From: Setoptus koraiensis | Lineage: Eukaryota; Animalia; Arthropoda | Direction: 5' to 3' | Assembly (NCBI GenBank): GCA_048013815.1 | Contig: CM106585.1 | Location: 12,524,001 to 12,588,000 of the forward strand | Length of the DNA: 64,000 nt | Part shown: in pieces, positions 1 to 64,000 of the stretch | Position numbering within the stretch: position 1 is the first letter of the stretch | How the letters are laid out: the number at the start of each line of letters is the position of its first letter | Program-made: the position numbers and the translations under genes | The notes under the pieces: model-generated | What the model was told of the DNA's origin: nothing | The model's database searches: none | What the model saw: the letters and a program-made list of their open reading frames with translations, nothing else

Positions 1-1
1 A

Positions 2-883
2 AACCGTATTGCCAAATTGTTACGATTTCACTCATCAAAAACTGGACCGGATGGTTGGACATCTCTTACTAAATATGTCAAAGATATGCCTGAAGGCCAA
101 GATCAGATCTACTATATAGCCGGATCTAGCTATGATGAAGTATCAAATTCTCCCTTTGTTGAGAAAATCCTTAAGAAAGGCCATGAAGTGTTGTATTTAA
201 CAGATGCTGTTGATGAATATTGCCTATCCAATCTACCAGATTTCAATGACAAGAAGTTCCAAAGTGTTGCCAAAGAGGGCTTGAAAGTCGACAAATCGGC
301 TAAGGCAGAATCGTACAGAAAATCTTTAGAAACGAAATATGCTGGTCTCATCTCATGGTTGAAAGATTCAGCGCTCAAAGACAAAGTTCAAAATGTTGTT
401 CTATCTGAACGTCTTTCTGAATCTCCAGCCGCATTAGTTGCAACAGCATTCGGTTGGACCGGAAATATGGAGCGTTTGGCTAAAAGTAACGCTCATTCTA
501 AAACTAAGGATGCTACTCGCGATTACTACCTCAGTCAGAAGAAAATACTCGAAATCAACCCTCATCATCCGATCATCAAAGAGATGTCTAAGAGAATAGC
601 TGACGATGAATCCGACAATCAAGCTAAACAAACTGCCGTCCTTCTTTTAGAAACGGCTACCATAAGGTCGGGATACATGCTGCAAGACACCGAAGACTTT
701 GGCAAGCGAATAGAAAGATTAATGAAAAACAGTTTGAATATTCCAGAAGATGCTCCAGTTGAAGAAGATCCCCAAGAAGAAGAAGACGATATTTCCAACT
801 CATCTAAAGAAGAGGAGGATGTAGCTAAGGATAGTAAGCCAATCAATGATGATGTGGATAATGAGAAGCGTGATGAGCTTTGA
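2..883 (+). CDS. HSP90B1: Endoplasmin / GRP94 (ER Hsp90), 3' part; 5' end lies upstream of the window
   Basis: Frame open from base 2 (NRIAKLLRFHSS...). Hsp90 middle/C-terminal motifs (SPFVEK, GHEVLYLTDAVDEY, LEINPHHPII), acidic tail and C-terminal RDEL ER-retention signal. Confidence 0.96.
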   Translation, partial: NRIAKLLRFHSSKTGPDGWTSLTKYVKDMPEGQDQIYYIAGSSYDEVSNSPFVEKILKKGHEVLYLTDAVDEYCLSNLPDFNDKKFQSVAKEGLKVDKSAKAESYRKSLETKYAGLISWLKDSALKDKVQNVVLSERLSESPAALVATAFGWTGNMERLAKSNAHSKTKDATRDYYLSQKKILEINPHHPIIKEMSKRIADDESDNQAKQTAVLLLETATIRSGYMLQDTEDFGKRIERLMKNSLNIPEDAPVEEDPQEEEDDISNSSKEEEDVAKDSKPINDDVDNEKRDEL

Positions 884-1095
884 ACATGTATCAGTTCCAG
901 AGCTACTTGAGATTGTATTTTGAAAATAGAAATAAATAATACTTAATTTATTAAATATGTAAATAGATACTCCTAATGGAAATCGATTTCGACACTTCCG
1001 AGGCTAGAGTGTTGTCATGAAGAACTTTGACTTTATTAACGCAAAATTTACTCATTTGCAAAACTATATTTTAATGACCCACTGCTTTTATAGAA

Positions 1096-1785
1096 TCAGT
1101 CTTTCCTTAAGGAAAATGAGTGATGAGCTATACCTTGAGCAGTTATCACCTGAACGGAGACAGAATCACCCACGTATATGTCACGCTCGCCGGCAGAGAC
1201 AAAAACATCGTGGACAAGCTTAATCGCTTCCTCCTTGGAAAGTTTGGTGGTGTCCGGGTTGACTATGTTTTTCAAGCCAACTTGATTGTCCAAAAGGGGT
1301 TGTATTAGCGAGCATGATGAACCGCCGGCGCGGTACATGCTTTTTTCGCAGTGACCGACTGGATCGTAGCTATACACCACTCCCTTGCCATCTTCGTCGA
1401 GACCGGCGAGTATATTGGAGATGTAATAAGGAAAGAATCTTTTATAATACAGCATATTACTGATAAGTTGTGCACAAGCCTCAGTTGACATGACCTTGTT
1501 ATGCTCATAGAGATAACTCTTGATTCTGGTTCCGATCACTTTGGCGAAAGTTACAATATCGCACCAACATCCTGTGCTACCCAATACGGTTTTGGGGGTG
1601 AGATTGAATAATTTATCTTGTTCCCTGGTGTATATCTGGTAGCCTGTCGACAATCGTGTCTCGGAGGCAATGATTGCGTAATCCTCACCAGCTATCGCCA
1701 CAACAGTACCTCCATTATCGGCGTATGGCGAAAAGCGTTGAACATTTCTAGGTTGAGCGCCATCTTTGCTCTCTCCAACTGCCAT
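1096..1785 (-). CDS. PSMB1: Proteasome subunit beta type-1 (beta6), intronless
   Basis: RFSPYADNGGTVVAIAGEDYAIIASETRLS, YYKRFFPYY, VYSYDPVG and GERDIYVGD match the PSMB1 family. Confidence 0.96.
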   Translation of the reverse strand: MAVGESKDGAQPRNVQRFSPYADNGGTVVAIAGEDYAIIASETRLSTGYQIYTREQDKLFNLTPKTVLGSTGCWCDIVTFAKVIGTRIKSYLYEHNKVMSTEACAQLISNMLYYKRFFPYYISNILAGLDEDGKGVVYSYDPVGHCEKSMYRAGGSSCSLIQPLLDNQVGLKNIVNPDTTKLSKEEAIKLVHDVFVSAGERDIYVGDSVSVQVITAQGIAHHSFSLRKD

Positions 1786-3561
1786 TCTTTCAAACTTTAA
1801 TTAGATTGCAAACAAATTATGTAAATATAAAGTGTGTTTCTAAGAACTGATGTGGCTTGTGATGGGATATTTGTGACTGAAGTTTATTTGTGAAAAATCT
1901 CAATACCGAGATCAAGACAATATGATCAGGTACTTGATTTCGCCAGGCGGCGCTATCTACTTTGGGCGCGTGATTTAAAGTGCCAAAATGAATTTTATTG
2001 GATAAAAAAAAAAGTTCACATGGATATTTAGTCCTCTGCAAATTTTCTTTATAGATTAATATCTCATATAGTCTAACATACTAGGAGATGTGATATCCAC
2101 GATTTAGATGGAGTTACGTAAGAGCCGGGAACGGAGCTTGTTTGGGCTTCCCCCATATTCTAACACCGAGTGCAGAATAAGTGCTCAAGTTGTTTTTTAT
2201 GCAAGAGCCTACATTTCGATGATAGAAGCATCGACCGCGCCTCTAGTGAACTGATCCAGCACTGAGTGTAGCACACCGATAGAGAGGATAGCGGTGAATA
2301 TTCGGGGAATAGACATTTACCACTATCAAAGTTGGGGTTCATGTTTGTTTGATAAATAATCATAAATACAAGTTGATGACTAACCACTACCACCAGATAT
2401 CCGTCGACAAACTATTCACATGCCTCACATTCCGGGTGTCGTGAATGATATTTCTAAAGGCAGTGAGCCCAGTTCCCCAAAAATCTGTTAGGGCGGCGCT
2501 GCATGCTTTCTTTAGACTGAACAAGTCAGCCATGGGTAATGAATGTTACGAATGCAGACGAGTGTAACAGACGAGTCATTTGTAGGTGCAGATTGTGCAA
2601 ATGATGTGAATTTTTTTCATGTATCTTTTGGACAAGTGCAAAAACTGCAGACGAGATGAGCAACACATCACTCATGTACAACACTGCAATTGGCAAAAGT
2701 GAATGTAAAGCAAAAGAAAAAGCTGAATCATTTATCGAGACACTCTGCCCTTGGTAGTGCATTCCAATGCGCTGCCTATGCCTCTCGTGGACTGTTATTG
2801 AACTGGGTTTGTTGCCATCGAAAGTCGTTCACACTATACATCCATGTACTTGTCACTGACAACTACTTGTGAGCGGTAGTAAACGTCACATTGGATAGCA
2901 TCACGCTATCACATTTATTATATGGGACACAGTGTATATTTGAAAATTTCCGACTGATCAAGCTAATTTTCTTCTATCTATTTCTAGATACAAAAGAATG
3001 CTTCAATATACATCTAACCAATATATCAAAATACACAATTTTAAACCTGATCGTTCTCTGGTGAAAGGCATTATTGAACCAGTAATGCCTTCCTTCCTAT
3101 ACTAACAAAACTACAGATTCTCTATGTGGATAGTTCACTAATAACAAAAGCAGCAGCAGCAGCCTCTTTTGCTAAAGCAATATTACGTAACACTAATTTG
3201 GGATTACGCACCACCTACAATTATATTTTCATACTACATTGAAGTATACATACATATGATAAGCGTTCATTTATATAAATAAATAATTATAAATAATCAA
3301 TTTATCCACAAAACATTATAACATCATTCTATATTCACATCCAACTATTGTAATACATTATCCATTTTTGCATTGAAAGGAAACCTAATAAGAGAACAAA
3401 AGAAGAGAATCTTGAATACAATCGCAACTAGTCGTTTATAATTGCTCAATATTAGTCTAATAGAGCAGTGACAACACATATTAGATTTTCTTCGGCATAT
3501 CTATCTATTATAAACAAGCAATAACCATATCCACCTAAACAAGGAAATACAATTAATAGAT

Positions 3562-5849
3562 ATGGATTCGAATAAAATGGGTAGTGAAAAGGACGACGAT
3601 AACAGCAGTATTGCCCCAGAGCAAGCACCAACAGCAGACAGCAAAACATTAGACTCGCAATCTCCTAACACTAATGAGAAGGGTGAATGTAGTCTACGTC
3701 AGAACAAGTCTGCTACAAATCCAGATGATTGCAAATCAACCATCAATTCCTCATCTGATGCCAAGAACGACAGCGACCAAAGCGATTCAGTCAAAAAAAT
3801 TACACTACTTATCAAGACACCTAAACAAAAGCAAGCTATAGAGGTCCCGGAGGATCTCAGCGTATCAGAGGTAAGTCTGTTCGATATTTTAATCGAAGTG
3901 TATTCCAATATGTTAAGAAAAGACTTACGAAATTCTATTTTACCCTCGTATGCTAACCCACCATCATCCTTGCCATATATAAACTTTCAATCAAACCAGC
4001 TCCGGAGTCGCGTGGCCAAGAAGTTCGATATTCCTGATCCTGAACTGGCAACGCTTATTTTTGGTGGGAAGATAATCAAAGACCACGAATCACTTCCCCA
4101 GCATGGTATGTAGTTAGCAATAGAAAAGTTATTTAAGTTTCAGCCACTGTCGATCTATAAGTAATTAACCTAAATTAAACTACACATTTCTATCACAGAC
4201 ATTAGAGATGGGCTTACAATTCATCTTGTAATAAGAAATACAAGGGTAAGTATAACTAGTCCATTCTTATTGAGTCTCTCGAATTTTGATGAAGATGGGC
4301 CTGATAATTATCTGCTGTTGTCTGAATTGTTTTGTTTATTATCCAGCCTACAACCGAGCAGAACCAGTCTCATGTCCAACAATCTTCACCGAGGTCAAAT
4401 CCCCCAAATCCTCAACAAACACCAACTGCACCTAGTAGCACTGGGGGTTTATTCAGTTTATTCAATGAAGGAATACCCGCAGAATTTCATCAACGGATGC
4501 AACAAGAGATGTCAAACCCTGACATCATGAGACAAATGACAAGTAATCCTCTGTTTCAGCAATTGTTGTCTAATCCCGACAACATCAGATCTTTATTCAC
4601 AAGTAATCCGCGGATGCAACAATTAATGGAACGGAACCCTGAAATAACGCATCTCTTGAATAACCCTGATGTTTTAAGACAGAGCCTTGAGATGGTCAGA
4701 AATCCGGCCGCCTTACAAGAGGTTATGCGAAACTATGACAGGGCGTTGAATAATATGGAGAGTACGCCAGGTGGCTATAATGTACTAAGACGCATGTATA
4801 CAGAGTTGCAGGAGCCTTTGCTGAACGCTGCCCAGGAGCAGTTCACTACTAATAGGTTTGCAACCCCAAATGTGCCAGGAAGCGACGGAGTTGATGACAC
4901 TCAAACTTCTGGAGCACAGAGAACCGAAAATCGAGATCCGTTGCCAAATCCGTGGGCTCCTAGAAATGAGCAGCCTTCAAACCAGAATGCGCAAAATCCA
5001 CCTGAAGACACGCGTCCATCGCAGGCAAATCTCAGATCATTCTTAGATGCGTATGAAAGTAGAACCAGATCCGGCAATACTGAATCAAGTAATCAAAGTT
5101 CGGCATTGGGTGCAAACAATAATCAGATGCCAGTAGATCAATTGCAACAAGTTTTGCAACTTCTACCGAATTTTACACAGAATCCAGAGTTTGCTAGCTT
5201 GCTACAGAATCCTGAAGCGATCCAATCAATGATGCAAATCCATCAAGGAATGCAAAGATTACAACGAATAGCTCCTAATTTATTCGGACCACAGTAAGTT
5301 TATTCAAAAAAGAACCCTTAGAGGAAATACTACTGACAGTTTGCACTAACAAAACTTCTAATTTTACATCCAAACAGGATCTTAAATAATCCGATGATGC
5401 CATTCAATTTGTCTGCAACTTCTAATGCTTCAGCAAATGTATCTAGTGATCCCGGTTCTCAAGCTGCTCCGAACACAGCAGATGCCAACGATTACTTATC
5501 TCAATTGCTAACGCAGATGATGTCGCCTACCAATAGCTGGCCCAGCACCAACTTGCCCAGAGACAGTACAAATAATTCTTCTGACAGACAAACGGAGGCC
5601 TCACCAGACCCAAGACAATTGATGCAACTCTTATTTGGATCAGATGCATCCACAAATCCTGCAACCGTTCGCGCAAATGATACAGATGGTCAACAGAATC
5701 CACAACAACCACCTGAGGAGCGTTTTAGAAGTCAATTGGATCAATTGGCATCGATGGGATTTACGAATAGAGAAGCTAACATTCAAGCCCTCACTGCTAC
5801 CTTTGGTGATATCAGTGCAGCCATCGAAAGGCTTCTCACTCAACGTTGA
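3562..5849 (+). CDS. UBQLN1: Ubiquilin, 5 exons (3562-3870, 4000-4105, 4199-4245, 4347-5293, 5378-5849)
   Basis: UBL domain ([11 protein letters not shown]...[10 protein letters not shown]...[10 protein letters not shown]) rebuilt across GT-AG introns with consistent phases. STI1-like M/N/P repeats ([36 protein letters not shown]). C-terminal UBA ([38 protein letters not shown]). Confidence 0.94.
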
Positions 5850-5910
5850 TTTAATTTGATTCAATCGAAATAATTAAAATAGATAATCGAGTTCTACATT
5901 TTATTGATTT

Positions 5911-8780
5911 CTATGATGTTGATGCTGGTGGGTCTTGCAACCATCGTACTTGAGTTGCAGGTCCGTAACCTTTTTCATTACGAGCAGCGATTCTAAATAT
6001 GATCGCAGGCTTTTGTCGGCTATCAACATGAGCCTTTGATAGTGTGGCGTTAGGGACAACACACTCATTTTGAGGTCCATTATAGACCCTAACAAAGAAT
6101 AATTGATGTTGTGCGGGTGAGGCGTTCGTAGTGGCTTTGACGGCCAAGTAGACAGAAAACTCTGTAATCTCGCCTCCACTTATGTGTGGTGCTTCCCAAT
6201 TTATTGAAGCACCTTCGTTAATTTTGTTTATTTTGATAGATGCCGGTGCCCCTGGAAAACCTGGAACGCAAGTCTTGAAAGCAGCGACGTCGCTCCAAGG
6301 ACCACGTCCACAAGCATTGACACCACATATTCTCAGTTTGTAGGCCGTGCCAGACTCTAGTTCAAACCGTGTGTAGTTTCCAGATTGTCCATAATTCGGT
6401 ATGTTAGTGGCGTCAAACTAAAAAGAGATAGAATGGAGATGAATTTGATACAATCAGAATAGGTCAATTGTATTTTATTCAGACTTTGTTTATAGCTAGT
6501 CATGTTGCTTACCTGATCTTCCAGGACCATAGAGTCATCTTTGGGTACCCAAAAATGAGATACAGTACCCATGTTATTCTTGAAAACTCCGACATCATAC
6601 CATACATTCTTTTTCATAGTTGCTTTAGGTTCTGCTAATTTAATCTTTTTCTCCACTGGAGGCTTGATGGCTGAAACTGCCGCGCTTGCTAGAGTTGCTA
6701 GTGGGTCGGAGAATTCAGCCTGTTTTTCTTCGGGCGGGTCATCACTGAGCATTTGTAGCGGAGGCTCTGCACTTGGTGATTCAAAAGAATCTCCACCGCC
6801 ATCAAGTTGTGGAATAGGAGCCTCAACTGGAATCTCAGGTGCTGAATCCGTCGTAACATTAGTTGCTGGTGATTCGTTCGTGGGCGCATTAGCGACAGCT
6901 GCTTCGATGATGGGCGCAGTAGTCGCGGGTGTATTAATCGGGGGCGCGTTGGTTGTGGCCGCATTCATGATGGGAGCATTGATGGCTGGTGGATCAATTG
7001 CAGGCGCCTCATTCGAGGGTAAATCATTTGTGGGCACGCTGATAGCGGGCACATTTATGACCGGCGCATTGGTCGTGGGCGCATTTGTCGTGGTCTCATC
7101 AGTCGCGCGGTCATTGACAACTGGCGCATCGGTTGCCGTTACTGCAATGACGGGCACATTATTTGCGGGCGCATCAATGGCAGGCGCGGTTTTTACAGGT
7201 AGACTTATGGAGGGCGCACTATTTGCGGAAGCATTTATGATGGGAGCACTATTTGCGGGAGCATTGATGATGGGAGCACTGTTCGCAGGAGCATTGATGA
7301 TGGGCGCATTATTGGCGGGAGCATTTGCGATTGGCGCATTTTTTACAGGTGCTTCATTCGCGGGCGCATTGTTCACTGGCGTATCATTCGGCTCTCTTTT
7401 GATGATCACAAATTTTGGAGAACCTGATACAATAGGAATGGCTACCGGAGTGGTTCTAGTTAAATTAGTAGAGCTTTGAGCGATTGGTGGTGCGTCATAT
7501 CCCTGTATCTGTAATAAATAGTAGTCTGCATTTACAAGTGCGCCCCAATATACTTCCAGTGTATTATTATTTGCGCGCACAAGAGCTGGTTTTGTTGGTG
7601 GATATGGGGGCTCTGTTTCTAAATACCACAAATCTTTACAACAAACTTGATTGTTCCAAGCTTTCCTATATCCGTCTCTACCGGACCAGATATATAATCT
7701 TGTTGAAATAGGTACAGCGCAATGGCCTGCCCTAGCTCTTGGTGTGCTATCATCGTTTGTTTCTTCTGTGATATACTGCCAGGTCATTGTTTCCAGATCT
7801 AAACAAGCCATGGTGTTGGTACATCTCCATTCCTGTTCATGTATAGTTCGCGTGGAGGCAATCAAATCAGAGCCTAGTTGTTGTTGTTGCTGAGTAATAA
7901 CTGTTGAGTTCGGTAAATTTTCATTATTCGTAGGTGTAGCGACGGATAAAGGCACCCATCCTCCAAAAATAAACATCTTGTTGCCGATCAGAGAGGCTGA
8001 ATGCAACGATCTAGGTAGAGGAGATCGTCCATGAATTTGTGGGCTCGACCAAGTCATAGTATTTACATCTAATAAGTGAAGATCTCCCAATCTTCTACCA
8101 GCCATGCCACCGTGGATAATTAGTTTAGCCCCAACTAGACTATTTTGATTAGGTATATAGGCTACAGCAGTATGTGATTCCCTGGGTGATGGGGGTGTTC
8201 CATGATAGATTGGTTTCTCCCATTGCATGCTCGGTTGACCAGGTCTTGTATCTAGTACATATAAATCGTTTAAATATCTAGGTATGTTCTCTTTAGGGTC
8301 GTCAGATTCATTAGCTAAGCCTCCAAATAGGAATACTTTAGTGCCTATTAACGTGAATGAATGGCCAAGACGCGGACACGGAGGCCCGTCATTTTTTGGT
8401 GCTTTAGGTCGTATTTGTTTCCATTCCCAGTTGGCAGCTTGTAATTCGTACAGATCATTTGAGTACTTGCCATATTCAATCATACCTCCGAAGACTAATA
8501 AACGTGAGCCATCACAAACGAATCCGTAAGCCGCACAACCGGGTGGTACATCTCCCTTGACTTGCGGCACGAACCATTGATTATTGGTGGTATTAAAAAC
8601 ATGTAATTCATCAATGATACCCTCATTGCCACCTCCAAATACAATCATTAAATCTTTGATAGCAACTCCACGATGCCCGTGTCTCGGTTTTGGTGCCGGT
8701 CCAGTAGTTTGAGGGATTTTGCGCCATTTGAACCTATGGTTGTGCTGTGACTGTGATTGTTGCTGTATTGTCCCAGACAT
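5911..8780 (-). CDS. HCFC1: Host cell factor 1 (Kelch + FN3), 2 exons (8780-6513, 6417-5911)
   Basis: Kelch start [38 protein letters not shown] and [15 protein letters not shown]-like segment ([19 protein letters not shown]). After the CAG|GTAAGC...TTTTTAG intron come the FN3 motifs [20 protein letters not shown] and [26 protein letters not shown]. Confidence 0.95.
6860..7380 (-). repeat. Coding 15-bp-period repeat giving (N/S/D)AP-x-x pentapeptides inside HCF-1
   Basis: Translation [47 protein letters not shown]...; on the + strand recurrent GGGCGCATT / GGAGCA units. Confidence 0.85.
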
Positions 8781-9554
8781 TGTTTTGAAATTGGGGCATA
8801 TGTGATAAATTTTCAGCTAGTTTATATGGATATATCATGAAAGTTATGGTTTTGATCTGATATTAGTTGTCGTGAATAATATGTACTAATTGCACAACGT
8901 TAAACTGCAGTGAAAAGCACAATCGATCGATTTTTCTGTTTGGAACTGCGCGCATGCGTCTGCCTGACTAAGCGCGTTGTTCAAACATATTTGACGTCAC
9001 ATCAGAGTCTGTTGATCAGACGTCTGCTATGGTCACCTCAGCAGCAATTCGCAAACAATCAACAGCCTGTGATGAATCGCGATCGAGTGACCATTATCAC
9101 GGGCAGCCGATGTCGACTGGACAGCATTGGGAGCCAGATAAGCGCTTCGTTTTTTGGGCAGAATCAGCAAGAAGTTCTGACATTGGTATGAATAGAAGTA
9201 GTAACTTCAACGATAGATCCAGTCTATCAATATCGCGTCAGGTCTCTCAAATAAACGATGTGCGTTTTACGGCGCCAAATGGTGCATTTTGAATGTCGGC
9301 GGTGTGAGGCACGAGGTGCTGTAGTCAACGTTGTTGAGAAGGCCCAATACGAGATCGTCGCGTTTGGCCTGTGTTGCTTGCCATCAGAATACGTCGGCCT
9401 CGTCGGCTGGCGGATTACCATTGCCAGATCGGCCAGTCGCAACCCGAGTCCCTACCAACAAAACATCGCCAACCTTACAAACAAAACTTTCACATCAGCA
9501 ACAACAACAACGTCAGTCCTCTAACGACAATAATCTGTTACGAAAAGACTCATA

Positions 9555-10348
9555 GATCTATTGGCCGTAATGCCATATTTCATATCGTTACTTTTAAGTG
9601 AGACAAACAAAAGCAATGAACAATTTCAGGATGTCAGACGAATTATGCAAATATTGCGTATCATGCGTATATCGCGTATTCTAAAATTGGCTCCTCACTC
9701 CACTGGACTGCAATCGTTGGGTTTTACACTGCGGAACAGTTGGAACGAGTTGTGTTTATTGATGTTATTCCTAGCCATTGGTGTCCGTTCTCAAGTCTGG
9801 CCTATTTTGCTGAGAAAGACGAACCAAACACAAAATTTATTGCAATACCGGTGAGATTTAGGTGGGCCTATGTCACCTTGACGACTGTGGGCGTAAGTAT
9901 TACATTAATTTGAATGCTCTCAGCTAATTTTGTCGCTAGTATTTACATTCGTCATAACTCAACTTGTCAATTATTCATGAAGTCGGCCCCCTCGTGCGCC
10001 TACTGTCAAAAAGCATCACTTCAATAACATTTTGATGCTCGACAATACACATACTGATATTTCTCTCTTGCATTCTCTCCACTCTCCACTCCTCACTGTT
10101 TACTAATATTCAAACTGCAGTATGGCGACATGGTTCCCACGACGTTATTCGGCAAAGTGGTTGGCGCCGGTTGCTGCATTTGTGGCGTCTTGGTAGTGAC
10201 ACTGCCTATACCCATTATTGCCAATAATTTTGCCGAGTTCTACAAGACCCAATTGAGAAGAGAGAAGACACTCAAGAGAAGAGAGGCCATTGAGAAGGCC
10301 AGAAAACGAGAATTTAATAATTCTAAGAGTTTGTTAAGTTTGGAATAA
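9555..10348 (+). pseudogene. Shab: Shab/Kv2 voltage-gated K+ channel remnant (S3-S6), frameshifted, with one retained intron (9893-10120)
   Basis: [49 protein letters not shown], then a frameshift near 9786 before [11 protein letters not shown]. Pore TTVG|YGD is split by a GT-AG intron, followed by [21 protein letters not shown]. No T1/S1/S2 coding visible, and in-frame stops lie just upstream. Confidence 0.85.
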
Positions 10349-11730
10349 TGGACCTACCAGTCACTAGATTTATCAAATCTGATTTGAGTGCTATTCAAGT
10401 TTGGCGCCTTTGGCAGTTTTAATAACAACGCATTTTGATCTTATCATCAACTATCAATTATCACCAGTCAGAACAGTTTCAAATGGACATGTTTGTCTAA
10501 ACGGGCCGACATTTGAAACAATCGTTGTATCTGAGATAATCATGTGATGTGAGTAAATAATAGAAGTGCAATTACAGATGCATAGGTAGTTAGTGTACAA
10601 AGTAGTAGATTGCAGTATACGAACATGTCCGTTGTTATATACAAGAGCTTATCGGTACCTTTCTACTCGGGCTTTGGGTACTTTTCCAACGAACCTACTT
10701 CCTCTTTCCACATGGTATTCTCTAGAAAAGAGCCTCCGTCGCTGCAATACGAAACTCTCCATAACCCATGGTTACGAGGTCATGATCTATTCTCTTTGGA
10801 TCTCACTTCCGGTTGTGATATTTCATCGAGATAAATGGGAAAAACGAAGGTGCTCTGGTACTACTGATGCATCGAATCAATCTGTCTATCTAATGGTATC
10901 CTACACACATTTTTTTTTTCAGACAAGTAAGTCTCTCGACCATATACTTTACCATTACTTGACTATTTACCTGCTAGGACACATTGGCATCTGATAACAC
11001 GCACAATTGATTCGCTTAGCCCGGACCCAAGTAAAGTAGGCGCGTAGGCGTGTAATGGGTATTTAATGTATACCTTGCACTATTATAAAAGGTAGCCATC
11101 AGCACTGAGACAGACCCCCTTCCAAGCACCTTCTTTGCATACCAAACGAGAGTGAAACTCATTGCTCAAACGCGAAATTTGTAGACACTGATCTACAAAT
11201 AACTAGACAATATTATTATCAATATTAGTAATTGTTATGATTGACTATAACACGGGATTGCCTTTGGTTATTTTTATTATTGTTTCTCTCCATGAATGAT
11301 CAGCATTGTTAATCTACTTAGCGAGGCGCCTCATAACATTAGCGTCTAATGTTCAACTACCTTGGTGCCATAACGAATTATTGATCAAGGATACAATAGA
11401 AGTATTGTGCATCGTTAATTTTCTCCAACTTGTTACATTATTAATCAATAATAATAATAATAGACATTGTTACAAAATACATTTGAAGACCTGCATCTAT
11501 AAAACGTTCAAACTAAAATACGGGAGGAGTCCAGCAACTAAAGTTACCTATCTCGGATTCTATTTATAGCGTAGTCCACTACAGAGAGATGTTTAGTAAA
11601 CACTACACAAGCAAAGAACAAAATTATATCCATCAACCAAGCCACAAAACTCTGCACATTTGCCGCCCTCAAAACCTCCATTCCAAATCCAATCATATCA
11701 CCAAGAATTTTATAATATTTTACTGTAACA

Positions 11731-13053
11731 ATGAACAAAGAAATGCTCGCCAAGATACAGCTCCAATGCTTATGCCAAATGTTCGAAGGGCGCGTCGAAG
11801 AAGATGTCATATACATTGTTTTTACAGAAAATGATAATCAGATTGAACCAACTATCGACCAACTCTTGAATATATCATCATCATCTTTCACTGGTCATCA
11901 TTTTCAACAAAGTACGAACGTCTCTACCAATAACTCTTTTCGTTGTTGTCATGCAACAAAGAATGGGAATCGATCCACTCAAAGTTGCTCATGCATTAAT
12001 AGTGATCGTAATCTAAGTAGCAAAGGTCAATTGTTGTTCTCAAAAGTTGTTGATAGGTATTCGTCCGAGGATAATCCTGAAGATGCAGCGATCCAAGCTT
12101 TGATAGTGGCCAGCCGTGAGGAGCGCGTCATGACTCCTTTGTCGGATGATATGGATATCAACATGTTGCTTGAAGGTCTTGAAGAGGACCAGGCAGAATT
12201 TTTAGACCCGAAAGGACCATCAGCTCTTCCAAAGGCCAAGCAGAAGCCCATAAATGTAGATCAAACACTCAATAAATTTAATAAAGCAGATGATGACTTC
12301 ATTGAAGTCAAGAATAGGAGAAAGAGATCCAACAGAAGAAAGAATCATCAATCTCAAACCAATATATCAAAGACGTGTGATCCTAGAATGAGCCGAAGTT
12401 ATCCTGAACTAATTGGTGATAATAATAATACTTTGACGGATGATATGGAGTACGCAGACCTCGAAGCTGGAAGTGTAGAAGATTTAGAATCTGAGACAGG
12501 GACCACGAGTTCAGGAAACAACGATGATCCTGATTGTGAAATCAATGAAGTATACAGGGCACTGGATATGATGTTGCTTAGTCGTAGCGAAAGTTATCGA
12601 AAAGCGTTCTACTACAATAACCGTAAGATGTACTCCGTCTCGAGTTACTATGCAGACTTAGCACGACAAATCACTCGTAAGATGGAAAGGAAATCTGACA
12701 ACTTGATCGAGTTACTATTGAAGAAAAGCGAGAATTCTGATACGATCGATCTTCACGGCCTCACTCCGAACCAGGCATGTCTTGTTGTAACACGGTTATT
12801 AAAATTAAAGCAGGAAAAGTTGTTGATCGATCGAAAAGGTGAGGTTTGTGTGGACATCATCACTGGATGGGGTAAACATAGTTCTAGGGACGGTAGGATT
12901 AGGCCTTGTATAATATCATTATTGTCAAACAAAAAGTTCTGTTTTCAACATTTGAATCGTGGAGCTCTCCGTGTTACTGTTAAAAGACTACCAGCGGCAG
13001 GTAATCGTTCAGATGGCACCATAACAAGTCCCCCTCCTCTAGTTCATCCTTAA
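11731..13053 (+). CDS. CUE + DUF1771 + Smr domain protein (N4BP2-like), intronless
   Basis: N-terminal CUE-like LQCLCQMFEGRVEEDVIYIVFTENDNQIEPTIDQLL; DUF1771-like helix (ESYRKAF...SSYYADLARQ); Smr motifs TIDLHGL and IITGWGKHS...NRGALRVTV. Confidence 0.8.
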   Translation: MNKEMLAKIQLQCLCQMFEGRVEEDVIYIVFTENDNQIEPTIDQLLNISSSSFTGHHFQQSTNVSTNNSFRCCHATKNGNRSTQSCSCINSDRNLSSKGQLLFSKVVDRYSSEDNPEDAAIQALIVASREERVMTPLSDDMDINMLLEGLEEDQAEFLDPKGPSALPKAKQKPINVDQTLNKFNKADDDFIEVKNRRKRSNRRKNHQSQTNISKTCDPRMSRSYPELIGDNNNTLTDDMEYADLEAGSVEDLESETGTTSSGNNDDPDCEINEVYRALDMMLLSRSESYRKAFYYNNRKMYSVSSYYADLARQITRKMERKSDNLIELLLKKSENSDTIDLHGLTPNQACLVVTRLLKLKQEKLLIDRKGEVCVDIITGWGKHSSRDGRIRPCIISLLSNKKFCFQHLNRGALRVTVKRLPAAGNRSDGTITSPPPLVHP

Positions 13054-13541
13054 ACTTAGAAAGAAAAATCCCTCAAATTTTATACTCAGATGATCATCAA
13101 AGAATCGGACAAGAATGGCCTGTGAACCCATCATCGGCTTCGCAATGATTCAAACCACTCTGTTCCTCATTTGAAATGATTGAGAACTTATTTTGTGTAG
13201 ATACCTACAGTTCTTACTAGACTTATAGACCTAAAAATAAATAATTCCTGCCAACGAAAACTAGTCCATCGACAGTTTGATCATTCGACTAATTGACTAA
13301 CACCTGATGTACTACTTGAGAGACTTCATGCAATCAGAATAGTTGATGAAGGTTAGCAAGGTGGTTCATATGAATGACTTCATACAATCTTAGAAAAACA
13401 AATCTTTAATAACTACACAAGTAACATCAAGTAATTCGCCTTATATATATATATATACCCATAACATGATCATGCCTAACTGATTATAGAATTTTCAGAT
13501 TAAGTTGCGCTAGTATTTCGATGAAGCCAAAGAAGTTGTAC

Positions 13542-14774
13542 CTATAGACTATCGGTTTGTTCAATATCTTCTGTATCATCAAAATCATTAAGTAATACAG
13601 AGAAGTCAACATTATCATATCCTGGGATAGAAGATTGTAGGTAGTCTATTTGATCATCTGTCCTAGCTATATGCTCAGAAAAATTTTCCTTGGTGAAATT
13701 ATCAATACCTGAAGGTGTTTGCAATACATCGCCAAGGGTCGAGGGCTCTGTTTGAGGTGTGACTACGTTTGATGTTGTTTGGTTTGTCTCTTCCGCAGAA
13801 TCAGTCGTAGCCAAGAACTGTTGTTGTTCATTTTGTTGTAACTCACCAAACACATCCTCATTTACCAAGGCGAAATTGTCCTCCGTAACAAAGGGGGCGG
13901 CAAGATTGGTTGGTATACCTTCTAGAGTATTAAATTCTGTCACGTCCTTTATATCAATTTTACCATTTGGAACCTCTGATGTTACATCATTTATAACGTC
14001 ATCAATCTCATCTAGGTCCAGGTCGGCAGCTTGCAAGGATTCAGTAATAATATCGGGATTGTTATTGATGGTGGTATTTTGATTGCTAGTACTCAGATCA
14101 TAACGTTTTCTCTTAGGTTCAGGTGAGTTACTACTATCCTCTTCACTACCTCCAATCATAAGTGGTAAGTTTTTACGTTTGAGTTGCAATATGTGCGATG
14201 TCTTGAGTCCGTGTTTTTGTTCAAGAGCCTCCAGGACAAATTTCATGAGGTTGCCTATGTATAACTGTTGCTTGTGATGTTTCTGTCTAAGGTCATGTAA
14301 TTCTGACCATAACATTTCATTTTCTCGTTTGAGTTCATTCAATGATAGATTGACAGATTTTTGTTTGTCCTCAATAGCTTTGATATCTTTTATTACTGAT
14401 GCAATTTCGGAACTGCCGTCAAGGGTTTTTTGGGGAATTTTGCGTTTTATTAACTCTAATTGTTCTGCATGTCCCCTAATAAAATTTGGATGATAGAAAT
14501 GCAGATCATCTGTTTGAACACCGCAATTCTCTATTGTTGCAACTTTTCTAAATCCATACATATTGAGTTGCCTGATAAAACTGGATAAATTATTGTGCTT
14601 GAAGTACTTAGATAACGATTGTGAGAAAGAATGAGGATCAGAAATAATAAAACTATGGCCATCATCTGACCAAACAATACTCTTGTCACTACTGTTCTCG
14701 AGAAGTTTCCATAATTTCACCAAGAAACCAGCCACATTCCCATAGCCTTTGTCTGTAGAAAACGACGACATCAT
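13542..14774 (-). CDS. HSF1: Heat shock transcription factor, intronless
   Basis: HSF DNA-binding domain (FLVKLWKLL...WSDDGHSFII...KYFKHNNLSSFIRQLNMYGFRKV...FYHPNFIRG), HR-A/B (LKRENEMLWSELHDLRQKHHKQQ) and HR-C-like EHIARTDDQIDYLQ. Confidence 0.95.
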   Translation of the reverse strand: MMSSFSTDKGYGNVAGFLVKLWKLLENSSDKSIVWSDDGHSFIISDPHSFSQSLSKYFKHNNLSSFIRQLNMYGFRKVATIENCGVQTDDLHFYHPNFIRGHAEQLELIKRKIPQKTLDGSSEIASVIKDIKAIEDKQKSVNLSLNELKRENEMLWSELHDLRQKHHKQQLYIGNLMKFVLEALEQKHGLKTSHILQLKRKNLPLMIGGSEEDSSNSPEPKRKRYDLSTSNQNTTINNNPDIITESLQAADLDLDEIDDVINDVTSEVPNGKIDIKDVTEFNTLEGIPTNLAAPFVTEDNFALVNEDVFGELQQNEQQQFLATTDSAEETNQTTSNVVTPQTEPSTLGDVLQTPSGIDNFTKENFSEHIARTDDQIDYLQSSIPGYDNVDFSVLLNDFDDTEDIEQTDSL

Positions 14775-14977
14775 AATAATATTATTATTATAACAATTGA
14801 TGATAATAACTATTGTTGTTGTCTCGATAGATATGATTTATTATTGTGCAAATTGATTAGGAAGAGCCTTTTTTGAGCCGTTCCACTACCTAGAAGTAAT
14901 GATTAAGGATGAGAGATATTGAAGCGCCAAGTTTAAAAAAATTAATGTCCGCAAGCAAAAAGGTAAAAAGTAAATAT

Positions 14978-15061
14978 TGTCAGAAGTGGGGTTCGAACCC
15001 ACGCCCTCATTCGAGGACCAGAACTTAAGTCTGGCGCCTTAGACCACTCGGCCATCCTGAC
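14978..15061 (-). tRNA. trnL-TAA: tRNA-Leu, anticodon TAA
   Basis: Reverse complement GTCAGGATGGCCGAGTGGTCTAAGGCGCCAGAC-TTAAG-TTCTGGTCCTCGAATGAGGGCGTGGGTTCGAACCCCACTTCTGACA. Acceptor stem GTCAGGA/TTCTGAC, anticodon stem CCAGA/TCTGG, long variable arm, GTTCGAA T-loop, and a downstream T5 Pol III terminator. Confidence 0.97.
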
Positions 15062-15109
15062 TACTATAGAGTCTTGGCGTAGAAACTACAATTTGAACAG
15101 ACGACAGCA

Positions 15110-17063
15110 TCATATGCAAAGTTGACAATACTGACGAAGTTCCTGACGAAATTGATTTCTTACCTGTGATAGCTGCTGTATTCTTCTTGGTGTGAACTGA
15201 CTTATATTTGACATTAGAGACTGTATATTAGGATCAGGTGGTAGTCTCTTCTGAAACAGACTATTATTGTTGGCTCGATCAAAACTGGAGAAATCGTTAG
15301 TGAGGTAGGGATGCTTTAAGAGTTCTTCCGCTGAAGGTCTATCGCTCGGATTATACTTAAGGCATAACTGGTAATACAATTTCCAAGAAGATTAAAAGGG
15401 TGATAGATTTGGGCAAATGTAAGTTAATAAGCTGTGATATCGCGAAAAACTGTGCCAAGATTAATGAAACTCTATCACGCTCTCAACTTACTTTCATGCA
15501 ATCTAAAAGATCACAGTTCGTTACAGGACCAAATTCAATCATGTGATTTGGATCAGTAATAGCTTGAGCTTTAGACAATAAGCTTGGATACCTGTCAAAA
15601 GGTGGGCGACCGTAAACCATGTTGTATAAAATGCACCCAAGTGACCATATATCCGCTTTGGCGTTGTACTTTATTATAGTCTTCTTTCCGTTTGAATGTT
15701 GGAATTCGGATGCCTTATTCTTTAGAGCTTCGGGAGCCATGTAATTTATTGTACCAATCTGATAATCTCTAATCACACTTGTGTGGTCCGGTTCGATAGA
15801 ATTGGCTATCCCGAAATCGATCAGTTTCAACTTATTCTTAACCACAATAAAATTTACCGGTTTCAAATCAGCATGTACAACTCCGTGACGATGAATTTCA
15901 TTTACTGCTCTCAACATCCCTTTCCAATGGAACTTTATGAATTCATAGTCAATGGCTAATCGATCCTCCTGATCTTCAAAATAGGACTCAATCACTTGAG
16001 CTAGGTCTGCATCTCCTTTTTCCATAACCAAAATAAGTTCTTTACTTTCACTCTTGAACTCTGAGTCGTACATTCGAACTACACGGTTACAGGTTTTCAA
16101 TTTGTCGAGAAGTAATCTTTCGTTGTGGTAACTTTCTTGCGCCTTTGGGTCTGCTAATGCCATATTAATTATCTTGATGGCCACTGTTTGGGATGTTTGA
16201 GGGTCAAAACCTTCGTAAACTTTGCTCGAGCCACCACAACCTATCTTCTTCAAGATTTGGTAAGTCTTTTTATTGACTTGAACTCGGTATCTTATATTAG
16301 GCTCGCTCGTCGTCCTAGTTAGTTGCTGTCTATTGTTTCCATCAACTTGAGCATTTTGTCTACTCGGCGTTTGAAGATCTCTTCTACCAGTAGAGGATAA
16401 GTTTTGTTGGGATGTGCTGAAGGGCTTTGACTCAATCAAATTCTGAACTCCAGGCTTCGGTGGAGCTAGAGCTTGCTGAACCATAGGAACAGGTCGCTGG
16501 GATGCTAAAGGTGTTTGATTATGATCTGATTGTGGTATTTCTACAATTGGGTGCAAAGTTGGGTGTCTAGCTGATTTATCAAGGTGCTGGGTTTTGTGAC
16601 TGTTCTGCGGCTGTCGATCCAGCTCTGTCGGCTTAGTTGGAATGTTATTCTGGGTTTTGTCAGGCAAGTGCTGTATGTGAACTTCGTCTGACTTCCGGGG
16701 AGGTAATGGTTGAAGTGTGGGCTTATATTTCGCTAACTTCAGTGAACAATAGTTGAGTTTCAAACGGTTCATCAGTCCACTTTGCTGGAGTTTGTGTACA
16801 CTGTCAAGTTGAGGTGGTGGGACAGAGTTAAACCTACTAGACACTCTATTGGGTTGTTGCTCACTTCTGAAATTGCGCTGTACAATCCTGTTGGCAGCTA
16901 TATTTACTGTTGAACAGTTGTCATTACTGTAAACAGATGGTAATTGTGTAACTAAAGTCCGGTATGAGGTGCTAGGTGGTTTCAACTGCCCTCCATTGGA
17001 CGACTGCGATGCTGGAGTTGTTGGTCTTTCCATCATGATAGATTTATGACTTAGATTATTCAT
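15110..17063 (-). CDS. TTK: Dual-specificity kinase Mps1/TTK, 2 exons (17063-15492, 15367-15110)
   Basis: IGCGGSSKVY, HADLKPVNF, KLIDFGIANSIEPDHTSVIRDYQIGTINYMAPEAL, DIWSLGCILYNMVYGRPPF. Splice join MK|LCLKYNPSDRPSAEELLKHPYL. Confidence 0.93.
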
Positions 17064-17493
17064 TTCTAGGGTCCATGATTAGATGTTATGTTGAAATGAT
17101 GATAAATGTAGTCGATAAAATCATTCATGACATCTAGGTCGTAAGTGATTAAATCAAATCTGCAAAAGGAAACAAAATGCTACGTGTTGCAGATCTATAC
17201 GCGTATCCCTCCAAAATGACGGTTGAAAATATTTATCAACACAAGGTAAAGTCCCATCTAGGGGATTATGCTCTGAAAAACGGTTGGAAAATTCTCATTT
17301 AGAGCTTAAAAATAAACAATTTCAATAAAATGTACAACGAAAAACCCAAATAAAAGTACCCTGCGCTTGCTCACGGCGCACACTAAATTTTCATTGTTGT
17401 TCCCCTGTTAGCTTGATTCGGTTGTTATTCTCCGTTATCGCTACATTACTTCCAGATAATTCCCCGATTGGGTACATCGACTGGGTACAAAAC

Positions 17494-18265
17494 ATGCTTT
17501 CTAAAACTCACACAAGTATGATAGATCACCCGGTTCGGCTGTATCAATCGATTGCCAGATGCAAATTATAATTTATCTAACATTGATTCTTTTGCCCCTA
17601 ATACAATTATGATTCTTAAAGCAAGAAACTTATTCCTTCTAGGTCGTATGGTTCAAACAACACCTAGTTTGCAATCGAGGAGAAGTTATATACCTATGGT
17701 TATAGAGCAAACAGGCAGAGGAGAACGAGCTTATGATATCTATTCTCGTTTACTCAAAGATAGGATTATATGCCTGATGGGACCAATTGAGGACAACATG
17801 TCCAGCACAATTGTAGCTCAGCTACTATTTCTCCAGTTTGAATCAACCAAAAAGCCAATACACATGTATATCAATAGTCCAGGAGGTGTGGTCACATCAG
17901 GTTTGGCAATCTATGACACAATGCAACACATTCGTCCACCAATTGCTACTTGGTGTGTTGGTCAAGCTTGTTCAATGGCAAGTTTGATACTAGCCGCAGG
18001 TGCCCCCAAAATGAGGCACTCAATGCCCAATTCTAGGATTATGTTGCATCAGCCATCCGGAGCAGCGAGTGGTCAAGCAACTGATATCCAAATACACGCC
18101 GAGGAAATACTATCCGTTAAAAGACGTCTAAACAGTATATACGAAAAACTCACTGGTCAGCCTATTGACAAGATCGAATCTTACCTGGAGAGAGATAAAT
18201 TTATGAGTCCAGAGCAAGCACTAGAGTTTGGCCTGATAGACGACATCGTATCGGGTGTTGAATAG
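17494..18265 (+). CDS. CLPP: Mitochondrial ClpP protease, 2 exons (17494-17515, 17643-18265)
   Basis: [39 protein letters not shown], with catalytic S (QACSMASL), H (MLHQP) and D (ERDKF). A short first exon MLSKTHT|S joins in phase across GTATGA...TTCTAG. Confidence 0.95.
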
Positions 18266-18690
18266 TTCATTCTTAAGTTATCAAGTCAAATTTTAGTAAT
18301 TAGTTGCAATTGTATTGTATATATCCCTAAACTTTGTATCTATAAAAGTACATTCACTCTTAAAGATTTGATAGTACATTAGTTGATATATCACTGTTAG
18401 GCTTGCAAAAAACCGAAAAATAATTCGAAGTTCGCGCACCTTCCTACAGTGCATAACTATATCAATGAACCTAGCATGTATGCAGGATGACTGCTCTTGA
18501 GTATACAAGTGAGATGGTATGTTTTGTAGACAAGCTGGCCCGTCCTTCACAAAATCTTTTCTAATAATCAATGAATAATAATATACATCAGGTTAACAGC
18601 TACATTTGATTATTATTATTCTTCATCTCATCAGATTTGATCACACTATTAAACAGTTATTTCTTTGTTACACCATAAGTTGAGCTCATC

Positions 18691-18987
18691 ATGAAGAAGG
18701 GTGGATCTTTCATGGAAGGCTTGTTGTTTCGGCCCCAAGGACAACCTATGGAATACCCATACACATACGCTGCGAAAATATCCCAGTTCCCATACAAATT
18801 CTATTTCAGACAAAGTTTCATGGTCAGATATTTCTGTTACAGTTTCATCATAATGACTCCTCTCATCTATTCTATTCATAAGATGGCTAACTCACCACAA
18901 AACACCGCTTTTTGGAGAGAGAAACGTAAGCACGATGATGAACATCACAAAAAAGAGATGGAAAAGAAATGGGAGAAACGCACTTAA
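18691..18987 (+). CDS. Small single-pass membrane protein resembling the arthropod roh (reduction of Rh1) family
   Basis: GQPMEYPYTYAAKISQFPYKFYF...one hydrophobic helix...KMANSPQN. Recalled similarity to the GRPMKYPYT..AK.AQFP motif of the insect roh family; not searched. Confidence 0.6.
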   Translation: MKKGGSFMEGLLFRPQGQPMEYPYTYAAKISQFPYKFYFRQSFMVRYFCYSFIIMTPLIYSIHKMANSPQNTAFWREKRKHDDEHHKKEMEKKWEKRT

Positions 18988-19151
18988 TTTCCTGGATCTA
19001 CGATCCAGATTATTTCTATTTAGCACAGAAAAGGCATATCCCGATGGAAAGAAGATGTATCTATTCAACATAGTCCCATCATCAGTATGTCTGTAGCAAA
19101 AATAAAAAATGTAGGATACCTGAAGATTCCAGGTTGTTGTGTTAGATTGTA

Positions 19152-20972
19152 CTAGTTCAGTCGATTTAATATAAAAGTGCTGAAACTCTTGCTTTCCAAT
19201 AACACTTCGAGTTTTGTCTTCTTGTCTAGGCCTACTCTAAAGGGAACTGGGTGCTGATTGGCGTTTATAACCACTTGAACTATATAGTTATCCGGTGTGA
19301 GGAAAGCTGTTTCATGCAAGTCAAACATATTCGGCGCGGATAGTAATTTTGATTTCAATCTTATAGAACCTGGGGCTATGTACCGACTGAAGTGTCCGAT
19401 AGCATAGAACATGGGATTCCGATAAAATGTACCGTTTTGTTCGTCTACCAAAATAGCACAATCAGCTAAATTCGAGAAATCATAGTTGGAGAAACGAATG
19501 ATAATTCATGTCATTGCAAAGATCTGTATGATGGTCCTCATCGAGCATGCAGTGATGTCATTTTATTCACCTGGATAATGATTGGCGTAACTTGGTCCTC
19601 CCCACAAGTCAAATGCCATGTTGAAATCGACCCAGCCTACTGACCCATATTGAAGGTTCTGCGTAATGTTATATAGACCAAAAATGTTGAATTCAGACAG
19701 ATTGGTTTATTTTTGGAGAATAAAGTTTGAATTCTTTTGGTTTGTTGTTATTGAGTTTAGTCTTACTTTAGTGATTTCGATTGCATAGTCTTGCGCATAT
19801 CGCCAGTTCCCCAATTTTATGTGATCATTGTGCATTTTTGATTGACTAGCCAATAGCATCTTGTCGGGATATCGCTTGGTTAAATAAATAAGATTGTCGT
19901 AAGGGGCAGGCTGTTCATTTTTATAGGCAATTCCAGCAATCATGTTGGCGGAGGTTTGATTTTTGAAAAGAATATCCGCCCAATGCGGGATGAACTTCCG
20001 CTGATCGTCCAGTGCCAACAGTTTGACATTGTCCTTCAACATGGGACCCAAATAACCAACCACAAAATCTCTAACTTCTTCTGGCGTCATTGTCATTGAA
20101 CTAGGCTGAGTTTCGTTGTTCGCTGTACTTTTAGGCGGCGTCATTGAATTCTCGCCAAGAACCAATGACCAAATGTTCAAGCCTGCCTGCTTGTATGCCA
20201 ATAGAAAATTGTTCAAGTATTCGGCATAACTTTTCATACTATCCTCATTCAATTTACCTCCCCTCAGATCTGAATTTGTCTTGAATTTGACCGGCGCTGT
20301 TGTAGGACTGGCCAACAACTTCAACCTGTTCCTTGAACGACCGGCAGCCTCTAATGCCTCTAATATGATCGGTATTCTATAGTCGTTGTCATAGATGCTC
20401 AGGTCAACCTGTGAACCTCCTTCCGAGTCTAAAGCATAGTTGACAATTGAATATTCATTAGAGCCTATAGGTATCCGTATCAGATTCAATCTAATGCCTT
20501 CGGAGCTGTCAAAATAATTTTGTATCAGTTTGAGTCGTATGTCACCTGGCAAGTGATCAATATTGATGCAAGATGAATCTGTCAATGTTGAACCAAATCC
20601 AAGAATTCTTTGATATTTTTTATTGGTATCGATGAATGATGTAACATTTGTATGGGACTCTTCATAGTAGAACTCATCCGTATTGATGCCTTGATGATTA
20701 TATATCTTGAATCTGTCACCTTTTTGAGTTGAGACTATCTGTACGACTTTGTTCGGAGTAGTAGGCCATTCTACTAATCCAGCATCTGGAATTCTATCAA
20801 ATATTGATTCACAATTAGTCGCGCTACATTTTGATACAAAACTACCATCTACTATGTCTTGATTACAATCAGAAACCGCTGATTGCACCGTGCGGACGAT
20901 ATACAGTAGCAAGAAAGTTAAAATCATAGATAATACTTGAGGATACCAAACAAAACTTCTCTTCTGGTCCAT
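19152..20972 (-). CDS. GBA1: Glucosylceramidase-family (GH30) protein, 3 exons (20972-19768, 19658-19571, 19465-19152); catalytic Glu residues appear substituted
   Basis: YQRILGFGSTLTDSS, RIPIGSNEYS, LKLLASP, LLALDDQR, GWVDFNMAFDLWGGP, FYRNPMFYAIGHFSRY. N-terminal hydrophobic signal; all introns GT-AG and in phase. Confidence 0.9.
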
Positions 20973-21192
20973 ATATTGAAGGATAGAAGCGAAACGTTGT
21001 TTTATTGTTCATATCTTAAAAAGCTTTAACACTCCATTGGATAGGAAACTTTTATTAGCCTCGTCAAGAAATTGAACACCGTCAGCCATAATTGACTAAA
21101 TCAATTCCGACCGAAGTTAGGAAAAAATGTAATACAAGTTGAAAGACACGAACAAACGCAGATCGGCATGAGTCAACGAAAAATTTTTCGGA

Positions 21193-21903
21193 TCACTCTC
21201 TCTTCTCGTTGTTCATTTTATTTTTTATTAACTTTGTTACTGCAACAGCAAACATGCTAAAGCCGGCCACAGAGTAGACAGTTGCCCTAAGCAAGGCTTC
21301 TCTGGCTAGTGCTGAACCGGCCTCGTACACGGAGGGGGCAACGTTTGATTTCTTGAGTTTATTCAGAGTCTTAGAGAAACCGAATAACATAGAGCCACCA
21401 GCTAGCGTAACGAAGACAAAACTTGTTGCAGCCGAATTAATTGATACAACTTGATTGCCATTAGATGATGTTGAGATGCTTGAGTTACTAGTACCTGTCG
21501 CCTGCGAAGGTGACGGAGGAAGCTCCCACGGAGTATCTTGTTGAATAATGGTCCTACCCCATGGCTCTGTCGAGAATAGATCCTCAAATGGATTGCGTTT
21601 TGGCGAATCACTCTGTTGATTTGTTGACGATTCTGACATATTGTTATTTTGTGGCTGTCGTGATGACGATGTTAAATGGTTAGAATTATCACTATCTCTA
21701 TTGTTGTGATTATTATTGTCTAATAAATTGTGTTCTGGAACGGTGTCGTCCAATGTGGATTCATTATTGGCCTTCTGATGTGACGAGCCACCAGGTTGGT
21801 TGTTAACTGTCATAGTTATGCTTCCTGGCATAGAGTTGTCCGTTGGTTGTGTATTTTTGTCAATATAGTTAGTTGCATCCGTCGGGTTATTGCTGTCGCT
21901 CAT
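21193..21903 (-). CDS. Chimera A: GW182 N-terminus (21903-21425, includes Ago-binding motif I) fused in frame to a TMEM242-like C-terminus (21424-21193)
   Basis: Aa ~16-160 are near-identical to the GW182 ORF at 29519 (last 212 nt identical to 29750-29961). The remainder TLAGGSMLFGFSKTL..KK...EAGSALAREALLRATVYS matches the TMEM242/DUF1358 pattern and the paralogue at 25262. Confidence 0.8.
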   Translation of the reverse strand: MSDSNNPTDATNYIDKNTQPTDNSMPGSITMTVNNQPGGSSHQKANNESTLDDTVPEHNLLDNNNHNNRDSDNSNHLTSSSRQPQNNNMSESSTNQQSDSPKRNPFEDLFSTEPWGRTIIQQDTPWELPPSPSQATGTSNSSISTSSNGNQVVSINSAATSFVFVTLAGGSMLFGFSKTLNKLKKSNVAPSVYEAGSALAREALLRATVYSVAGFSMFAVAVTKLIKNKMNNEKRE

Positions 21904-22497
21904 GATGTTTGCAAAGGTTTACTAATTGAAAAATTATGATTCTGCCTTAATTGTGTTCGCCGTTTGCTAGTTGGTCGAGGCAGATTAATAATAATAATAA
22001 TTGTTATGAATACTATTTGTTAATAATAATATATAATCTGTTTGCCTGTGAGAATGATCACATAGATTCACGCGGAATGGCTGGCATGGCGTGAACACTA
22101 TAGTGCACCACTATAGTATAGGCTCGCTCGCTCGCTCAATCAATGAATTTGAATTGGGCAGCGCTCACAACTAGTTGCTTGTGTGTGACACTGACCAAGT
22201 TATATAATAATTATTTATGTCTCAGTCGTCTCTCTCGCTATTTCTCTCGTTAATGTGCTGCTTACCTTGACCATCAACAACGACTGAAACGACTCACCAG
22301 TAACAGGCTAGCGTTCTTTTCGCGCTCATTCCACTAGAGAAACTCACTGACCACTATGCGCCACTCACAAGGTAACCTAGGGAGTAGATGCACACGACGC
22401 GAGGTGTATGTCTGACAATTGATAATGAGAATATTACAAATATATCATGATGCCCATTGATTGTGGAAATTGATTGGATTGATGTAATCACTTGTAG

Positions 22498-22866
22498 TCA
22501 TTCGAAGTATAAAAGATTTATGATAATCAACAAGAGTATAACATTGATGAGTATTGAAAGAGTCTGGCTTCGTTTCGACGAATGGCAAGTGGCCATCAAC
22601 TCGTGTATCTGGGAGCCACTGTTCAATTGTTGTTGTTTAGACAATGATCGCTTTCTCTTGTTTGTTGTTTGGCCGCAACTGGAAACAGTGGCTAGTTGGG
22701 CGTCTAGTCTGATTTGAGAGGCCAATCTCACACATGTTTGTTGTTTGTCATCATTGGATTGTTGTTGCCAGATAGACTCGAACTCATTGGCCGCCATCTT
22801 TTCTACGTGTCCTGGCACGCGTTGAGCAATTAATAGAAACTTGTCCTCTTGTTCGTGCTCTTCCAT
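22498..22866 (-). CDS. Hypothetical orphan ORF (122 aa)
   Basis: ATG start, KRKR basic patch, hydrophobic C-terminal stretch; no recognised family. Confidence 0.3.
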   Translation of the reverse strand: MEEHEQEDKFLLIAQRVPGHVEKMAANEFESIWQQQSNDDKQQTCVRLASQIRLDAQLATVSSCGQTTNKRKRSLSKQQQLNSGSQIHELMATCHSSKRSQTLSILINVILLLIIINLLYFE

Positions 22867-22903
22867 GTTTTATTGTATGCATATTTTTTAACACTTTTTT
22901 GCC

Positions 22904-23203
22904 ATGGAAAGTGACAACCAACAAAATGACAACTTAAGAATGAACCCATCATCGCCAGCCTCAGTGTCACCAGGTGAACAAATTATTAGGCTACGGGCTC
23001 GTAAAAAGATTATTAGGACATCACCCAGGAAGCATGTAAGTATCAAGGATGAATTTCAACAAATCAAGCAACTTCTACAATCACCTGTAACAACCAAATT
23101 TACTAACTTCATTGGGGACCAAGCTCACGCTCACACGAAGAATGGTGAAACCAAAAGAGACCAACAACAAGAATCTGGGCACGCTACTAAGAACTCCGAC
23201 TAA
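22904..23203 (+). CDS. Hypothetical orphan ORF (99 aa), basic and disordered
   Basis: ATG in good context (GCCATGG), coding-like composition; no recognised family. Confidence 0.35.
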   Translation: MESDNQQNDNLRMNPSSPASVSPGEQIIRLRARKKIIRTSPRKHVSIKDEFQQIKQLLQSPVTTKFTNFIGDQAHAHTKNGETKRDQQQESGHATKNSD

Positions 23204-23250
23204 AATATTACGTCTACGTCGGAACACAAGCATCAGAAGGGTCAAAGAAA

Positions 23251-23616
23251 TCATCTCTTGGAGATAACTTTTTGAATACTAATACTATTAATTTCGAACC
23301 CAACAGAGCCACCAGCACAACTGGAAAGAATTTTTTTCACGTGTTCCTTGACGTCATCGGGTATGTTTGGATTGTTGTCCATAATTTCTGGGTTAGCAGC
23401 GCACGAAACTACCTGCCGAAAGAAGGTTAGTGGATGTTGTTGCATAGCATGACAATCGCCAATGTTTGCTCGAATTACACTCTTGAATGTTTTTTCCGCT
23501 CCGTTCTGGAGCTCTTTCGCCAACTCCACGGCTCTGATGACCAATTGTCCCCGAACAGCATATTCCAGATTGCGAACATTTTGATTGATATTGTCAGGAC
23601 ATAATATTGGTGCCAT
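23251..23616 (-). pseudogene. GPT: Alanine aminotransferase 5' fragment, truncated after GGSVG
   Basis: NINQNVRNLEYAVRGQLVIRA, VIRANIGDCHAMQQHPLTFFRQV, NIPDDVKEHVKKILSSCAGGSVG, then unrelated sequence and a stop. No downstream ALT exons seen. Confidence 0.75.
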
Positions 23617-24425
23617 TTTTGAGGATGAGATTAATTGCACTTGAATTTATACCCGGACTATTTTTTATCTTTCCAAATCTAATTTCCAAATGCAATTTGA
23701 GTTTCTGGGGCAGTCACTGAATAGAATTTGAGATTATGATTAATGTTGAGATTACACTCCAATGAATGTTGCTAAAGACGGATATTAGAATAGAGTCGCA
23801 ATTTTTTAGTTTTCTGCCCACAACAGTCATAATAAATAAGCCCTTAGAAAGGAGAGTTCGAGCTTTTTGTAACATTCACAAGAGAAAAACATTCTACTAA
23901 TGTATTTTAATATTCCTCAAAAAGAGGACAATAAAATCCTCATCATATCAATCTGCAAAGACTACATTGGACCATCAAGACTTCGTGATTCCTACAACTT
24001 TTGTTACAGCATACCAGGTACGTTAGGACGCAACATTACGTCAGAACCACTTACACTTCATAGAAGGCGCGTCGAGTCATTTTCAAAATGTGACGGAGCA
24101 TGACAGCAAACATGTGATATGCTCTCACAAGTTAGTTGTTCTAGAAATTACACCTTTCATGTATGGTTATAATGCATTGTAAGTGTGAATTCATTGCAAT
24201 AAAGAATTTCTCCTAAATATATTCTATCGATCATCTGTGGCCGGCCTAATACAAGTTCTAACTCTTCAGTACAAAGTCCGTACTATGTCATTGGCTTTGC
24301 TTACCAGAAACCATACTAGATTAATTAAATTAGTCGATCTGACCAGACACAACACAAACAACGGATTATATTTGAACAAGTTAAATCATAATAGATTCGT
24401 CTCCTTGAACAACAAATCAAACAAG

Positions 24426-25085
24426 ATGCCGTCGGCTCTACTATTGGTAGCGAATGGAAGCGAGGAGATGGAGGCAGTAATCACGGCCGACGTGCTTCGC
24501 CGAGGAAAAATTCATCTGACAGTAGCAGGTTTGAACTCATCTGATCCAGTTAAGTGTAGTCAGGGCGTGACAATTGTGCCCGATACTTCATTTGATGAGG
24601 CACTAAAACAGGACTATGACGTAGTGATATTGCCAGGTGGATTAGCAGGGTCAGAAGCTTTCTGTGCGGTAAGTAAATGACAAGAAAAAAGAAGATATTC
24701 ATCAAGATTCCTTCGGTTATTGTCTTATGTAGTTTAGCAATATGCTCTCATGTTCCTGTTTGTCAATTAGAGCTCTAAGGTTGGCGATCTACTCAGGAAA
24801 CAAGAAAAGGATGGCAAGTATCTGGCTGCTATCTGCGCAGCACCAACTGCATTCAAAGTGCACGGTATCGGTAAAGGCAAATCCATCACGTCATACCCGT
24901 CGATGGCAGAAAGATTCAGAGGCTCAGACTACAAGTATGTCAGTGATCAGGCAGTAGTTGTCGACGGCAAATTAATAACAAGCCGTGGACCAGGCACGGC
25001 CTTCGCTTTTGGACTCAAACTTGTAGAGCTATTGGAGAGCCCAAACACTTCAGAGGAGATCAAAAAGGCCATGCTGGTACAGTAG
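24426..25085 (+). CDS. PARK7: DJ-1/PARK7, 2 exons (24426-24668, 24771-25085); upstream in-frame ATG at 24285
   Basis: ALLLVANGSEEMEAVITADVLRRG, DYDVVILPGG, nucleophile elbow AAICAAP, ITSRGPGTAFAFGL. Confidence 0.95.
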
Positions 25086-25261
25086 ACCTAGCAATCAATA
25101 TTGGAGGTATGTTTGAACCAGTGCCGACTCTTACGATCTTACCGATCATTAGAGTGAAGGAAAGCATAGCTGGCTCTGTTGATCAATAAAGAGGTATTCA
25201 AAACGAAGTGCCTGAAACGGATGTCTATGGACTAGTCGAGGGGTGCACTTTATTGAAACTA

Positions 25262-25867
25262 TCATCTTTCACTAGAGCTGCCATCTACCGGTTCACTTCG
25301 ACCCGTCAAAAAAAGGTTCTCTAGCATCTTGAGGTCTCTTTCGTTGTTTAGTTTACTTTGAGAATTGAAATTGTCTATTAATTTTTGACCAAATAATTTG
25401 TATGTTGCAAAAGCAAACATGCTAAAGCCGGCCACAGAGTAGACAGTTGCCCTAAGCAAGGCTTTTCTGGCTAGTGCTGAACCGGCCTCATACAAGACAG
25501 CGGCCTCCGAGGGGGGAACATTGGGATCTAGAGATTTCTTGAATTTGTTAACAGTTCTGGAAAAACCAAATAAAATAGAACCGCCAGCTAGCGTGCCAAA
25601 ATATATTATCTTCAAACAACTGGCTGAAACATCTGATATATTGTTATTGTGTGGCTGTTGTGCTGACGATGTTAAATGGTTAGAATTATCACTATCTCTA
25701 TTGTTGTGATTATTATTGTCTAATAAATTTTGTTCTGGAACGGTGGCGTCCAACGTGGATTCATTATTGGCCCTCTGAAGTGACGAGATACCAGGTTGGT
25801 TGTTAACTGTCATAGTTACGCCAGGAAGCCTAGAGTTGTCCGTTGGTTGTGTATTTCTGGTAGGCAT
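25262..25867 (-). CDS. Chimera B: GW182 N-terminal ~78 aa (25867-25633) fused in frame to a TMEM242-like protein (25632-25262)
   Basis: MPTRNTQPTDNS...NNNISD is paralogous to the GW182 start at 29519. It continues FGTLAGGSILFGFSRTVNKFKK...EAGSALARKALLRATVYSVAGFSMFAFATYKLFG, the TMEM242/DUF1358 signature. Confidence 0.82.
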   Translation of the reverse strand: MPTRNTQPTDNSRLPGVTMTVNNQPGISSLQRANNESTLDATVPEQNLLDNNNHNNRDSDNSNHLTSSAQQPHNNNISDVSASCLKIIYFGTLAGGSILFGFSRTVNKFKKSLDPNVPPSEAAVLYEAGSALARKALLRATVYSVAGFSMFAFATYKLFGQKLIDNFNSQSKLNNERDLKMLENLFLTGRSEPVDGSSSER

Positions 25868-25990
25868 ACGTATATTTAAATATATAAATACACAAAAACT
25901 CACTCAATATAGCATGCAGCGAGAGTTCTTTCACTGTGAGTGTTTGTGTCCATTTTTGTCATGTACACATTCTCACACCAGCCTTGGAGG

Positions 25991-26036
25991 TAGGGGGACG
26001 CAGCGCGGTCGCGCTTTTCATCGTTGCGCGCTGCTA
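25991..26036. mobile_element. 46-bp internally deleted MITE relic flanked by a perfect 8-bp TSD (CTTGGAGG)
   Basis: CTTGGAGG[TAGGGGGACGCAGCGCG...CGCGCTGCTA]CTTGGAGG. Same insertion site as the 276-bp element at 28938 in the paralogous arm. Confidence 0.75.
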
Positions 26037-26180
26037 CTTGGAGGTGATGTGAGAAGCGCACTCGGCACTGGTGCGCCGAGTGTGCGCTACGTCCACCCCA
26101 GTTCAGACAATTGAAAGCCCAGACGCACCATACAACATTCTGCATGGTAGAAATGTGATGAGAGACACAACCAGCCTGTA

Positions 26181-26558
26181 TAGGGTGTCTGAAGCTAATA
26201 GTCAAGTTCTCTACTGATTATGCTACGCTGCCTTCCACGGTGCATTTTATGCACACAAACACTGCGCGCTGCTTCCAATGTGCACCGATGTTTTATGGAA
26301 TATCCAACAGAGGCGCTGCTCACATTTTGTTCAACAAACAATTCAGTGCAGCACCACTCTCGCGGACCTTTTGTAAACTAATGTAGGTGCATCAGAAAAA
26401 CCTGTGCTTGTTTAAATCGCACAGTTCGTGCGTTAGCAAGAATTTGAGCGTGTTTCGCGCCACAGTATAACAGAGGCACATAATACCACTTTACACTCTG
26501 TGAACTAACGTGCTGCACATGTGCTTTTGGACCTTGACTATTTGCTCCTGACACCTTA
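26181..26558. mobile_element. ~378-bp TIR element (MITE) present only in the left arm
   Basis: Ends TAGGGTGTCTGAAGC / revcomp TAAGGTGTCAGGAGC (12/15 match). The paralogous empty site reads (revcomp of 28372-28400) CCAGCCTGTA-CCATAATC. Possible TA/TG TSD, so Tc1/mariner-like, but superfamily uncertain. Confidence 0.65.
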
Positions 26559-26717
26559 TGCCATAATCATGTGTGTGCTCTGAAACTGATGCGCCAATGC
26601 AACGCATCGATTTTGTTTTTGTGGCTGGCCTGGCGTGAATACTTCAGTAGATGTCAAAGCTTATTTTAGTTTTTGGCTTAATTCAATCACATTCGCGAAC
26701 ACTTCAATTGTTACAAA

Positions 26718-27056
26718 ATGTCTGACAATATGGACACCCACATTAACCAAGACTCAGGTGTCGAGAACGATCTTGGTGATTTTATTCAACATCTAGAGAA
26801 CTATAACCCAGCCATACCTGATATTGTTGTGCATCATTATTTAAACCTGAAAACAAACGACAAACGAGTAGCCAGACTGATAGCTACAGCTGCTCAGAAA
26901 TTTATAGCCGACATTGTGTCGGACTCTCTTCAGCATTGTAAGCTTAGGGATCAAACAAAGAAGAAGGACAAACGTTACGTGCTTACAAAAGAGGACCTCT
27001 CGGCCGCTTTACAGGATCACGGTATATGCATTAAGAGGCCAGACTATTTTAATTAA
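26718..27056 (+). CDS. TAF10: TFIID subunit TAF10, intronless
   Basis: LGDFIQHLENYNPAIPDIVVHHYL...RVARLIATAAQKFIADIVSDSLQHCK...YVLTKEDLSAALQDHGICIKRPDYF. Confidence 0.94.
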   Translation: MSDNMDTHINQDSGVENDLGDFIQHLENYNPAIPDIVVHHYLNLKTNDKRVARLIATAAQKFIADIVSDSLQHCKLRDQTKKKDKRYVLTKEDLSAALQDHGICIKRPDYFN

Positions 27057-27096
27057 ACCTTAATAAATTTCCATGCAAAACAAAGTTAGTTAGCGA

Positions 27097-27997
27097 TTAT
27101 TCATTCTTAAACTGAGGTGGACGCTTCTCAACGAATGCTGTCATTCCTTCCTTTTGGTCGGCCTACGAACATATACAGAAGATAATATTTAGATTAGGTT
27201 TTACTAGCTGAACTGATGGAACATTTTCAACTTCATAGTCTACATAACTTGTTACTTACTGTTGCGAATGTAGCGTGGAAGAGCCTCTTCTCTGTCTTGA
27301 GACCTTGATTCAATGTCGTCTCATAGGAATAGTTGACTGATTCTTTGCACATGGCAACAATCAATTTAGAATGCGAAGAAATCTTGTTGCCCAATTTGAC
27401 TGCCTCCTCTACTGTTTGCTCTGGAGGGAAAACTTTACTAACTAGTCCCCAAGCCTCGGCTTGCTTGGCGTCGATAGGTGCTCCGCCTAGGCACATTTCC
27501 ATAGCGCGTGACTTACCTATTGCTTTAGTTAGGCGCTGAGTACCACCGGCACCAGGAATAGTTCCAATGGTGATTTCTGGCTGTCCAAATTTGGCATTCT
27601 CACCGGCATAGATAATGTCGCACATCATGGCTAGCTCACATCCACCGCCTAGGGCATAACCATTGACTGCAGCTATGATGGGTTTGGTAGTTCTAGAAAC
27701 TCTATCCCAAGCGGACAGGAAATTTTGTTGAAAATTTTCCCCAAAAGTTTTGTGTTGCATCTCTTTAATGTCTGCACCAGCAGCAAACGCTTTGTGAGAT
27801 CCCGTCAAAACCAAGGCACCGATGTCTGGACTCTTTTCTGCTTCATCAATAACTTGTGACAGTTCGTTCATTAATTGATCGCATAGAGCATTCAAAGCAT
27901 TTTTTCTATTCAATGTGATCAATCCTACGTTTTGTCTGACTTGATAGAGGACTAAAGGTCCGGCTGATGAGTAGGCTCTTTTGAATACTCTAAACAT
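27097..27997 (-). CDS. ECHS1: Mitochondrial enoyl-CoA hydratase, 2 exons (27997-27260, 27162-27097)
   Basis: [55 protein letters not shown]. Last exon [21 protein letters not shown]; [11 protein letters not shown] presequence. Confidence 0.95.
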
Positions 27998-28460
27998 TGT
28001 TATTCGTTCAACTGAATATGATGGCCAAGTTATCCGTGGACAATTTGGAGAGCAATTGGTTAGACAATTTATTAATACTTGAAATACTTGAAATACCTGA
28101 AATGACAAGGAGAGTTTAGAAACCTGTAGCGTGAGATCGATTGAGCAATCGAAAATCAAATCAACAAGAAAAAGAGAAGAAAAACGCAACATTTGTCGAG
28201 ACACCTCAGCTTTAATTGGTGCATTTTTAGGCTGACGCTAACACCCCTCGCGTCTTTTTCTTGAACTACGGCCAAAGGCATCGGCAGATTTCCACACGGT
28301 ACACTATAGTGTTCACGCCAGGCCAGCCACACAAAAAGTTCCATGCGTTGCATTGGCGCATCAGTTACAGAGCAGACACATGATTATGGTACAGGCTGGT
28401 TCGCATTGCTACAACATACAGAATGTTGTATGGTGTGTCCGGGCTTTCAATTGTCTGAGC

Positions 28461-28549
28461 TAAAGTGGACGCACATTATCGCACAAAGCGCACACCGTAT
28501 GATGTGCGCTTTCCGTCGTTGTGCGGCAGTGTGCGCCGCGTCCACTCCA
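28461..28549. mobile_element. Degenerate short MITE/hairpin of the TAGGGTGGACGC family
   Basis: AGTGGACGC...GCGTCCACT termini with internal AAAGCGCAC/GTGCGCTTT palindromic pair; no clear TSD. Confidence 0.5.
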
Positions 28550-28610
28550 CTGTGGACTATAGCAGCCAATCAGAGTTTATAAAGTAGCAAGCTGCAGCAC
28601 GCACACACAG

Positions 28611-28904
28611 TACGGATATCTGTGACGGATATCCGCACCGTTTAGAACGGCTGGCCCAGCCCACATCCGTCCGCGGATGATCCGTGCCCGCGCTGAAACA
28701 CACAAATCCGTCCGTGGATTATCCATGGATATTTTGATATACGTGGATATTTCTCTCGTTAACGGATATTCACGGATTTTCGTGGAATTATGAGATTCTG
28801 CAATCCGTCCACGGATTATCCGAGCCAAATTTTTTTCGAAGCGATCCGCACCGAATCCGTACGGTGCGGATATCCGCGCCCACGGATATCCAATCGCATC
28901 TCCA
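28611..28904. mobile_element. hAT-like MITE (294 bp) with CGGATATCC subterminal repeats and 8-bp TSD ACACACAG
   Basis: ACACACAG at 28603-28610 and 28905-28912. Imperfect ~30-bp inverted ends (GGATATC...CGGATATCCGCACCGT) and many internal ATCCG/CGGAT motifs. Confidence 0.75.
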
Positions 28905-28937
28905 ACACACAGTAAAGCGAAAACCATCACCTCCGAG

Positions 28938-29213
28938 TAGGATGGACGCAGCGCACACTCAGCGCACAGGGCCCTGTGCGCTTTCGTGTGATCTCGGCGC
29001 TTTCGGTGTACGCCGAGATTGGTGAAATTGCCCGTGCGGTCAAAAAGGTGGGCAGGGCCCGCCATGCAGTTTCGATGCATGTGTGAGCTCCCGCACTGGC
29101 TGCGGAGGGCGTGTCTGGCGTACGCCGAAAGCGCACAGATGCCCCGAAAAGCGCCGAGAGCGCACGAAAGCGCACAAGGCCCTGTGCGCTGAGTGTGCGC
29201 TGCGTCCACCCTA
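28938..29213. mobile_element. hAT-like MITE (276 bp) with ~70-bp TIRs and 8-bp TSD CCTCCGAG/CCTCCAAG
   Basis: Left TAGGATGGACGCAGCGCACACTCAGCGCACAGGGCCCTGTGCGCTTTCGTG matches the reverse complement of the right end. TAGGG-type terminus and 8-bp TSD are typical of hAT elements. Confidence 0.85.
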
Positions 29214-29446
29214 CCTCCAAGGCTGGTGTGAGAATGTGTACATGACAAAAATGGACACAAACACTCACAGTGAAAGAACTCTCGCTGCATGCTATATTGA
29301 GTGAGTTTTTGTGTAGAATTTTCTCCTTTTCCTCTCGATTTCCCTCCTAAATAAGCTATCATATCCAGAAACAACAACGATAATCGTATTATTATCATCA
29401 GCAGCACCTATCTTGCTATCTATATCACTTTACATTTAGATATATT

Positions 29447-29515
29447 CTTTATATATATATATATATACATATATACATATTTAAATATATATATATATAT
29501 ATATATTTAAATATA
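29447..29515. repeat. Interrupted (TA)n microsatellite immediately upstream of the GW182 ATG
   Basis: TATATATATATATATACATATATACATATTTAAATATATATATATATATATATTTAAATATA. Confidence 0.85.
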
Positions 29516-29518
29516 CGT

Positions 29519-32500
29519 ATGCCTACCAAAAATACACAACCAATGGACAACTCTATGCAAGGAAGCATAACTATGACAGTTAACAACCAACCTGATAGCT
29601 CGTCACTTCAGACGGCCAATAATGAATCTACATTGGACGCCACAGATCCAGAACAAAATTTATTAGACAATAATAATCACAACAATGGAGATAGTGATAA
29701 TTCTAACCATTTAACATCGTCATCACAACAGCCACAAAATAACAATATATCAGAATCGTCAACAAATCAACAGAGTGATTCGCCAAAACGCAATCCATTT
29801 GAGGATCTATTCTCGACAGAGCCATGGGGTAGGACCATTATTCAACAAGATACTCCGTGGGAGCTTCCTCCGTCACCTTCGCAGGCGACAGGTACTAGTA
29901 ACTCAAGCATCTCAACATCATCTAATGGCAATCAAGTTGTATCAATTAATTCGGCTGCAACCAGTGTTGCCGCTGTGATAGCTTCCAACAATTTAACTTC
30001 TAATGGTTGTGAGGTGTGGAAAAATTCTGGTAATGACAATAACAATCAAAATTTGAACCATCATAATAACCATATGCACCATAATAATAGTTCAAGCTCG
30101 TCCGTTGTTACTTTAGACCCATTGACACGTTTTACTTCTATATTAGACTATGATTTCTCAGCTCAGCAACCACCAAATCATGCCGCCCAAGGTAGACTCA
30201 ATCAACAATCAGCACATCATTTGCATGCATCTATGATACGACAACCCCATGCTCCCAATAACATGGCGAATTTCGCACAAGCACAAATGAAACCTCGCCC
30301 TGCTACCGCATGGAATGGCGCAGCATCTTCGATATTATCCTCAACGACTATCAGTGATGATATAGACCCTAATAAAATGTGGTCAGGCCTACCTGATGGA
30401 GGTGACCAACCACAAAATCACCTTATAGCTTCAGGACACCATCTCAATAATGGTTTAAATTCTGGTAACAACAATCTGCGTCAACCGCAACCTACAAGCA
30501 ACATACCCTCATCTTGGGTTAGGCCAGACAAAACGAATTTGGTCTCAAATGCTGGTTCGATGGGAGTGAATCAGAATACCATGTGGGACAGTACGGGACC
30601 TCACAATAATAAGCAATGGATGAGCTCTAACCCGTCTGGTGGTTGGACAGAGGCTGACAGCCTAGTAGGCAATGCTGCTTCAATGATTGCTGCCATGTCA
30701 GCAGGTATGAACACTAACAATCTAAGACCATCTGGTATGCCAATGCGGCCCACTAACACATTAGTTCAAGGACAAGACTGTGCTTTTGCATCAAATTCCT
30801 GGGCATCAGCTGTGAACAAATCTCCTCCAGCAGGAAACTACGATTCCTCCGGGGGTGGCATCGGTACCTGGTCACCAGTCTCTAGTGGTGGCAATAAACC
30901 TGGATCTAGATGGGACGCAGATGGATCTGAGAACGGAAAAGGTGATATGGGAAGATTTGATGATGGCACGGCTATTTGGGGAAGTCCTGCACAAACTAAA
31001 GTTAGTGGTGTTGATTGGGTCGAGAAAACTGGCGATCCCAATGGTGGTAGTAACGACAAAACCCGCTCGATGGGAAATAGTCACAACACACAAGCATTTC
31101 GTCCCCAGCAACCTTCATCATCTGCTAGTCTACTTATGTCATCTGCTACTAGTCCTTCAAATCAGCAGGTTCGCAGCCAGCAAGTTCTGAAACAACCCTT
31201 AATATCTCAAAATGTAAGTAAATCAATAGTGGAACTGCTCACTCATGTTGAAGTTGAGAATATTCGATCAATTCATTCTAATGACAAACTTTTCTATCTT
31301 GCCTTCTAGTTTGATCAAGTGCATCAACCATCCAATGCCCTATCAAGCCAACCATCAAATCAGCCAAATCGAATTCTCGGATTGTCGTCTAACGTTCCTT
31401 CCACACAGCAATTGAAGCATATGGTTCAACAGATCCAGATCGCGGTCCAAGCTGGACATCTCAATGCTCAGGTAAGTGGATTTTTGTCGCTTTTGAATTT
31501 AACGTGCACAAGTTCCCGAACTAATTTCTTTTATTCTTTCTTTTCACGATCCCTCTCATAGATACTAAATCAGCCTTTAGCACCTATAACATTGCAGCTC
31601 CTGTATCAACTGTTGCAACAAATCAAAGTTTTACACCAGCTGCAATTGCAAGCATCTCAACAGTACAATAAATCCGGCAATCATCCTGCGGCGTCAATAA
31701 ATGTACAAATAACTAAGACCAAACAGACTATACTAAATTTACAAAATCAAATTGCTGCTCAACAGGCAGTATTTTTGAAGCAAACTCAGACACACAACAT
31801 TTCATCGCAACAACCATCGATACCAACCATTGCTGCTGGTGGCGTTGGTGGTATCGGTGGGCCAACCCTACCTCCAGGTATCTCTCAATCAGGTGATAAC
31901 TTCCGGACAAGTACTGCAAGTGATATTCACAATCAAGTTATTATGAATAATGCATCAGGCCTTGACGGTTTTGGTACAAATGGCCTAACAAATAATTTGA
32001 ATAACATGAGCATTGGTGGAGGTGCCATGGCCAACTCGCGCTTCGATCAACCATGGAGAGCACCTGCTACTCAACAGCAAACCATTGCTTCTTCATCATT
32101 CTCTAACAATAATTTAATTAACAATTCAAACAATATGCAAAAATCAATTCTGAATAGTGGTGGAAATGGTGGTAATAACTCTCTAGGCAACTCACCCTTC
32201 GTAAGTGTGCCCCCAAGTAATGAATTTGCACGAGCACCGGGACCAGGATCGTCTATGATGGATAGCAAACCATTCGCCATGGGAAATCGTTCCTCTGCAT
32301 GGTCCGCATTCGGAGCAAGTGAATCAGAGCCTGAATGGCCAAACACAACAACTAGCGGAATCTCTGCAAACAACTCATCTCAGCGTAAGTATTAGAGAAA
32401 AGAATGGACCGTATGTCAACTTTATCTGCGAATATATTATGTTTAAATTTGTTTTGTACTATAACACCTTGATTTTACTTGCTTCTCATCATAGCACCGA

Positions 32501-32658
32501 CGAACGCATTTGACTTAGTCCCCGAATTCGAACCAGGAAAGCCATGGAGAGGCACTATGCTAATGAAAAGCATCGAGGATGATCCAACTATGACACCAGG
32601 GAGCGTGGCTAGATCCTTGGCACCTCAAAGAAAAACGATATGGTCCGATGAATTATGA
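29519..32658 (+). CDS. TNRC6: GW182/TNRC6 (Gawky), 4 exons (29519-31213, 31310-31471, 31562-32384, 32495-32658); ends just after PAM2
   Basis: Motif I (STEPWGRTIIQQDTPWELPPSP), scattered GW/W motifs, motif II (FDDGTAIWG), Q-rich region (MVQQIQIAVQAGHLNAQILNQPLAPITLQLLYQLLQQI), PAM2 block (VPEFEPGKPWRG...SIEDDPTMTPGSVARS). Splice phases are consistent. Confidence 0.9.
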
Positions 32659-33389
32659 ATGATGGATTATGAATTACCATAAATGCGATTTTTACTACTA
32701 TTTGATACACATATGGGATGCCTGATACTATAACAAATCTGATTTTCGGTTAGATTGTTAAATGTGCATGACCAATCATTCTACCCGATTGTCTCGTCTG
32801 TGAAGTTTGTATCATTGTTTGCACCAGTCAAGGTCTACTAATCCCGTGATAGGATACATGGAATTCCATGTCTTCCATTCGTCGTTTTCGTCGTCAACAG
32901 AATTATTGTCGTCGAAATGCGCCGTTCTGTCAGTCATGGCATTCTACTTAACACCATTGCACTATTCATATGACTAATTCATTCGACTTGCATTCAAGAA
33001 CCACTCAGTAATATAAAGAATATGATTTTACCTCCTTCAGATCAATAGAAAATATAAGCTCACCTAATAATATACCTCTCAAACTGCAGTGCAACACTTG
33101 TGTGCATATTCTCTTCTCTCTCACTATTGTTGTCACTCACTTGGGTGCGCCCAAATCATAGTCATGTCTCAAATTGTTAGAATTACAACTTTCACGAAGT
33201 TCTGCAATTAAATGTTACAAACCTGGTTAGTTTTGTGCCCAGTAAGGAACTGCGCAGTCTAGTGATGATCTGTCCCATCTATGTTGCAAATCTTAAGGAG
33301 AATGATTTTCCAACTTTAAATCATAATTCAATCAATTTTATTAACACTTATTTTACAACTCATTGTCTAGTACTAAAATAAAGAACTTA

Positions 33390-34401
33390 ATGCATACTCG
33401 AGTATTCTTCTTGTCATTACCGTTGGTCCTCTTGTTGATTATATCGGCAACTTATGAAGTGACCATGATAGTAAACAGTCCAGTTCGAAAACAAAATAAC
33501 TTTGTCAAGAGAGATTCTAGATTATTTCCATTCAGATGGAATATTCCAAATGTGTTCAACAATAACAAAAAACCAGCTCCTGTGTATCTATTAAGTGGCA
33601 CTGTCTGCAGATACATCAACTTAGTTCCAATATGTACCTATATGTCTACTTCGGGAGTTGCCATGACTTCGGCAGGTAAGTTGTCGCTACCTCAATATCT
33701 ACTATATCTGCTTTGTTTAAATTAGTAACAATCTACGTTGAATAAAAATTGATGATGTAACTTGAACATTCAATCGGTGTCCAGCAATGACTGCGGGACA
33801 ACTTGTTACAAGACCCACTGGTGGAACTTCGAGCACTTCAGGTAGTCAAGCAAATGTCCAGCGTCCGGGTCAATCTGGAGGTAGCTCAGTTACAATGAGT
33901 GGTCAACGTCCGACGCAATCTGGAGGAAGTGGTACTGCTACACAACGTCCTGCACAATCGGGGGGAAGTTCCGGTGGATCCAGTGGGCAACGTCCGCAAT
34001 CCGGAAGTCAACAAGGATCATCACAATCGGGTATGAGCAGTGGTGGTCAACGTGGTTCAACTCAATCTAATGGAGGTTTTAATTTAGGCGCCCCCCTCTC
34101 GTTGGGTAGCCCTCTCTCGCTGGGCGCAATTTACGACGACAATGAAGCAGTGAGGAATATCGCCAATGTACAATTAAACTTGAATCCTTCAGAGAGTTCA
34201 ACTCCTTCTGATGAGTCTGAAGAGACTAGTCATCATCAACAAGACGATTTAGGCACTTTAACCAGCGTTCCGGCATTCGAGAGGAAGCAACAACCTGAAA
34301 ATATATCTACAAGGCAAGATTCTGTGCAACCAATAGGATATTTGGTTGTGAAAAAGAAGTCCCCTTTGAAATTGGGCAACGTGTTGCGATTAAAAAAGTA
34401 A
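33390..34401 (+). CDS. Secreted orphan with a Cys-pair hairpin and QRPxQSGGS repeats, 2 exons (33390-33675, 33785-34401)
   Basis: Signal-like MHTRVFFLSLPLVLLLIISA; CRYINLVPIC; phase-1 GT-AG intron joins MTSA|AMTAG; repeats QRPGQSGGS, QRPTQSGGS, QRPAQSGGS, QRPQSGS. Confidence 0.7.
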
Positions 34402-35263
34402 ACTCATAGAAAAGTTGTTATGCCACCACATTGAACAATTGGCTATTAAACTGAAGCAAGTATTGTGTATTGATTGTCGTGATTACTTGGATATATCTGT
34501 TGCTCTGGGGTGCAAGGCGCCAACGAGCTTGGATGGAGTGTCGTGGGGTTAGCGGGAGGTTTCTTTAGCAAGAAGTATATCATTTTTTTTTATTGGATCA
34601 TAGTTTGTATATTTATTTTATTCTTTATGTAATCAGGGCAACAGTTTGTTATGTGAGTGCGTGTGCAAAAATCGGCACATTTACAGAGAGGACAATTATG
34701 CGCCAAAATGCTAAAAGCGAGCATGTGGCGCGTGGCGACACAGATTGGAGGAGTCCGTTTGTTCGTCTGTCCGTTTGTGTGTGCGTTTCTTGATCGTAGT
34801 GTGCTAAACTCCTTTTATGGTTACAGCAGGCAGCAAGTTACAACAACAACAACTGCCGCACTGTTGGCTGTTACTATTCAACGGAAAACTCGGCACAGCC
34901 ACTACCTTAAATGTAGGCTTCTTCTTCCCACTCCCTTCGCTACTATACGCCAATCACCACCTACACTCGGATGTATCGTCGTCATTGCTTTTTTTATACC
35001 AGTACCATTTGTTGACACACATTAATATAGTAAGAAACCGACATTAATAATAATAATATAGATAACACAACAGTTTTAACATTGTTCGGCCATTCGTTTC
35101 GTAGTCTAAACACGAGAGCGCATTCGTCACAATTCGTTTGTTACTGGATACAACAACTGGCCAGAAATCACAAATAATATCCAGCGATCCCCAATACTCA
35201 CCACAATCAGCAACAGTCAACAATTGTTACACAATTATTCTCTTTAACCCTCAATTAACCTAA

Positions 35264-36622
<1,359 letters not shown>

Positions 36623-36765
36623 GCGCTTGCACGCATTCAACACTCGATACATCTCATTTTAAAAGAAAAAACAATTCAATAATCATTCAGTACTAATTAT
36701 GAGCATCGATTTTCTAAAGACAGTAGAACAAAACATCGTACACAGACACGTAACTCGAATCGCGC

Positions 36766-37587
36766 CTAATCGGAACGCTTATCGGAATTTATTAAATAAC
36801 TAGTACTTAACTGATGCTTTGAAGCCTTTTGTAATGTTAGCTCGCGTCTATGTTGTCTTTCTAGTATGCCCTTGCGAGGCTTCGATTTTTTAATAAATTT
36901 AAGCCATACTAACAAAACAAAGACGATCGTAATTGCACACAAAAAATAGAATGAATATGTGCCAAATCCCATTGTAGATGTGGCATTATTTATCTTTTTA
37001 TAATGCTTTTCTTTCTCATGATCATCTAAATGATGAAAATAGGAATGTTTATGGTGATCGTTGGGGTCAACATAATCTAAAGTGAATTCAAGTCCACATG
37101 ATCCGACTAGCTTATGTTCGTCTTCGGCATATTCATAACCCTCACAAATGACCTCAATATGGTTAAATTTAACCCGATCGCTCATTTTACCATCGTTCGA
37201 TTCACATTCCCAATTGATTGTGAAACCGTCGTTAGAATATCCTTCATGTCTACATTGGACAGACTGAGCGAGAGATATTATTAATCAATCTACTTTTTCT
37301 TTTGTTGAACATTCAAGACAAACAATATGTCTAATACTTACATTTGGAGTGAAGAGTTTGCATCCGGCTGTCCCGCCGACGCAGGACAGTTGTGGTATGG
37401 AATGTGTCCTCCGATATGTAGTTCTTCTGCCACGATAAAAGGTGAGCACATCTCCTAATTGTAAAATGGCTCGATCTTTTGGTACTCTTTCAATACCGTC
37501 TTGCTTCTGATCTTGATCATGTGAGCATATAGTGGTTGCACCGCTCAATAAGGCCAAAAATATAAAAAATGAAATTGTACTCGACAT
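36766..37587 (-). CDS. SARAF: Store-operated Ca2+ entry-associated regulatory factor (TMEM66), 2 exons (37587-37342, 37263-36766)
   Basis: Signal peptide, LTFYRGRRTTYRRTHSIPQLSCVGGTAGC, SVQC...WEC...VICEGYEYAEDEHKLVGSCGLEFTLDY, one TM helix. Confidence 0.9.
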
Positions 37588-38028
37588 TACAAAAAATGTG
37601 TCCTCCTTTATCTCAGGAATACTTGATAAAGATGGTCATCAATCGATTAATAGATTCTATATGATTAATATCAACATACATCGACAAAACTTTGATCATT
37701 TGAAGTTCTTTCAGACTTATGATGTTGGGTAACACAGCTGATCGCATTCTGAGTCACCTGTGTTGCATCAAGATGGACGATGCCGACAAGTGTTCGCCGA
37801 AGAAACGCGGAATGAAGAAGTAGTGTACGAAAGCGAATGAGGAATGTCTTCCCTACTAACGGCCTACATTGTTCATAGATTAGAGCTACTGTTGTGACTT
37901 AAAAGATTACGATAGAGCATCACAAGAATGACAAAGTCAGATTCTACGATCAAACTCGTTAATGTTGAAAATCAATATCAAATTATAATGGTTTATTATG
38001 CTTCAATTACAAGTTATCTATTCTCAAT

Positions 38029-41000
38029 TCAGTGGGTTTTTTTCGTTTCAACTGTCTTGACTACTTTCTTTTCTGGTGTACTAGCGCTGTGATGATGTCC
38101 ATGGTGGTGTTTTTTATCGTGGTTATAATCAAATATATGCACGCCCTTGCCGTGAGCCTTTTTGTCCATCCATTTCACCAGAGTTCTAATATTCATACAA
38201 ATGATAATGTACAATAGTTAGAAGGGAATTAGATGAATAATGTAGAGTGTAGATACAGTGTGCATATGAGAGAAAAGAAACGAGGTAATGAATCGGAAAT
38301 TGTGCATCGATTCAATTAAAGTTGGACAGATAGGTTGTGTTTGTTTGTTTGGTCGCCACCGCACGAGAGCGACATCCACGAGGGTGACACAACAATTGAT
38401 TCGTTTCAATTATACGGACACAATGTGACAGTGCTCAACTCGCTTCTTTTTCACCTGTCAATGTCGCAATGGGTAACACTCATTCTTAATGCCTAGTCCG
38501 ACATGCATTCTTTTACATTTCAATAATTGAGCGTCGTCAACTGACAAGTCGGTATTCATTGAGGAGATAGCCAAAAAGACAGTTTGTGCAGTGATTATGG
38601 TGGTTGTTAGCACAATAGGCATGATCGTAATAATAACGAGTTGAATCTCTTCCTATTGTCACCACCAGTTGTTTGTGTTAACCACAACAACAACTACGAC
38701 CACGACGACTATTAGGGTAACGCTGATGTAACAGGTGAGCAGTGAGTGACGCTTCACTAGATGCCCGTCATATCCAATATCATCGTTGATGGCAATCGAT
38801 GACGGCAAGCGATACTGCTGTTGAGAATTTCATCGTATTCATTGTCATCACCATAATGACTGGGATTATTATTTCCATTGGACTTCCGATTCAAGAATAC
38901 GGATTCATAAGGGAAAACACACAAATGTTTGAATCTATTGTCAACTACTTACTTGAAATGCGATTTGTGTCCATCTTCCTTCCTTTCGACTGATCATGCA
39001 ATTGTGAGTGTGTGTGTGCGTTGAATTAAAACGATTAAATGAGTAAATGAAGACGGCAACATAATGATTTGTTGAGATCGTTGGTTGGTGTTTGGCGATT
39101 GGAAAATAAAGAGAAAAAAAGTGAGCAGTTACAATTAGCATAGAGATTGTTGGTTGTTAGCTGATTGTTAGCAATTATTACAAGATGCAAAATTCATGCA
39201 TAAAGTAGATGGTGACATAGGCCAAGAGCACTTACTCGTATGCTTGTGATTTCCTCGCTTGTAGCCGAACTTCCAAGCTCCCTTCTTGGGCACCTCTCGG
39301 TATCTGGTCAGATGTACAGTTAGATTTAGGGTTAGTTTTATACACTCAGTTTAGACAGGGTATGGTAATAGGGTAACGGGATGATAAAACAAGGAAGTCA
39401 ATTGATGATAAGCGCAACATTGCGCCTAGGAATGTCAGTTTTCGTTTTTTTTTTTTTCACATTGCCTTCACTTACTCGTAGTATTTTCCATGATCCACAT
39501 GGTGACCCCCACCGCCGTGACCGTGATGGCTATGGCCGTGATGATAAGACTTGCTCTTCTTCTTTGGCTTCTTGGCCTTCTTTTTCTTTGGTTTCTTCTT
39601 CTTCTTCTTCTTCTTTGGCTTCTTGGCCTTCTTCTTGTGTCCACCGCTGTACTTCTTCTTCTTTTTATGGTGATGCCCGGCGGCCATTTCCATCGGGCCC
39701 CGACTAATCGATTGTGGATGATGTTGCTTAGAACGTGGCACTATTGAATGTTTTGTACGACCCGTAGATTGTTGCGTTTGTCTGTCTGTGTCATGGTCAT
39801 TGTTGCCCGATGATGATGATTCAGCAACTTTGGCCTCTTGACCATTTGGCCGTTTATGATGGCTAGACGACGATTGTTGCTGATGCTGCTTCTGGACAGG
39901 TGCCGCTGCTGCTGACGGTGGTTGCTCTGAATCAAGCTTGAATCTTGGCTCTTTTTTAATCATTAACTCAGACACTGGCTTTGGCGCCGAACGATAAACA
40001 GGCGGCGGGCTGTTTCTTCTTGTCTTAAAGTTTATTTGTTCATTGCTGTCCCTCATCATCATGGACTGGCTATTTTGGCCTTGATGATCATCAGCATCTC
40101 CCCCGTTCGCGCCGTCTGAAGATTTAAGTTTTCGGGAATTTCGAGTTTGCGGTAAGTTATCAGTATCAATTCCTGTTGTTTCTGGATTGTTGTCAACCAA
40201 GTTTTCTGTTGTACTTGTATTGTCCGTTGCATCGTCGTTATTGTCGCTATGTCTACGTTTCATCCTTGTCTGTGATCTATCCGGCTCTGTTTGATGTTGG
40301 CCATTTTGTTCATTTTGATCATTGTTTGTCACGTCACCGGGCTCAACCAACTGGTTACTAGGATCGTCGTTATCATCATTATTACCAGTCTGTCTATTAT
40401 CATTGCTCATGTCATTGTCATCTCGATCATTACCAGTGTTACTATTATCACTATTTTGTTGTTGTTGTTGTTGTGAATTTGCGCCAACGAATGGCGACAC
40501 ATGATTTTGTGATCGAATCGATGCCGAACCATGCTGCGACGGATGACGACTCCATTGCATCGTTGACAGATTGGCCACCATTTTATCACTAGTGTCTTGT
40601 TGCTGATCGTCTGCTGGCTGCTGCTGCGGTTGTTCATCTTCAATTGGTTCACCCATCTCATTCAATGGTTCACCTGTCGATGGTTTCACTCTCATTGGAT
40701 AGGCTGTATCAATTGAGTTTCTGTGTTGTTGCTGTCGCTTACTAATACGACGCCTAAAATCAATTTGGTTAGTGCCATCGAGCAACTGTTGCTGTTGACC
40801 GTTAGCCGTCACATATTGATCATTGTTGTCGCTGGCCAACGCGGCCGGCCAAAGCCAATTCTCTTGATTGACCAAGGCGGCTGATTCACCTGCTGCTGAT
40901 GTTGTTGTTGATGTTGCTGCTGTAATTGGCGACAAAGCTGGTGTTGCTGCTGCTCCTGGTGACGATACTGGGGCGGCCAAAGATTTCTCGATGTACCTCG

Positions 41001-41370
41001 TTGATTCATAAATTGGCGCTTCTTTTGTTGGATGAATCATAGTAATCATCATGCTATTATTGGTTGAAGCCATTGAGTTGTCACTGGTCACTACTGGCAC
41101 ACCATTCTGACATTTTACACCTGTTGCTGCTATTATTAATTGTGGCGGAGACAGTCTCTCGCCTGGCGCAACAACAATTGGTTGTTGTTGTTGTAGTTGT
41201 TGTTGCTGTTGCTGTAAATAGAGTGGAGACGATGATTGACATCTGCATGATGACCACGGCGCTGATAATAATGCCGCAGCTGAATAAAATACAATGGTGA
41301 GCATTGTAATGGTCATTGTGGTGCCTTTACGGCGCCTCCTCGAAACGGTTGATTTTGACGGACTATCCAT
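38029..41370 (-). CDS. Secreted Q/N-rich, His/Lys-rich protein with a conserved-looking arthropod C-terminal domain, 4 exons (41370-39476, 39303-39236, 38989-38953, 38185-38029)
   Basis: N-terminal hydrophobic signal and poly-K/His block. Three small in-phase GT-AG exons spell YYEYREVPKKGAWKFGYKRGNHKHTIERKEDGHKSHFKTLVKWMDKKAHGKGVHIFDYNH. Confidence 0.8.
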
Positions 41371-44300
41371 ATTGTGTTTCTAAAAATATGTGTTTGTGTA
41401 AGTGTGTTGTCAACTTGCGGACGTATGTAATTGTCCGTTTGTGTACATTTGAGTTACAATGTCTTCACTTTATAGCGTCTATTTTGAGCTAACGAATCTG
41501 TAGCAATCCGTTGCACTCTAAAGAGAATTAATTTCAATTAATCTGCCTGCTGAACAAATGTTGTGTGTTTGTTTACTTGCTCTGTCGCTGATTGATTTAT
41601 TTTCAGAGGTTTCGGTTGCACTCGTGCCTATGATAAAGAAGCGAATATCAATAACTTGCTGATTACATAGCTACTATTTCCATCCGTTAGAAAGTGTTTT
41701 CACGAAACTGTTGGGTTGAAGGTGAAATCAATAGTGACTTTTGGCAATTCAACATTGCGCTCTGCTACCACTGCTACCTTGACATAATCATGCAACTGCA
41801 ATAAGATGAGATGACTCGTGAATGAAAGAGAGACAGAGCGGCTCAACAATGTATATACATACATGTTTTGGTGACTGGCGGCACTCAATTACATAATAGC
41901 TCCCAATAGCTGGCTGTATCTTATGGCGGGGGTGGAGTAAACTTTGGCTTGCTCGCTCGCTCTCTCTCTCTAGAGCTTGCATTATTTGTCGTCGTGAATC
42001 TTGTCTAAACAACTCAACTACCGATCTTGGTAGCGTATGTTTGACGCTCTTTAGACTACTAATGTAGTAATGTCTTGCAATGCCGATATATGATGCCGTT
42101 ATAATGCCGTTATAGCGCCGGTGTACACAGTGTAATGGCGGCAACTAACTACGACAGCTTTAACTAACCAACACACGGCTAAACCGAAACCACAAACAAA
42201 TTACGGCTTCATGAACGCCAAAAAGGGCTACCACCAAATGTAATTGTTAAACAGTGCGTCTGCCAACTAAATGTCTTTTTACTGCTGCCAATGAGCCTGT
42301 CAGCTCTATCCTAGTCACCTCTAGTTTGTTTGTGCCACCAACGACGCCCGATAGTGCCAACGCACTCAATTTTCTGTTAGGTACCGTAGGCCAAATAACG
42401 GGGACGGCAGCGTAGCCTCTAGTTCCGTTTCTCTTGCTTTTGCTCGGTCTGTCAACAATTGCGAAAATTCCCGACAACAACAACAACAACAACGACAACA
42501 AATCTTGTGGAATCTTGTTAGCCTGCAGATTAATGCGTGCGCGAAGCTACAGGTTACAGAGTTACAAGTGCACACAAACAGTTTGTCTCTCTTCCCCTAT
42601 GGTCGCCAAAACTAATTAGACGCCGATCAATCAGCATAGGCAAAGATTGTTGTTGCTTAAGTTGCACAAAGTTATGTAAGTCGCTGCTGTGATTCGCAAG
42701 CGACCACTCTATCTGGTACTGTACCTTGGAGTACAAACAACATTCAAAGAAAATCTCTGCTGAATGAACGCAATGAATAAACCGACGGACGACACAATAT
42801 ACAAAAGCACACATACATAATAACTGTGTTGTTATCGGTAATTAGATCACTCATTTGATTTGACCATATATTCACCTACCATTAATGCACACAATTGATG
42901 GTCGTGTTTTGTTTGACCAGTGCTACGCAAGCGGTCACTTGCACTAGAGACCTAGTTGATCTAACGCTCTTGTGAGGTTAGCCCAGGTTGTTTAGCAATT
43001 GATTTGTGTCTCATCTCTCTTGATATGTTTGATCTAAACAAATTGAATTTAGCTCGAAAGTTCACGACTCTTTTACCAGAACTTTTCACTTTTGTCCAAG
43101 CAAAAGAGAAGATTTTCACTGGAGTGACAACTTACAATAGCCGGACACACAATGTCAACTACATATTACAGATTACAGATTGTCAAGAGAAGATGGTAAA
43201 ATTAACAACAATTTTGCACACAATCTTGGTCATGACAATTACTGAACTTTAGAATGGGCCTAACATCAACAAATGACAAGTGATAAAGGACAAACGACAA
43301 CAGACAAGTGACATGTGACAAATATGAAGATGACACACATGTACTGTGTACTTGCGGTGGCCATCTAGTATATGATAGGCATACAATAGATTACACCATA
43401 ACTTGTCAGAAATTACACACAATTTTCTAGTTATTACATTTTATTACATAACATAATAGCGGCGACACAGTAGTTTAGTATTGGCTTATATTGTGCCTAC
43501 TATGTCAGTGTAATTGCATGGTGGCTGGCCAATGATCTTCCATTTCCTATTTGTTACCATTGAATTGCGGTGAATCTCTGTCTCTTCTTCAGTTTCACAT
43601 TTGCACACAACACCTTTGTCAATCGACAAATATACCAATTGCATTTCCAATCTCAAAGATATGACCGCTTTCTAATGAGCATCTTGGGGTGCTCTCACTT
43701 TACTCGAGGGTGCTCTAACTCTTGAGAAAATTGATTGATTCATTCCACAGGCATTATCACAGGCACACTCACAACTTGTCAAGCACTAGCTAGATAGATA
43801 GAGTTGACATTAAGACAAACTGGATTAACTGTCACTCACATTTATTCAATAGGTCGTCATCAACATTTAATACAGTTAGCACTTTTGCTTCACACTTCTA
43901 CTCATCTATTAGCCAGCAAAGCTGAAAATTATAAAATACAATTGCTCTAGTGCAAAGAGCTGAAACTGTCAACAGAGGTCATTATCAATTATCAAAGAAC
44001 GCATTTCATCATCATATGTTGTTTTTGATTCCGTTTTGTTTCTTTTCACTAGATCTGACTCGACTTGACTTGACTTCACAAGCTTGATATGGTGCTAAAA
44101 TTGCTTGTCTCGCAATAAGTCGCATCATTGAGTGCATGAATGCCGCTATCGACCACCGTTTACGCTGATCATGAACTTGATCTTCGCTTTTTCTAAGTCA
44201 CTATCCGAGCGACTTATCTACTGTTCACTTGACACCCAGTCACTTACAAGTTGCAAGTTACAGGTTGCCCATTGTTTCGGAAATGTGTGACATAATCACA

Positions 44301-44739
44301 AACAACAGAATGCGAAGAGATGAGATTCCAATCTCTATTTCTCAGTCACGTATATGTTTCACGTATGTAATTCGTTTGTATCATAACACAGCTCAGTACT
44401 ACCATTGTTGTTCGCCAGATAACTAAGAGCTTGCCAGACATGAGAAAAAGGTCATCGATATAAATAATATATTGATTACATATTAAGTAACAACAGCAAC
44501 AACAATAACAATTCATGTACATGCAGCGTCTCAATTTATTTTCTACTACACAATTGATGTTGATTAAATATAAGCTACCGGTCTAAATCATTGAGATGAG
44601 CCCATGACTGTAAACGCCAGCCCGTGTTGCTTGCAAATGATGCTGCCGGTTTCGTTATCATTGGGTTTTTTAGGCACAATTGTGTGTCTAGAAAATTATC
44701 TTGGCAAAGTTATAAATGTAATAGTACTATGGAACGTCT

Positions 44740-46018
44740 TCAGGTTGGCAGAGTTATTTCATTGGATTTAAATTCGGCTTCCATATAGTCCAATTCTTTC
44801 TTAACTTTAGCTCTTCGCTCAGCTACATACACTAAATATGGATAAAAGCAGAAAGATAAGAAAAATCAATAGATTAAAACAATATAAAAGTTGTGTCGTT
44901 TTCATGTTTCTAGTGGCAACTAAACTTACATTTATAATAGTCTCTGGATTCTCTCAATTTCTTTTCTGTTTCCGCATTATGTAAGCGTGGCAGCCAAAAT
45001 ACGCATGGTTTCACGTCAGTTTTAATGAAGTTACCTAGATTCTTGTAGGATAGTTCCCAGTTTTCATGCTGTAACGGAGAATGATGATATATTGATAAAT
45101 GTTTCAACTACTAGACTAAATCAGATCTATCTTTACATTGATTACCTACCCTTTGAACTTTGTCTAATTTGAGATCTATTCTTTCAAGTTGCTCTTGTTT
45201 AATTTGTTTGCTGGAGATTAACTTGTCCCTCTCTTCCATTGCAATCGCCCTCTCCTCTTCTACGGCAATTTCGAGTTTTTTCTCAATTTTGCTCCTTTTA
45301 TTGGTCTAAAAATATTATCAGTGAGTGAAAAAGTTGCAGATTAGCGAACAAGAAGAATTCATGTGAAGACAACTAGATATCAAAGTTATTCATATTCACT
45401 TACAGTCTCTAATCGGTGAGATTCTTCAGATTGGAATCTTTCCAATGTGCCCACAATCATGCCAAACATCCTCTTATTTCTAGCCAAACCTTTTTTGTCA
45501 TTCTTCTGAACTTCTATGGCATCTATGCGCTGCTGACTGATATCTTGCTGGCATGCTGGTAAAGTTACAACAGAAGATAAAATAGCTGGCCTAACATGAT
45601 GATTGGTGGACGATTTTGGTCGTCTTTTCGTATCACAACTGTCTTCATCATTACTGCTAGTGAAATCACTATCTGAAGACCTATGGTGGTTCATTCTCTT
45701 TGTTTTATCTCGACGGCTTGTATCATCAGAGTGTATCGTTGAAATAAGCGACTGGTTAGTAGAGGGCACTGCTGACTGGATGGAGCTTAATTTGCTCTTT
45801 TCTTTTGACCCAAACAGGCAGTCGATGCCTTCATCGTTTTGATCCGCTGAGGTTGGTTTTTGGTGGTATTTGATATTCGCCCCTATCCTTCTCAAACTTG
45901 AATCGATTTTTCGTAGCTCTGCCTCCAATTCATCATGTTCCCGACGCAAGTCTGTTAGTAGATTAGTGTTGTCCGTGCAACCACGAGCCATGTCATTGTT
46001 GCTGTTGCTAATGGACAT
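44740..46018 (-). CDS. PNN: Pinin, 4 exons (46018-45404, 45305-45150, 45068-44930, 44831-44740)
   Basis: Pinin/SDK/memA motif ARNKRMFGMIVGTLERFQSEE, coiled coil RSKIEKKLE, WELSYKNLGNFIKTDVKPCVFWLP. Splice phases are consistent. Confidence 0.85.
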
Positions 46019-46605
46019 TTTCAGCGTTGATCCAACTAGTTATCAAGACGGGATAAACAAAGCTTGGCTAGTATAAAATGTAGTCTCTCTCTCTCTCTCT
46101 GTCTCTCTCCTTCTCGCTCTCTGTTAAGATTTATGCACTAGATCGTATGACTCGAATCCATGAGGTGGTTGGATGATTCCTTCGGGTACCATGAAGCTGA
46201 TGTTAAATCTTTAAATCATAGTCTATGATGGTAGTAGCGACTAAATTTTCAATTACCTAAGAGAATTCATGATTCGATGAGGATAAAATCTGATGGATTT
46301 GGACGAAATGTCTATCTTGGTGGTGTTAACTGGTCATAAATGTTGTTTCTGGACCTTCGGGTTGTGCGAACCGATATTCGGAATACAGATCGTACAATAA
46401 ACTCTTCTTCACACAGATCAGCAAGCACATTTGAGCTCTCACACACTTTAGCACATGCCATGGGCGCAACCAAACAGATGTTTTTCAGCGTCATTCTGAC
46501 TAATGTCCAACGTACCGTGAATGAGGCGAGACATCGACTTCTGACATTGTTCATGAAAGAAAAAATTAGTTTTTATTACTATTTATAGTTTGTATTTGTA
46601 GTTAC

Positions 46606-47757
46606 ATGAACTTAATAATGGAACGATCAATTGAGGACATGATCAACTCATCTGGACTGGCCGACTTGATCAATCAGATGAAGCTTGGGAAGATTTACAA
46701 GGCGCTTGAAGTATCTGAAAGCATATTAAAAACTCTATCGTACATCGTCGAAAATGGACAATGGGTCAAAGTGAGAGACGTATTGAACGCTTTTAGAAGT
46801 ATATACTCATTTTTGGTTGCGCAGAATCTTGTCGAAACTGCTGCAACCAATATGGTTAGGAGGGTGATGCGAATTGTCAGAGATGAGTGCTTTAATTTCA
46901 ATAATAGCGATGATAGGATGCATGATGCTATAAGTACCCTCGATATAGAAGATAAGGAGAATGAAATCTTGGACCTTGAATTGAAAGACGTCAAAAGTTG
47001 TATATTAGAAGCTATTCAAGAGGTCAGCATAGAGTTGGAGCTTAGTTCTAAAATAATTGCAGAACAATCAAAGGAACATATCCAGAACGAAGAAATAATA
47101 TTAACATTGGGAAAATCGAAGATTATCGAGAGCTTCTTGAGGCATGCTAGGAAAAGAAGTAAGAAAAGATTCACAGTCATTGTAGTTGAGTTGGCCCCTT
47201 TTTACTCTGGTCGTGAGATGGCTAATGCCCTCAACGAGGCTGACATAGCTACTCAAGTTATACCCGATTCAGCTGTATTCGCAGTGATGTCGAGAGTGAA
47301 CAAAGTCATAATTGGTATACATTCTATGATGGCCAATGGAGGGATGAAGGCGCCCGCTGGCTCTCATTCAATCGCTCTGGCGGCCAAACACTTTTCCGTT
47401 CCGCTAATTGTATGTTGCCCAATGTATAAGTTGACCCCAGAGTATCTTGTTTCACATGATTCCTTAGCATTCAATCAATTTTCTAGACCTCACAAGATAG
47501 TGCCTTCCTACGGCAATCATGTCGAGGAACACCATGATATTGAATGCAAGGAAGATAAAGGTAATCAGGACGGTGTTGCGAATAGAGAAGATTCCACGAC
47601 TCAAGAATGTGCACATCTAGACACCATTCATTCTATATTCGATTACGTGCCTCCCGAGTTAGTAACTTTGTTCGTGTCAAACAATGGCGGAAACTCCCCT
47701 AGTTATGTTTACCAACTTCTGAACGAGTTATATTGTAAACTTGACTATTTGACTTGA
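46606..47757 (+). CDS. EIF2B2: Translation initiation factor eIF2B subunit beta, intronless
   Basis: NMVRRVMRIVRDE, EHIQNEEIILTLGKS, DSAVFAVMSRVNKVIIG, ANGG, YKLTP, FDYVPPELVTLFVSN.GG..PSYVYQLL.ELY. Confidence 0.94.
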   Translation: MNLIMERSIEDMINSSGLADLINQMKLGKIYKALEVSESILKTLSYIVENGQWVKVRDVLNAFRSIYSFLVAQNLVETAATNMVRRVMRIVRDECFNFNNSDDRMHDAISTLDIEDKENEILDLELKDVKSCILEAIQEVSIELELSSKIIAEQSKEHIQNEEIILTLGKSKIIESFLRHARKRSKKRFTVIVVELAPFYSGREMANALNEADIATQVIPDSAVFAVMSRVNKVIIGIHSMMANGGMKAPAGSHSIALAAKHFSVPLIVCCPMYKLTPEYLVSHDSLAFNQFSRPHKIVPSYGNHVEEHHDIECKEDKGNQDGVANREDSTTQECAHLDTIHSIFDYVPPELVTLFVSNNGGNSPSYVYQLLNELYCKLDYLT

Positions 47758-47915
47758 GGATAAATATTCGACATAATCTTTGTCGATAATTCAATTTCGC
47801 TCCTTCCATCACTGTTAGCAAATTCAAGTAATCTCAAAGATCCGAAGTGCACAATTTTCTGATGTTGTCATCCTAGCAATAAATTAAACAATTGACAGTA
47901 CTTTCATCGATCCAA

Positions 47916-48416
47916 TCAAGCAGTCAGAATTTTATCCAAAACTTTGCCCATAGAGTCCATGTTTTGTTGAGGAAAACTTTTAAATTTGACATCATTCTTG
48001 CTAATTGAGATCAACGATTCTTTTAATCCTCGAACATCACAAGACATCAGATATTTGTCTTCACTTAATTGATGGGCTAGCTCGAGTTGATGGTTATCCA
48101 TGAGATCCTCGTTCGTCACAACCAGTAATTTTTTTCCTTTCCGCAATACCTCCAAACAGGTCCCAGCACCAGCGTGACCTACTACTAGATCTGCTTTTTC
48201 AATATCCTCATCTAGGGAATGTTTATACTGATATACCTCAGTTTTAATGCCTCGCAATCTTGGAAGAGATTTCAAGAGTTTAGTGGAACTGCCGCCTTGT
48301 ATTATGAGAGTTGTGTAATTCAGATCTTTCAATGTTTCTAATAAATCAGCATCTAAAATTGCAGCAACCAACTTATCGAATTTCGTCGTACCTACGGTGA
48401 CAAATATGGTTTTCAT
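47916..48416 (-). CDS. ALG13: UDP-GlcNAc transferase subunit ALG13 (short glycosyltransferase-only form), intronless
   Basis: MKTIFVTVGTTKFDKLV, ADLVVGHAGAGTCLEVL, LMDNHQLELA. Confidence 0.93.
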   Translation of the reverse strand: MKTIFVTVGTTKFDKLVAAILDADLLETLKDLNYTTLIIQGGSSTKLLKSLPRLRGIKTEVYQYKHSLDEDIEKADLVVGHAGAGTCLEVLRKGKKLLVVTNEDLMDNHQLELAHQLSEDKYLMSCDVRGLKESLISISKNDVKFKSFPQQNMDSMGKVLDKILTA

Positions 48417-48818
48417 TCTGAAATACAGTGAGAAGGCCTGGATTGCAAAAAATTTTATCCTAAAAATACTGGATGTGACCTCACTTTTTTCATACTGTCT
48501 GTGAACACGCACAGTATACCCGCTCGTCCGCCGCCTGCCCAGATGAACAACTTTTCGTCTCTGTATGGCATGATACAGGTTTCGCACAGCATTCAGATGG
48601 CATGCACCAACTGACCAAATTACCCAAAAATGCGAACCTGAGATTGGGTCTAGAGATGGTTCACCATTCAGCCAACATGGCAAACTACTTGAAGATAATC
48701 AAGCGGTAAGCGAAGAATCTGAGAATAAAGGCCAAGGTGATTAAGGAAATGAGGCAAGAGCGGTTTTTAAATTTAGTATCGAGTCTTACAACACGATCAT
48801 TTTATGTTAATTAGTAAA

Positions 48819-49211
48819 TTATGATGAATCTTCAACGTTCTCTGTCTGAAGGCCTTTGAAAGAGGCAACAGGGACGTGTTGGACAAGGGTGTATAATTTG
48901 TGGATGCTCTCTTCATCATCATTACGCTTTCTGGACAAGCGCACCCTGACTCTGTAAGGTACGTTCTTGATTCCATTTGACCAAATGAATTTGTTAAGCC
49001 TAGTGTCAATTCGTACATCGGGTGTTCCGAATTGTTTTTCGGCAAACTCCTTGATTGCTTTGATAGCTCTTGGAGCACGCTTCTTGAATCCTATACCATG
49101 AATTCTTCGGTGAATGTTGACCGTGTATTCACGGGTGGCTACCTCATTCAATGTCCTGTTGACAACAGTTTTGCCAGATTTAGCGAGGCCCTTGCCCTTT
49201 CCAACAGCCAT
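48819..49211 (-). CDS. RPL31: 60S ribosomal protein L31, intronless
   Basis: [32 protein letters not shown]...[30 protein letters not shown]. Confidence 0.97.
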
Positions 49212-49775
49212 TTTTAGATTTTATAATGGGTTGTTAATAAATTGTGTAAATAGGTGTCCTTTTAATTGAGATTAATTCTTCTCTGAAGAACAATTATTTT
49301 CTATGAAAGTAATGAGAATGAAGCGGTCCGATGACGAGCGAGTGGATGCATGGAATAGATAAGAAAGAATCGCATAAGGAGCACATGCATTGACGGAAGT
49401 TTAGATTGTTCATTCCACCAGGTGGCGTTCAAAACTTTCGGCGCATTTTTCAAAGTGCAAAAAAAGTGTTGTCTATTCCAAGAGGCGCCTTTCCTCAATG
49501 TCACACAATGAAATGTTGGCGAATGATTATAAAGCGAAGACAAACATGTGAGAAAAACATGTGAATACTTATGATTCGTAAAACAAAACACTATCCAGAT
49601 TATCGGGACAATTGCAGCATCTCGGTCCCTTTTTATCCACATTTCGATTATTATCTCAAATTATACAATGATACATTGTAAATATCTTACATTGTATCTC
49701 ATTCGCCACAAATCACTATATTGCGCCCATCAGAGGAATCTATGAATTAGAAGGATACACTTATTTCTCGAGGAC

Positions 49776-50966
49776 ATGTCTACAAAAATCGCTCTGGGTC
49801 CTCTGAGGAGTATAGTGCGACCACTTCAACACTACAATCTCACTAATGAGTCAATAGCAAAAAGAATAATTGATATTATTGATCCAAAAGATTCAACACT
49901 CATAGTTCCTTACAGTGGCTATCCAGGTGTGTTTGGCAAAACCCTGTTGAGCTCAAACTATGACAAGCTATTACTGGGTATAGGCAATAAGTCGTTGAAA
50001 CCAGAGCTTGAGGTTTGTATGGAATGTTTACAGTCACCAGCTGATCACTATTGTCCCGGTGAGAATCTAGGCTAATCCAAATTTACTCTGCACCTTCTAT
50101 GTTTTCCTACACCTTTCTAGAGTTATGTCAAAACTAATCATTATAGGAGGAATATCGAAGTATTAGAGCACGATATCCTAGTCAAATCATTCAATGTGAG
50201 ATGCCAACTAACCCAAAATGTGATTCAAAACTCATTGTCAGGATGCTATCATGAGAAAGACTGGAAAATTTTGACCAAAAACAAATTCATAATACCTCTC
50301 CTCAAAAGCAAAGCTGAGGCCTCGTTTTTGACGAGTCTGTATTACCAAATGGCTTACAGAAATGGTCTTCATGGCAATGGAAGGACAGAGTTTTTCATGT
50401 TTCTATCTGGTCGCCAAAACATATATCTGAACGCGAAACCCTCCCTGAACCTTCTATACTATCGTAGCAATACAGTTTTATACAATACTGTTTTCGATAT
50501 TCAAGTTTTAGACAGCATGGACCTCAGGGAGGCATTCGATATATCTTTGAGGAAAATTCAAAAAATACGTCTACCAACTGACCACCCAAGATCAGATTTA
50601 TATAACAGAGTACATTTGGTCAAGTTAACACCTAAATGCGACATTTTTGAGCGATTCAGTCCAAACACATTATTGGAATATAGGTTCCTTGTTAAACAGT
50701 GTATGCATAAACGCACTACGTTAGTGGTGCCATTTATGGAGCGATGGTTTCCCAATTGTAGACTTGATTTGTACACAATAGGATTCGATACGAGAAAAAG
50801 ATTTGGTGATATGACATGTGATGATCTAACAAAACTTTATATGTATGTCAGCACTAGGCCAGATTATCACATGTCAACGATGCAAGCAGCAGCCTCTTCG
50901 ATTGAAGGAACAATTCAAGAACAAGAAGAGCCTCAATTTATAGACATGAGATATGAATTTGCCTAG
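49776..50966 (+). CDS. TFB2M: Mitochondrial transcription factor B2-like (KsgA fold), 2 exons (49776-50012, 50121-50966)
   Basis: Degenerate SAM motif (YSGYPGVFGKTLL), GRTEFFMFLS, YYRSNTVLYNTVFDIQ, LVKLTPK, FLVKQCMHKRTTLVVPFMERWFPNC. Divergent, so moderate confidence. Confidence 0.7.
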
Positions 50967-51253
50967 ATAAATTAGATCTAATATGTAGAGATGTCATTTT
51001 AAAAGTGCCAGTTTTCTGACATTGGTTTATTGTTGTCGTCAGAAACTCGCTCAATCACCTGTAAATCGCATACATGTATTTTATTGTCTATCTAATATCA
51101 TGTACTATTTTGTGCTAAATTTTCATGGTTTCTGACATGATTGATGGTTTTGTTGTAGTTCGTCGTCTAACTTTAAAGCCTCTCGACCTTGCGCGACGTT
51201 ATTAAAAAATCTACATAATTTTACATGTATCAAGACTAATATACAAAACATGA

Positions 51254-54070
51254 TCAGGAGTGAAGACCTTGCCAAGAATTGTATTCCAACTGATCGTTAC
51301 TGGAAAACCCCATGGACGCTTCTCGCGATGGACCGACATTTGCATTATGTAACAATTGATTAGGAGCGGCGGATGGATTTGTCTGGAAAGCATAATTACT
51401 ATTTGTTGTATTTTGATTATCATTGACCAAATCAATCAATGTGTCAATGATATTATTATCATTATTAGTTGTTGTTGAGTTGGTGTTTTGTTGTATTTGC
51501 TGTTGTTGCTGCTGACTATATTGGAATTGAACATTATGACTTTGATTCAGTTGCGATTGATTGGCGGCATGAGGCCCTATGGCCGATGTTGTAACCAAGG
51601 TTAATCTACCATCTGACGTCCTGTACATACCTGACAGGGACTGTTGATTGACACTGTTGTTATTAGGCAGACTACTGGGGCCACCATTATTAAAGTCACC
51701 ATCTAGAAAGAAGCTATTCAATAGATTAGAATTGTGACTACTCGGATTAATGCAAGTCGCAACCACCTGTCGTTGATTCGACGAAACATTATTGGCACCG
51801 TTCACCAAGGTCAGCAGTTGATTGCCTCTAGAATGCTCCAGAGGGGGTCTTTTAGTATTGTTATTGGCCAATGATTGACACATGGAGTTTGTGGATACCT
51901 TATCCTGGCCTAGAGATCTATCTTGGATTGTCATCAATACCTCAATCCGTTGAGCATCATCTCGCTTATTCTTGCCATTAGCTTGTGCCATTTTTTGTTG
52001 TTGTTGTCTCTGAGCATTCTTGTTTGCATCATCTGCCGTACATAATGTTTGACTAATAGGCACTTCATTGTCAATTATCAGTTTCTTTCTGAGATTATCG
52101 AAATGTTTAGATGTGTTGGCATCGTACTGTGTTGACGAAAAAATCTTAATTGCGGTTGATGAGTTGGGAGTCCTCAGCTCGTTAGATTGCCCCCTTGACG
52201 AACTGCACGAAGACACATCTCTTTGGTTGGTAGTCGACTTGGTCTGTTGTTTTTGTCGCTTGTTTGAAGTGACAGCAAGTGTACAAGCTGGTGCCACCTG
52301 AAGATTGACCCCACTTGATGTGGGAGTTGATTTTTTTGGTAACAGTCTCCTATTGGTATTGGCAGTGGTGATTTTCGGTGTGCCATTCTCGCGAGTTCTA
52401 CTTTCATCCGATTGTAATCGTTGCAAATAGTTGCTATCATATTCTGTAGTCCTCGTAGTTCCTGAAGTGTCACGAGATACGCTCAATACATTGGTGTTGC
52501 TGGCTTGTTTCTTACTTGATGATGTAGCATTCGCCTTGTTAACTTTTTTATTATTCCCTGAATTGTCCTGCAGCAGTTTTCGTTGTTTAGCTGTTTGTTT
52601 TGATGCGAGTGATGTACTATTGCGTTTCTCTATATTGTCTTTGTTGTTGGGTGTAGGTCTCTGATTAGTATTATGATGTTGTTGTATTGCACTACTTTGT
52701 TTTATGCTATTGTTGTTGGTCTTGCTGGATAGTGATATAGAAACAGTTTGATTGTTCGAATGTTGGCCTTGCTGGTAATGCTGGAGTTGTTGTTGGTGTT
52801 GCTGTTGTTGGTGCTGCTGGGTCAAAGGTGGTGAATTGGTCATGGGTTGAGGGTGCTGAAATAAATTGGTTGTTATGTTGCTGTTTTCATTATGATAATT
52901 TGAACTTTCGTTGAATGTATTCCCAGAGAGCATCATATTTAAATATTGATCATTAGCGGTAATACTAAAATCGCTGAGATCATCGCTATTAAAATCATCG
53001 TTTTCTAAAAAATGGTTTATTTGGTCCTCGTTGTTGTGATGTTCTTGCTGGCTGGTAATAGCATTGATATTATTATTATTATTGCTATTGCTGTTGCTAT
53101 TACCATAATTGGTATTGCTCGAAGATAAACCCCTAACACAATTTATATTTTCATGACTCTCATCGATGACTTGATAACTTTGAGTATCAAGCGTCGGATA
53201 ATTCAAGCACCTATTCATGAGATTATTGCAAACGGATGATATTCTATTCATATCTTTATGACAATCATTGTTAGACTGCTTACTACTGCTATTACTATTT
53301 GTAGTGGCTGTCTTTTTGCCAATGGCACTCGACAAATAAGTCGCTTTTTTGCTCTCATTGTGTGCTTTGTGAGACCGGAAATTGAAGCAGTTCGATGGAA
53401 ACAATTGCTCTTTCTCACTATCTTCTTCATCATCGTAAAATTCAAATTCGTCACCAACCATGTCTGCTCTGTGCTCTTCTTCGTCGTCATCTTCGTCGTC
53501 TAATACATCTTCGTTGTTGTTTTGTGCATCTTGTGTATCAGCTTTATCATTGTCATAGTAACAATTATTATTTGTATCGAAGTATGAAAGATTTTCGTGA
53601 TTCAAAAGATCCGAGAAACTGTTTGAATTGTTTGTCTGTTTCGCCTTATTGGCTGTCGCATCCGTATTGGTCTTGGGAACAGTATTTTTACCGTTGCTGG
53701 ATTTGTTATTACTGTGAATCTGTTTATTACTATTGTTGATGGGATGGTGCTGGTAGTTGCTTGCAGCCAATGAGGATATATTTGCTGAATCAGTATGACT
53801 ATGAATGTGTTGAAACTGTTGAGCAATGGCATTGTGGACACCATTTTGTATTGCACCGGCGAAGTTAGATTGAATTGTTCCGTCTGATTTTGAGGAAGAA
53901 TTTTGCACAGTTAAGTGGTCGGTGTTTGCAGTGGTAGCATCATTGTGACAGAAAGCATTTTGATGAGATGACGGCGCACCAATCTGTTGCTGCTGGTGAC
54001 CTACGGTTGTTTCTAGTGTCTGACTAGTCTGATTTGGATAGCCAGCTTGATTTAGAGCGGCAGCAAAATC
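51254..54070 (-). CDS. Very large N/Q/S-rich coding exon (~940 codons), no recognised domain; possibly a 3' exon of SRF
   Basis: The frame stays open upstream of the ORF-track start (53908) to a TTAG|GAT acceptor at 54070. 2.8 kb without a stop in AT-rich DNA. Confidence 0.65.
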   Translation of the reverse strand, partial: DFAAALNQAGYPNQTSQTLETTVGHQQQQIGAPSSHQNAFCHNDATTANTDHLTVQNSSSKSDGTIQSNFAGAIQNGVHNAIAQQFQHIHSHTDSANISSLAASNYQHHPINNSNKQIHSNNKSSNGKNTVPKTNTDATANKAKQTNNSNSFSDLLNHENLSYFDTNNNCYYDNDKADTQDAQNNNEDVLDDEDDDEEEHRADMVGDEFEFYDDEEDSEKEQLFPSNCFNFRSHKAHNESKKATYLSSAIGKKTATTNSNSSSKQSNNDCHKDMNRISSVCNNLMNRCLNYPTLDTQSYQVIDESHENINCVRGLSSSNTNYGNSNSNSNNNNNINAITSQQEHHNNEDQINHFLENDDFNSDDLSDFSITANDQYLNMMLSGNTFNESSNYHNENSNITTNLFQHPQPMTNSPPLTQQHQQQQHQQQLQHYQQGQHSNNQTVSISLSSKTNNNSIKQSSAIQQHHNTNQRPTPNNKDNIEKRNSTSLASKQTAKQRKLLQDNSGNNKKVNKANATSSSKKQASNTNVLSVSRDTSGTTRTTEYDSNYLQRLQSDESRTRENGTPKITTANTNRRLLPKKSTPTSSGVNLQVAPACTLAVTSNKRQKQQTKSTTNQRDVSSCSSSRGQSNELRTPNSSTAIKIFSSTQYDANTSKHFDNLRKKLIIDNEVPISQTLCTADDANKNAQRQQQQKMAQANGKNKRDDAQRIEVLMTIQDRSLGQDKVSTNSMCQSLANNNTKRPPLEHSRGNQLLTLVNGANNVSSNQRQVVATCINPSSHNSNLLNSFFLDGDFNNGGPSSLPNNNSVNQQSLSGMYRTSDGRLTLVTTSAIGPHAANQSQLNQSHNVQFQYSQQQQQQIQQNTNSTTTNNDNNIIDTLIDLVNDNQNTTNSNYAFQTNPSAAPNQLLHNANVGPSREASMGFSSNDQLEYNSWQGLHS

Positions 54071-54803
54071 CTAATTGTGCGATTGGCCAGATTGTCACAG
54101 AGAGAAAGCGCAGAAATGAGTCAATTAATTAACAAATGACTGATGGTCAAGATAAGTATAGGGTGAAATGGTGCAATTCATCGGGTCGAAATAATAATTA
54201 GGTTGGGAGACGATCTGACACAACGAAATTGTGTACAATGAAGTAACAAAGTAAAAAATGACAAGTTGTGAAGCGAATTTTGCAAACTATTTGCATGCGT
54301 GTTTAATAAATAAACGCCTACGATTGTGTTCTCTTTATAAAGATCCTATTTTAATTATACTCTATTATAGTACTTTTAAATATGTATCATGTATGCAAAT
54401 ATGTCTCGACACACGAAACAAAGAGACCGTTATTAATCATAACAGAATATCAGTTATGAGTGGACACATTTGATGTGTTCACATCGTATCGTAAGTGCTG
54501 TGTAAGTGGTGAAAGGTCATTTGGCATTAATGCATGTCCGTTGGGCCCATACATGTTGAGATGGCACTTAACTGGAAGAACTGATACAATTGCTGTAAAA
54601 CTTTGATATTGCCGTTATGGTGTAACTAAAACAATATTCTAAAGCAAATTAATAATTATGTAAAATAATAATGCTGATAAAATCTATCTATGTGCGATCA
54701 ATGAAACGACGGCAGCAGCAGCAATCCAATTGCTATCGCTATCACGCTTGTTGTCTAAACTACTTATTGCAATGTACACACACAAAATGTATAATTAACA
54801 ATG

Positions 54804-54862
54804 TAATAATAATAATAATAATAATAGTAATAATAATAATATATATATATAATAATAATAAT
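54804..54862. repeat. (TAA)n / (TA)n tract
   Basis: TAATAATAATAATAATAATAATAGTAATAATAATAATATATATATATAATAATAATAAT. Confidence 0.85.
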
Positions 54863-55247
54863 GACAAAAGTATGTTACTTTAGTGTTGCATCATCATGGC
54901 GATCTCTTTGATGTGGCGCAATCATATTTTAGCTGGCAGGAGCAAGAAGCTAAGAGGAAAGAAGTAATGTGAATCAACATAAACGTAACTCTTTTTTGTT
55001 TGTTGCGTAATGTTTCGATGATTGTTTCACACAATGTTCACACGAGATATGTCTGATAAAGTTTCAATAACGGCAGTTCCTGTTGTTACTATAAGCACTA
55101 CTACTGAAAAGTAAATTCTCTCTGGTCTGATCCTATCCGACGCATCACATCACAGCATACAGATCAAATGTTTGTCTATCCAATGTTTTTGGCCCACTTT
55201 TACATGCTGTGTACAGTGTGCTGTCTACATGCAAAATTAAAGCGTAC

Positions 55248-55698
55248 AAAATGGAGGCAACGATCCGCCACTAGATGAGGCATGTAAATTATCGTTCAAT
55301 ATGGAATGAAATGAATGATCCTCAGCGTCCAACGACGACGACGTTGAAACAGACGATGCCGACATAGGTCCGTTATGCATTAAATTCAAGTGTTGATTTA
55401 ATAGATGATCGAAATGATTTGAGCTGTTGTTAGTCGCTCTTGAGTTTGCTTGTTGTTGTTGTGGCGGCTGCTGGCTAGCAGTCTGGCTAGTTTGATGGCT
55501 AGTTGAATTTTGAATGGGATGAGGACCGCGTAAGTCTATAAGGTGACTATTGTGTAATGCAGCTGTCACTCTATGACTGCCACCTAACATTTGTCGGGTG
55601 CCACCCAATTGCTGCTGCTGCTGATGATGATGATGATGACTAGTAGAATGGAATGCGGATGACAGAATTGAATCGCCGCCATCTAATATATTATTAAG
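55248..55698 (-). CDS. Probable internal exon, H/Q/S-rich (LNNILDGG...GGSLPPF)
   Basis: Phase-0 acceptor ATCAG|CTT at 55698, possible donor T|GTACGC at 55247; composition matches the SRF exon-2 linker. Confidence 0.45.
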
Positions 55699-58020
55699 CT
55701 GATTGATTAATGCATTATTTATGAAGAGGGAGTGGGAGATGCAACAAGATTCGAGCAAAACAAACAGCACCGCATCGGACAGATTCATTGATTAGTCATG
55801 TGGTTGAGGAACAATCAGTTCGGGTCAGCAGCCAATCGCAGTTAACATTCAACGGTGCGACAGTTGTTTTATGTGTCGAGCAATGGTGTTGATTGTGGCA
55901 AATGAATTGTTCAAATGGTCCGGTTGTCCGCATATCACACCACCAGCAAATAACACAATTACAAATGTCAACAAGTGGTGGACATAACGATTGACCGCCA
56001 ATGATGACGTGTAGAATTGATTTGATTAGTTTGACATTGCGTCAGTCACACATTAGGTTGGAAGATGGAGAGCGAGAGAGAGAGAGAGTTGAACGGTTCG
56101 GCGGACACGCCAAGATCATGTAAACACAGATACAGTTTCATCACAAATTACAGGATTGAGTGTGTAGTGGACAGATAAGAAACAGGTTGTGAAACATGGG
56201 GTTAGGTTCACGAAAACGACGCACAGACAGACACCCAGAGAGAGCGAGAGATCGCAAGAGTTCAATATTAGTATTAAGTTAGCAATTCAAACAACAAGGT
56301 GTTGTTTCGGATAGAGAAAAACAACAACAACATCAAGGGCCAACGACAAGTGTTGGTCATGGCAATGATGGTGCCCAGCAAACAAATGGACCATTTAACG
56401 AGTGGGAGTGAAAGGTTGAAATTGAAATCGAGATCGCGAGTTCGAGTTTGTGTTTGTGTGTTAGCGAAAAGAGGTGAAAGTGAAAGTTGAAATTTTTTGC
56501 GTTGGCGTACCAGCAACCATAATCACAAACAGGAGAGAATGATGTAAAGAATCAGAATATATAGAGAGAGAACAACGGAGGGCCCGCAGTGGAGAAGGAA
56601 GTTTTAGTTTAGTTTATGTGCGATGGTGAAGATTAAGGAGGTTGGAAATGTTGATTCGATGGTAGTGGACATTAACAATCGAGATGAAGTTGCAGTTAGT
56701 CCGTCAGTGGAGTTTTCGATAGCGTTTGTGGTGGAAACGCAAGCGCCATCAGGTATAAGAGGCAGTGTGAGAGAGAGCAATCATTAATTTGGGTAGCGAA
56801 ACAAAAAATCAAAGGTTCAAGTTAGATAGTTTCAAAAGACAAGCGAGACGGCAATTTAGATAGAAAAGAGAAGAGAGACATCGTAGGCGTGGTATTCATT
56901 TGCATAGAAAGGATAAAATAGAGAGGACACGTAACGTAATAAAAGTTACATAATAGAAGAAGCGGGAAAGGGGAGAAAGAGAGAGAGAGAGCCATACAGA
57001 ATAGAAGGTGAATTGGTTAAGAGTTAGTATGCAGAATCAGGCAATGTATCGTAGGAATGATGGGGCGGGAGTTGTGACATTTCATTTTCAGTTGTTCCAT
57101 GCAGTTTGTGTCCGTGCAAAATCAGAAGATTATCCCATGAATAGTCCATTGTTGTTCCATTAGACATCCGATAGATTGATTCATTAACGATACCGGGGGC
57201 AATAATATGTGTGAGGCCAGTCACAATCGATGTAATCGCAAGTGTTTAGTTGACCAGAATTGTGTCGGGTGCAATTGTGATTGGCATAACAAGTGTAGGA
57301 CGTTGGCAAAAGTTATTGCATTGTATGTATATTTGTTACAGTAGCGGAGTTATTTGCAATTAATAGGTGAATCGATATTGTAGGATGAGATAGCGATTAT
57401 CATTAGTAGAACAGCATCAGCAGGGATAAACAGATTAAAGCAATCGATTGGTAGACCATTTATCATTGATTTTGTTCATGACCCATGTTGCCAAAACAAG
57501 CGACGATAAACAATCCATTGTATCCATTGTATTGAGTCATCACCAATTGTAGCGGCACATTGTAATTTAATTTAATTTTTATGATTTGATTAGAGCGATG
57601 ATGTAATAGTGAGTATGATAGATGATTGATAACGCGGTCCAAAGTATGGCCGATCGGTTGGTTGGGTCGGTTTGGATTGGGAGTCGATCGATCATGGCGG
57701 TTGTTGGATGCATGATTAGATTAGATAGTCGTGCAATAAGCAGGTTAGGTTTTATCCGATTTTGTTGTCGTTGTTTTAATTCGTTCATCAAGAGAATATA
57801 AAGTAAAATAAAAATCAACAATAAAAAAATTAATTATTAGACATATGAAATTGATACTGAACCTGCTTCAAGATCTTGTTCAATCCAAGTATGACAAGCT
57901 ATTGACGTGTGACTATGTCTGGCAGAGTCAGAGTTAGTCTCTATTGAATTTATTTCCAAGTTTTATTAAAGGATTCTATTTGAAGGGGCAAAGATTCTCA
58001 GGCTGGCAATTGTGAGATAG

Positions 58021-58046
58021 TCTCTCTCTCTCTCTCTCTCTCTCTC
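58021..58046. repeat. (TC)13 microsatellite; other GA/TC tracts at 46082-46110, 56070-56090, 56970-56992
   Basis: Direct reading of the sequence. Confidence 0.9.
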
Positions 58047-60691
58047 GAATGGATAGCTCGCTGGATTGTTGGAAGCTTCGAGCGATAGATTATTGAACCT
58101 TGAGGTGACCCCATTCACATCGTGCGCCCTCAATGGGGATCAATAAGGAAGCTGTTCAGAATATTTATGGTTATAATGGCCGACGATGAGTCTACTATTG
58201 AAGACCATCAGTGTTCTGTCCTTTTTTGTCATTCTTGAATGACCAATTGCCCGTTCATGAGCCACAGCCGTTTTTAGTTGGCATAAGTAATAGCCGATGA
58301 TAGAGCCATTTCAATAACCTGGCAGTTCAAGTCATGACCATTGAGTAATTTCTGCGCGAATCTATAAATAAAAAAGCACGGAATCTATTATCTTATACTC
58401 TCAAGATCATTATAGAATCACATAGACAATTGGCCGGTCGATGTTTATACTGACTACCAAAGGTAAACCTATATAAGGTTTCCACTAAAATATAGGTTAG
58501 CGTAGATTCAAATTAACTCATTGAACACAATGCAACTGTTTAAAACTATCGATCATACATAGGACATATTACTGGTAGAGAGACCACCATTGAGCGAACT
58601 CTTTGCGGGTCAGCGAGATTCCTTTTGCAAAATGGATATGGGCTTATATGTTTATTACGGCTTTATTCCACCCACTTAACATAGCCGCTGTCTAATAAAC
58701 TAAAATTTGTAAAGGATATCATGATTCTAGCATCTCGAGAATCTTATTATTATTGTTGGTAAAAAGGACGCTATGTCATATGTTAAGCGTGTGTTTGTGT
58801 GTGGTCTCGGCCAATAAATATCCATAAAGCTCTCTGGTGATTAAATAGTTTGCAAGCAATCGATGCCATATGTGGAACCATTGTGTCCTGAGCCATTCAT
58901 CTAATCAACATATGCAGCCATCTCATCAACACTATCATTGAGATAAGACTGATCCTTCTTCGCAGACAAAAAATATCCTCTTGCTTCTTCTGAGAAAAAG
59001 ACTCACACCCAAAACTATTCTTCAAACACCATCAGCTGATACATTCAACTTGTACCTTTTATACGACAAACTCATGACAGGATTCTCTCATAACAGGTTC
59101 GTCATTCACTGATTGCCAAGAAACTCAGTCTAATCAACTGAATCTCAGTAGATGCGATGATCATACAAAACACAATTAACATCATCAATATGTCGTCTAA
59201 CAATTCTTAATGCAAGCTGACATCTTTGTGCGATCTTCAACCGGACGTACTCGAGACACTTTGCTGTTCCGACTAACTTATGTACTTCCGAACAATAACA
59301 GTGCAATGCTTGTAAGACAGTTGTTCTTGATTGAGTAGATTACAAAGATTGCACATCAACAATCTCAGACTGATAATACTGATTGCATTAGGTTTGCACT
59401 AAAAACGATTCAAAACTCATTGCACAAATGCATTTATTTCATTTTGGCTAACTCCTGTTTCTTGTGCATTTGCAAAATTGAAAGCACTATTTGTCAGAAA
59501 TAAAATTCTTCTTAATTTTCTTTCTAACTTTCTTCCATTCCAATTAGATTTCTCTGCCAAGTTCATGAGTTAAATTTGAGTCTAGCGGACACATGGACGA
59601 ATAGATGCGACTAGAAAGTTTGGCAACTTTCAGCGCTGATAGTCATGATTGGTATTTAGGGGATTCGGCAACAACGGCGATCAGTAAATGGCTAAAGTTT
59701 AGCCAGAAATTTAGTCATTCGAGCTTGCTTGTTGCATCTAGTCTTCGTCACCGACTGTGTAAATGGAGGTGGTAGATGCAATGGAATAAGTTGTTGTGTT
59801 AGTCATAAGTATATCAGAGGCTAAAGTAGTAGCAGCAACAACAACAACAACAACAGCTATAACATGAATTCAACTAATACTGTTGAACTCACTAAATAAT
59901 GAGATGAATTGCTACAGACGCCCACGCGCATAGAATCTTAGAAATGAAAGGCAAAATTGCATGACGTACACTTCAAATGTGAAAATCTCTCAATAGTTTA
60001 TGCATCGGCCCGTTCCTTTACTATCATCATCAACATAGTAGTAGGGGTGGTGGTGCTGGTAGTAGTCTCTGTTTTTGTAGCAAAATCTTAGCAATAGCAA
60101 TGGTAGTCGTTATGATTTTTGTTGTCCTCGTTGTAGTGAATACCTGTTGTTGTTGTTTACTGTACAAATACTTATGCTCACGGGCTATGGTTTCTTTTGT
60201 AAGTATATAGTGATCGTAGTTTAAGTTGGCAAACAAATAATAAAATAACAAACAAACAGATATCACCAATAGCTAACCAACTTTGTTTACCTGTAAGTTC
60301 GGGCTATCTCACATACGCTCAGCCACCATAAAGGAGAATGGACATTTCCAAACGATGATTATTGCGATTTATGTTTCATGTGACAACATTCATTCTGTAT
60401 GATTAATACAACTGCGAACTCAAACTCGCACATCATCTTGGCTTCCTCAAACATCTGCGTTAGAGTGTGGGAACACTCTTACTAGTCGCTATTTGTGGTG
60501 CAAGAAACTATTTAAGTTACATAACAGCTAATCAGTGCGCCCAATACACACATACAGACACTTGCTAATCTAACAATGATAGTAATAATATTGCATATGT
60601 AGCCAAAGGTAGACAACCTGTCAGGTCGATATTTTTTTATATCTATGTGGTATTAAACTTAAATCAAACTCTGGCGCGTTCTATAACTTAC

Positions 60692-63191
60692 CCTATCTTG
60701 AACTGCATTATCTCCGTTCATTGCGTAAGCTAATTCGGCCTCTTCGAAGCCTGTTGTTGCTGAAACACGTTGATCAATTTGTTGGTGTTGATCACCATTG
60801 GACGTATAGAGATTATTATTGTTGGTAGTATTGCTACTATTGTTGTTGTTGTTACTAGTTGTTGTAGTATTATTTAGTAACTGTTGCTTGTGATGGTGAT
60901 GGTTTTGTTGTGGTTGTTGTTGATGGTGGTGCTGGTGATGTTGTTGATGGTGGTGATGTTGATGGTGATGCGGTTGCTGTTGATCATGATGATTGACATT
61001 CAAATTTGAAGAGGAGTTTGCGTTGTGGGTGTGACTGAAAGGTGCACCGCTGGCGCCGCTGCCAGTTTGCCCCGAAATAACAGCACCTCCACCGGTAAAG
61101 GGTGATGAGGACGACGAAGAGGTGGAGGTGGTGGATGAGGATGAGGAGGACGACGACGATGACGACGATGCCGATGATGAGACAGCAGCTGACGATGGTG
61201 TTGATGATAGAGTTGTGAAATTGGTCATTGTTGCACATGTTGTTGCTGAGCCCCCATTGTGCTGTTGATGGTTGTTGCTGTGATTTTGTTGCTGGTGTTG
61301 TTGATGTTGTTGCTGTTGGTGGTGTTGCAATTGGTGGTGATGTTGGTGTTGGTGTTGCTGCTGCTGTGGTTGTTGTGGCTGGTGCTGGTGTTGTGGGTGA
61401 GATTGATCCTGGCTATTATTAATATTGGTTGTGGTGTTGACTTGAAGTGGTTGATTGTGTTGGTGTTGATGGTGTAGTTGGTGTTGTTGTTGATTACAAG
61501 ATGTTGTTGGAGCAGATTGTTGGGTTGATAACTGAGCTAGATGGCTAACATGATTACTATTATTATTATTAATAATATTATTATTATTGTTGCTAATAAG
61601 ATTAGCTGTTACATGATGATGATGATGATGCTGTTGTTGATGCTGGTGCTGCTGTTGTTGGTGCTGATGTTGCGCCTGCTGAGTTTGATGATGATGATGA
61701 TGAAGGTGATGAACAGCCGGTGTGGTTGGTGGTGCTGTGGTTGTTGCTGTTGATGATACCTGTTGATGAGTGACCGTGTCCTCCTCGTTTAATTCGTCCG
61801 ATAATAGCGCTTCATCTGTTGGATCTGGTGAATTCAAACAAGTTTGTATTAAAGCTTTTCCTGCCTCAGATTTAGTAATTGGTAAAAATTTTCCAGTTAC
61901 AAATGTGTATACGTGCCCCGTCTCTGAGGCAACTAATAATAACACTTGGGTTCCAGTTAGAGTGGCCAATTCTTTGGCCTGAGCGAATGCGCATCATATA
62001 AATCAATTTGCAATTTGATTTGTTGTTTCAATTTGTTTGTTGTTGTTGTTGTTGTGCATCATGTTGATTTGATTAGTTCCATGGCGGTGAGTGGTGGTGA
62101 CGGTGGCCAATCATCACGGTTGTCGGCAGGTAACGTTTAATAACAGAATAGATAAGTTTGAATGATTAAACCAAACGATCAACAAAGTGGGTGGTGGAGA
62201 ATAACTTATTAGATCAACCGGTGATTGCTAATGTTGCTAATATTAATTTTATTTAATAAGTTTTGATTTAGTCTAGGTCGAGTTCGTAACAAAAATTTGC
62301 TCACCGGCAGCAGCTAGGCAATGCGGCGCACAAATACAATGGGGGCTTGAATGCAATTATTAGGTCACACTCAAAGTGGCGGCACCCCTCACTGTTGTCG
62401 GCTGCTAGCAGCACAATCTCGTGGCCTAATCAGTGCAATTAATTGCACCAATCACCAGTTGCCTCGTCTAGATTCTGCCCCGTTCTTGACATTTGAATCT
62501 AGCGCGCATCGCCTTGATTCGTTTTGGTCTGCTCGGTTGTACAGCTTGCTGCACCACAAATATCTGGTGCGCGCAATATCTCGCCGATTTGATATTTCGA
62601 ACTTTTTGCGCCACCGACAATCGAACGATCGAACGATCGAACGATCGAACGATCGACCGTAGACATAGACAACTGAAATCATCGAGTGCGGTGTCAGATG
62701 GACATTGGCTGACATCATCGACAAGAGGTACTCACCTTTTTCATGATGCCAGTTTTTCTCTTGCTGAAGGTTGTGTAGCGCCTCAATTTGTTGTTGATGA
62801 ACTCCATTTTGATCCTCACTCGACCCTTGGTCTTCTTGCCGTTGGCTGGCATGTCTTTCTTCATTTCTTTGATTTGATTGTTCAACTGTTGCTGCTGATA
62901 CTGTTGCTGTTGATGATGGCTGTTGGTGCTGCTGTTGGTGTGTGGCGATTGTTCACTGTCTGAGGGCGACAAACAATGGCCGTGTAGAGACAATTGTAAA
63001 TCACTTAGGCTGGTTGTAGATATGGGCGAAGACGATTGACCATTGAAATTCAATGTGTTGTTGGCTGGACTTGTTGTTGGTGCGGTGGTCGCGGACGTGG
63101 TCGTTGATGCTGCTGCTGCTACTACTACTGATGGTGACGATAATGATGCTGTTGTCGTCGTTGATCTTGAATTGTTCGATCCGGCTTTCAT
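60692..63191 (-). CDS. SRF: Serum response factor (MADS box), first two coding exons (63191-62736, 61978-60692); 3' exons continue to the left
   Basis: KKTKGRVRIKMEFINNKLRRYTTFSKRKTGIMKK|AKELATLTGTQVLLLVASETGHVYTF...GKALIQTCLNSPD, and the later DQRVSATTGFEEAEL motif. Donor AGG|GTAAGT at 60691. Confidence 0.93.
62621..62656. repeat. Tandem 8-mer (TCGAACGA)x4 + TCGA in SRF intron 1
   Basis: TCGAACGATCGAACGATCGAACGATCGAACGATCGA. Confidence 0.9.
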
Positions 63192-64000
63192 ATTTGTATA
63201 CTAGCACATTGGCCAGGCCCCTATGAGATTCGTCGTCGTTGTCGTCGTCGTGTAACAGCAACAGCAGCAGCGCCGACAGCAACAATCTCTCGATAGTTTG
63301 GCGTGACTCACTCGCTAGAGAGGCTCAATACGAGGGGAACGTTGATCTAGCGAGTGTTTGATGCTGGGTGTCTGATGGTTTCGCGTATGTTATGCGTATA
63401 TCTGTCGCTGCTAGAATTTGTCGTCCAATGTGGCTGCCTACGTATGAGTGCAATGGTTATTGTTGGTGCAGAAATCTATTGATGAATGTTGTTCATTACT
63501 TGTGGTGTGGTATATTTGCTGCTGTTGTTGTTGTTGTTACTGCAAGCTAACTAGCAAACTGCTTGGCTCTACTTTAAGCGACTTATTTCGTTACTATTAT
63601 TATGGTGCAAGTGCGTCATGATCATCATCACATTGGCGCTGTGTGTGTCATTCAATTGGCTTGCCAATCTCCCAACAAGAGACCCTGCGTACGCATCTAT
63701 TCATATCACTAGTTTCTTCATAATGCTGCGATGTGGCTGGCGTTGCGACTCTATTGTAAGTGTTCGGTGTAAACTTTCTTCTTTGTGAGATGTTGTTCCA
63801 CTCTCAACGAAGAGGCTCAATAAGAAAGATTTTGTATGTGTGTGTTATATTATATTATAATGGGACACACTACTAGTAAACAACAAACATTCTCTATGGT
63901 TTGTGTGTGTGTTATGTAAGAATGTAGCTAGCTAGATGGCTGGCTAAACGTGCTGCTCCTGTTTTTGATGAAGATGATAGAGATGATGCATCACTGGCGA

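Follow-up and report, generated by a model that had tools for sequence, protein, structure and literature searches.

The chimA locus is a real, young chimeric gene in which two identified parents, the first exon of a GW182-like gene and a paralogue of TMEM242, are joined in frame. It is regarded here, at roughly even chances, as a lineage-specific gene produced by local rearrangement, the GW182 part of which would be a borrowed front end and not a purpose-built Argonaute (Ago) adaptor. The window analysed (the whole stretch of 64,000 nucleotides from Setoptus koraiensis) also contains a sister chimera, chimB, and a resident GW182-like gene; the features of the three loci are collected in Table 1.

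Table 1. Features of chimA, chimB and the resident GW182-like gene (positions within the window)
Feature	Position	Strand	Description	Basis
chimA	21193..21903	(-)	Chimeric ORF, intact, 236 aa, stop codon included	Sequence reading
AATAAA	21051..21056	(-)	~140 nt past the chimA stop	Direct sequence reading
T2	21193..21424	(-)	TMEM242/DUF1358 paralogue part of chimA, residues 161-236, two predicted helices	Pfam, alignment, model
84-bp tract	21241..21324	(-)	2 mismatches vs chimB 25406-25489; second helix and ALAR(K/E)AL	Alignment
GW182-derived coding part	21425..21903	(-)	chimA residues 1-160	Comparison with resident GW182 and with the relative's contig L001
212-bp tract	21425..21636	(-)	100% identical to resident GW182 29750-29961; holds the Trp block	Alignment
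Trp block	21499..21588	(-)	FEDLFSTEPWGRTIIQQDTPWELPPSPSQA, chimA residues 106-135	Sequence; also kept in P0001 and P0015
chimA upstream region	21904..22109	(-)	21904-21954 and 21930-22071 homologous to upstream of L001 GW182	
chimB	25262..25867	(-)	201 aa, full-length TMEM242 paralogue (T1) with in-frame GW182 insert	ORF, alignment, X7 contig
U1	25868..26643	(-)	Upstream arm of chimB; inverted repeat with U2	Self-comparison
U2	28308..29526	(+)	Upstream arm of resident GW182; GC-rich palindromic insert and (TA)n run	Self-comparison
Resident GW182-like gene, first exon	29519..31309	(+)	596 codons, Gly/Trp- and Asn-rich	ORF list, Pfam of later exons

The reading frame of chimA opens with an ATG and contains no internal stop; the remaining two frames over 21193-21903 hold 12 and 26 stops. 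Its two parts meet in frame at 21425/21424 (...GCTGCAAC|AAGTTTTG), and the stop-free 236-aa chimera proposed by a sequence-only reading of this DNA is as it was described, ORF and junction alike. Approximately 8 nt of microhomology (AGT.TTG.C) between the parent sequences blur the junction, because of which the match to GW182 runs on to 21417. The GW182 N-terminal copy of about 160 aa, also proposed earlier, was recovered in the self-comparison of the window: 21417-21859 is an inverted copy, 96% identical along 443 nt, of part of the first exon of the gene that resides at 29519(+) (29527-29969(+)), and it is residues 17-160 of chimA that show this identity at the DNA level. These homologies and junctions are direct observations. 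The AATAAA hexamer downstream of the stop is a plausible candidate for the polyadenylation signal of chimA.

A phmmer search with chimA against 1.84 billion representative proteins returned 16 matches at E <=0.001, none of them a two-part protein, in agreement with the earlier statement that no described gene of this architecture is known. One of the matches, P0001 (594 aa), is 83% identical to chimA residues 1-172, and 14 weaker ones each correspond to a single part of chimA: small DUF1358-type proteins (11-12 of them, 93-172 aa) match the tail (E 2e-10 to 1e-5), while P0013 and P0015 match the GW-derived part only. Exact-protein look-ups for chimA, chimB and a guessed product of a junction-spanning contig found none on record, and neither a metagenome protein scan nor a scan for the exact 31-nt junction pattern gave a match. 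Neither chimA nor the TMEM242 part of chimB produced a scored match in a word-index homologue search, which missed homologues detected by phmmer.

TMEM242, the counterpart of yeast AIM11 (DUF1358), is a mitochondrial inner-membrane factor that helps in the assembly of the ATP-synthase c-ring. Residues 163-233 of chimA match Pfam family PF07096 (DUF1358) with 26.0 bits (E 9.2e-6) against a gathering score of 23.4 bits, so that of the two profile assignments implied by the sequence-only reading, DUF1358 and an Ago-binding motif, the former stands. The only other Pfam hit on chimA is a weak, sub-threshold SLC25_like match over the same hairpin. Hydropathy places hydrophobic segments at residues ~158-176 and ~204-222, and AlphaFold2, run on the single sequence, predicts a helical hairpin (H157-185/H190-235, pLDDT ~70). 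TMEM242/AIM11 clusters were among the best feature-based look-alikes of chimA in a protein atlas, with scores of 0.84-0.85, which lie below the line of 0.9 set for more than a lead and are leads only. All eight invariant DUF1358 columns of a 15-sequence alignment are kept in T2.

T2 shares 79% nucleotide identity with the TMEM242 part of chimB (T1). A Nei-Gojobori comparison over 76 codons gave dS 0.55, dN 0.20 and omega 0.36; none of the indels breaks the frame, and this pattern suggests a long history of T2 as a coding gene. At positions that distinguish T2 from T1 and for which the outgroups show a clear majority, the derived state is found 10 times in chimA and once in chimB. The near-invariant ALARKAL motif (Lys in 12 of 13 outgroups) has a K to E change in chimA, two conserved Tyr are lost, and a deletion inside YxLFGKKLI has removed that motif; T2 ends at an in-frame TGA, beyond which homology to the C-terminal tail of chimB continues in the same frame. 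By these alignments T2 is an old paralogue of T1 that is now a fast, loosened copy, and chimB looks like the working TMEM242 gene at the locus. The 84-bp tract reads as a second gene-conversion tract, one between the TMEM242 paralogues.

The changes in T2 fit a relaxed constraint, and the copy may be decaying. On this possibility is built the main rival of the borrowed front end, namely that chimA is a decaying by-product: the leftover half of a rearrangement, unexpressed or with a useless product, the ORF of which would be open because both halves derive from coding sequence and have been partly refreshed by conversion from GW182 and chimB. We consider such a relic rather unlikely. It would account for the ratio of 10 to 1 at conserved TMEM242 positions, for the lost ALARKAL lysine and for the C-terminal motif removed by the in-frame stop. 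It agrees poorly with a T2 part that has stayed in frame across a dS of ~0.55, with in-frame indels only and with the eight invariant columns intact.

The parent at 29519(+) is a GW182-like paralogue: its later exons contain the GW182 M domain (PF12938, E 9e-13 and 2e-6), and Pfam detected neither UBA nor RRM nor Ago_hook in those of its ORFs that were tested. The sister gene chimB has a DUF1358 match at E 1e-10 and a complete TMEM242 body, with the YKLFGQKLI motif and the C-terminal tail present. Behind its codon 3 (Met-Pro-Thr) it carries an insert of 228 bp of GW182 exon 1 (25632-25859), which does not include the Trp block; excision of this insert restores an in-frame MPTVSASCLKIIYF..., similar to native TMEM242 N-termini (P0002, P0004, P0012). 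The left junction of the insert, ATGCCTAC|CA(A/G)AAAT, is common to chimB and the resident GW182 (CAAAAAT in the latter). In addition, the start of the resident GW182 (Met-Pro-Thr and the sequence upstream) matches the front end of chimB and not that of a relative's GW182. The similarity extends into U1 and U2, blocks of which are 85-100% identical; the inverted arms (25632-26643 and 28308-29754) flank TAF10 and an enoyl-CoA hydratase gene (ECHS1). A 22-nt motif of the chimA upstream region, at 22088-22109(-), has a second copy at 28298-28319(+).

The relative in question is represented by an 8.4-kb contig, L001, which holds the gene for P0001 and shows ~89% identity over 5 kb. On this contig, exon 1 of GW182 precedes an exon that encodes the M domain. 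Positions 748-1285 of L001 are 93% identical to chimA 21954-21417, a match that reaches 95 nt upstream of the ATG and includes the first 16 codons (MSDSNN...IDK); the segment 21860-21903, which encodes the first ~15-16 codons of chimA (MSDSNN...), has its counterpart only in the GW182 of the relative. A second upstream block (L001 135-266 vs 22071-21930) is 76% identical. The resident GW182 matches L001 from 29527 onward only. Since chimA matches the relative both upstream and at the start, it now has the promoter region, 5'UTR and start codon that ancestrally belonged to GW182. An inherited promoter of housekeeping type, together with the AATAAA signal, is a further point against a decaying by-product. 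L001 stops ~800 bp upstream of GW182, within a microsatellite, and the TMEM242 loci of other species (L002, L003) have no neighbour genes in common with the window.

The history of the GW182-derived part was examined over segment D, the shared 443 nt numbered from the 5' end (chimA 21859 down to 21417), in chimA (A), chimB (B), resident GW182 (G) and L001 (L). Over D 1-228 the pairwise differences are 14 (A-G), 20 (A-B), 20 (B-G), 21 (A-L), 27 (B-L) and 13 (G-L). A four-point test resolves these as ((A,B),(G,L)); the internal branch measures 4 and the terminal branches 7 (A), 13 (B), 3 (G) and 10 (L), and five sites of D set A and B apart from G and L. The chimA and chimB copies therefore share history. 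Counted over these changes, chimA has 11 and chimB 17 against 3 in the copy attached to GW182, a rate approximately 4 to 6 times higher in the chimeric copies. All seven chimA-specific substitutions in the GW part (D 1-228) are non-synonymous and none is synonymous, a pattern that would fit little or no constraint on this part and that also speaks for the decay of chimA.

The remainder of D presents a different picture. Between D 224 and 435 chimA and GW182 show no difference, against 13 predicted by the rate in the neighbouring part (Poisson P about 2e-6); the adjoining 223 bp contain 14 differing sites, and L001 differs from GW182 at 5 sites within D 224-435. The mosaic identity is observed directly. 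As none of 212 positions differs, the Trp block was most probably imported by very recent conversion from GW182, and not kept by long selection. In the simplest reading, the original chimA junction would have resembled that of chimB, at D 228, and conversion up to the microhomology in T2 would have made the present junction; alternatively, the junction would have been at D 435 from the start and later conversion would have kept it identical to GW182. Either way, the Trp block of chimA has no independent history from which selection could be read. Between them, the 212-bp and 84-bp conversion tracts keep much of the ORF free of mutations, as the decay of chimA would also have it.

The presence of chimA in independent DNA is likewise observed directly. 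Run X2, filed under a different organism label, sample and study code, has the character of DNA reads from the same species. One of its contigs, of 6.2 kb, spans 20400-21276, i.e., the downstream flank and the end of the ORF, with no difference at ~105x; at position 21300, inside T2, depth is 113x and no difference is listed within T2, which is not what a decaying part would lead one to expect; and the 5' region of chimA (21792-22192) is present at ~91x. Depth rises to 236x, about double, on a 269-nt contig (21425-21693), and an equal 269-nt contig is given by X5: the 236x tract of X2 represents two identical copies collapsed. The contigs of X2 fork exactly at 21425, as a k-mer-graph fork predicts, and the run contains 91% of the 31-mers sampled from 20900-22300. 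Among the contigs listed, none crosses 21424/21425 by >30 nt. With all parts at the expected copy number, X2 backs the chimA junction in independent DNA, in a way that is good but indirect.

These data bear on a possible assembly artefact, in which sequences would have been joined wrongly at 21424/21425 or a segment falsely inverted through the identical 212-443-nt inverted repeat. Copies that are inverted and identical over 212 bp are the classic setting for mis-orientation, the junction is crossed by no listed contig beyond the length given above, and X2 and X5 both show alternative flanks at 22006 and 22122-22125, the loose ends of which are absent from the window and from L001. Such an artefact is nonetheless very improbable. 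In X2 depth is 91-113x over the chimA-specific pieces and 236x over the shared tract; the contigs fork at 21425, depth shows no hole, and most of the 31-mers sampled from the region are present. A false inversion would moreover leave the join of the GW segment to T2 intact, because this join lies outside the repeat, and a correct assembly should have the slow copy of D (3 changes vs 11) joined to the GW182 body, as is the case here.

Transcription was assessed in X7, a run that is RNA-like (a GT..AG joint at 24667>24770 in DJ-1; contigs that coincide with ORFs) and carries another organism label. Its contig 25273-25777 shows no difference from the window and crosses the chimB junction, and chimB is thus transcribed across its junction in this run. 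Contigs of X7 cover chimB, DJ-1, the neighbouring 122-aa ORF and GW182; those that fall on 21417-21654 belong to GW182, given that one continues into GW182 sequence and that base 21637 is in the GW182 state. With a depth of 2-9x on neighbour genes, X7 has no contig on the chimA-specific intervals 21193-21416 and 21694-21960, and none of the other RNA runs checked contains the chimA locus. This lack of chimA-specific contigs speaks for a decaying by-product, a point tempered by the shallowness of a run with neighbour genes at 2-9x. Because X7 is shallow and the 5' part of GW182 itself is also unassembled in it, RNA of chimA is to be described as "not detected" and not as "silent".

From these comparisons we infer the order of events, as well as the expression and location of chimA. 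In a first step, a TMEM242 paralogue would have gained the first 228 bp of GW182 exon 1, in frame behind its own start codon, a state that chimB would preserve. In a second step, an inversion of ~7.7 kb between inverted copies of the GW182 exon, by non-allelic recombination between the copies or through staggered breaks, would have exchanged front ends: the ancestral GW182 promoter, 5'UTR and start (MSDSNN...) would have moved in front of T2, giving rise to chimA, and the GW182-like gene would have acquired a front end of TMEM242 type (U and Met-Pro-Thr). In a third step, very recent conversion from GW182 would have added 212 bp to the GW part of chimA, bringing in the Trp block and ending at the microhomology AGT.TTG.C inside T2. 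Any expression of chimA would be under the former GW182 promoter and would yield a protein of 236 aa, in which a TMEM242-type two-helix hairpin follows a disordered leader of 156 residues; this hairpin would be expected to sit in the inner membrane of mitochondria, and the Trp pair would be a passenger.

One inversion of ~7.7 kb explains both the ancestral front end at chimA and the chimB-type front end at GW182. Before it, the order would have been T2(-), one arm, the hydratase gene, TAF10, the other arm, T1(+), DJ-1, the gene at 23251-23640, the 122-aa ORF, and finally the ancestral promoter with GW182(+). T1 and T2 would thus have formed an inverted pair, with T1 ~4 kb upstream of GW182. 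A one-way duplication of the GW182 5' end onto T2 was also considered, and was rejected given that the ancestral promoter and start are found only at chimA and that GW182 has a TMEM242-type front end. Reciprocal exchange is preferred to it because fewer events are needed.

The borrowed front end includes a tryptophan motif, which the sequence-only reading took for an Ago-binding motif, proposing that chimA is a membrane-anchored GW182 fragment that either tethers miRNA-loaded Ago or acts as a dominant-negative decoy lacking a silencing domain. The peptide STEPWGRTIIQQDTPWELPPSP does occur in chimA, W115 and W126 being separated by 10 residues; these are the only two Trp of chimA and correspond to the first two of the parental GW182-like protein. 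The Ago-binding part of the profile assignments found no support: Pfam Ago_hook had no match in chimA at E <=1, nor in the parental exon at E <=0.1. A PDB sequence search with chimA gave chance matches to ribosomal L36 only and matched no TNRC6 peptide, and the actual sequence of GW182 'motif I' was not found in the literature for comparison with the Trp block. The effector part of GW182 is missing from chimA (no M domain, PAM2 or silencing region, the ORF stopping after the hairpin), which is therefore a GW182 fragment and not a GW182 protein.

Several observations are in line with Ago binding. The minimal Ago-binding site of TNRC6 has been described as two Trp at least 10 residues apart (PMC9262622), a spacing that the chimA pair has, within a region predicted to be disordered as Ago-binding regions are: single-sequence AlphaFold2 models residues 1-156 as disordered, with pLDDT <50 around W115/W126. 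In Drosophila, residues 1-205 of dGW182 are both necessary and sufficient for the binding of AGO1, and over-expression of N-terminal GW182 fragments has a dominant-negative effect and relieves miRNA repression (PMC2965232). The Trp block is also conserved in the relative (P0001) and in the more distant homologue P0015. Going by its sequence, the fragment could plausibly bind Ago if the two meet.

The proposal of a tether or decoy nevertheless went unsupported, and we regard it as very unlikely. Its Trp block is a very recent import by conversion, so that selection within chimA cannot be read from it. Human TMEM242 resides in the mitochondrial inner membrane with its N- and C-termini both on the matrix side (PMC8020751); with such a topology, the GW part would be hidden from cytosolic Argonaute. 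No chimA transcript or chimA-specific RNA contig was detected in X7, a shallow run, and the Ago_hook profile has no match. Furthermore, the sister gene that is expressed, chimB, does not have the Trp block, which argues that the GW piece serves as a front end and not as an Ago binder. A more elaborate version, which we likewise regard as very unlikely, would have chimA expressed, perhaps in a restricted tissue, with an acidic leader that bars mitochondrial entry and a hairpin that holds the Ago-binding fragment on a cytosol-facing membrane as a T6B-like decoy or tether, conversion from GW182 keeping the Trp block matched to Ago. The long leader is acidic and polar, with a net charge of -3 over residues 1-40, and does not look like a mitochondrial presequence, a point against the borrowed front end as the main reading.

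Compared with known systems, chimA resembles TMEM242/AIM11 in its two-helix hairpin, its Pfam score above the gathering threshold and the full set of invariant columns. It differs in an N-terminus of 160 GW182-derived residues, in the Lys to Glu change of ALARKAL, in the loss of YxLFGKKLI and of the C-terminal tail, and in conserved positions that evolve ~10 times faster than those of chimB. With the Ago-binding domain of GW182/TNRC6 it has in common a disordered, Ser/Asn/Thr-rich N-terminus, derived from the first exon of a gene with an M domain, and two Trp 10 residues apart; in contrast, it has 2 Trp only, with no M domain, PAM2, silencing region or Ago_hook match.

GW182 N-terminal fragments and T6B-type peptides used in the laboratory are likewise Ago-binding fragments without effector domains (PMC2965232), a class to which chimA would be a candidate member. 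These decoys are soluble and engineered, whereas chimA is natural and has a predicted membrane hairpin. By analogy, they are the only known thing that chimA could work like, if the Ago reading is right; chimA would then be the first endogenous counterpart of laboratory GW182 decoys, with miRISC tied to a membrane in a way that is directly testable.

The borrowed front end finds its closest parallels elsewhere. Young chimeric genes are known from inversion and duplication breakpoints, such as jingwei and Sdic in Drosophila, and inverted duplications occur at inversion breakpoints. As in those cases, the two parents of chimA are nearby, the junction lies in frame at a microhomology, a promoter and first codons have been captured, and conversion is ongoing. 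If only the origin proposed here holds, the locus would be a clean, datable case of new-gene making in an arthropod genome, in which the promoter and start of a core microRNA-pathway gene moved onto a paralogue of a mitochondrial protein, and vice versa, and conversion afterwards displaced the fusion point. The resident GW182-like gene would now be transcribed from another promoter, with possible consequences for how it is regulated. Two features set chimA apart from the young chimeras named above: the exchange was apparently reciprocal, with GW182 itself gaining a TMEM242-type start, and later conversion would have moved the chimA junction from position 228 to position 435 of D.

The sister chimera of the 236-aa GW182-TMEM242 open reading frame (chimA and chimB hereafter) consists of a full-length TMEM242 paralogue into which 228 bp of GW182 exon 1 have been inserted in frame, directly behind codon 3, and removal of this insert restores MPTVSASCLKIIYF.... 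Transcription of chimB is shown by an RNA-like contig from the shallow run X7 (25273-25777), which spans the chimB junction with no differences from the window. Of the TMEM242 genes here, chimB is probably the working one. The GW182-derived part of chimB also carries a 6-bp micro-inversion (25822-25827, CAGGAA to TTCCTG) relative to chimA, the resident GW182-like gene and the relative.

Neither the ancestral promoter nor the ancestral start is retained in the resident GW182-like gene. At 28308-29526 and 29519-29527 (forward strand) it presents a TMEM242-type front end, made up of Met-Pro-Thr together with upstream blocks that it has in common with chimB, and its upstream region is broken up by two further elements (see table). 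In the relative, whose 8.4-kb contig carries GW182 exon 1 with the ancestral upstream region, about 480 bp (contig positions 267-747) separate two GW182 upstream blocks that adjoin each other upstream of chimA; this segment may be a 5′UTR intron of the relative, may have been inserted there, or may have been deleted from the present genome.

Features located in and around the two chimeras and the resident GW182-like gene
Feature	Position	Strand	Remarks
Glycosyl hydrolase family 30 (glucosylceramidase-like) gene	19152-20972	-	Pfam E 1e-49
22-nt motif GGTGCACTATAGTGTTCACGCC	22088-22109; 28298-28319	-; +	1 mismatch between copies
122-aa ORF	22498-22866		Inside double-depth stretch (~22125-23245)
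ORF	22904-23203		Inside double-depth stretch (~22125-23245)
chimB	25262-25867	-	TMEM242 paralogue with GW182 insert
GC-rich palindromic insert	~28480-29215		Arms 28937-29003 and 29148-29214; breaks up GW182 upstream region
(TA)n run	29440-29510		Breaks up GW182 upstream region

A short contig from the DNA run X5 differs from the TMEM242 half of chimA at 21300 and 21302, which would change ALAREAL into ALAKKAL (R201K, E202K), and represents either another chimA allele or a third paralogue. Further upstream, one X5 contig follows the chimA upstream region as far as 22006 and continues into 233 nt that are absent from both the window and the contig of the relative. Another X5 contig (21780-22217) matches the window. 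This may be a polymorphism of the promoter region. The adjacent stretch at ~22125-23245 showed about twice the single-copy depth and many half-frequency variants in the DNA runs X2 and X5, and contigs from these runs exit it at 22122-22125 and 23245-23295, running on into sequence that the window lacks. Such a pattern points either to another copy elsewhere that has diverged slightly, or to a structural variant adjoining the chimA promoter.

On the other side of chimA, the glycosyl hydrolase gene starts just ~220 bp downstream of the stop codon; no RNA coverage was seen in X7 for its part at 20400-20972. Finally, the 22-nt motif is found upstream of chimA and of the GW182 upstream arm, and the two copies are oriented alike with respect to their genes. 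A match of this kind would not be expected by chance, and the motif could be a promoter element or the footprint of a rearrangement.

What the first reader, a model, noticed from the sequence alone, without database searches (positions are those of the whole stretch)
25262..25867. Second GW182-TMEM242 chimera with a different in-frame junction; possibly the working TMEM242 gene under a captured GW182 promoter
Seen: a 201-aa ORF with only the first ~78 aa of GW182 (no motif I), joined at ...ATATCAG|ATGTTTC (25633/25632) to a longer TMEM242-like region than chimera A. A carries more GW182 and less TMEM242; B the reverse. A also has several in-frame deletions relative to B (KKSLDPNVPPSEAAVLYEAGS vs KKSNVAPSVYEAGS). 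Both junctions and these deletions preserve the frame, and no unfused TMEM242 is present in the window. Inference: repeated frame preservation suggests selection for translation. TMEM242's native N-terminus is short and disordered, so B could be a functional TMEM242 with a swapped leader and promoter.
Basis: partly seen in the sequence, partly recalled or inferred. Interest (0 to 1): 0.78.

Follow-up and report, generated by a model that had tools for sequence, protein, structure and literature searches.

The report
GW182-headed TMEM242 gene in a mite
A small mite gene joins a complete, well-conserved copy of the mitochondrial assembly factor TMEM242 to a borrowed, disordered front end copied from the nearby GW182 gene; this is an ordinary kind of gene birth, and neither its expression nor its uniqueness in the genome could be checked.

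Summary
The minus-strand ORF 25265-25867 (201 aa) joins the first 79 codons of the neighbouring GW182-family gene (29519+; 92% DNA identity) to a DUF1358/TMEM242 body (Pfam E 1e-10).

The body is complete. It starts about where unfused relatives start, keeps every invariant or near-invariant family column, and keeps the C-terminal DLxxLxxLF motif. An AATAAA follows the stop. It shows purifying selection against chimera A (omega about 0.25, p=0.004). Chimera A has lost conserved residues and the tail.

The head is predicted to be disordered, has no tryptophan, and evolves neutrally (omega about 1). Its open frame alone is not evidence of selection (P=0.43 by simulation).

More than the ORF was copied. 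About 750 nt upstream of B is collinear with the GC-rich block upstream of GW182, and the two copies form a large inverted repeat around TAF10 and ECHS1. "Promoter capture" is therefore plausible but unproven.

Relatives carry unfused TMEM242 1.4-5.5 kb from ALG13, and ALG13 lies 22 kb from B here, so the locus is probably the native one.

Scan notes list similar inverted 5'-cassette chimeras elsewhere in this genome.

Verdict: a real, probably functional chimeric gene and a new member of a known kind. Moderate interest.

The parts
25265..25867 (-). Chimera B coding sequence, 201 codons (stop codon at 25262-25264)
   Evidence: The only in-frame ATGs before TM1 are codons 1 and 19.
25632..25890 (-). 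GW182-derived head: 23 nt upstream of the ATG plus codons 1-79. Predicted disordered, no tryptophan.
   Evidence: Inverted repeat with 29496-29754, 92%. AF2 pLDDT below 52 for residues 1-77. Omega 0.87 against GW182.
25630..25632 (-). Junction. An out-of-frame ATG straddles the breakpoint and may be a remnant of the native TMEM242 start (inference).
   Evidence: The conserved lysine K86 lies 7 codons downstream, against residue 9-14 in unfused relatives.
25265..25630 (-). TMEM242 (DUF1358) body: a two-helix hairpin plus a conserved C-terminal tail (RDLKMLENLF, aa 177-186)
   Evidence: Pfam E 1e-10. 56 homologues, best 58% identity. All invariant columns kept. Helices 78-111 and 121-190 at pLDDT 76-89.
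25249..25254 (-). AATAAA polyadenylation-type signal, starting 8 nt after the stop codon
   Evidence: Read directly from the sequence.
25889..26643 (-). GC-rich upstream block, collinear with the block upstream of GW182 (possibly transposon-derived). It is directly 5' of B and separates B from the divergently oriented TAF10.
   Evidence: blastn segments at 90, 84, 84 and 99% identity, in the same order as 28308-29315. 25889-25995 is 100% identical to 29209-29315.
28298..29315 (+). Matching GC-rich block upstream of the resident GW182 gene (presumed source)
29316..29495 (+). AT- and (TA)n-rich spacer, present only upstream of GW182 and absent from B
29519..31309 (+). First long ORF of the resident GW182-family gene. 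Codons 1-79 equal B's head; codons 4-147 equal A's head.
   Evidence: M_domain in the following ORF 31592-32395.
21193..21903 (-). Chimera A: the paralogous GW182-TMEM242 fusion with a degenerate body (K86 to S, K135 to E, Y to T, tail lost)
47916..48683 (-). ALG13 (Glyco_tran_28_C) homologue, a marker of the ancestral TMEM242 neighbourhood
   Evidence: tblastn 48% identity to the ALG13 that lies 1.4-5.5 kb from TMEM242 in relatives L001 and L005.

Best explanation
B is a real chimeric protein-coding gene. An inverted local copy of the GW182 gene's 5' cassette replaced the promoter-proximal region and start codon of a resident single-exon TMEM242 gene. The cassette comprises a GC-rich upstream block of about 1 kb, the start codon and the first 79 codons, and the break falls almost exactly at the native TMEM242 N-terminus. 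The product is predicted to be a normal TMEM242 two-helix hairpin with its conserved matrix-side tail, carrying a 79-residue disordered, tryptophan-free leader with no GW182 activity. Translation of the body now depends on the borrowed ATG. The body is kept by purifying selection while the leader drifts. B is the best candidate for this mite's working TMEM242, the inner-membrane factor that helps assemble the ATP synthase c-ring. A is an older, degenerating or diverging paralogue. The three head copies and parts of the two bodies are repeatedly patched by non-allelic gene conversion. Shown: the anatomy, homology, conservation, selection signature and collinearity. Inferred: the direction of copying, expression, mitochondrial import and sole-copy status.
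For: - ORF and junction.
- DUF1358 match above the gathering score.
- 56 homologues, best 58% identity. Most of the close relatives are unfused, with 8-13 residues before the conserved lysine, and single-ORF genes.
- B keeps all invariant and near-invariant columns and the C-terminal DLxxLxxLF motif, while A does not.
- A-B body: dN 0.083, dS 0.34, omega 0.25, with omega<1 at p=0.004. All A/B indels are multiples of three.
- After the recent homogenisation of block 2 (1 synonymous difference in 23 sites), the non-synonymous changes at conserved columns lie on A, not B.
- AF2: head disordered, body two long helices at pLDDT 76-89.
- AATAAA 8 nt after the stop.
- The upstream ~750 nt is collinear with GW182's upstream block.
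- ALG13 lies next to TMEM242 in two relatives and 22 kb from B here.
- N-terminally FLAG-tagged human TMEM242 is still mitochondrial, with its N- and C-termini in the matrix: PMC8020751.
Against:
- The genome outside the window could not be searched, so an unfused TMEM242 elsewhere is not excluded.
- The omega estimate is pairwise with A and partly reflects history before the fusion.
- The head is net acidic (-4), and a leader of that kind might hinder import into the matrix.
- The head's open frame is expected by chance in 43% of simulations.
- The 180-nt spacer next to the GW182 ATG is missing in B, so transfer of a working promoter is unproven.
- The TM1 block of A and B is far more diverged (9 of 15.7 synonymous sites) than the heads (dS 0.05-0.11), so a simple 'one fusion, then duplication' history does not fit without extra gene conversion.
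Confidence: 0.6

Rival explanations
1. B is a redundant duplicate. An unfused native TMEM242 elsewhere in the genome (for example beside RPB2, STEEP1 or Peptidase_C97, as in relatives) does the work, and B is silent, weakly expressed or slowly decaying.
For: In relatives TMEM242 sits between STEEP1 or Arfaptin and RPB2 or Peptidase_C97. None of those genes is in this window. There are no expression data. The head evolves neutrally.
Against: B keeps every conserved column and the conserved tail. Omega is below 1 and the indels are in frame. ALG13, the other ancestral neighbour, is only 22 kb away, which argues that the A/B cluster descends from the native locus. The scan's notes mention no other TMEM242 in this genome, which is weak evidence.
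Confidence: 0.25
2. The head is not part of the mature protein. Transcription or splicing bypasses it, for example through an upstream exon joined to the TTTCAG acceptor-like site 9 nt after the junction, or a transcription start downstream of the first ATG so that Met19 is used. The 'chimera' would then be only an ORF-level appearance.
For: TTTCAG lies just after the junction, and GTATG overlaps the head's ATG. A TATA-like run sits only 8-22 nt before the ATG. This genome does have short GT...AG introns, as in DJ-1.
Against: There is no in-frame ATG between codon 19 and TM1, and no upstream coding exon is evident. The upstream sequence is the GC-rich block. Relatives' genes are single ORFs. 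The head has no indel in 237 nt relative to GW182.
Confidence: 0.1
3. The direction is reversed. The upstream block plus the 79-codon head belonged to TMEM242, and the GW182 paralogue captured them.
For: The head lies N-terminal to the motif-I-like region of GW182 (codons ~100-120). It is low-complexity and cannot be traced to GW182 relatives. One relative (P0005) has a 67-residue S/N/Q-rich N-terminal extension.
Against: The B junction coincides with the native N-terminus of unfused relatives. P0005's extension shows no significant similarity beyond the body. A's 100%-identical tract, codons 79-146, shows that GW182-to-TMEM242 transfer does occur at this locus.
Confidence: 0.12
4. Assembly artefact: the chimeric contig arose from a mis-join in repeated sequence.
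For: A 107-nt stretch (25889-25995) is 100% identical to 29209-29315.
Against: The head differs from GW182 at 21 of 237 positions, including a 10-nt micro-inversion. The junction lies inside unique, diverged sequence. Two different chimeras exist, with diverged bodies.
Confidence: 0.02

Closest known systems
TMEM242 / DUF1358 (PF07096), the mitochondrial inner-membrane assembly factor for the ATP synthase c-ring (Carroll et al. 2021, PMC8020751)
   Same: Residues 80-201 of B are a full-length family member. They have the lysine before TM1, two long helices, the ALARKAL core and the C-terminal DLxxLxxLF tail, with 58% identity to the nearest unfused relative.
   Different: The native start and the first few residues are replaced by a 79-residue foreign, disordered, net-acidic leader. 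The native promoter region is replaced by sequence copied from upstream of GW182.
GW182 / TNRC6 / Gawky family
   Same: The first 79 residues and 23 nt of leader are 92% identical in DNA to the resident GW182-family gene, and the upstream block is shared.
   Different: B has no tryptophan or GW motif, no motif I, and no M domain, PAM2 or RRM. B cannot be expected to bind Argonaute and is not a functional GW182.
Chimeric genes born by partial duplication with 5' exon or promoter capture (from my own knowledge: Drosophila jingwei, Sdic, and the tandem-duplication chimeras surveyed by Rogers and Hartl)
   Same: A partial copy of one gene's 5' end, with its upstream region, fused in frame to the body of a neighbouring gene. 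The result is young and lineage-specific, with the donor gene left intact.
   Different: The recipient appears to be the resident and possibly the only conserved copy of a housekeeping mitochondrial factor, not a spare duplicate. The copy is a local inverted repeat around two intervening genes. The locus shows repeated gene conversion among three head copies.
Other inverted 5'-cassette chimeras noted by this scan in the same genome (LMBRD1-PPCS, PABP cassette, Dorsal-ETS)
   Same: As described in those notes: an inverted partial copy of a neighbouring gene's front end, fused in frame to the next gene, which has lost its own start.
   Different: These are AI notes that I did not check. Whether they share a mechanism or a boundary element with this locus is unknown.

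Membership tests
TMEM242 / DUF1358 (PF07096) | Significant match to the family profile above the curated cut-off | tested here: met
   E 1e-10, 42 bits against a cut-off of 23.4. Residues 87-170 match profile positions 22-107 of 115. phmmer found 56 homologues.
TMEM242 / DUF1358 (PF07096) | Conserved residues of the family (lysine before TM1, GF in TM1, LARKAL, R, Y, G in TM2) | tested here: met
   B has K86, F90, G101, F102, L132, A133, K135, A136, L137, R139, Y143 and G147. These are all the invariant or near-invariant columns of the 16-sequence alignment.
TMEM242 / DUF1358 (PF07096) | Two transmembrane helices forming a hairpin, with a membrane-extrinsic C-terminal region | tested here: met
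   AF2 gives helices 78-111 and 121-190 at pLDDT 76-89, with a short loop at 112-120. This is a prediction only.
TMEM242 / DUF1358 (PF07096) | Mitochondrial inner-membrane location and a role in c-ring assembly | not testable with these tools
   Known for the human protein (PMC8020751). There are no localisation or functional data for the mite protein.
GW182 / TNRC6 | Tryptophan-containing (GW/WG) Argonaute-binding motifs | tested here: not met
   B contains no tryptophan. The homology with GW182 ends at codon 79, before the first W motif at about codon 103.
GW182 / TNRC6 | Silencing-domain elements (M domain, PAM2, RRM) | tested here: not met
   Pfam finds only DUF1358 in B.
Chimeric gene by partial duplication (5' cassette capture) | Donor gene still intact, with the copied segment diverged and collinear with the donor, including non-coding upstream sequence | tested here: met
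   blastn shows collinear segments 26643-25632 against 28308-29754 at 84-99% identity. The GW182 ORF is intact.
Chimeric gene by partial duplication (5' cassette capture) | Fusion transcript and protein actually made | not testable with these tools

The most novel reading that the evidence does not exclude
B is the only working TMEM242 of this mite. On this reading an essential mitochondrial assembly factor now depends wholly on a start codon, leader and regulatory block taken from a microRNA-pathway gene. It would also be one instance of a genome-wide process in this very compact genome, in which local inverted copies of 5' cassettes (upstream block plus first codons) repeatedly overwrite the front ends of neighbouring genes. 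The shared outer boundary of the copied block (28298-28308) in both A and B would mark the element or hotspot that drives the process.
Probability: 0.3. Interest if true: 0.65.

Novelty: new member of a known kind. Interest (0 to 1): 0.42.

Why it matters
If B is expressed and is the sole TMEM242, it is a natural experiment in two respects. First, it would show that this inner-membrane assembly factor tolerates a long, acidic, disordered N-terminal extension that must cross into the matrix. Second, it would show that a housekeeping gene can survive wholesale replacement of its promoter and start codon. The locus also has two chimeras with different junctions and clear gene-conversion mosaics. 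Together with other chimeras the scan noted in this genome, it offers a tractable case for studying how local inverted duplications and ectopic conversion create and reshape genes in an extremely streamlined arthropod genome. If an unfused copy exists or B is silent, it is just one more young chimeric duplicate.

Tried and rejected
- The search for homologous proteins returned nothing, both with whole B and with residues 80-201. The exhaustive HMMER search then found 56 relatives, so the two blanks reflect a limit of the word index, not absence of relatives.
- Exact look-up of five window proteins found none in the collection. The species is therefore not in the protein database, and no conspecific or congeneric contigs could be fetched.
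- Searching scan notes for the ancestral neighbours (RPB2, STEEP1, arfaptin, DeSI) and for the upstream block by sequence gave nothing.
- Rfam and tRNA scans of 20000-33000 were empty, so the GC-rich block is not a known RNA gene.
- I first read the upstream block as independent transposon insertions and concluded that only 23 nt of GW182 upstream sequence was shared. I rejected this after blastn showed the whole block is collinear with GW182's in all three copies.
- The idea that the head's open frame shows selection was rejected by simulation (P=0.43).
- The idea that P0005's long N-terminus is homologous to the head was not supported.
- The bacterial-type promoter and terminator scan is irrelevant for a eukaryote.
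- A's own first 15 codons (MSDSNNPTDATNYID) loosely resemble native TMEM242 N-termini. At the DNA level there is no support for this, and they may be nothing more than an upstream in-frame extension. Left open.

Full report
**The observation**

The minus strand carries an ORF from the ATG at 25867 to the stop at 25262-25264, encoding 201 aa. Repeat finding, MAFFT and blastn agree on its front end. The stretch 25632-25890 is an inverted copy, 92% identical over 259 nt with no gaps, of 29496-29754. That is the 23 nt before the start codon plus codons 1-79 of the large plus-strand ORF at 29519.

The large ORF is rich in W-containing motifs. The next ORF downstream (31592-32395) hits the Pfam GW182 M domain at E 9e-13, so the donor is a GW182-family gene.

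Residues 87-170 of B hit Pfam DUF1358, the TMEM242 family, at E 1e-10, above the curated cut-off.

Chimera A (21193-21903) carries GW182 codons 4-147 and a weaker DUF1358 match. tblastn and tblastx with relatives' proteins find no third TMEM242 in the window.

**What the body of B is**

An exhaustive HMMER search with residues 80-201 found 56 homologues. The best is 58% identical.

Most of the close relatives are short proteins, mostly 96-138 aa, in which the conserved lysine before the first helix sits at residue 9-14. The loci fetched for the closest ones show single-ORF genes. In B that lysine (K86) lies 7 residues after the junction. The break therefore falls essentially at the native N-terminus, and B retains the whole TMEM242 protein.

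In a 16-sequence alignment B keeps every invariant and near-invariant column. It also keeps the C-terminal DLxxLxxLF motif seen in the closest relatives. A has lost K86, K135, the tyrosine before the LFG motif, and the whole tail.

AlphaFold2 predicts residues 1-77 as disordered (pLDDT below 52). It predicts residues 78-111 and 121-190 as two long helices at pLDDT 76-89. An AATAAA starts 8 nt after the stop.

**Selection**

Nei-Gojobori counts for the A-B body core give 12 synonymous differences in 44.2 sites and 10 non-synonymous differences in 126.8 sites. That is dS 0.34, dN 0.083 and omega 0.25. Omega = 1 is rejected at p = 0.004. All A/B indels are multiples of three.

The signal is a mosaic:

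| Block | Synonymous differences / sites | Non-synonymous differences |
|---|---|---|
| TM1 | 9 / 15.7 | 4 |
| From YEAGS to TM2 | 1 / 23.3 | 4 |

The two blocks differ at p = 0.009. The non-synonymous changes at conserved columns in the second block lie on A. So the two TMEM242 copies are old, both were constrained for a long time, part of the body was recently homogenised, and since then B has stayed conservative while A drifts.

The heads behave differently. Omega is 0.9-1.5 and dS is 0.05-0.11 for all three pairs. In a simulation, 43% of heads given 21 random substitutions stayed free of stops. The head's open frame is therefore no evidence of selection by itself. The frame matters only because the body has no in-frame ATG of its own: the only in-frame ATGs before TM1 are codons 1 and 19.

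**What was copied, and from where**

More than the ORF is shared. Upstream of B, 25889-26643 is collinear with the GC-rich block 28308-29315 upstream of GW182. There are four segments in the same order, at 90, 84, 84 and 99% identity. An AT-rich spacer (29316-29495) is present only at GW182.

A short piece of the outer end of the same block (22078-22109) also lies upstream of A. All three copies of the outer end stop within about 10 nt of one another (28298-28308). The block may be transposon-derived, but I could not show this. Rfam and tRNA scans were empty.

The two large copies face each other around TAF10 (26718-27056) and ECHS1 (27233-28204). The locus is therefore a large inverted repeat with a 1.66-kb spacer. 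That is the footprint expected of a local inverted duplication, for example by template switching. It overwrote the intergenic region between TMEM242 and TAF10, and the TMEM242 start.

An ATG straddles the junction (25632-25630) and is out of frame by one base. It may be the remnant of the native start, but that is inference only.

I favour the direction GW182 to TMEM242 for three reasons:
- The junction coincides with the native TMEM242 N-terminus.
- Most relatives lack any head.
- A's codons 79-146 are 100% identical to GW182: 0 differences in 205 nt against 14 in the preceding 225 nt, p = 1e-4. This shows recent GW182-to-TMEM242 conversion at this locus.

That identical tract begins where B's homology ends. 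This fits a B-type original junction that was later over-run in A, but other histories are possible. The old TM1 divergence against the young heads means either two captures or continuing homogenisation of the heads.

**Is this the native locus?**

In two relatives TMEM242 lies 1.4-5.5 kb from ALG13, with STEEP1 between them and RPB2 or Peptidase_C97 on the other side. A third relative has Peptidase_C97 adjacent.

The window has an ALG13 homologue at 47916-48683, 22 kb from B, but no STEEP1, RPB2 or Peptidase_C97. Being this close to one ancestral neighbour is unlikely by chance. It suggests that the A/B cluster descends from the native gene, which lowers but does not remove the chance of an unfused copy elsewhere.

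**Function**

Human TMEM242 is an inner-membrane protein with both termini in the matrix. It helps assemble the ATP synthase c-ring, and an N-terminally FLAG-tagged version still localised to mitochondria (PMC8020751). An N-terminal add-on is therefore not obviously fatal.

B's head has no tryptophan, so no Argonaute binding is expected. Its first 35 residues are net +2, against -1 in GW182, but the whole head is net -4. I draw no conclusion from this.

My best reading, at about 0.6, is that B is an expressed, functional TMEM242 with a passenger leader and a replaced 5' regulatory region. The main rivals are:
- an unfused copy elsewhere, with B redundant or silent (0.25);
- the head bypassed by splicing or by a downstream transcription start (0.1);
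- the reverse direction of capture (0.12);
- an assembly artefact (0.02).

**Limits**

- The species' proteins are not in the exact-match collection, so no same-species or sister-species DNA could be fetched.

**Context and novelty**

Scan notes, which are AI notes that I did not check, describe this as an eriophyoid-type mite. They list several other chimeras made from inverted partial copies of neighbouring genes' front ends. They also list a follow-up on chimera A that reached a similar 'front-end swap plus recent conversion' reading.

Chimeric genes born by partial duplication are a known kind, and this one is a new member. The unusual points are these:
- The recipient looks like the resident, conserved copy of a housekeeping mitochondrial factor.
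- Two chimeras with different junctions coexist.
- The process may be recurrent in this genome.

I score interest at 0.42.

Noticed in passing
window 28298-29315, 25889-26643, 22078-22109: A GC-rich block with internal inverted repeats (28937-29003 against 29148-29214) lies upstream of all three GW182-head copies. Its outer end stops within about 10 nt in each copy. It could be a transposon or a duplication hotspot. Its 3' 107 nt are 100% identical between B and GW182, although the neighbouring head is only 92% identical.
   Followed up: partly
window 25817-25831 (B codons 13-17): B differs from GW182 by what looks like a 10-nt micro-inversion. GCTTCCTGGC in B is the reverse complement, 9 of 10 bases, of GCAAGGAAGC in GW182. 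It turns MQGSI into RLPGV.
   Followed up: partly
window 21417-21632 against 29754-29969: A's GW182 codons 79-146 are 100% identical to the resident gene, while the preceding 225 nt differ at 14 sites. The very recent conversion tract starts where B's GW182 homology ends.
   Followed up: yes
window 21859-21903: A has its own start and 15 codons (MSDSNNPTDATNYID) that are not from GW182. They loosely resemble native TMEM242 N-termini of relatives, but they may be only an upstream in-frame extension.
   Followed up: partly
window 21632-21859 and 25632-25859: The head copies of A and B are exactly 4000 nt apart, while the bodies are 4165-4186 nt apart. No other sequence between them is duplicated, so this is not a simple 4-kb tandem repeat.
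   Followed up: partly
L001 85-10130; L005 74-5665: In two related mites the order ALG13 - STEEP1 - (...) - TMEM242 - RPB2 is conserved. In the window only ALG13 (47916-48683) remains near TMEM242, so the block has been broken up in this lineage.
   Followed up: partly
L006 157-492: A 768-nt metagenome contig encodes a TMEM242 homologue whose N- and C-terminal halves match in two separate tblastx pieces. The called protein (P0014) starts only at the second half, so the gene may have a frameshift, a sequencing error or an intron there.
   Followed up: no
window 29440-29518: A long (TA)n microsatellite with a repeated ATATTTAAATATA motif lies directly before the GW182 ATG. Only the last 23 nt of it are shared with B.
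   Followed up: no
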